Shown here: piece after piece, positions 1 to 20,000 of the stretch
How positions within the stretch are numbered: position 1 is the stretch's first letter
How the letters are laid out: each line of letters begins with the position of its first letter
Virus record (IMG/VR): IMGVR_UViG_3300031715_000005
From: an uncultured virus (IMG/VR IMGVR_UViG_3300031715_000005)
Taxonomy: Duplodnaviria > Heunggongvirae > Uroviricota > Caudoviricetes
Length of the DNA stretch: 20,000 bases
Reading direction: 5' to 3' (one strand)
Notes under the pieces: generated by a model
Seen by the model: only the letters and a program-made list of their open reading frames with translations
Told to the model about the DNA's origin: nothing
Database searches by the model: none
Program-made: the position numbers and the translations under genes

Positions 1-3000
1 TTTCCGTTGATCGGACAAGGCGCAGCCAATCCGATTTTCTCAACGATTGCCTATCCCACGTCGCTCACATCAGGAGGGATTCTTTACGGTTCGAGTGCGA
101 CGGCTCTTTCCAGTTCCGGATTGCTTGGTGCCTCTAATATTGTGGTAGGCGGCGGAGCTGGTACGGCACCTTCGACGGATTCGAACGCGAGTCTTTCGGC
201 GGGTGCTCTGACGCTTGGTGCTTCGGGCACGTTGGGATCAATCGTTCTTGGAAATGCGACGAGCGGCTTGCTTACGATCGAGCCGACTACCGGAGCGATC
301 ACGTCCTATACGATTGCTCTTCCCGTAGCTCAGCCGTCGGGGAGCAATACGTTTCTTTCTTGCACGGCCGCTAATCCGGCGGTATGCACCTGGGCAGCCG
401 GCGGAGGCGGAGGGAGTTCGGCTTTTCCGATTACGGTTTCGGGAACGGTAACTTCCGGCGGGATTCCTTATTTCAATTCGACCACGCAGGAATCTTCGTC
501 GGCGTTGCTGGCTTCTGGAGGAGTTGTTCTTGGTGGCGGAACTGGCGGTGCGCCAAGTACTTCGACGGGGTTGACGTTCTCTTCGCCGACGCTGACTGTT
601 GGAGTGGCGGGAACGACGACGGGAGTCTTAACGCTCGCATCTTCGACAGCCACGGGAAGCGTGAGTTTGACGCCTGCTTCAGCCGCTTCGGCGTTCACAC
701 TGACGTTGCCGGCAATCACGGATACTGTAGCGACGTTAACGGCCACACAGACGTTGACGAATAAATCCATCGCCTTACAGCAAATCACTAGCGCGACCGG
801 AGCGATAGCGACACTGGCGAACGGGAACAATCCGTTGACGATCAACTGTGCGTTGACGAGTGCGGTAGCGTGCGTGACCACGGGAGAAACGACGGCGGCG
901 ACAACTTCGGGAGCGGTCGAAGATCAAGTCACGACGCTCACGACTTCCGCAGCGATTGCTCTTCAGTTGACGCAAGGGGCAGCGGGACCCGCCAACGGTG
1001 CGGCGCCGGCGGTGATCAATGTGACGGCTGCGGCCGCTGGTGGAGCTGCGGGTGCGAGCAATGCGGGCAGCACGGGCGCGCCGATTACTTTGCTGACTGG
1101 CGCGGGATCTGCCGGTGGCGCTACCACAGGGAACGGAGGCAACGGCGGAATCTTTACGGTGACGCAAGGTGTAGGTGGTGCGGCTGGAGGGACCGCGACG
1201 AACAACGGTGGCAACGGTGGAGCACTGGCGTGGACGACAGGTGCCGGGGGCGCCGGGGGGACAGGCGCCGGCACAGCTGGAAATGGCGGTGGAGTGACGT
1301 TTACTTTAGGAGCACCCGGAGCAAATAGTTCGACGGGAACAGCCGGAACGGTAGGACAGTTCAACGTGACTGGCAATGCACCGGCATCCACGGCGAATGC
1401 GACAGGCGTTTCGGCGGGGACGACGTTCGTGGTGACGGGTGTTGCCGGCGGAGCTTCTTCGAACGCGGCGGGTACGGCCGGTGTGGGGTCTATAGCAACG
1501 ATCAACGGTGGTGTAGGTGGCGCCGGGACGGGTACCAATGCCGTCGGCGGAGCCGGAGGCGGTGTCAACCTCAATGCTGGAAACGGCGGTGCTTCGCTTG
1601 GCACGGGAGCCAATTCGAATGGTGCAAGCATTACGCTGACACCAGGCATTGCCGGAACGGGTGGATCAGGAACAGCCGGAAAGGCTGGAGTTGTCTCGGT
1701 AGCTGGACCAAACGCGGGATTTGTGGGATTCACGCAAGGGTCAGCCAACACGACGGCAAACACGAATATCCCGGCGAATACCGTGTTTTTCCAAGCTCCT
1801 ACGTCGGTGACAGCTTATAGCGTGACGCTGCCGGGAGCGGCCGCGACGGGTTTTCCATTCTGGACGAATGCTTCGGGAGTGGTGACGGAAAGCATAGTGG
1901 CCACGATTCCTCTAAACGATATCGTAAGCCCAACCGGAGCCGTGGCGACGTTCGCCCTAGGAACCAACGTGGTGACGTTGAATTGCGCCACTACAAGCGC
2001 GGTGAACTGCGTGACGATGGGGGAGACAACGGCGGCGACGACGAGCGGCTCTGTAGAAACGCAGATTTCTACGCTCACGACTTCGCAAGCCATTCCCTTG
2101 CAATTGACCCAAGGAGCGGCTGGACCTGCGGTCGCGAATGCGCCAGCTGTCATTAATGTTTCGGCGGCGGCTACGGGTGGCGCGGCGACTGCTTCCGTGA
2201 ATGGCTTTGTCGGGGCGCCAATCACTTTGATCACCGGCGCGGGATCGGCTGGAGGTTCTACCACCGGGAACGGCGGTACGGGTGGAGCTTTTAACCTTAC
2301 GACGGGCGCTGGAGGTGCGCACGGTGGCACTACGACGAATACGGGCGGTATCGGAGGTGCAATCAACCTCACCACGGGCGCTGGCACCGCGGGAGCCGCA
2401 ACAGGAGCCGGAGCGGCGGCCGGAGCTTTGGTTTTCGCGGGTGGCACGGGTGGAGCTGGCGGCTCGACTTCCGGCACGGGCGGCGCTGGAGGAGATTTCC
2501 TGGTTACGACCGGCACGGGCGGCGCGGCGACTTCGGGAAGCACAACCGGGCGAGGCGGAAACTTTATCGTGACTCTCGGAAGCGCCGGCGGAACAGGCAC
2601 GGCTGGTGCGCCGGGGCAATTCGAAGTTTTCGGGGGAACGGTTGGAGCTGCGAACGTCACTCCATTCGTGAACGTAACGGGTACTTGGAATACCACGGGC
2701 ACGGTGGACGCGGCGATTTTTGCGAATATCACCAATACAGCTTCAGGCGCGAGTTCGTTGCTGGAAGATTTGCAAGTCGGTAGCGCCAGCAAGTTCAGTG
2801 TGGACAAAAATGGTCTTGTCACGGCCGGATCAATCTCGCAGTCGGGCGGGACCCAAATTATTTCCGGAGCGGATTACACAAACTCCACCACCACGCCGTC
2901 TACAGTTTTTAGTTGGACGCTTCCAGCAACCGCTTCGGCAAAAACGTACCGCTTTTCCTGCGATATCATGTGGGAGAGCACGAACACGACGCTTGTCGGT

Positions 3001-3300
3001 CCAGTTTTCGGAGTGAATATATCAGCAGCTCCAACGCAGTTGACAGCAAATGCCTCTGTTCAAAATACTCTTGCTGGCGCGGATATAAACGGCTATCTGA
3101 GCAACACGACAACCGGGTCACAGACATTAGTAACTAGCAGCGCAGCGGGAGTAACCAGCACAAATTATTGGGCAAAGATTTGGGGCACGATTGAAGGAGC
3201 CCCGGTTGCGGGAAGCACGTTCATTATCAATGCGGCTTCGACAAGCGGAACGACGGCGACGTTGAATATTCGGAGAGGCTCCGGATGCACCTTAAACTAG
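1..3300 (+). CDS. Gly/Ala/Thr-rich tail fibre/adhesin-like protein, 5'-truncated by the window edge
   Basis: The frame is open from base 1 (ttt ccg ttg atc...), so the TTG at 7 is probably not the real start. It contains two internal duplications and long GGxGG poly-Gly tracts, followed by a distinct C-terminal globular domain. Confidence 0.75.
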   Translation, partial: FPLIGQGAANPIFSTIAYPTSLTSGGILYGSSATALSSSGLLGASNIVVGGGAGTAPSTDSNASLSAGALTLGASGTLGSIVLGNATSGLLTIEPTTGAITSYTIALPVAQPSGSNTFLSCTAANPAVCTWAAGGGGGSSAFPITVSGTVTSGGIPYFNSTTQESSSALLASGGVVLGGGTGGAPSTSTGLTFSSPTLTVGVAGTTTGVLTLASSTATGSVSLTPASAASAFTLTLPAITDTVATLTATQTLTNKSIALQQITSATGAIATLANGNNPLTINCALTSAVACVTTGETTAATTSGAVEDQVTTLTTSAAIALQLTQGAAGPANGAAPAVINVTAAAAGGAAGASNAGSTGAPITLLTGAGSAGGATTGNGGNGGIFTVTQGVGGAAGGTATNNGGNGGALAWTTGAGGAGGTGAGTAGNGGGVTFTLGAPGANSSTGTAGTVGQFNVTGNAPASTANATGVSAGTTFVVTGVAGGASSNAAGTAGVGSIATINGGVGGAGTGTNAVGGAGGGVNLNAGNGGASLGTGANSNGASITLTPGIAGTGGSGTAGKAGVVSVAGPNAGFVGFTQGSANTTANTNIPANTVFFQAPTSVTAYSVTLPGAAATGFPFWTNASGVVTESIVATIPLNDIVSPTGAVATFALGTNVVTLNCATTSAVNCVTMGETTAATTSGSVETQISTLTTSQAIPLQLTQGAAGPAVANAPAVINVSAAATGGAATASVNGFVGAPITLITGAGSAGGSTTGNGGTGGAFNLTTGAGGAHGGTTTNTGGIGGAINLTTGAGTAGAATGAGAAAGALVFAGGTGGAGGSTSGTGGAGGDFLVTTGTGGAATSGSTTGRGGNFIVTLGSAGGTGTAGAPGQFEVFGGTVGAANVTPFVNVTGTWNTTGTVDAAIFANITNTASGASSLLEDLQVGSASKFSVDKNGLVTAGSISQSGGTQIISGADYTNSTTTPSTVFSWTLPATASAKTYRFSCDIMWESTNTTLVGPVFGVNISAAPTQLTANASVQNTLAGADINGYLSNTTTGSQTLVTSSAAGVTSTNYWAKIWGTIEGAPVAGSTFIINAASTSGTTATLNIRRGSGCTLN

Positions 3301-4103
3301 GTCGAATCTCATTTCTGATTTTGTTGGTGGCCTTCTTCTGTTCTCCGGCGAAGGCTAATCCTGTCCAGACATGCAACGTGAGTGCTAGTTCGACGACGAG
3401 TACGAGTTGCACGCTGAATGCGACGACCGTTGCGGCTGGAGATTTGCTTACATGCGGCGTGATGTGGGGCAACGTGATCAGTGGGGAGACGTTTGCGGTC
3501 AGTGATCCCACGAATGGGACCTACACCGCAATCACGGGGACTCCGCTCAATGACACCGGCCCTTCCAATTCGCTGTATGGGGCATGGGTCAAAAATAGTA
3601 CGTCCAATGCGACGTTGACGATCACGATAACCATGACGGGCAGCGGTGGTTCGCATACGATTCGCATGGGCTGTTACGAGTATCATTCAGCGACGGGTTG
3701 GCCGACGAACCCGGTAGATACGCAAGCGGCTTCGACTTGTGCGGCAGCCTTCACTTGCACAACGTCGAGCATCACGCCTTCCGTGACGGGCGAGCTGGTG
3801 TTTGCGGCGTGGATCATGCAAGGCACTCCGGCGGCGAGCAGCTTCACGGTTTCGGCCGGATGCGCGGAACAGGATGCCGGGGGAACGGCCGGAACTGGTT
3901 GGGGATCGCAGACGCGCGCAACGGGCGCGGACAATGAAAATTCGGGAAACACGTCCACAAATTGCACGATTAACTGGACGACTACCACTTCGGGAACGGC
4001 ATTTTATATCGTGGCGTTCAAGCCGAATGCGGGAAGCGGAATCGTGAGCAATTTGACCGTGGGGGGGAACGCAGTCGTTGGAGGAAAGGTGGTAGTTTAC
4101 TAA
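3285..4103 (+). CDS. Secreted Thr/Ser-rich beta-sandwich-like protein (putative minor fibre/adhesin)
   Basis: GGAGAGG RBS upstream and overlap with the previous stop. Signal peptide MHLKLGRISFLILLVAFFCSPAKA|N. The body resembles a domain repeated in the next gene. Confidence 0.75.
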   Translation: MHLKLGRISFLILLVAFFCSPAKANPVQTCNVSASSTTSTSCTLNATTVAAGDLLTCGVMWGNVISGETFAVSDPTNGTYTAITGTPLNDTGPSNSLYGAWVKNSTSNATLTITITMTGSGGSHTIRMGCYEYHSATGWPTNPVDTQAASTCAAAFTCTTSSITPSVTGELVFAAWIMQGTPAASSFTVSAGCAEQDAGGTAGTGWGSQTRATGADNENSGNTSTNCTINWTTTTSGTAFYIVAFKPNAGSGIVSNLTVGGNAVVGGKVVVY

Positions 4104-7100
4104 TGTTTTCCGTCAAGAAAATAGCTTTGCTGGTGGGAGCCTGCCTTCTTTTCTCAATTTCTTCTCCGGCGCAGAGTCCTCCGCCGACAATCTTCTTCAC
4201 CGATTTGGACAGTGGGCCAAACAGCGGGGGAGAAAGTGTCAGCGGGTTCGCCGGCGCGTACGTGACTATTTACGGGAATTTCTTTGGGACTTCCCAGGGC
4301 AGCTCAACGATCACTTGGAACGGGCTGAATTGCTTACGCGTGTTGCCGGTAACGGGAAATTACACGGGATGGGGCATGGCGCACCTGTGGTATCAGGAAA
4401 TTATCGTGCAGATCGGTCCAACGTGCACGGCGGCTACGGGAAGTTTCGTCGTCACGACGACAAACGGATCATCGAACGGGTTGGCGTTCACGGTCCGGAG
4501 CGGAAACATCTATTGTATTTCCAATTCGGGAAGCGATAGCAACAGCGGCGCTTTCCCAAGCTCCTGTTTTGCAACGCCGAAGTTTGCCTTCACCAAAATG
4601 AATGCGGGAGACACCGCTTATTGGGAAGGGGGCGTAGTCGTTTCTTCGGGTGGAAGTTTTTCCGCTTTGGATTGGGGCGCCAGCGGGACGGCCGGGAATC
4701 CGGTAGCGATGGTGTCTTATCCGGGAGCTTCACCGCAACCAGGGGTGCAGTGCAACCCCTGCCAGGACGGGTATGCAATCCGGGCCGCGCAGGGTTTCCC
4801 GGCTCAGGATAACTACCTCACGATGGCGGGGCTTTTCATTTCCGGAGATACATTCGCTTGGTTCTCGGAGTATGGAGGGACGAATCAGCGGTTTGTAGGG
4901 AACAAATTCACTTGTGTGGGAAATTCCGCAGCCGTCGGCTGTTTCCAGACTAGTCAGCAGACGTTCATCAAGTACTACGGAAACGAAGTCACCGGAATCG
5001 TGGCGGGAACACAGAGCGGCGGCAATGGGACCTCGAAGCAATACCACGCTGTCTACTTTTGCACCGACACGAATCACATCGAAGAAGCTTGGAACTCGAT
5101 CCATGACAACCTGAGCTGCAACGCTACCCAGGTCCATTCCTCGCCGGTGAATGGGACGACGGGTTTCGATCAGTACGACATTTCGATTCACGACAATCTT
5201 GTCCACGACGAACCGTGCACGGCTTTTCTTCTGGCCACGGTAGATCCCTCGCAGGGGAAAGTCGAGCTGTACAACAATGTCATTTATCACGTAGGAATTG
5301 GGCCGGCTCCGGCGGATGGCGAAGAAAGCGAAACGTGTTTCCGATTTGCTCAGATCATCAATAATTCTCCGCCCCTGCCAAGCGGGACTGCGGAGGTTTA
5401 TAACAATACGTGCGTGGACGCGGGTTCGTTCGTGGGAGCATTCGGGCATTCGGGATCGCTTGGCCTCGATTCCGGATCGACGGACATTGCCGTGCGATTC
5501 CGAAATAATATTTTCTATCAACTGTCGGGAGAGTTTTTCACGAACAGTGGAAGCGTGCCTGCCGCTAATGCTCCTCCGCTGTCCGGCTCCAACAATGTGT
5601 GGTTTGGGGGAAACCAGACAGCCCCTTCTTTTACGACAGGGAATCTGACGGCCGATCCGCTGTTCATCAATCGTTCGGTGAACAACCTGCACATACAAAC
5701 AACGAGCGAGGCGGTGAAGGCCGGAACGCTCATCAGCAATGCGACGACGTACAAAAGCTATCCGCCGTACCAGGGAAGCACGCCGATTGATCACGACAGC
5801 ATCCGCAGGTCGAATGCGCCTTCGATTGGAGCATACGAATTGGGGACGTTGCCGACGTTCGTTTACAGTGCGGTCGCGCCGTTGGCGATTCCTTCTGGAA
5901 GCGGATTCAGTGGTCCTAGCTCTTGCACGTCGGGTAATCCCTGCTACCGGATTCCGGTAGATCCCACGGCAATTACAGCGGGAAGCACGATCCTGCTTTC
6001 CTTTGGATACGACAGTACGAGCAGCAATCAGGTGTTTACGGTCACGGACGATCAAAGCGACACGTACACACTCGATGTGACTTCCTCGCAGAGCAACAAT
6101 AAGACGCTGAAAATCTACCGGGCCGTGAACGTCGCCGCAGGAGTGCATTACATCAACGTGCAACTCACTAGCGGAGCGGCCAACGGATATTGGCAGGGAC
6201 AAGTAGCTGTCTTTTACAATGCGAACAGTTTAGATGTGGCATCCTGCAACGCGGCCACTTCCACGACGGTCAGCGCCGGCAGCATGGTCGTGACTACCAG
6301 CGGGGACCTGATTTTTCAGGCGACCTATGCTTCAGCTCAAAATTCGGAGTCGTCGTTTACGGTTGGGTCACAAACCAATATTTCCTGGAATCTGGCTTCG
6401 ACGCTGTTGGGCGATGGAGCCGCAAGCCAGTACGGAGTCTACAATTCGACTTCGGCCATCAATCCGACGTTCACGCAAGCTTCCTCGAATGCGTACATCA
6501 GTTGCGCGGTGGCTTTGCTGGCCAATGCGACGGGAAGCGCGCCGACAACGATTCCTCGCGTGGTTCATCAGGAACACGACGCCATGCCGAAAAATTCAGC
6601 GAGTCCGTGGCACGTGGGCTTCGTTTTGGATGTCCCCAATTCGGCCGTGTATCTGTCCTATGTTGGCAACGATTCGATTTCGAGCGTGAGTTCGAGCCCT
6701 TCGCCTACCGGCACGGCCTGGACGGCGAGCGGATCGGATTTCACGGGGTTGAACGGCCACAATCACGTCAACTTTTACTGCGCGAGTTGGACCAGTCCGC
6801 CGGGATTTGTGAACCTCAGTATCAGCCGCGGCGGGACTTCGAACGACTCGATCAATATGATCTACGTCGTCCAGAACGCGACCTGCAACCTCGATGTGGA
6901 TTCAGCGGGCCAATCCGGGAATCAAACATCCGCAGGGTCATTGACCGTCTGTACGTCGTGTCTGACACCGACGAAACAAAATGATTTCATCATGTCCGAG
7001 GGTGGACAGGCGTTTTGCACGGCGACGAGCGCGACGTCGCCTTCGAATGCAAATTTTTCGACCGTTTGGTACACCGGCAATACGGTTGACGGCCCGACAC

Positions 7101-7582
7101 AGACGGATGAAAATAATTTTTGGTCCTTCCTCTACAATGGCAGCAGCCTTAGCGCGTTCACGATCACTTACGCGGAATCTTGCGATAACCCGCAGGGAGA
7201 TTGGGCCAATCGCGTAGCCGCCTATCAGTCGTCGGCGAACGTGGCGGCTTCTGTCCCGACGTTTTCTCCCGTGGCAGGAACCTATGGCGGTGCGCAGTCA
7301 GTCACACTCAGCACGTCGTCCAGCGGTGCGGTGATCTGCTACACGACGAATGGAACGACGCCGACGACAAATGGAACAACGGGTTGCACGGCGGGGACTT
7401 TGTATTCGGCGGCAATCGTTGTGAACACCACGGAAACGATTGAGGCCGTTGCTGGAGGAACAGGTTACACGGATTCGGGAATTGGGACGGCGGCATATAC
7501 GATCAACGCAACACCTCTGGCGGCCGCTCCCTCTATTTTTGCAGGAAATTTGAACGTCTCGGGACAAGTAATAGTCAAGTGA
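4103..7582 (+). CDS. Large secreted multidomain protein: IPT/TIG-like domain, right-handed beta-helix (depolymerase/tailspike-like), two beta-sandwich repeats, chitobiase/Fn3-like (CHB_HEX_C-type) domain
   Basis: TAATG coupling. Signal peptide MFSVKKIALLVGACLLFSISSPA|Q. Motifs: VTIYGNFFG (IPT); IHDNLVHD, LYNNVIY, VYNNT, FRNNIFY (beta-helix); ADPLF...PSIGAYE; PTFSPVAGTY...SVTLS...ICYTTNGTTP. Confidence 0.8.
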   Translation: MFSVKKIALLVGACLLFSISSPAQSPPPTIFFTDLDSGPNSGGESVSGFAGAYVTIYGNFFGTSQGSSTITWNGLNCLRVLPVTGNYTGWGMAHLWYQEIIVQIGPTCTAATGSFVVTTTNGSSNGLAFTVRSGNIYCISNSGSDSNSGAFPSSCFATPKFAFTKMNAGDTAYWEGGVVVSSGGSFSALDWGASGTAGNPVAMVSYPGASPQPGVQCNPCQDGYAIRAAQGFPAQDNYLTMAGLFISGDTFAWFSEYGGTNQRFVGNKFTCVGNSAAVGCFQTSQQTFIKYYGNEVTGIVAGTQSGGNGTSKQYHAVYFCTDTNHIEEAWNSIHDNLSCNATQVHSSPVNGTTGFDQYDISIHDNLVHDEPCTAFLLATVDPSQGKVELYNNVIYHVGIGPAPADGEESETCFRFAQIINNSPPLPSGTAEVYNNTCVDAGSFVGAFGHSGSLGLDSGSTDIAVRFRNNIFYQLSGEFFTNSGSVPAANAPPLSGSNNVWFGGNQTAPSFTTGNLTADPLFINRSVNNLHIQTTSEAVKAGTLISNATTYKSYPPYQGSTPIDHDSIRRSNAPSIGAYELGTLPTFVYSAVAPLAIPSGSGFSGPSSCTSGNPCYRIPVDPTAITAGSTILLSFGYDSTSSNQVFTVTDDQSDTYTLDVTSSQSNNKTLKIYRAVNVAAGVHYINVQLTSGAANGYWQGQVAVFYNANSLDVASCNAATSTTVSAGSMVVTTSGDLIFQATYASAQNSESSFTVGSQTNISWNLASTLLGDGAASQYGVYNSTSAINPTFTQASSNAYISCAVALLANATGSAPTTIPRVVHQEHDAMPKNSASPWHVGFVLDVPNSAVYLSYVGNDSISSVSSSPSPTGTAWTASGSDFTGLNGHNHVNFYCASWTSPPGFVNLSISRGGTSNDSINMIYVVQNATCNLDVDSAGQSGNQTSAGSLTVCTSCLTPTKQNDFIMSEGGQAFCTATSATSPSNANFSTVWYTGNTVDGPTQTDENNFWSFLYNGSSLSAFTITYAESCDNPQGDWANRVAAYQSSANVAASVPTFSPVAGTYGGAQSVTLSTSSSGAVICYTTNGTTPTTNGTTGCTAGTLYSAAIVVNTTETIEAVAGGTGYTDSGIGTAAYTINATPLAAAPSIFAGNLNVSGQVIVK

Positions 7583-7591
7583 GGAGATGAA

Positions 7592-8065
7592 ATGAAAAAG
7601 CTTGCATCGGGAATTTTGCTGTGTTTGGTTTTTTTGGTCGGTCTGGAAACTTCGCGCGTGGCGCGGGTTCATGCGCAAACGGCGGAGGCGGCTACATTCC
7701 AGGGACTAGCGGCGCACACGACTTGCTTGACACCCGTGACTGGTTCGTATTTCCTGTGCGTGGCATCCGATGGAATTTGGGTTAGCAACAACGGCGCCGC
7801 TTATTTCCAGGTGGTCGCCTCGTCGGGAACGGCCGGAGTCACTTCCTTTAATGGAAGGACAGGGGCAGTCGTTCCGACGGCGGGCGACTACAGCTTTTCG
7901 CTTTTGAGCGGGAGCGCGACGGCTTCACAGGTTCCGCCAGCGGTCAATTCGCTGACAGTTTGCAATGCGGCCGGGACTACGTGCGGATCGGCACAGACCG
8001 GGGCAATCTCTCTCTCGATCCCTAAGACGGTTACGGTGGCGGCTCCCACGGCCACGCTGCAATGA
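7592..8065 (+). CDS. Secreted small fibre-like protein
   Basis: GAGGAG RBS. Signal peptide ending RVHA|Q. Contains VTSFNGRTGAVV, a motif typical of phage tail fibres (VTSVNGxTGxV). Confidence 0.75.
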   Translation: MKKLASGILLCLVFLVGLETSRVARVHAQTAEAATFQGLAAHTTCLTPVTGSYFLCVASDGIWVSNNGAAYFQVVASSGTAGVTSFNGRTGAVVPTAGDYSFSLLSGSATASQVPPAVNSLTVCNAAGTTCGSAQTGAISLSIPKTVTVAAPTATLQ

Positions 8066-8235
8066 TCGAAAGGCGCGAACAAAACCGGAAAGTCAAGACG
8101 AAGGCATTTCTGATCGTGATGATCTCGTTTTTGGTGGTGAAGATTGTCGGAGAGCACTATCAATCGGTGGATCATTACTCGCATTTGGCTGTTCTGGCTT
8201 TTCTCGGTGCTCGCATCTTTCTCAGGGATATCTAG
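8062..8235 (+). CDS. 57-aa membrane protein with two hydrophobic segments (holin-like candidate), not in the ORF track
   Basis: ATGA overlap with the upstream stop. MIERREQNRKVKTKAFLIVMISFLVVKIVGEHYQSVDHYSHLAVLAFLGARIFLRDI*. Fills the gap before the next gene. Confidence 0.65.
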   Translation: MIERREQNRKVKTKAFLIVMISFLVVKIVGEHYQSVDHYSHLAVLAFLGARIFLRDI

Positions 8236-8243
8236 GGGCCATA

Positions 8244-8756
8244 ATGACAGGTGAGTCAGTTCTGGTTGCATTAGGAGGAGTGATTGCTGCGATTTTAGGA
8301 AGCTACGTCATTGTACGACACAGTGACTATGAAAGGCAGTTGGTGGATGAACGCTGGCGCGGAGGAATCGAAACGAAGGTGGACGCCATGTGGAAGGTAC
8401 TCTTCCGCGCGGCGACGTTCGATGGATTGGTTGGAGGAATTTTACAGACGAAAAGCCCGATCCACGTCAACCTAGATGCGTTCAAGACTCACCCCGAACT
8501 TGTGAAGAAGCTGAAAGACTTCTACGAGACAACGGGGAAAAACCTGAAAGACCTGGAGCTGTTTGTCGAGCTGGAGAATCGCTTTTCCGCCGATTTCTCT
8601 CAGTTCGAACGGCAGCATGGATTGAGAGCTGTCGCATCGGTGGCGGCGGCGTGCTACTTGCTGCGTCCGGAAATGAGCATTTTCGATCATCGCAATTTTG
8701 AAATTACGAAGTCGGCTTATGCCGATGAACCTCCGGAGCAAGGAAAAGAAGGGTAG
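8244..8756 (+). CDS. Hypothetical protein with an N-terminal transmembrane helix (170 aa)
   Basis: Start revised from 7965 to ATG 8244 (AGGGG RBS). MTGESVLVALGGVIAAILGSYVIV is a TM helix, followed by a short helical segment. Confidence 0.7.
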   Translation: MTGESVLVALGGVIAAILGSYVIVRHSDYERQLVDERWRGGIETKVDAMWKVLFRAATFDGLVGGILQTKSPIHVNLDAFKTHPELVKKLKDFYETTGKNLKDLELFVELENRFSADFSQFERQHGLRAVASVAAACYLLRPEMSIFDHRNFEITKSAYADEPPEQGKEG

Positions 8757-8781
8757 ACATTCAAGGTAAAGATAGTAGAAT
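8754..8781 (+). promoter_or_regulatory. Sigma70-like promoter
   Basis: TAGACA (8754-8759), 16-nt spacer, TAGAAT (8776-8781), upstream of the AAGGAG RBS of the gene at 8802. Confidence 0.55.
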
Positions 8782-8801
8782 GTTTTGCCAAGGAGCGTGA
8801 T

Positions 8802-9446
8802 ATGAAAATCACTCGAACATTGAAATTCAACTTCAGCACGTTTTTGTTTACGTTTTTGGTGTTGCAGCTCGTGGTTCTGGCTTCTGGATGTTCGGCGGCA
8901 TGGTTGGGGGCCGTGAGCGCGTTGATGCCGGCGCTAGAGACGGCAGTATCGGCGGCAATCGCTTTTGTGATGGCTCTGGAGGGTAAGACCGTCCCGGCAT
9001 CGGTGAGCGCGGCAATTCAGAAGATCGGACAAGATATCTCCGCGCAGATTGCCAACGTTCAACAGCTCATTACGGTCTATCAGGGAGCGGCTTCGACCGG
9101 AACACTCAGCCAGATCCAGGCGGTGTTTCAGGCCATCGTGGCGAACCTTGGGAATATCCTTACTGCCTTCCAGGTGAGCGATTCGACTACCATGAGCAAG
9201 CTTACGCAACTCGTTGGCCTGTGTGTTGCCGCGGCGCAAGCGATCCTCGCGCTGATTCCGTTGGTAGCGACGAAGTTGGCTTCTGGAGCCTCGAAGTCTG
9301 AACTGGAAGCGGACGACAAACTCGCGGCATCTTCGGTCAAGAATGTGGAAAGCGGACTGAAACAGGCTTACGTTCAAGTCATTTCGGAAGAGACTCCTAG
9401 CGCGGACGTGAATGCCGCTCTGTTGACTCTGCCGCGAACGCTGTAG
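8802..9446 (+). CDS. Predicted alpha-helical lipoprotein
   Basis: Lipobox-like LVVLASG|C. Ala-rich amphipathic helices and a late hydrophobic stretch LVGLCVAAAQAILALIPLVA. Confidence 0.7.
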   Translation: MKITRTLKFNFSTFLFTFLVLQLVVLASGCSAAWLGAVSALMPALETAVSAAIAFVMALEGKTVPASVSAAIQKIGQDISAQIANVQQLITVYQGAASTGTLSQIQAVFQAIVANLGNILTAFQVSDSTTMSKLTQLVGLCVAAAQAILALIPLVATKLASGASKSELEADDKLAASSVKNVESGLKQAYVQVISEETPSADVNAALLTLPRTL

Positions 9447-9495
9447 ACTCTTACGAAGGGTGCCTCTGTCCGTCTGAGCTAAAGGGAGTGGAGTC

Positions 9496-10236
9496 GTGAA
9501 ACTTGGAAAACTACCTAGGAAAATTCATTATAGGACGATCCCTTTTCCGAGGTTTCTGAGTGACACGGCTCCCGCTCCCGATCCCGCCAAGGTCTATTGG
9601 GAGTACAAGCTTCCTCAGAAAAATCTTCAGATGTTCAAGAACGACAGTCTTGGTTGCTGCACGGTTGCGGCAATTGCGCACATGATTATGAACATGACGG
9701 CGCACACGGGATCAATCGTGATCCCGACGGATGATCAGGTGGTGGAGTTTTATTCGGCTGTCAGCGGGTACGTGCCCGGAGATGAATCCACCGATAATGG
9801 AGCAACGATCACGGACGTTCTGGCGAGGTGGCAGAGCGTGGGGCTGGCCGGGCACAAAATCGCCGGGTGGGTGGAATTTGACTTTGGCAATCCGCAGCAT
9901 TTCGATTGGGCGCAGTATCTTTTCGGCGGCGCGGACTGCGGGATGCAGCTTCCTAATTCCGCGATGGAGCAGTTCAACGCCAACGAAGCTTGGGATGTTG
10001 TCACCAACGATGGCGGGATTGACGGTGGCCATAGCGTCCCGTATTTTGGGTATGGCTCCGCTGGCCGCATGGGTCTTACCTGGGCGAAGAATCAAGCGGC
10101 AACGAAGGCGTTCGAAGCGAAATATTTCGACGAGGCGTACGCGGTGTTCGGGCCGGATTGGTTTGACAACGCAAGCATCGCTCCGAACGGGTTCGACAAG
10201 GACGCGCTGTATGCGTACTGGAAAACGTTGAACTAA
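9496..10236 (+). CDS. Papain-like (clan CA) cysteine peptidase
   Basis: GTG start with GGAG RBS. Catalytic-type motifs NDSLGCCTVAA (Cys), GGHSV (His) and LTWA, plus DEAYAV. Confidence 0.75.
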   Translation: MKLGKLPRKIHYRTIPFPRFLSDTAPAPDPAKVYWEYKLPQKNLQMFKNDSLGCCTVAAIAHMIMNMTAHTGSIVIPTDDQVVEFYSAVSGYVPGDESTDNGATITDVLARWQSVGLAGHKIAGWVEFDFGNPQHFDWAQYLFGGADCGMQLPNSAMEQFNANEAWDVVTNDGGIDGGHSVPYFGYGSAGRMGLTWAKNQAATKAFEAKYFDEAYAVFGPDWFDNASIAPNGFDKDALYAYWKTLN

Positions 10237-10255
10237 AAAACTTACGGCTCAAATT

Positions 10256-10296
10256 GCGCGGGGTGGCGGATGAAACTGCCATCCCGCGTTAGTTTC
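10256..10296 (+). terminator. GC-rich hairpin, possible intrinsic terminator or processing site
   Basis: 14-bp stem GCGCGGGGTGGCGG (10256-10269) pairs with CTGCCATCCCGCGT (10276-10289) using 3 G-U pairs and a 6-nt loop. The U-tract is weak (TAGTTTC). Confidence 0.5.
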
Positions 10297-10312
10297 AAAA
10301 AAGGGGGACGTG

Positions 10313-10480
10313 ATGAAAGAAAATTTCTGGAAGTATAAGGGGTATATTCTTCATTGTGCGGCGGTGGCAATTATTTTCTTGACGCCTTCGGTGCAACAGG
10401 CTTTGCTTGCGCATCCGAAAACGTCGGCCGCTGGCACGGTGGTTTGGGGTTTCCTGCTTCATTGGGCGACTGGCAAGTAA
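10313..10480 (+). CDS. Putative holin (55 aa), not in the ORF track
   Basis: AAGGGGG RBS. MKENFWKYKGYILHCAAVAIIFLTPSVQQALLAHPKTSAAGTVVWGFLLHWATGK* has two hydrophobic segments, and its stop abuts the endolysin start. Confidence 0.65.
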   Translation: MKENFWKYKGYILHCAAVAIIFLTPSVQQALLAHPKTSAAGTVVWGFLLHWATGK

Positions 10481-11008
10481 GTGGACGCAATCTCATTGGC
10501 GAGGATCGGCGAACTGCATCCGGAGCTGGCGCGGCGCTGGACACAAGCCGATCAGCTCCTGGAAGCGCAGGGTATCCGCATCCGTGTAGATCAGGGATTG
10601 CGCACGATGTCACAGCAACAAAGCATCTGGCAGGAAGGCCGCAATCCGGATGGTTCCTTCATTGATCCGATCCATCGCAAAGGTGTGGTGACGTACGCCA
10701 AGGCCGGCCAGTCCTATCACAATTATGGCCTCGCGCTCGATGGCGTACCGATGGTGAACGGCGAGCCTGTGTGGGACCGGGAGACGGAACCGGGCTTGAC
10801 GCTGTATGCGAAAATGGTCACGGCCGGAGAGACGGTAGGGCTCACTTCGGGGTCTAGGTGGCCCGAACCCAAAACGGACTTTCCTCATTTTCAGTTGACG
10901 GGAAAATTCCTGGAAGATGAACCGGATGATTCGGTGAAGGCGCTCTTCGATGCTGGCGGACTTCCGGCAGTTTGGGCGCAGTTGGACAAGGATCTCGGTA
11001 TCGCTTGA
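10481..11008 (+). CDS. Endolysin, peptidase M15 family (L-Ala-D-Glu peptidase-like)
   Basis: Motifs GLRT..QQ, VTYAKAGQSYHNYGLALD (SxH...D zinc ligands) and DFPHFQ (DxxH). Confidence 0.9.
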   Translation: MDAISLARIGELHPELARRWTQADQLLEAQGIRIRVDQGLRTMSQQQSIWQEGRNPDGSFIDPIHRKGVVTYAKAGQSYHNYGLALDGVPMVNGEPVWDRETEPGLTLYAKMVTAGETVGLTSGSRWPEPKTDFPHFQLTGKFLEDEPDDSVKALFDAGGLPAVWAQLDKDLGIA

Positions 11009-11017
11009 GGAGGCCGT

Positions 11018-11242
11018 ATGGGAGCTGGACTGAGCGGAGGAGCAATTGTAGTGGTGCTTCTGATAGGCATGGCCGTCTACGGCGGGTCAGCCGTGATCCA
11101 CGGGATCGGGCATGTGTTCAAGAAAACGGCTCAGGTTACGACCCATCCGATCCGGCATCCGAAGAAAGATGCGAAGGCCGTCTACCATAAACTTTCAGGT
11201 GACAGACCGACACCTCCGCCGGCGGGAGCCGGAACGAAGTAG
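11018..11242 (+). CDS. Small membrane protein with a basic/Pro-rich tail (possible lysis accessory)
   Basis: GAGGAGG RBS. N-terminal TM AIVVVLLIGMAVYGG followed by a His/Lys-rich tail. Lies directly after the endolysin. Confidence 0.65.
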   Translation: MGAGLSGGAIVVVLLIGMAVYGGSAVIHGIGHVFKKTAQVTTHPIRHPKKDAKAVYHKLSGDRPTPPPAGAGTK

Positions 11243-11245
11243 CTC

Positions 11246-11611
11246 ATGGAATCCACGCACGTCTATATCGTCGTTCTCCGCAATCTTGACCTTCCGGATC
11301 GGAAACTGTGCATGACTTCTGGCAGGATCGCCTCTCATGCGGTTCATGCGGCTGTAAAACTCCAACGCGCGCTTGGTTGCGACGTTTCCGAAAAGTGGAT
11401 CATCATTCTGTCTGTTGCAAACAATGTGGAATTGGAAACAGTCTGCCAAGAACTAAACCGCGAGAGGATTCAGTACGTGGAATACCGCGACGTGGACGAT
11501 GCTTTCCAGGGGCAACATTTAACCGCGATTGCAACTTTTCCGATGGAAAAGAATCAATCAGGGACGCTGAAAAAGCTACGCCCATGGCGCTGCGCTTGCA
11601 ACGAGATTTAA
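11246..11611 (+). CDS. Peptidyl-tRNA hydrolase 2 (PTH2)-like protein
   Basis: YIVVLRNL...MTSGRIASHAVHAA matches the PTH2 pattern xIVVRxDLxMSxGKxAAQxxHA. KWIILSV..EL and LTAIATFP...LKKL are also consistent, and the length is typical. Confidence 0.8.
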   Translation: MESTHVYIVVLRNLDLPDRKLCMTSGRIASHAVHAAVKLQRALGCDVSEKWIIILSVANNVELETVCQELNRERIQYVEYRDVDDAFQGQHLTAIATFPMEKNQSGTLKKLRPWRCACNEI

Positions 11612-11743
11612 GGAAGATCGCCAATCCTTCGGAATATCCTCTCCGCAAATCCAACACCATTCACGGTCATCAGGATACTTCATGCGGAAGAGATGCTCGC
11701 ATGGCGGGTCAATTTCTATTTCCAGCAAATCAATAGGCTCCAT
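11576..11743 (-). CDS. 55-aa putative Zn-binding microprotein (CxH...CxxC)
   Basis: Strong RBS AAGGAAGG 6 nt before the ATG (complement of 11741-11743). MEPIDLLEIEIDPPCEHLFRMKYPDDREWCWICGEDIPKDWRSSLNLVASAAPWA*. Has its own promoter candidate upstream. Confidence 0.6.
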   Translation of the reverse strand: MEPIDLLEIEIDPPCEHLFRMKYPDDREWCWICGEDIPKDWRSSLNLVASAAPWA

Positions 11744-11779
11744 AGCGGACCTTCCTTCGAATAGGCTGGACACAGAAAG

Positions 11780-11807
11780 AGCATAACACAAAATAAATGA
11801 AACGCAA
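11780..11807 (-). promoter_or_regulatory. Leftward sigma70-like promoter with extended -10
   Basis: On the minus strand: TTGCGT (11807-11802), 16-nt spacer, TATGCT (11785-11780), preceded by TGn. Confidence 0.5.
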
Positions 11808-11820
11808 CTAAAAATAACCC

Positions 11821-11849
11821 TTGACAACTCTGTGGCCCTGTAGAAAGAT
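11821..11849 (+). promoter_or_regulatory. Rightward early promoter
   Basis: Perfect TTGACA (11821-11826), 17-nt spacer, weak -10 AAAGAT (11844-11849), with an A-rich UP-like tract upstream. Confidence 0.55.
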
Positions 11850-11856
11850 GCCTTCC

Positions 11857-12003
11857 ATGCCAGCGAAGGACATTCTCGTTGCGACGAAAATTGACGAAGC
11901 TCTGCACAAAAAGTTGGTGGCCAGAGCGAAGGAACAAGATCGCAGCATTGCCTATCTGATTCGCCAAGCGATAGAAAATCTTGTCAACGGTGGCCATAAG
12001 TGA
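11857..12003 (+). CDS. Ribbon-helix-helix (CopG/Arc-like) DNA-binding protein
   Basis: MPAKDILVATKIDEALHKKLVARAKEQDRSIAYLIRQAIENL shows the beta-strand, helix, RS-x-x-x-LIRxAI pattern. The start is placed at ATG 11857; 11848 is an alternative. Confidence 0.8.
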   Translation: MPAKDILVATKIDEALHKKLVARAKEQDRSIAYLIRQAIENLVNGGHK

Positions 12004-12095
12004 AGCGCGAACCGCTCTGGAAAGCAGCCAGGGCGGCATTGTTTTGCGTGGTGGCTGTAGTGGTGTGTTCGATTCTGGTGGTCGTGCTCGAATAG
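12000..12095 (+). CDS. 31-aa single-TM peptide, not in the ORF track
   Basis: GTGA overlap with the RHH stop. MKREPLWKAARAALFCVVAVVVCSILVVVLE*. Ends just before the next RBS. Confidence 0.5.
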   Translation: MKREPLWKAARAALFCVVAVVVCSILVVVLE

Positions 12096-12111
12096 GAAAG
12101 GAAGGTGCTAG

Positions 12112-13119
12112 GTGGAAACGGCAATTACTTCTCCGAACGTAGAGAAGATCACGGCGGCTATTGCAACCCTTCAATCAAGGTTGGCCGCGATTACGGTAAT
12201 CGAGACGGAAGAGCAGTTCAGGGAAATAGCGGCGGTCAAGCTGGATGCCAAAGCGTACATCAAAAGCGTGGGGTTTGAGCTGGACCCTGGAATTGAAAAA
12301 GCCAAGGAAGTTGTACGACATCTAAACGATCAGAAAACCAAGTTTGTGAGTCCGGCTGAAAAAGTGGTTGAGGCTGCGGAAGAAAAGATTGCAGACAAGA
12401 ATCGCCGGGAGAGACTCGCGGCAGAGGCGGACACACGCCGGCGGAATCAAGAGGCACAAGCGAAGGCGGACCGTGAAGCAGCCGAAAAGAAACGGTTGGC
12501 CGATGAGGAAGCGGCGCGGCTGAAGAAAGCAGCCGATGAACAAGCGGAGCGGGATCGGCTTGCCGCTCAGAAGAAAGCGGATGAAGATAAAAAGGAAGCC
12601 GATAGAAAAGCGGAAGCCGATAGAAAAGCAAAACAAAAAGAAATTGATGATGCACGGGCGCGAGGCGTGGTGAACAAGCGTGAGGCTGAACGGTTGAAGA
12701 AAGAAACCGATGAGAAGGCCGCGCGGGACAAAAAAGTGGCTGACGAGAAAGCAGCGACCGACAAAAAGGCGGCTGACGAACAGGCAGAACGTGAAAAGAA
12801 AGAAGCTGCGGAAGCGGCGGAACGGTTGACGCAGCAAGCGGCCACGGATGCCGCCGTGATCCAGTCCAGCGTAGTCAAGGAAACGGTGCTGCCGAATCGA
12901 ATTGCCGTCGCTGGCCTTCGTGGAGGGGGGAAGTGGGTATTCACGGTCACGGATATCACGAAGATTCCTCGAAACCTGTTGTATCCGAATCCCAAGGATG
13001 ATGGAACCTTCGATCCGGAGAAACTCCCGCGGGTGGGAGATTTTGTCCGGAAAACGAAGGACAAAGAGAAGGCAGAGGCAGGATGTCCGGGGATCGAGGT
13101 CACGTTCATAGATCGGTAA
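12112..13119 (+). CDS. Phage coiled-coil protein with a long charged Ala/Glu/Lys/Arg linker
   Basis: AAGGAAGG RBS and GTG start. The C-terminal KWVFTVTDITKIPRNLL motif is of a type I associate with phage early/recombination modules. Confidence 0.75.
   Translation: METAITSPNVEKITAAIATLQSRLAAITVIETEEQFREIAAVKLDAKAYIKSVGFELDPGIEKAKEVVRHLNDQKTKFVSPAEKVVEAAEEKIADKNRRERLAAEADTRRRNQEAQAKADREAAEKKRLADEEAARLKKAADEQAERDRLAAQKKADEDKKEADRKAEADRKAKQKEIDDARARGVVNKREAERLKKETDEKAARDKKVADEKAATDKKAADEQAEREKKEAAEAAERLTQQAATDAAVIQSSVVKETVLPNRIAVAGLRGGGKWVFTVTDITKIPRNLLYPNPKDDGTFDPEKLPRVGDFVRKTKDKEKAEAGCPGIEVTFIDR
12594..12629 (+). repeat. Perfect 18-bp in-frame tandem duplication
   Basis: GGAAGCCGATAGAAAAGC occurs twice (12594-12611 and 12612-12629) and encodes EADRKA EADRKA. 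Confidence 0.9.
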
Positions 13120-13122
13120 GAG

Positions 13123-13423
13123 TTTGCTCGCATCGGGAGCGCAAGGGTGATTGCCTTTGAGGGGCCTGGTGCGGGTGAAAGGGCAGTGGTTGTCCGGAAG
13201 CGGTAAAGACGTAGCTCGTCGGTTGAAGGGGATACGGCACTTAGGTCGGACTGTTTTATGATCTCAGCGAAACAAACCGAGGGATGCATCCGTTTCCCAG
13301 TAGGGACGGAGATTCCCTTTCATGTACCGCAAGGAAGTTACAACCCCCTGCGGGAAAACTGAGGGAGAGTAGTTCTAAGAGTCAAACGTCGCAATGCCCA
13401 CCAACCATTGCCCATTAGAATTG
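13123..13423 (+). ncRNA. Candidate structured RNA of unassigned family
   Basis: About 310-nt gap in otherwise tightly packed genes. Several nested helices are visible, and many rely on G-U pairs that work only on the + strand (details in findings). Confidence 0.65.
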
Positions 13424-13431
13424 GAGAGATG

Positions 13432-14703
13432 ATGAAACGCGCAGCGAAACGAACGAAGGCAACTCCTCGACGGTCGCTCGGACGCCGACGGTTACGAGCG
13501 AAGCAAACGGCTATCGTGCACGTGCCACAGCCAGCGGCAATCCAACGGACATCCGATGTGCCGCGCGTGATGGAGACGGTCAAGGATTTGGAGCTGGTCC
13601 GGCGGTTTGTAATCAACTGCATGAACGTAGACCTGAAACGCGCGGAAGAACGCGCGAAACTTTTGGGGAAAAAGCTGAGTGAGGAGGAACGTCAGGCTCT
13701 TGAGGTAGATTGGGGAACCATCCCGAATGTGGACAAACCTTTCCTAAAACAACCCGGTGCGGAAAAATATAACTTCTGGCTGAAGTTGAAGCCGAAGTAT
13801 CACAAACAAACGACGGAGCTGGAAGGTGGACACTTGGAAATGGTCTGCCACGTGTCGTTGCTTACCAAGAAAGGCGGGGAAGAAATTTTCGAGGGGCCGG
13901 ACGCCTCTTGTACGACGATGGAATCCAATTACCGATTCCGCTGGAGAAAGTGCGAAGGCAATGAGAAAGATCCTGTGCCATCAGAAGCAGAGCAAGCGCA
14001 ACTGAAGAGAGAAGGGCGCGGTCGCTGGCAATTGACACAAGAATGGATTCATGGGGTCAAGCAAAAAGAAAAGGTTTGGAAGTGGTTTGAGCGCGTCAAC
14101 AATCCGAATATTTGGGATGAACGGAACAAGGTCCGCCAGATGGGAGAGAAGCGCGGGTTGGTCAAAGCGGTCCGCGGGTGCGGCGCCATGTCGGAGCTGT
14201 TCGTAGCCTCTCCGGATGAGTGGGACGTTGGACCGGAAGAGGAAGGAAGCCCGGTCGTAGACGCGGATCACACGGAAAGCGGCCGCCGGGTAGTAAATGA
14301 ACAGGGATTCGCGCCGTCCGGCAAGCCAGTTACCCAGGAAGCCTACCATGAGCAAGGGCAGGCTATTGCACGTGCGAAAGCAGAGGAATTGAGGAGAAAG
14401 ATGGAGCAAGAGGAGAAACAGCCTCCAGCGCAGCCGAAAAGCGATTATGTCCAGAAGGTCGAGCAAGAGTACGAGGAAAACCGGGTGGTTTACTTGATCA
14501 GGACCAAAACTAGCAATGACGTGAGAGTTTTGGGTTGGTTGGGCGATGGAGCAATGGAAGAGTTCCTAGGGAACGTCAATGCCAAGCGAATCGAGGACGA
14601 ATTGGACCGCTCTGTCTCCTGGAAGTTTGGACAGGAGTACGTCCCCAAGTTCAATGCTGTCTGCCAGCAGTTGAAGATTAACGTCGAGAAGATCGGCCCA
14701 TGA
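13432..14703 (+). CDS. Putative phage single-strand annealing/recombination protein
   Basis: GGAG RBS (ATG 13429 is an alternative start). DWGTIPNVDKPFLKQPGAEK and NKVRQMGEKRGLVKAVR...SELF match the widespread phage family DYGxIPGxxKPxLxKPGAEK...KMAxKRAxVxAV. An acidic linker and a C-terminal domain follow. Confidence 0.6.
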   Translation: MKRAAKRTKATPRRSLGRRRLRAKQTAIVHVPQPAAIQRTSDVPRVMETVKDLELVRRFVINCMNVDLKRAEERAKLLGKKLSEEERQALEVDWGTIPNVDKPFLKQPGAEKYNFWLKLKPKYHKQTTELEGGHLEMVCHVSLLTKKGGEEIFEGPDASCTTMESNYRFRWRKCEGNEKDPVPSEAEQAQLKREGRGRWQLTQEWIHGVKQKEKVWKWFERVNNPNIWDERNKVRQMGEKRGLVKAVRGCGAMSELFVASPDEWDVGPEEEGSPVVDADHTESGRRVVNEQGFAPSGKPVTQEAYHEQGQAIARAKAEELRRKMEQEEKQPPAQPKSDYVQKVEQEYEENRVVYLIRTKTSNDVRVLGWLGDGAMEEFLGNVNAKRIEDELDRSVSWKFGQEYVPKFNAVCQQLKINVEKIGP

Positions 14704-14861
14704 CCATCCCCTCCAACCGTAAGGGAGCGCGGGGCGGGAAGCGTGTGCGGGAGTGTGAGGATTGCGGCGAAGAAGTGAAAGGCCGTCGTTTCCGCTGCCG
14801 CGATTGCAAGAAGCTAGTCTGTAGCTGGTGCAGCGGCCATGCTCACAGGTGTAGAAAGTGA
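14700..14861 (+). CDS. 53-aa AN1/B-box-like zinc-finger protein, not in the ORF track
   Basis: ATGA overlap. MTIPSNRKGARGGKRVRECEDCGEEVKGRRFRCRDCKKLVCSWCSGHAHRCRK*. Confidence 0.7.
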   Translation: MTIPSNRKGARGGKRVRECEDCGEEVKGRRFRCRDCKKLVCSWCSGHAHRCRK

Positions 14862-14905
14862 CGCGCCGCGAATCAGGCCGTGGCTGAGAAGGGCGGGAGG
14901 GAACA

Positions 14906-15118
14906 ATGAGAGCGATTGACGTTGACCAGGCTCGTGACGAGGCGCAAGCGAAGGCCATTGACTCGCTCGCTCGTTACAAATTCATGATGTTCGGCTATTG
15001 GGCGGCGATCTGGGTGCATCTGAACAGGCTTCATCCGAGTGGGACCGTGCAAAGAAACCCATTCAAAGCGTTTGTAGACTTAGCTAGGAATTTGCGGGAG
15101 GCCCAGCATGGCGAGTGA
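14906..15118 (+). CDS. Hypothetical phage protein (70 aa)
   Basis: GGGAGGG RBS. Protein-like aromatic core LARYKFMMFGYWAAIWVHLN. Confidence 0.75.
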   Translation: MRAIDVDQARDEAQAKAIDSLARYKFMMFGYWAAIWVHLNRLHPSGTVQRNPFKAFVDLARNLREAQHGE

Positions 15119-15335
15119 CAGGCGCAGTAAACACATGCCCCAATACGACCTTTTGTGTCCACCACGTTGCCCGAAGTGCGGCTGAATTACGATGATTCGC
15201 TATCGCAGGCCGGATAAAGCGCGTTGCAATTCCTGCGGGCATGTCGCGCAGATGTTTGAATTTTACAGTCACGGGCAAAGCTATCTCGCGTTGCGAACAA
15301 CTTGGCAAGCGAAGTTGAAGGGCGAGGAGGATTAG
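15108..15335 (+). pseudogene. Zinc-ribbon gene interrupted by an in-frame TGA (pseudogene, readthrough or sequencing error)
   Basis: GGGAGG RBS. MASDRRSKHMPQYDLLCPPRCPKCG*ITMIRYRRPDKARCNSCGH...EED*, with the TGA at 15183-15185. The final stop abuts the next gene. Confidence 0.65.
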
Positions 15336-15338
15336 GTG

Positions 15339-15809
15339 ATGGCAAGTGACAGCGGGAGCGGGCAGGCGAGCCTAACACAGAACCAGTTATCCGACGCGCT
15401 TCTCAAAGCAAGAGAAGCAGGGGTTCCATTTTACATAGGCTGGCAGACATCGTTACTCAAGCATATCAACGCCGCTCTCGCCTCCGCGCCAGCCGTGGAC
15501 CGGGCGGGAGTGTTGACGGTGCAGCAAGTGAAGAAGGCCAAACCAGATACGGTAAAGTTCATGGCCGATAACGTAGCGGGACATCTGGACGAAGATATTC
15601 TGCTGACGATTGCGCTCAACGCTGCCCAATCCCACTCACGGGCGGGAGTGTTGACGGCTGAACAGGTGCAAAAAGCCATTTTGAAATACCTTGCGCCAAT
15701 TTTAGAGCACGGTATCGTGACCCTCCTGGAGTGCAAAGATGTTACTGATGACCTGAACGATGCCCTCGGATTCCTTCGAAGGGACGGCAAGCGGGGTGCC
15801 GAAAGCTGA
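15339..15809 (+). CDS. Hypothetical protein built from three ~46-aa modules
   Basis: GAGGAGG RBS. Repeated LTxxQ...(I/L)NxA units. GTG 15336 is an alternative start. Confidence 0.7.
   Translation: MASDSGSGQASLTQNQLSDALLKAREAGVPFYIGWQTSLLKHINAALASAPAVDRAGVLTVQQVKKAKPDTVKFMADNVAGHLDEDILLTIALNAAQSHSRAGVLTAEQVQKAILKYLAPILEHGIVTLLECKDVTDDLNDALGFLRRDGKRGAES
15501..15657 (+). repeat. 19-bp direct repeat with 138-bp spacing
   Basis: CGGGCGGGAGTGTTGACGG at 15501-15519 and 15639-15657. Confidence 0.9.
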
Positions 15810-16074
15810 GAGTGTTGGCGTGCACGAACACGTTGCCGCTTTAGAAGCGCCAGACGGCAGCACCTATTGTATCTGTGGATTCCTGATGTTCGGCCCGCGC
15901 AAAACGATTGAGAAGCCTGCCCGAGCCGACGCCGGGAAGGAGTTACGGGCGAAGGTCAAGGACTTACCGCAGATTCGTTACGTTGCGAGCGGAGACGACA
16001 CAGAGCCAAGCGGATATTACGTACCGCTCGACGCCGTGCTCGCGCTTCTCAGCGAGGGGAAGGGAAACAGCTAA
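15760..16074 (+). CDS. Hypothetical protein (start uncertain, possibly GTG about 15796)
   Basis: Fills the gap. Contains HEH...CICG and a C-terminal YVPLDAVLALL segment. Confidence 0.55.
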   Translation: MPSDSFEGTASGVPKAESVGVHEHVAALEAPDGSTYCICGFLMFGPRKTIEKPARADAGKELRAKVKDLPQIRYVASGDDTEPSGYYVPLDAVLALLSEGKGNS

Positions 16075-16075
16075 A

Positions 16076-16489
16076 TTGCCGACAGTCTTAAAAGCTCTGG
16101 AGTTCTATCGGAAAGCTGTTGCCGAAGGAAAGGGCGACATGCACACCGGCCATCCTTTCATTGCGGAGGATGAAGCACAGGCACGCGAGAGAAACGAGCA
16201 AGACCCGATCACCAAAAAACGGAAAACAAAAATCGCGTTTGATTCACAAGATGGTGATTCCTACATGGAGTGGCACAAAGAGCGAAAACGATGGATGGAC
16301 AGGGCTCAGGGGAATCCTACGCTTTCTACCGATGCAATGATTGTCCGGCTCAGACAATGCAGTGATCGGCAAATTGATGAGATTATCGCCAAACTCGGAG
16401 AAGCCAAAGCGATGCTAGAACGGGAAAAGGTGCTGCAAGAAAATTCAGCGGTGCCTCGTGCGGTGATCCCGAAGGGAGGATTCGATTGA
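16076..16489 (+). CDS. Hypothetical protein (137 aa)
   Basis: Start revised from 15908 to TTG 16076, just after the upstream stop, with a GGGAAGGG RBS. Confidence 0.65.
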   Translation: MPTVLKALEFYRKAVAEGKGDMHTGHPFIAEDEAQARERNEQDPITKKRKTKIAFDSQDGDSYMEWHKERKRWMDRAQGNPTLSTDAMIVRLRQCSDRQIDEIIAKLGEAKAMLEREKVLQENSAVPRAVIPKGGFD

Positions 16490-16692
16490 TTTGCAAAAAT
16501 TGCGGGAAGGATGTGTACGAGAATCTCACCGGGGAGTGCATGGACTGTTATTCGAAGCATCTGCAATCGGATTCCTGGCGCGCGGCGATGCGCGCGGATA
16601 TCAAAACCATAGTAATTGTGCTTTTGGGAGGAGCGGCACTCTTCCTATTGTGCAAGGGATATCTCTTGGTGAAAGGAATGGCGGGATGGTAG
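16486..16692 (+). CDS. Small CxxC...CxxC zinc-finger protein with a C-terminal TM helix
   Basis: TTGA overlap and GGAGG RBS. CKNC...CMDC, then IVIVLLGGAALFLL. Confidence 0.7.
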   Translation: MICKNCGKDVYENLTGECMDCYSKHLQSDSWRAAMRADIKTIVIVLLGGAALFLLCKGYLLVKGMAGW

Positions 16693-16934
16693 AACAGCGA
16701 GTAATCCAGCGGGAAAGATTGCTGTCGTTCCTGGACAGTCGAAAGGGAGTGTGGGTGTCACTGCCTCAGATCCTCGCGCTTGGAATCGCGCAGTACGGGG
16801 CTAGAATTTTCGAGCTACGCCATACGTTCAAGAAAAACATTCAGGTGAAGATCGAGAACGTCGGCCGCGAACGACATACGTATTATCGGCTCATGGATGG
16901 GGAGTGGGATTCGCATGGTCAAACTAGTTTTTAA
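16686..16934 (+). CDS. Winged helix-turn-helix protein (82 aa)
   Basis: Start revised to ATG 16686. WVSLPQI...IAQYGARIFELR...I...YYRL is a wHTH-type pattern. Confidence 0.7.
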   Translation: MVEQRVIQRERLLSFLDSRKGVWVSLPQILALGIAQYGARIFELRHTFKKNIQVKIENVGRERHTYYRLMDGEWDSHGQTSF

Positions 16935-17025
16935 CGCGGGAACGCTCTTTGCGATTCTTTCCTATTGGTTCTACTGGCGGCATTGGCGCCAAGAAAAGAA
17001 AGATAAAGAAAAAATCAAGGAGTAG
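16915..17025 (+). CDS. 36-aa membrane peptide, not in the ORF track
   Basis: GGGAG upstream. MVKLVFNAGTLFAILSYWFYWRHWRQEKKDKEKIKE*. Ends 2 nt before the next start. Confidence 0.5.
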   Translation: MVKLVFNAGTLFAILSYWFYWRHWRQEKKDKEKIKE

Positions 17026-17027
17026 TC

Positions 17028-17357
17028 ATGGGCGAGCTGTGGTTCCGTTGTTCAAGGGGAACGTGGATCGGAGAGAAGGCGAGCGCATCGGGATCGTGCC
17101 CTTTCTGTGCGAATCCGGCTCTGGCAATTGATATCGCGCAGCATTGGGCGGATGTGGGTGGAGTTGAGCGCGGAGAGTACTCCTGGCCTTCCTACAAGAA
17201 AAAGCCAGCGCCGGCGGATTGGAAGCCACGGCCACATCCAGGATTTGGAGAGATGTGGGTGTGGGCCCTTGCGCAGAATCGCTGCTTCAATCACATGGTT
17301 CATCTGAAACATTCATATAAAAAAAATACTGGAATCGAGGTGGACATTGAGCCCTGA
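17028..17357 (+). CDS. Hypothetical protein, possibly Zn-binding (CPFC...CxxHxxH)
   Basis: AAGGAG RBS, Cys/His motifs and tight gene packing. Confidence 0.65.
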   Translation: MGELWFRCSRGTWIGEKASASGSCPFCANPALAIDIAQHWADVGGVERGEYSWPSYKKKPAPADWKPRPHPGFGEMWVWALAQNRCFNHMVHLKHSYKKNTGIEVDIEP

Positions 17358-17517
17358 AAATGAGAAGTCGTTGGTTGGAGCGGCGGAAAAATTTGCCGAT
17401 GCAGTAAGTCGGTTTGTAGATTTATGTGAGCGAGTGGAGAAGAAGATTCTTGAGGAAATGGCGAAGTCCGAGGAAAACAAAAAGAAGATGCGCGAAGCGA
17501 TGAACCGTGGAAGATGA
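17347..17517 (+). CDS. 56-aa helical hypothetical protein, not in the ORF track
   Basis: GAGGTGG RBS and TTG start. MSPENEKSLVGAAEKFADAVSRFVDLCERVEKKILEEM...GR*. ATGA overlap with the next gene. Confidence 0.6.
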   Translation: MSPENEKSLVGAAEKFADAVSRFVDLCERVEKKILEEMAKSEENKKKMREAMNRGR

Positions 17518-17807
17518 AGCTTCTCTTCAAATTCGTATGCGCGTCTAGGTGCGAAGGGTGCGGAGCTAGAAACGTGTACGTGGATGACAAGCGGCTCGCG
17601 TGTTTCTTCTGCCTCGGTCGAACGGTCCCTTTTGAGGTCCGCAAGATGGAGTTCGTAAAAAGCTTTCGAGAGGCTCTGGAGGAAAAGTTAGTGACGCCGG
17701 CATATCGAGTCTACGGACTATCGCTTATCCAAGTGATCCACAAAAAATTGGACGAATTTAATTCTTTGAGCACATCCCTCTTGACAAAGTTACAAAAGCG
17801 GCAGTAA
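17514..17807 (+). CDS. Hypothetical Zn-ribbon protein
   Basis: CEGCG...CFFC, with translational coupling to the upstream gene. Confidence 0.65.
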   Translation: MKLLFKFVCASRCEGCGARNVYVDDKRLACFFCLGRTVPFEVRKMEFVKSFREALEEKLVTPAYRVYGLSLIQVIHKKLDEFNSLSTSLLTKLQKRQ

Positions 17808-17820
17808 CTATCAATCTCCA

Positions 17821-18555
17821 ATGAGAGAATCATACAAACCGACGAGCCGCAATTGGGTGAAGCTTTGGGTCAATGAGTTTCTTGATGGAACGACTCGTCT
17901 GGATATGACCGGGGCGCAGAGAGCTTTTTGGTGTGACCTTCTATGTCTAGGAGGTCGTTCGCGCATCCCTGGTGTCATTTGCTCCGGGGAAACAAACGGG
18001 AAAATCCTAGGCTTCCCGATTATCAAACTGAAGGCTCTGGCGCTGGAAGAAATTGATGTAGAACAGACCTTGAGGCTTTTTGTAGAAACAGGCAAGGTGG
18101 AGACTTCTTATTCGACGGCCGGCACCGTGAAGTTAGTGACTATCAAGATTTGCAAATGGGAGAAATACCAGTCGGAGTACCACCGACAAAAGAAGTATCG
18201 AGAGACTCGCGTCAAAAAAAACGGTAAGGTGACTAATAAAGTTACAAGCGAAAAAACGTCGAAGTTACCAGTAGAGGAAGAAGGAGATGTAGAAGTAGAG
18301 GGAGATGAGAGGCAGGGGAACATCGCCGCCGCCTTCTCTGTAATGAATTGTGAGCCTTATGGGCCAAAAGAGTTTCGAAGGATTTGGTTGGAGGAGTGGA
18401 CGGTGCCGGGGAATCCGTCGTTCGCGGATGCGATGGAGCGGGCGGCACAGAGATGCGCGAGTCTTAGGATCAAGGTGCCTGGGAGATTCTTCGCACACAA
18501 GCGGGAGATCGAGAAAATCGAGGCGGAGAAAAATTACGAGAAAAAGCGACCATGA
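17821..18555 (+). CDS. Phage replication initiator / replisome organizer-like protein
   Basis: N-terminal WVKLWVNEFL...MTGAQRAFWCDLLCLGG, then I..WEKYQ...RQKKYRE, a low-complexity linker ending EEEGDVEVEG, and a C-terminal domain. This is the lambda-O-like architecture. Confidence 0.75.
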   Translation: MRESYKPTSRNWVKLWVNEFLDGTTRLDMTGAQRAFWCDLLCLGGRSRIPGVICSGETNGKILGFPIIKLKALALEEIDVEQTLRLFVETGKVETSYSTAGTVKLVTIKICKWEKYQSEYHRQKKYRETRVKKNGKVTNKVTSEKTSKLPVEEEGDVEVEGDERQGNIAAAFSVMNCEPYGPKEFRRIWLEEWTVPGNPSFADAMERAAQRCASLRIKVPGRFFAHKREIEKIEAEKNYEKKRP

Positions 18556-18947
18556 TCATTACGCTTCCAGACAAATCGGCGGGTATCAAAGGGCAAGGTG
18601 CCTGGATCAATGCGGACGGCTACATTCAGTTAACGAGAGTGCCGCATAGAAAAAAATACTACCATCGAGTCAAGGCAGCTCAGGCGATGGAGGCTAGTGG
18701 GTTGCAGCTTACGTCAGAAATGGAAGTGGATCATCTTTGCGGGAATCGGCAGTGTCCGTGTCCAAATTTCCATCTTTTAATTCTTCCTGCGTTTATGGCT
18801 GATAAATTAAACGCAGGGAAGAGGCCAAGATTCGGAGGCAAAAATCACATCGGAGTAGGAGGATCGGATGTTTCCAAAAATAGTACTGACGTACCGGGGT
18901 TGGACAGTGACTCAGATCGGAAAATGGTTTCACGCGAAGAAGGGTAG
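18552..18947 (+). CDS. HNH endonuclease-like protein (possibly degenerate)
   Basis: NADGYI...YYHRV...EVDHLCGNRQC..PNFHL. ATGA overlap. Confidence 0.7.
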   Translation: MIITLPDKSAGIKGQGAWINADGYIQLTRVPHRKKYYHRVKAAQAMEASGLQLTSEMEVDHLCGNRQCPCPNFHLLILPAFMADKLNAGKRPRFGGKNHIGVGGSDVSKNSTDVPGLDSDSDRKMVSREEG

Positions 18948-19056
18948 TGAAGGGCGCTGGATTTGGTGTACGGATTGGTTTCAAGCAACTGAATCCTTGA
19001 AACATTCGGAGGGACGCTTCCGGTATTTCTGGCTGGAAAGCATCTTGCCCGCATGA
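18868..19056 (+). CDS. Hypothetical protein (62 aa, Trp-rich)
   Basis: AGGAGG RBS, overlap with the HNH tail, and ATGA coupling downstream. Confidence 0.6.
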   Translation: MFPKIVLTYRGWTVTQIGKWFHAKKGSEGRWIWCTDWFQATESLKHSEGRFRYFWLESILPA

Positions 19057-19238
19057 AAGTTGACGGGAAGAAGTTGGAGTTGAAAGGCACGGTGGTCGAG
19101 AGCCGAATGACGAAGGGCGCGCTTTATATGGTGGATGAGCGCGGTCTAGCGAATTATCCGGGGATGTTCCAGAGTTTAGGATTGGATTGGGAAGTGGGGA
19201 CAAAGTTAAAAATCGTCATTGAGCCGGAGGAGCCATGA
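19053..19238 (+). CDS. Hypothetical small beta-rich protein (61 aa)
   Basis: ATGA overlaps at both ends. Ends in GTKLKIVIEP. Confidence 0.65.
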   Translation: MKVDGKKLELKGTVVESRMTKGALYMVDERGLANYPGMFQSLGLDWEVGTKLKIVIEPEEP

Positions 19239-19993
19239 AGCGAGGAATGTTTTTGGCCGTAGTTTTGATTCTCGTTGGTTGCGCTGGAAGAACGCCGCGA
19301 GCAGCTCTTCCACAGATCGGTGCGCCTCCGTATTGCGAGCATGGCGAGTGCCGGTGCGTCAATGACCATTATGTATTCAATGCGCTCACCGGACAGTGCG
19401 AACTGAACGCCGTTACAGTGCCGGGACATCCAGATCTTCATTTCGGTCCGGAACACTGGCAATGCGATGCGCAGAACAACTGCGAGCTGGTACGAAACTG
19501 GCTGGATAAAGACGGCAAGCCCGTACTCACACCCCTTGGCTGCTTCCTAGCAAAGACGCGGCTGACTTGGATTTTCGGAGATCAAGTGAGCATGTGCGAA
19601 AAGGAAGCAACGCCAATATTGACACCGATTCGTTTTCAACAGGGCGAAAAGCCAAACGTTGCTCATTCTCCAACGGAACCAGAGCTATCGTTTTCGGAAT
19701 TGGGAATTGGGACTCAGTTGGCGATGGTAGCGGACACGAATGGGAAAATGGAGTTGATTCTTGGGTGCGCGACGGCAGGATCAGACCCGGAGGACATTTA
19801 TGATTGCAAGTTGGCGCCGGGACATACATTGACGGAAGCTGTTTGTTTGATGGGGCGGACGTACAATCAGCAGTCCGAAATGTGCGAGGCCGAACGGCGA
19901 AGAATTTTGGAAAGGTGGAAGAAAAGCCTTGAGGATATTCAGAAAGCTCTGAAAAAACAGAGCTATCCGAAAGAGAACGGAGGAAAATGGTGA
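19235..19993 (+). CDS. Cys-rich predicted lipoprotein
   Basis: GGAGGAG RBS. Signal MKRGMFLAVVLILVG|C with lipobox LVGC. Many cysteines and a charged C-terminal helix. Confidence 0.75.
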   Translation: MKRGMFLAVVLILVGCAGRTPRAALPQIGAPPYCEHGECRCVNDHYVFNALTGQCELNAVTVPGHPDLHFGPEHWQCDAQNNCELVRNWLDKDGKPVLTPLGCFLAKTRLTWIFGDQVSMCEKEATPILTPIRFQQGEKPNVAHSPTEPELSFSELGIGTQLAMVADTNGKMELILGCATAGSDPEDIYDCKLAPGHTLTEAVCLMGRTYNQQSEMCEAERRRILERWKKSLEDIQKALKKQSYPKENGGKW

Positions 19994-20000
19994 AACGAAC

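Follow-up and report, generated by a model that had tools for sequence, protein, structure and literature searches.

Organization of the locus

The window, a stretch of 20,000 nucleotides from an uncultured virus of the Caudoviricetes (IMGVR_UViG_3300031715_000005), carries consecutive genes for fibre, spike and lectin-like proteins in the host-recognition slot of an Acidobacteriota-type soil phage, all of which begin with classical secretion signals. The window features given below are on the + strand. The run opens with the last 1099 codons of a giant fibre gene (P0001, 1..3300), followed by three complete ORFs that exist as the initial annotation had given them: P0002 (3285..4103, 272 aa), P0003 (4103..7582, 1159 aa) and P0004 (7592..8065, 157 aa). 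The whole window had no match by megablast among 50,697 phage records. A near-identical metagenome contig, L030 (100% over the 600 aa compared, with base 1 of the window at base 10187 of L030), contains the full giant fibre gene (5912-13486, 2524 aa), preceded by another signal-bearing gene. Together, L030 and the window hold five consecutive signal-bearing genes flanked by baseplate genes and a lysis cassette.

In L030, the genes for the baseplate hub, the wedge and the short fibre directly precede the module, and neighbouring genes overlap or are 8-12 nt apart. No promoter or terminator signal was found above chance (7 promoter-like sites, with 5.3 +/- 2.1 expected). One promoter-like site lies at 8754-8781, before a gene for a 214-aa membrane or lipoprotein-like protein (8802..9446) with a LASGC lipobox and two more hydrophobic segments; this gene stands between the fibre module and the lysis genes and is not a module member. 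The lysis cassette (10313..11242) has three genes, in which an M15 endolysin without a signal (10481-11008) is enclosed by small membrane proteins, one of 55 aa with one TM segment (10313-10480) and another of 74 aa with an N-terminal TM segment (11018-11242). The module is placed before the lysis genes, as had been noted, and the arrangement is that of a tail module in a late operon, with baseplate and short-fibre genes on one side and lysis genes on the other. Since the module abuts or overlaps baseplate genes and has no independent promoter signal above chance, we dismiss the concern that these genes could be host cargo outside the phage boundary; by its gene order, the module is part of the phage late operon. 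Terminase, portal and major head genes are present in a related complete genome.

Secretion signals

A signal peptide had been described at the start of each complete ORF. P0002 begins with MHLKLGR, 12 hydrophobic residues and SPAKA|N (24 aa, 3285..3356, predicted cleavage at AKA|N), P0003 with MFSVKK, 13 hydrophobic residues and SSPA|Q (23 aa, 4103..4171, SPA|Q), and P0004 with MKK, 15 hydrophobic residues and ETSRVARVHA|Q (28 aa, 7592..7675, VHA|Q, predicted from both the heuristic below and the alignment). The full-length giant fibre of L030 starts with MKFIRW, a hydrophobic stretch and AHA|QQ. Shine-Dalgarno motifs precede the three starts in the window (GGAGAGG at 3285, AAGGTGG at 4103 and GAGGAG at 7592), and the start at 4103 overlaps the stop of the preceding gene as TAATG.

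Signals were called with our own n/h/c heuristic, which does not separate cleaved signals from signal anchors and flags the lambda Rz protein too. Type I signals have a positively charged n-region, a hydrophobic core without charges that is about 7-17 residues long, and small residues at -3 and -1. All three ORFs were flagged and show the features of type I signals, the cores of the module signals being 11-17 residues long. Among 60 called genes of lambda, the 3 that were flagged are Lom, Rz and Bor, whose products are indeed all membrane or exported proteins. The heuristic flagged 2 of the 35 annotated genes of Tunturi_4, none of them among gp1-gp23, and 7 of 135 in Tunturi_3, with no structural protein of at least 300 aa. 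Alternative internal starts producing signal-less isoforms were also considered and rejected: P0004 lacks an in-frame Met near the cleavage site or anywhere behind the signal, and the first one is not reached before residue 60 in P0002 and about residue 92 in P0003.

The signals are conserved in relatives. Signal-like starts are found in 29/32 homologues of P0004, 31 of the 46 representative homologues of P0002, 82/119 of the P0003 beta-helix half, and at 15/16 loci with giant-fibre relatives whose N-terminus is complete. They are kept where the sequence drifts and through domain shuffling, being separable from the mature protein, and in relatives that lack a signal the first residue falls exactly on the predicted cleavage site. 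For these reasons, the comparison strongly supports the export of the module proteins, which we consider very probable. Tail fibres are expected to be synthesized in the cytoplasm without a secretion signal, and here every module gene bears one.

Composition of the module proteins

The giant fibre contains fibre motifs and a tip domain, and P0001 has no match in Pfam, PHROGs or NCBIfam. Segments of it are shared with gp13 of Tunturi_2, labelled 'tail fiber protein' (59.6% over 89 aa), and with a 2047-aa protein of the related genome G004.

P0002 is predicted to consist of the signal peptide, a two-layer beta-sandwich of the jelly-roll type and a floppy Gly-rich C-terminal tail (AF2 model, pLDDT 87.8). 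It has no match in Pfam, PHROGs or NCBIfam, and no P0002-related loci were found in viral contigs. In BFVD, the model resembles proteins of uncultured Caudovirales and minor tail proteins of mycobacteriophages (TMq 0.55-0.68), and Foldseek returned only low-TM generic jelly rolls from the PDB. The best VIA-align Z is 6.2, to TNF-like, RBP-head and CBM folds, below the level that would mean more than a common arrangement. Signal-less homologues start at the aligned mature N-terminus, and a C-terminal motif of the E-P-I-I-S-V-W type that is conserved in them is present in only 1/31 signal-bearing ones. At one locus (L002), a signal-bearing beta-helix gene is directly followed by a signal-less P0002-like gene; therefore the products of neighbouring genes can occupy different compartments.

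P0003 is a mosaic that begins with the signal peptide and ends in a Gly-rich tail. By homology, residues 24-580 comprise an IPT/TIG domain and a right-handed beta-helix, followed by two further beta-rich modules (584-1065) and a CHB_HEX_C_1/Fn3_assoc domain (1056-1132); this C-terminal domain is the only match of P0003 in Pfam, PHROGs and NCBIfam. The beta-helix half is homologous to PF22842-bearing proteins, and the L002 relative adds a GH16 domain; this half is a putative glycan enzyme. P0003 and its homologues share the mature N-terminus Q-x-P-x-x-F-F-[ST]-D-x-x-S-G-P-N, the signal-like starts counted above being those at the recorded start, and a signal stands in front of each half of P0003 where the two are encoded separately. 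We rejected LVGAC as a lipoprotein (SPII) site because it is the A|Q junction on which the homologues are aligned. The family of the N-terminal half has at least 177 proteins, many of them on Mb-size Acidobacteriota contigs. These secreted chromosomal IPT/TIG and beta-helix proteins of Acidobacteriota (Bryobacteraceae), some with a TIGR03437 C-terminal domain, are 35-72% identical to residues 24-580 and have the same signal-to-mature junction. P0003 differs from them in its C-terminal part, which is replaced by jelly-roll modules, CHB_HEX_C and the Gly-rich tail, and in its position in a phage late operon. No particle-binding N-terminal domain was seen in P0002 or P0003, where functional domains begin right after the signal.

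P0004 is a putative mini-fibre with a small beta domain enclosing Cys45 and Cys56, a fibre motif, a second Cys pair and a C-terminal TLQ. The tail-fibre motif VTSFNGRTGAV reported earlier lies at residues 83-93 (nt 7838-7870). In 33 aligned sequences, Q29 is invariant, A28 is at least 90% conserved and V is kept at -3. The AF2 model has residues 2-23 in one helix and a small beta-rich domain with no coiled coil. It had no match in BFVD by Foldseek at E <= 0.001, and Pfam, PHROGs and NCBIfam gave weak motif matches only; the Protein Atlas scores of 0.81-0.83 are leads only. Relatives of P0004 always lie just ahead of small membrane proteins and lysis genes. Spanins have an N-terminal membrane anchor, a periplasmic coiled coil and a paired lipoprotein gene; P0004 was rejected as a spanin, since its model is a beta domain without a coiled coil and its motif is common to a real tail fibre. 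That fibre belongs to the phiEco32-like podovirus Kuravirus WFI101126, whose gp012 carries V-T-S-F-N-G-R-T-G-x-V-V-P-x-A-G-D-Y.

The closely spaced Cys pairs described earlier are all in place, both CAAAFTC, CTSGNPC and CNAAGTTC in the module proteins and CTAANPAVC and CALTSAVAC in the truncated P0001. Among homologues, the pairs are kept, gained or lost together. Even and odd Cys counts were 20 and 6 in signal-like proteins and 58 and 30 in non-signal controls (Fisher p = 0.21), so parity does not separate them from non-exported proteins and was dropped as evidence of disulfides. Of the initial proposal of exported and oxidatively folded proteins, export is supported by the conserved signals, and oxidative folding only by the co-varying Cys pairs.

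Related phages

The module is also found in a complete uncultured viral genome of 64 kb (G001), in the cultured podovirus Tunturi_2 and in about 15 further soil contigs. Signals are present in 4/4 module genes of G001, 4/4 of G004 (one at an alternative start), 5/6 of gp12-gp17 of Tunturi_2 and 7/9 of G002. The module is absent from Tunturi_3 and Tunturi_4, phages of the same host genus as Tunturi_2, and their tail proteins are signal-less.

In G001 and Tunturi_2, the gene order is that of Kuravirus (head genes, tail fibre, holin/endolysin, tail genes) and the module occupies the tail-fibre slot. The Kuravirus fibre is a single gene without a signal peptide, whereas here the slot has 4-5 genes, each with a Sec signal. 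Between G001 and Tunturi_2, all other structural genes are conserved and only the signal-bearing genes are mosaic, like host-range genes. In both phages, the signal of the first module protein is followed by a domain whose homologues form the extreme N-terminus of real tailspikes and tail fibres in cultured coliphages (E of 4e-8 to 1e-2 by tblastn, and of 6e-10 and 7e-10 in pairwise comparison). Between the two phages, identity is 45% in this domain and 30-37% in core virion proteins, and the remaining fibre is unrelated, which is the classical pattern of a particle anchor. Jilinvirus tailspikes (Orf17 of ECO1230-10 and the 'head-binding domain-containing protein' of Alux-21) have a homologous N-terminal domain of about 65 aa, in a gene placed after baseplate or tail genes. 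In G001 and Tunturi_2, the two phages covered by this comparison, the domain comes after a signal peptide and a loop with a Cys at either end. The fibres of Jilinvirus, like those of Kuravirus, Tunturi_3 and Tunturi_4, have no signals. No homologue of the Jilinvirus baseplate protein adjoining the spike was found in the related phages, and a predicted complex between the tail protein of G001 and the fibre N-domain in three copies scored 0.01 (mark 0.34), which is uninformative.

In three contigs (L030, L031 and L042), a signal-less tail fibre protein, P0208, is encoded directly upstream of the module. Its C-terminal domain recurs inside the signal-bearing G001 fibre, just past the anchor domain (46% identity, E 2e-12).

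The label 'virion structural protein' in Tunturi phages comes from structure-based annotation and not from proteomics (Tunturi paper). In term searches, the text of that paper describes clear plaques, and no mention of mass spectrometry, signal peptides, plaque halos or fibres on micrographs was seen.

Possible fates of the proteins

We tentatively propose that this late-operon module of Sec-exported host-recognition proteins could be a distal adsorption apparatus that joins the particles after the membrane is breached, although we would put this at somewhat short of even. The giant fibre, the lectin-like jelly-roll protein, the putative beta-helix glycan enzyme and the mini-fibre, each with a cleavable Sec signal, would cross the inner membrane unfolded, be cut by signal peptidase at a small-x-small|Q site, and then fold and form disulfides in the periplasm. 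Particles built in the cytoplasm would meet them only once holin and endolysin breach the envelope. Docking would take place on the signal-less proximal stub P0208 in the phage of the window, and through the tailspike-type N-terminal domain in podoviruses of the Tunturi_2 type. The baseplate-linked operon, the tail-fibre slot, the anchor domain, the reuse of the P0208 domain, the mosaicism and the minor-tail-like fold of P0002 all favour a role in the virion. We know of no tailed phage that assembles its fibres outside the cytoplasm, and a literature search found no report of one.

The proteins could instead be exported and never enter the particle, acting as free late glycan-binding or glycan-degrading proteins, perhaps secreted further by the host or set free when the cell lyses. 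By loosening or destroying the exopolysaccharide or receptors of the host, they would let progeny escape or keep it from re-adsorbing to debris, and the signal-less short fibre and tail tip would adsorb. This is quite possible, if on balance doubtful, and several observations that favour it weigh against joining the virion. The N-terminal half of P0003 is an ordinary member of the large chromosomal secreted family, with the same mature N-terminus and no particle-binding domain ahead of it; the choice-of-anchor D/Q, CHB_HEX_C, GH16 and Ig-like domains are typical of bacterial extracellular proteins; and the C-terminal motif conserved in signal-less relatives of P0002 is missing from most signal-bearing ones. 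The phage of the window already has a signal-less tail fibre protein in P0208. Joining the virion is also made less likely by Tunturi_3 and Tunturi_4, which manage with signal-less tail proteins on the same host genus, and by the mixed gene pair of L002. Outside these phages, SignalP signals are found on 5% (3261/64,678) of prophage carbohydrate-active enzymes (PMC13507307), and an exported bacterial tailspike-like depolymerase, WceF, is described (PMC7949094). Free proteins would leave unexplained, however, why a fibre of 2000-2700 aa with fibre motifs and a tip domain is exported, and why G001 and Tunturi_2 retain a tailspike-type domain better than core virion proteins. No other variable receptor-binding candidate was seen in these podoviruses, and translational coupling to baseplate genes does not suit independent cargo. 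We slightly favour periplasm-matured fibres that join the particles over free exported enzymes or adhesins. The two fates first proposed, addition to virions or display on the host surface, do not cover all cases, since the proteins may just as well be free enzymes, periplasmic or extracellular, that lysis sets loose.

It is unlikely that the signals are uncleaved anchors that tether the proteins to the inner membrane, facing the periplasm, for receptor masking or modification (superinfection exclusion) or a spanin-like role in lysis. The blindness of the heuristic to cleavage, with Rz among its calls, leaves room for this, as does P0004, which has the longest hydrophobic stretch, a charged c-region of 10 residues, a single predicted helix at residues 2-23 and relatives always next to membrane and lysis genes. 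The cores, however, have signal-like lengths and not the 20 or more residues of anchors, the A-Q junction and V at -3 are kept across the 33 sequences of the P0004 family, and signal-less relatives of P0002 start at the cleavage point. The proteins are also very large, P0002-P0004 have no lipobox, and the P0004 model is beta-rich without a coiled coil. Less probable still is that the signals are unused, either by mis-called starts or by a late block of Sec by the phage that would leave precursors to assemble in the cytoplasm. The choice of starts comes from ORFs and Shine-Dalgarno motifs, and export itself is read from sequence; nevertheless, the same n/h/c architecture is found at the starts of dozens of unrelated genes and homologues, in-frame Met codons are missing where shorter products would need them, and an unused cleavage motif would not stay conserved. 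Moron-type envelope proteins (Lom, Bor, Cor, Llp) are small outer-membrane proteins or lipoproteins with their own promoter, expressed in lysogens. The module was rejected as such, with proteins of 157-2524 aa, no lipobox in P0002-P0004, starts that overlap or abut upstream genes and promoter-like sites at chance.

If the proteins do join particles, these phages might form a clade of soil (Acidobacteriota) tailed phages assembled in two compartments, an extension that we also hold tentatively: heads, tails and the proximal stub would be made in the cytoplasm, while giant fibres, depolymerase spikes and lectin-like tips would be Sec-exported, trimmed, disulfide-locked and snapped on after the holin opens the membrane. 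Such assembly may be an adaptation for fibre survival in acidic soil.

Comparison with known systems

Assembly of tailed phages is taken as wholly cytoplasmic, and the annotation of fibres and spikes routinely assumes so. Here, an entire host-recognition module has conserved Sec signals. A comparable case is g3p of filamentous phages, a receptor-binding protein that carries a Sec signal and acquires its disulfides in the periplasm; inoviruses, however, assemble at the membrane and are extruded, whereas tailed phages assemble in the cytoplasm.

Late proteins of tailed phages are known to use Sec before lysis, in the form of exported lysis proteins such as the Sec-signal endolysin Lys44 and the SAR endolysins (PMC6116005). 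Those are lysis enzymes, whereas in the window the endolysin is signal-less and the fibre and spike genes bear the signals. WceF of Pantoea is an exported tailspike-like protein, but it is bacterial and Tat-dependent (PMC7949094). The prophage carbohydrate-active enzyme survey excluded tail fibres and dealt with single genes, and here a whole fibre-position module is concerned (PMC13507307).

Joining of the proteins to virions would mean a new assembly route for tailed phages and a source of disulfide-stabilized fibres. Otherwise, exported fibre-like proteins would take up about 13 kb in genomes of roughly 70 kb, suggesting that infection of soil bacteria rich in exopolysaccharide has an unrecognized extracellular arm. 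With Tunturi_1, Tunturi_2 and their host in culture, the two outcomes can be told apart directly. The module also bears on how 'viral carbohydrate-active enzymes' are counted in soil metagenomes.

The signal-bearing gene module

The window is phage DNA with all genes in one direction. The first ORF (P0001, 1-3300, + strand, 5' end open) is the 3' part of a giant fibre gene, followed on the same strand by P0002 (272 aa, 3285-4103), P0003 (1159 aa, 4103-7582) and P0004 (157 aa, 7592-8065), whose starts are preceded by GGAGAGG, AAGGTGG and GAGGAG, respectively, and abut or overlap the stop of the gene before. The initial annotation had described three consecutive signal-bearing genes upstream of lysis genes; these ORFs are present, every motif it quoted is found in the window, and P0002, P0003 and P0004 are all flagged by our own simple n/h/c heuristic, used here with a self-trained gene caller instead of SignalP. 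On the 3' side of P0004 are several membrane proteins, a phrog_19005 protein, a 55-aa one-TM protein, an M15 endolysin without signal (10481-11008, + strand) and a small TM protein.

A near-identical metagenome contig (L030, base 10187 corresponding to base 1 of the window) adds 10 kb upstream. There, a baseplate hub (phrog_196), a GpV-apex spike piece, wedge subunits (phrog_120 and phrog_6) and DUF2612 are followed by a 188-aa "tail fiber protein" without signal (P0208, phrog_11303), a 205-aa mini-fibre with signal (P0209), the full first gene, encoding 2524 aa with a signal peptide, and then P0002 to P0004. Five signal-bearing genes stand in a row over ~13 kb within the late operon, and the module is both larger than initially reported and conserved. 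Promoter-like sites (7 versus 5.3 ± 2.1 expected from shuffling) and terminator-like sites (10 versus 14.7 ± 4.4) are not in excess. A signal-less short "tail fiber protein" lies directly 5' of signal-bearing genes in three metagenome contigs (L030, 4707-5273; L031, 1341-1898; L042, 7-708).

The common order begins with a giant fibre bearing a signal, then runs through a protein of 250 aa, a large enzyme-like protein and a P0004-family protein to small membrane proteins. It recurs in G001, a complete uncultured viral genome of 64,123 bp with terminal repeats, terminase, portal and major head genes, and in G004, a 20.9-kb fragment. In the cultured podovirus Tunturi_2, signals are found on 5 of the 6 genes gp12-gp17, including those named "tail fiber protein", "pectin lyase" and "virion structural protein" by structure-based annotation; a term search of the text of the Tunturi paper gave no mention of signal peptides or proteomics. 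G001 also has a gene for a 133-aa signal-bearing, Ig-like-looking protein between its portal and head genes (63519-63920), so signals in this lineage extend beyond the fibre slot. We infer an Acidobacteriota host for the window phage, since its only phage relatives infect Tunturiibacter and since P0004-family and phrog_19005 genes occur in the remnant of a prophage on an 823-kb Acidobacteriaceae MAG contig.

Signal peptides and cysteines

The specificity of the heuristic looks good. In lambda, the 3 of 60 genes flagged (Lom, Rz and Bor) do encode envelope proteins; among the 35 annotated genes of the siphovirus Tunturi_4, 2 were flagged, none within gp1-gp23; and Tunturi_3 gave 7 of 135, with no large structural protein among them. 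Comparison of homologues weighs more, and it bears out the signals claimed initially. The 32 homologues of P0004, 29 of them flagged, align as MKK, a hydrophobic stretch and V-x-A-Q, with Q29 invariant and A28, C45 and C56 each at least 90% conserved. For P0002, 31 of 46 representative homologues (among 1.84 billion proteins) are flagged; in some relatives without signal, the initiator Met sits immediately at the aligned start of the mature protein (S-[IV]-S-L-[TV]-Q-S), which shows that the signal is a separable unit ending at the predicted cleavage site. The N-terminal half of P0003 (residues 24-580) has at least 177 homologues. Of 119 that were retrieved, 82 are flagged at the start given in their record, and many of the others look 5'-truncated or 5'-over-extended; the mature sequence that follows A|Q is common to P0003 and these homologues. 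P0003 is a mosaic: two viral contigs encode its halves separately (51% and 59% identity), each half with its own signal peptide. Among 23 metagenome loci with giant-fibre relatives, 21 have a single open frame over the match and 16 a complete N-terminus, with a signal-like start in 15 of these 16 under a lenient start-codon scan (the L036 call is dubious; L043 has none). Sec export and cleavage of the module proteins is very probable from sequence and comparison and forms the well-supported core of our interpretation.

The disulfide-type Cys pairs proposed initially have some support from co-variation. C45/C56 is near-invariant across the P0004 family, in which 5 of 33 sequences have a second pair (C-N-x-A-G-x-x-C) and none has one Cys of it alone; among the aligned P0002 relatives, two sequences have both C57 and C129 and the other two have neither. 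The CAAAFTC pair is confined to P0002. A test for even Cys numbers did not separate signal-like proteins (20 even, 6 odd) from signal-less controls (58 and 30; Fisher p = 0.21), and this test is not counted as disulfide evidence.

Predicted protein structures

The P0002 model is confident (pLDDT 87.8): the signal forms an N-terminal helix, residues 24-245 form a beta-sandwich, and the Gly-rich tail is floppy. Many predicted Caudovirales proteins are similar to it (TMq 0.55-0.68), among them minor tail proteins of mycobacteriophages and a CenC-like protein that binds carbohydrate; solved structures match weakly (Z ≤ 6.2), the matches being TNF-like lectins, the RBP head of a lactococcal phage and CBMs. 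P0003 contains IPT/TIG, a right-handed beta-helix, further beta modules and CHB_HEX_C, and the P0004 model shows a small Cys-bridged beta domain followed by fibre-motif segments at low confidence.

Similar Gly-rich amphipathic tails (F-x-G-N-L-N-V-S-G-x-V-I-V-K type) end P0002 (4040-4100), P0003 (7523-7579) and phage-borne counterparts (G004, 3962-5860, minus strand; proteins P0058 and P0064). This tail, disordered in the model of P0002, is missing from chromosomal P0003 homologues and could act as a tag for docking or sorting. A hydrophobic-x-hydrophobic-Q C-terminus (TLQ, TIQ, VLQ, RLQ, TVQ) is very frequent in the P0004 family and many other signal-bearing proteins.

Location of the module proteins

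We slightly favour, as a tentative reading, that the module fibres mature in the periplasm and would join particles after the envelope is breached. Several observations speak for host-recognition proteins of the virion. G001 and Tunturi_2 share their gene order with the phiEco32-like Kuravirus, the module occupying its tail-fibre slot; the Kuravirus fibre has the V-T-S-F-N-G-R-T-G motif of P0004 but no signal. The first module protein of both phages has a signal, a Cys-bounded loop and then a ~65-aa domain whose homologues form the extreme N-terminus of tailspikes and tail fibres in cultured coliphages and in Klebsiella and Pseudomonas phages. Particle-anchoring domains of receptor-binding proteins are conserved while the rest of the protein varies. 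The ~65-aa domain behaves as such, being better kept between the two phages (45% identity, the remainder of the fibre unrelated) than terminase, portal, head and tail proteins (30-37%). Mosaicism between them is limited to the signal-bearing genes. Just after the anchor domain, the G001 fibre contains a counterpart of the C-terminal domain of P0208, the protein without signal (46% identity, E 2e-12); this looks like a fission or fusion relationship between the two genes.

Free exported glycan-active or adhesive proteins are a somewhat less probable reading, with several observations speaking against a virion location: the enzyme half of P0003 is an ordinary chromosomal secreted-family member without N-terminal adaptor; a C-terminal motif conserved in signal-less P0002 relatives is found in only 1 of 31 signal-bearing ones; metagenome contig L002 has a signal-bearing enzyme gene and then a signal-less P0002-like gene; and the window phage has its own signal-less fibre, P0208. 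Signals on 5% of prophage carbohydrate-active enzymes (PMC13507307) also count against a virion location, as do Tunturi_3 and Tunturi_4, which infect the same host genus as Tunturi_2, the former on the same strain, and have tail proteins without signal; the signals are thus a lineage strategy rather than a host requirement. Both readings leave behind signal-anchored exclusion or lysis proteins, which we consider improbable, and unused signals, which are less probable still.

Post-export joining of fibres to particles, the boldest reading, would if true be a categorically new assembly route, open to direct test in the cultured phages Tunturi_1 and Tunturi_2. Its closest known parallels are exported endolysins, moron envelope proteins, enzymes secreted from prophages and the g3p of filamentous phages, which is exported and disulfide-bonded. 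The literature searched, including parts of PMC6116005 and PMC7949094, yielded no account of Sec signals on fibre modules of tailed phages.

Neighbouring genes

Of the promoter-like sites in this region, the best (8754-8781) lies 5' of a gene for a 214-aa protein (8802-9446) with a good lipobox (L-A-S-G-C) and two more hydrophobic segments, perhaps a membrane protein that acts in exclusion or as a lysis accessory. The phrog_19005 protein (9496-10236) has a conserved G-C-C-T motif and is encoded near lysis genes both here and in the Acidobacteriaceae prophage remnant (L026, 11915-12643). A PTH2-like peptidyl-tRNA hydrolase domain (11246-11611, Pfam E 3e-6), odd as phage cargo, is directly 3' of the lysis cassette. 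In the replication-gene region, a 252-aa protein with 13 Cys and a lipoprotein-like start (19235-19993; hydrophobic stretch to L-V-G-C) is predicted to be a further exported protein outside the fibre module.

Follow-up and report, generated by a model that had tools for sequence, protein, structure and literature searches.

A candidate structured RNA specific to one lineage of soil phage, in the gap upstream of a RecT/Rad52-like annealase gene

Known phage RNAs and the intergenic gap

The CI RNA of P4, the C4 RNA of P1 and P7 and small RNAs of 3'-UTR or intergenic origin are cut from longer transcripts, and the CI and C4 RNAs, which are about 70-80 nt long, are antisense to known targets. GOLLD and ROOL are large ornate non-coding RNAs that are frequent in prophages, as summarised in PMC5737381, and they are presented as RNA-only assemblies in 10.1101/2024.12.08.627333. 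The early precursor RNA of T7, in the account given by PMC3867540, carries five RNase III processing signals in which internal loops give single-strand cuts, with stabilising 3' hairpins, and the same source gives 22 bp, or two helical turns, as the idealised substrate of the enzyme.

Here we describe an element lying between two genes of an uncultured soil phage that in kind is nearest to the GOLLD/ROOL-like accessory RNAs and to intercistronic RNase III signals, with similarity of sequence or model to neither. With GOLLD and ROOL it shares the character of a large multi-junction non-coding RNA, accessory to phage or prophage DNA and unsettled in function; however, their Rfam models do not match the gap even at E <= 10 and, compared with ROOL (581 nt), the RNA of the gap would be half as long and has neither a tRNA neighbour nor a family of homologues. 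The R-sites of T7 are likewise irregular hairpins, some two helical turns long and interrupted by an internal loop, between cistrons of the early operon, and the first hairpin of our element (hairpin A, see below) has about 22-23 bp, but the phage element is five times larger and includes a 233-nt multi-branched domain. Moreover, cleavage of the element by RNase III would be a prediction, and a contig from an RNA library runs continuously through hairpin A. Like the CI and C4 RNAs, the RNA would be released from a phage transcript by host RNases, with its closing helix setting the mature ends; unlike them it would measure about 290 nt, and no target was seen.

The window, by which we mean the whole 20,000-nt stretch of the IMG/VR record IMGVR_UViG_3300031715_000005 that was analysed, has every recognisable gene on the + strand. 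Large tail-type proteins are encoded up to about 9.4 kb, an M15 endolysin at 10481-11008, and a rightward early region is opened at 11821-12003 by a 60-aa ribbon-helix-helix (RHH) protein (Pfam RHH_1, 21.6 bits against a cut-off of 20.5), which is likely a transcription regulator. The gap under study extends over 312 nt between an upstream stop codon (13117-13119) and the next start ATG (13431/13434). All six of its frames are interrupted by stops, its G+C content is 0.53 and hence not A+T-rich, no iterons or sizeable repeats were found in it, and a search for a decayed gene by six-frame tblastn against the loci of 36 relatives gave E 0.11 at best. Neither a sigma-70-like promoter nor an intrinsic terminator was found around the element, which thus gives no sign of being an independent gene, and the RNA is assumed to be released from a longer transcript. 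The preliminary description of this DNA had called the gap the only long non-coding one of the early operon, which may be so among the gaps that were inspected, as these contain small ORFs (a 56-aa ORF at 10310-10480 and the RHH gene); a further gap lies at 15119-15335.

Three features of the region before the early operon may be recorded here. The 56-aa product is hydrophobic and, being encoded directly before the M15 endolysin, is possibly a holin. Directly after ORF 9496-10236, at 10256-10290, stands a terminator-like element made of a strong, G+C-rich hairpin with a U-run behind it, and the 244-nt stretch holding this hairpin and the 56-aa ORF has folding z-scores of -3.27 on the + strand and -2.78 on the - strand. 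Finally, a 121-aa protein encoded at 11246-11611, between the lysis genes and the early region, matches PTH2 (peptidyl-tRNA hydrolase 2; E 3e-6) and is an unusual cargo for a phage.

The gene upstream of the gap (12112-13119, + strand) encodes a 335-aa protein rich in Lys, Glu and Ala that was assigned to no family and has 18 homologues, none of them informatively named. The gene downstream (13432-14703, + strand) encodes a 423-aa protein that, according to structure matches, is probably of the RecT/Rad52/ERF superfamily of annealing proteins. Its AlphaFold model (mean pLDDT 79) has as its top BFVD match a 'RecT family protein' (E 1.7e-8, probability 1.0) at 21% identity over 238 columns, with weaker ERF and Rad52 matches below it, and residues 109-269 match Rad52 at Z 7.2 and 7.1, tied with dsRBD folds. 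By sequence the protein has no match in Pfam or the PDB and falls in phrog_10048, of unknown function. We read it from these models as a single-strand annealing protein, and the preliminary placement of the gap within a recombination module was thus fair. Residues 351-423 resemble the N-terminal domain of T4 UvsW (Z 7.3) and XPB (Z 6.7), with 57-63 residues aligned; such a C-terminal domain is an unusual fusion for a protein of RecT/Rad52 type. The ribosome-binding site GGAGAG (13423-13428, + strand) and the ATG ATG start that follows it (to 13434) are unpaired in the minimum free energy (MFE) structure, and the structured element fills the space from 3 nt past the upstream stop codon to 10 nt before this site.

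Predicted folds and folding energy

The nine helices proposed in the preliminary description are each fully complementary. Hairpin A (13123-13179, + strand) consists of a lower stem, 13123-13137/13165-13179, in which 15 of 15 positions pair (five as G-U; mean pair probability 0.97), and an upper stem, 13142-13148/13153-13159, in which 7 of 7 do (two as G-U; mean 0.99), separated by an internal loop with a possible C13140-G13162 pair and capped by the loop GAUU, which gives about 22-23 bp in total. The main domain (13181-13413, + strand) is closed by a 12-bp helix, 13181-13192/13402-13413 (12/12 pairs, one G-U), from which short helices and internal loops lead to an extension at 13208-13217/13379-13390, with pair probabilities of 0.89-0.99. 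The remaining complementary segments are 13200-13205/13325-13330 (6/6), 13224-13232/13314-13322 (9/9), 13246-13249/13277-13280 (4/4) and 13252-13257/13269-13274 (6/6), together with GACGT 13208-13212/ACGTC 13386-13390 and CTTAG 13240-13244/CTAAG 13375-13379 (5/5 each). An internal hairpin at 13289-13310 (+ strand; 4+4 bp, loop AGUA, basal 4 bp at P 0.96) was flagged by a terminator scan, and the RNA-library contig reads through it.

Six sequence contexts were folded, enlarged stepwise up to 12700-13900 and so to at most 400 nt of flanking sequence at either end. In each of them the MFE structure kept the closing helix with its extension, hairpin A and the internal hairpin at P >= 0.89, and the element is, in these predictions, an insulated folding unit. 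A direct repeat links 13265-13282, a strand of an internal hairpin of the RNA, with 13442-13459, codons 4-9 of the annealase gene, 15 of the 18 positions being identical. This similarity may be due to chance; the two copies are in sense orientation and, if the repeat is real, either of them could be bound by the partner strand 13246-13260.

Pseudoknots had been suggested from pairs that appeared to cross, and these proved not to be needed. The pairs fit a second nested fold of near-equal energy, and the interior of the main domain is predicted to have two competing nested folds, A and B, which share the hairpin at 13289-13310. The GACGU/ACGUC helix is nested in the MFE structure (P 0.96), and the helices 13200-13205/13325-13330 and CUUAG/CUAAG have probabilities of 0.00-0.01. 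Fold A is the MFE structure of the window sequence and fold B that of a natural variant; fold B uses 13248-13256/13367-13375 and 13262-13267/13359-13364 and shares its topology with the supposedly crossing pairs. The energy balance depends on the haplotype, fold A being ahead by 4.1 kcal/mol in the window and fold B by 1.9 and 2.9 kcal/mol in the other two.

Two substitutions distinguish the natural variants (+ strand). The U>G change at 13313 affects a position that is unpaired in fold A and converts U13285.U into U13285.G in fold B. The U>C change at 13370, which is present in the homologous locus L005 and in the contigs X1, X3 and X4 of public soil runs, breaks the pair with A13340 in fold A and turns G13253.U into G13253-C in fold B. 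Both substitutions therefore keep or create pairs in fold B and one breaks a pair in fold A, which is a hint in favour of B within these models; two substitutions prove little about the fold. Variants are as dense in the gap (2 in about 295 nt) as in its neighbourhood (21 in 2735 nt).

The comparison of folding energy with shuffled sequences gave a marked excess of structure for the RNA of the + strand, with an MFE of -116.7 kcal/mol (z -3.81) and none of 100 shuffles folding as well. For 13123-13413 of the same strand z was -3.69 and 1 of 1000 dinucleotide shuffles folded equally well, and the variant of 99.4% identity gave z -3.53 (0 of 100). RNA of the - strand was ordinary (z -0.12, 44 of 100 shuffles as good), and so were the folds computed with DNA parameters, with z -1.43 for the + strand (11 of 100 as good) and z -0.33 for the - strand. 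The excess is thus confined to + strand RNA and fits an RNA read from that strand, on which all neighbouring genes lie.

Folding energy by itself does not single out the gap. Among 130 fixed 300-nt windows of the + strand, coding windows reached z -3.77 (5401-5700) and z -3.45 (12451-12750), and the grid windows that cut through the element gave only z -1.8 to -2.4. Local folds with optimised boundaries within coding DNA reached z -6.5, -5.1 and -4.4 in a comparison with RNALfold that did not return 13181-13413 as a unit and gauges only how low the z-scores of coding DNA go. The two lowest, on the + strand at 4480-4685 (z -6.5) and 9468-9733 (z -5.1), with 30 shuffles each, both beat the gap element by this measure; the former lies inside the gene of a 1159-aa tail-type protein and the latter spans the start of ORF 9496-10236. 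The gap stands out by the combination of its non-coding nature, its strand asymmetry, the helices that unite both of its ends and the contig from an RNA library.

Identity searches and relatives of the locus

A search of Rfam 15 (4227 models) connected the element to no known RNA family, with no match at the gathering score in the whole window and none at E <= 10 on either strand of 12900-13650 and of 13115-13432. The models included those for RNase P, tmRNA, 6S, SRP and Y RNA, riboswitches, HEARO/omega RNAs, IS605-orfB, retron msr/RT motifs, GOLLD, ROOL and small ribozymes. ARAGORN found no tRNA or tmRNA gene in the window, and nothing pointed to the ribozyme that had been entertained as one identity for the gap. 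In the test for a MITE-like repeat, a covariance model matched the window at a single place. Hairpin A, with its 15 + 1 + 7 bp, fits the pattern of a T7-type RNase III signal, namely an irregular intercistronic hairpin of about 20-22 bp with an internal loop.

Several specific candidates were dropped. On inspection, parts of the sequence resembled a segment of RNase P RNA and the core words of group I introns, but no Rfam model matched; for the group I intron, moreover, Intron_gpI gave no match at E <= 10 and the candidate P3/P7-like crossing pairs resolve into the nested alternative. An intron interrupting a gene is also contradicted by the neighbours, which are both whole genes, homologues of the upstream protein aligning to its last residues (329-335) and those of the annealase from residues 1-2, with other genes standing between the homologues in relatives. 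The closing helix qualifies as inverted repeats resembling a1/a2 of a retron msr-msd, a feature that alone is not specific; a retron is disfavoured, as the downstream gene encodes the RecT/Rad52-like annealase and none of the 25 window proteins scanned matches a reverse transcriptase family.

Searches for other copies by nucleotide sequence gave little. Exact-word scans of IMG/VR with three words of 19-23 nt, a method that finds near-identical copies only, returned no match, and a 20-nt word had two matches in 596 billion bases of genomes, both in unrelated sequence with covariance-model scores below 10 bits and taken as chance. With 2.7 kb as the query, blastn against 50,697 phage records found nothing at 1e-5 and, at E <= 10, three matches of 25-30 nt at E 4, likewise taken as chance. 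Literature searches on structured or large noncoding RNAs of phages, on soil metatranscriptomes and on annealing proteins brought up no comparable RNA.

The annealase has 90 homologues in metagenomes, and 37 annealase loci were examined, 4 viral and 33 metagenomic. By blastn and nhmmer only one of them, L005, carries a copy of the element, 99.4% identical across the gap with two substitutions. The other 36 loci encode annealases of 30-57% protein identity, 29 of them with at least 300 nt of sequence upstream of the matched part. A covariance model of the main domain (R1), built from two near-identical sequences and hence of limited reach, had no match in these 36 loci, in four whole viral records or in 13 further loci found through the upstream protein. 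The RNA was accordingly absent from all 49 of the more distant loci, each of which has one or both of the neighbouring genes. Scans of IMG/VR proteins for close relatives of either neighbour found none, and the genome collection held no relative of the annealase.

What the relatives carry at this place instead is informative. Both neighbours have homologues in 10 of the loci, and each of the nine spacers read for ORFs holds one of at least 30 aa, the spacer of L027 being counted with that of L017 as the same sequence by eye; outside this set, a 6237-bp JGI contig encodes the two neighbours at 65% identity (P0091, P0002). The spacer genes include a free-standing HNH endonuclease (L011, 373-837; phrog_374, E 1.4e-34), a weak and truncated HNH match (L013, 1824-2021; E 1.2e-5) and genes with a KTSC domain (L015, 539-760; L022, 568-879; L006, 1266-1475; E 2e-22 to 6e-10); in L003 the 200-nt space before the gene reads by eye as a small ORF. 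In the 13 viral loci found through the upstream protein the next ORF begins within at most 146 nt. From these sequence comparisons the slot between the 335-aa gene and the annealase gene appears to be a variable cargo site, a hotspot for small mobile or accessory genes, and the RNA would be specific to this phage lineage. Relatives that share its neighbours lack it, and we therefore rank an autonomous role over regulation of the annealase in cis and over a functionless remnant. The absence in homologues counts against a conserved regulator; a lineage-specific RNA is not refuted thereby.

A second variable slot was seen just after the annealase gene, at 14699-14859. The window carries there, at 14700-14861, a 53-aa zinc-finger-like ORF, in contig X1 123 letters (14736-14858) are replaced by 251 others, and at 14699/14700 and 14735/14750 there are breaks with loose ends in the contigs from X1, X2 and X3.

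The soil RNA-library contig and competing explanations

Four public soil runs, found with an 801-nt query, contain the stretch, and one of them, X4, is a metatranscriptome (61 million letters). It yielded a single contig of 272 nt (13134-13405, with a depth of 8.88), which lies wholly inside the gap, its ends falling 11 and 8 nt within the predicted ends of the structure. The contig departs from the window at two letters, 13313 T>G and 13370 T>C, both of which it shares with the DNA contigs L005 and X1. It is one assembled contig of one small library, it gives neither the strand nor the true ends of the molecule, and DNA may occur in RNA libraries. By our estimate, chance would place a 272-nt piece that overlaps the 801-nt query wholly within the 312-nt gap in about 4 of 100 cases. 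The contig is continuous through hairpin A and the 13180/13181 junction, so that at least some molecules are uncut there. X4 has no contig over 12000-13133 or 13406-15000 and X2 has none over the gap, and such missing cover proves nothing about silence or abundance.

As a feature of the sequence the element is real, and it probably exists as an RNA. Our preferred reading, which we hold tentatively and at slightly less than even confidence, is that of a lineage-specific, stable and processed phage RNA carried as cargo in the variable slot upstream of the RecT/Rad52-like annealase gene. The gap would encode a separate RNA species with extensive base-pairing, about 290 nt in length (roughly 13123-13413, + strand), which would be transcribed with the rightward early operon starting near the RHH gene at 11821-12003. 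The strand 13165-13192 is predicted to pair with both the 5' segment 13123-13137 and the 3' segment 13402-13413, and the two ends of the RNA would then abut in one nearly continuous helix, about 27 bp long and interrupted by the bulged A13180 alone. We propose that, with its ends held in this helix, the RNA would be shielded from exonucleases and survive as a separate stable species, the double-stranded arms serving as RNase III-type substrates for its excision from the polycistronic transcript. We would expect a function of the RNA itself, such as binding a protein or serving as a decoy in the course of infection, rather than conserved control of the annealase gene; nothing in our analyses points to a particular target or partner. 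We infer the transcribed strand, the exact ends, the processing, the mechanism of stability and the action in trans. Against this reading, the predicted interior fold is ambiguous, the energy difference between folds A and B ranging from 1.9 to 4.1 kcal/mol among the variants.

An alternative, which we consider unlikely, is an intercistronic element acting in cis within the early mRNA. In that case RNase III-type signals for processing and stability, formed by hairpin A and the closing helix, would part the upstream cistron from that of the annealase, provide the new ends with protective hairpins and set the translation of the annealase, and the 272-nt piece would be a functionless by-product. 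In its favour, the element fills the space from the stop codon to an unpaired ribosome-binding site, no promoter or terminator of its own was found, and hairpin A, with its internal loop, has the size and shape of the idealised RNase III substrate as PMC3867540 gives it. However, a processing signal needs about 60 nt and not 290, the absence of the element from 49 of 49 loci of relatives indicates that the annealase gene does not need it, and the RNA-library contig is uncut through hairpin A and the 13180/13181 junction.

The gap may alternatively be a functionless spacer, a remnant of an insertion into a slot of fast turnover that folds well by chance, the contig then being a nuclease-resistant leftover of the transcript. 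We hold this to be improbable. In its favour, the element occurs in one lineage only, at a landing site for a homing endonuclease and other small genes, coding DNA of the window matches or beats its folding z-scores, and its density of variants, the same as in the neighbourhood, makes no extra constraint visible. Yet phage genomes are compact and the other gaps inspected hold ORFs, no trace of a decayed gene was detected in the gap, and the 15-bp and 12-bp helices that unite its ends, the strand asymmetry, the robustness to context and the 1 in 1000 shuffles would be unexpected of drifted sequence.

Single-strand origins have strand-specific structure, as this element does, and it stands at the start of a module that includes the annealase and, at 17821-18555, a weak match to a DnaD-like loader (E 0.001); a signal at the DNA level acting as folded single-stranded DNA, be it an origin, a single-strand initiation site or a recombination site, is nevertheless very improbable, given that the + strand does not fold significantly with DNA parameters (z -1.43, 11 of 100 shuffles as good), that the gap has no iterons or sizeable repeats and a G+C content of 0.53, and that the contig is present in an RNA library. 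Least credible of all is a small protein gene, the 44-codon ORF 13284-13418, in which both substitutions fall at third codon positions (one synonymous, one Asp>Glu; about 1 in 9 by chance), but whose GAGGG abuts the ATG without a spacer, whose polar, low-complexity product has no Pfam match and which covers less than half of the structured element, leaving hairpin A and the closing helix unexplained.

Of the initial proposal of a novel non-coding RNA, ribozyme or cis-regulator, what stands is thus a non-coding element with an autonomous + strand fold, no known family and a contig in an RNA library, and the pseudoknots and the ribozyme are not supported. Taking the reading of a lineage-specific processed RNA further, the element might be the founding member of a new class of large, structured, phage-borne RNAs. 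It would be a compact RNA of about 290 nt with its termini locked in a nicked helix of about 27 bp, would accumulate free in soil and would act on proteins of the host or the phage, perhaps as a decoy against a defence system sensing the annealase, or as a switch between its two folds of nearly equal energy; we regard this extension as rather unlikely.

The candidate is an orphan, and its value depends on homologues from larger metagenomes or on work at the bench, for which an RNA of this size, if real, would be short enough to be synthesised and probed directly. Few phage non-coding RNAs this large are known, and this candidate comes with a contig from an environmental RNA library. If real, it would count as an RNA "moron" of an uncultured soil phage, carried in a slot that in its relatives is taken by homing endonucleases and other small cargo.
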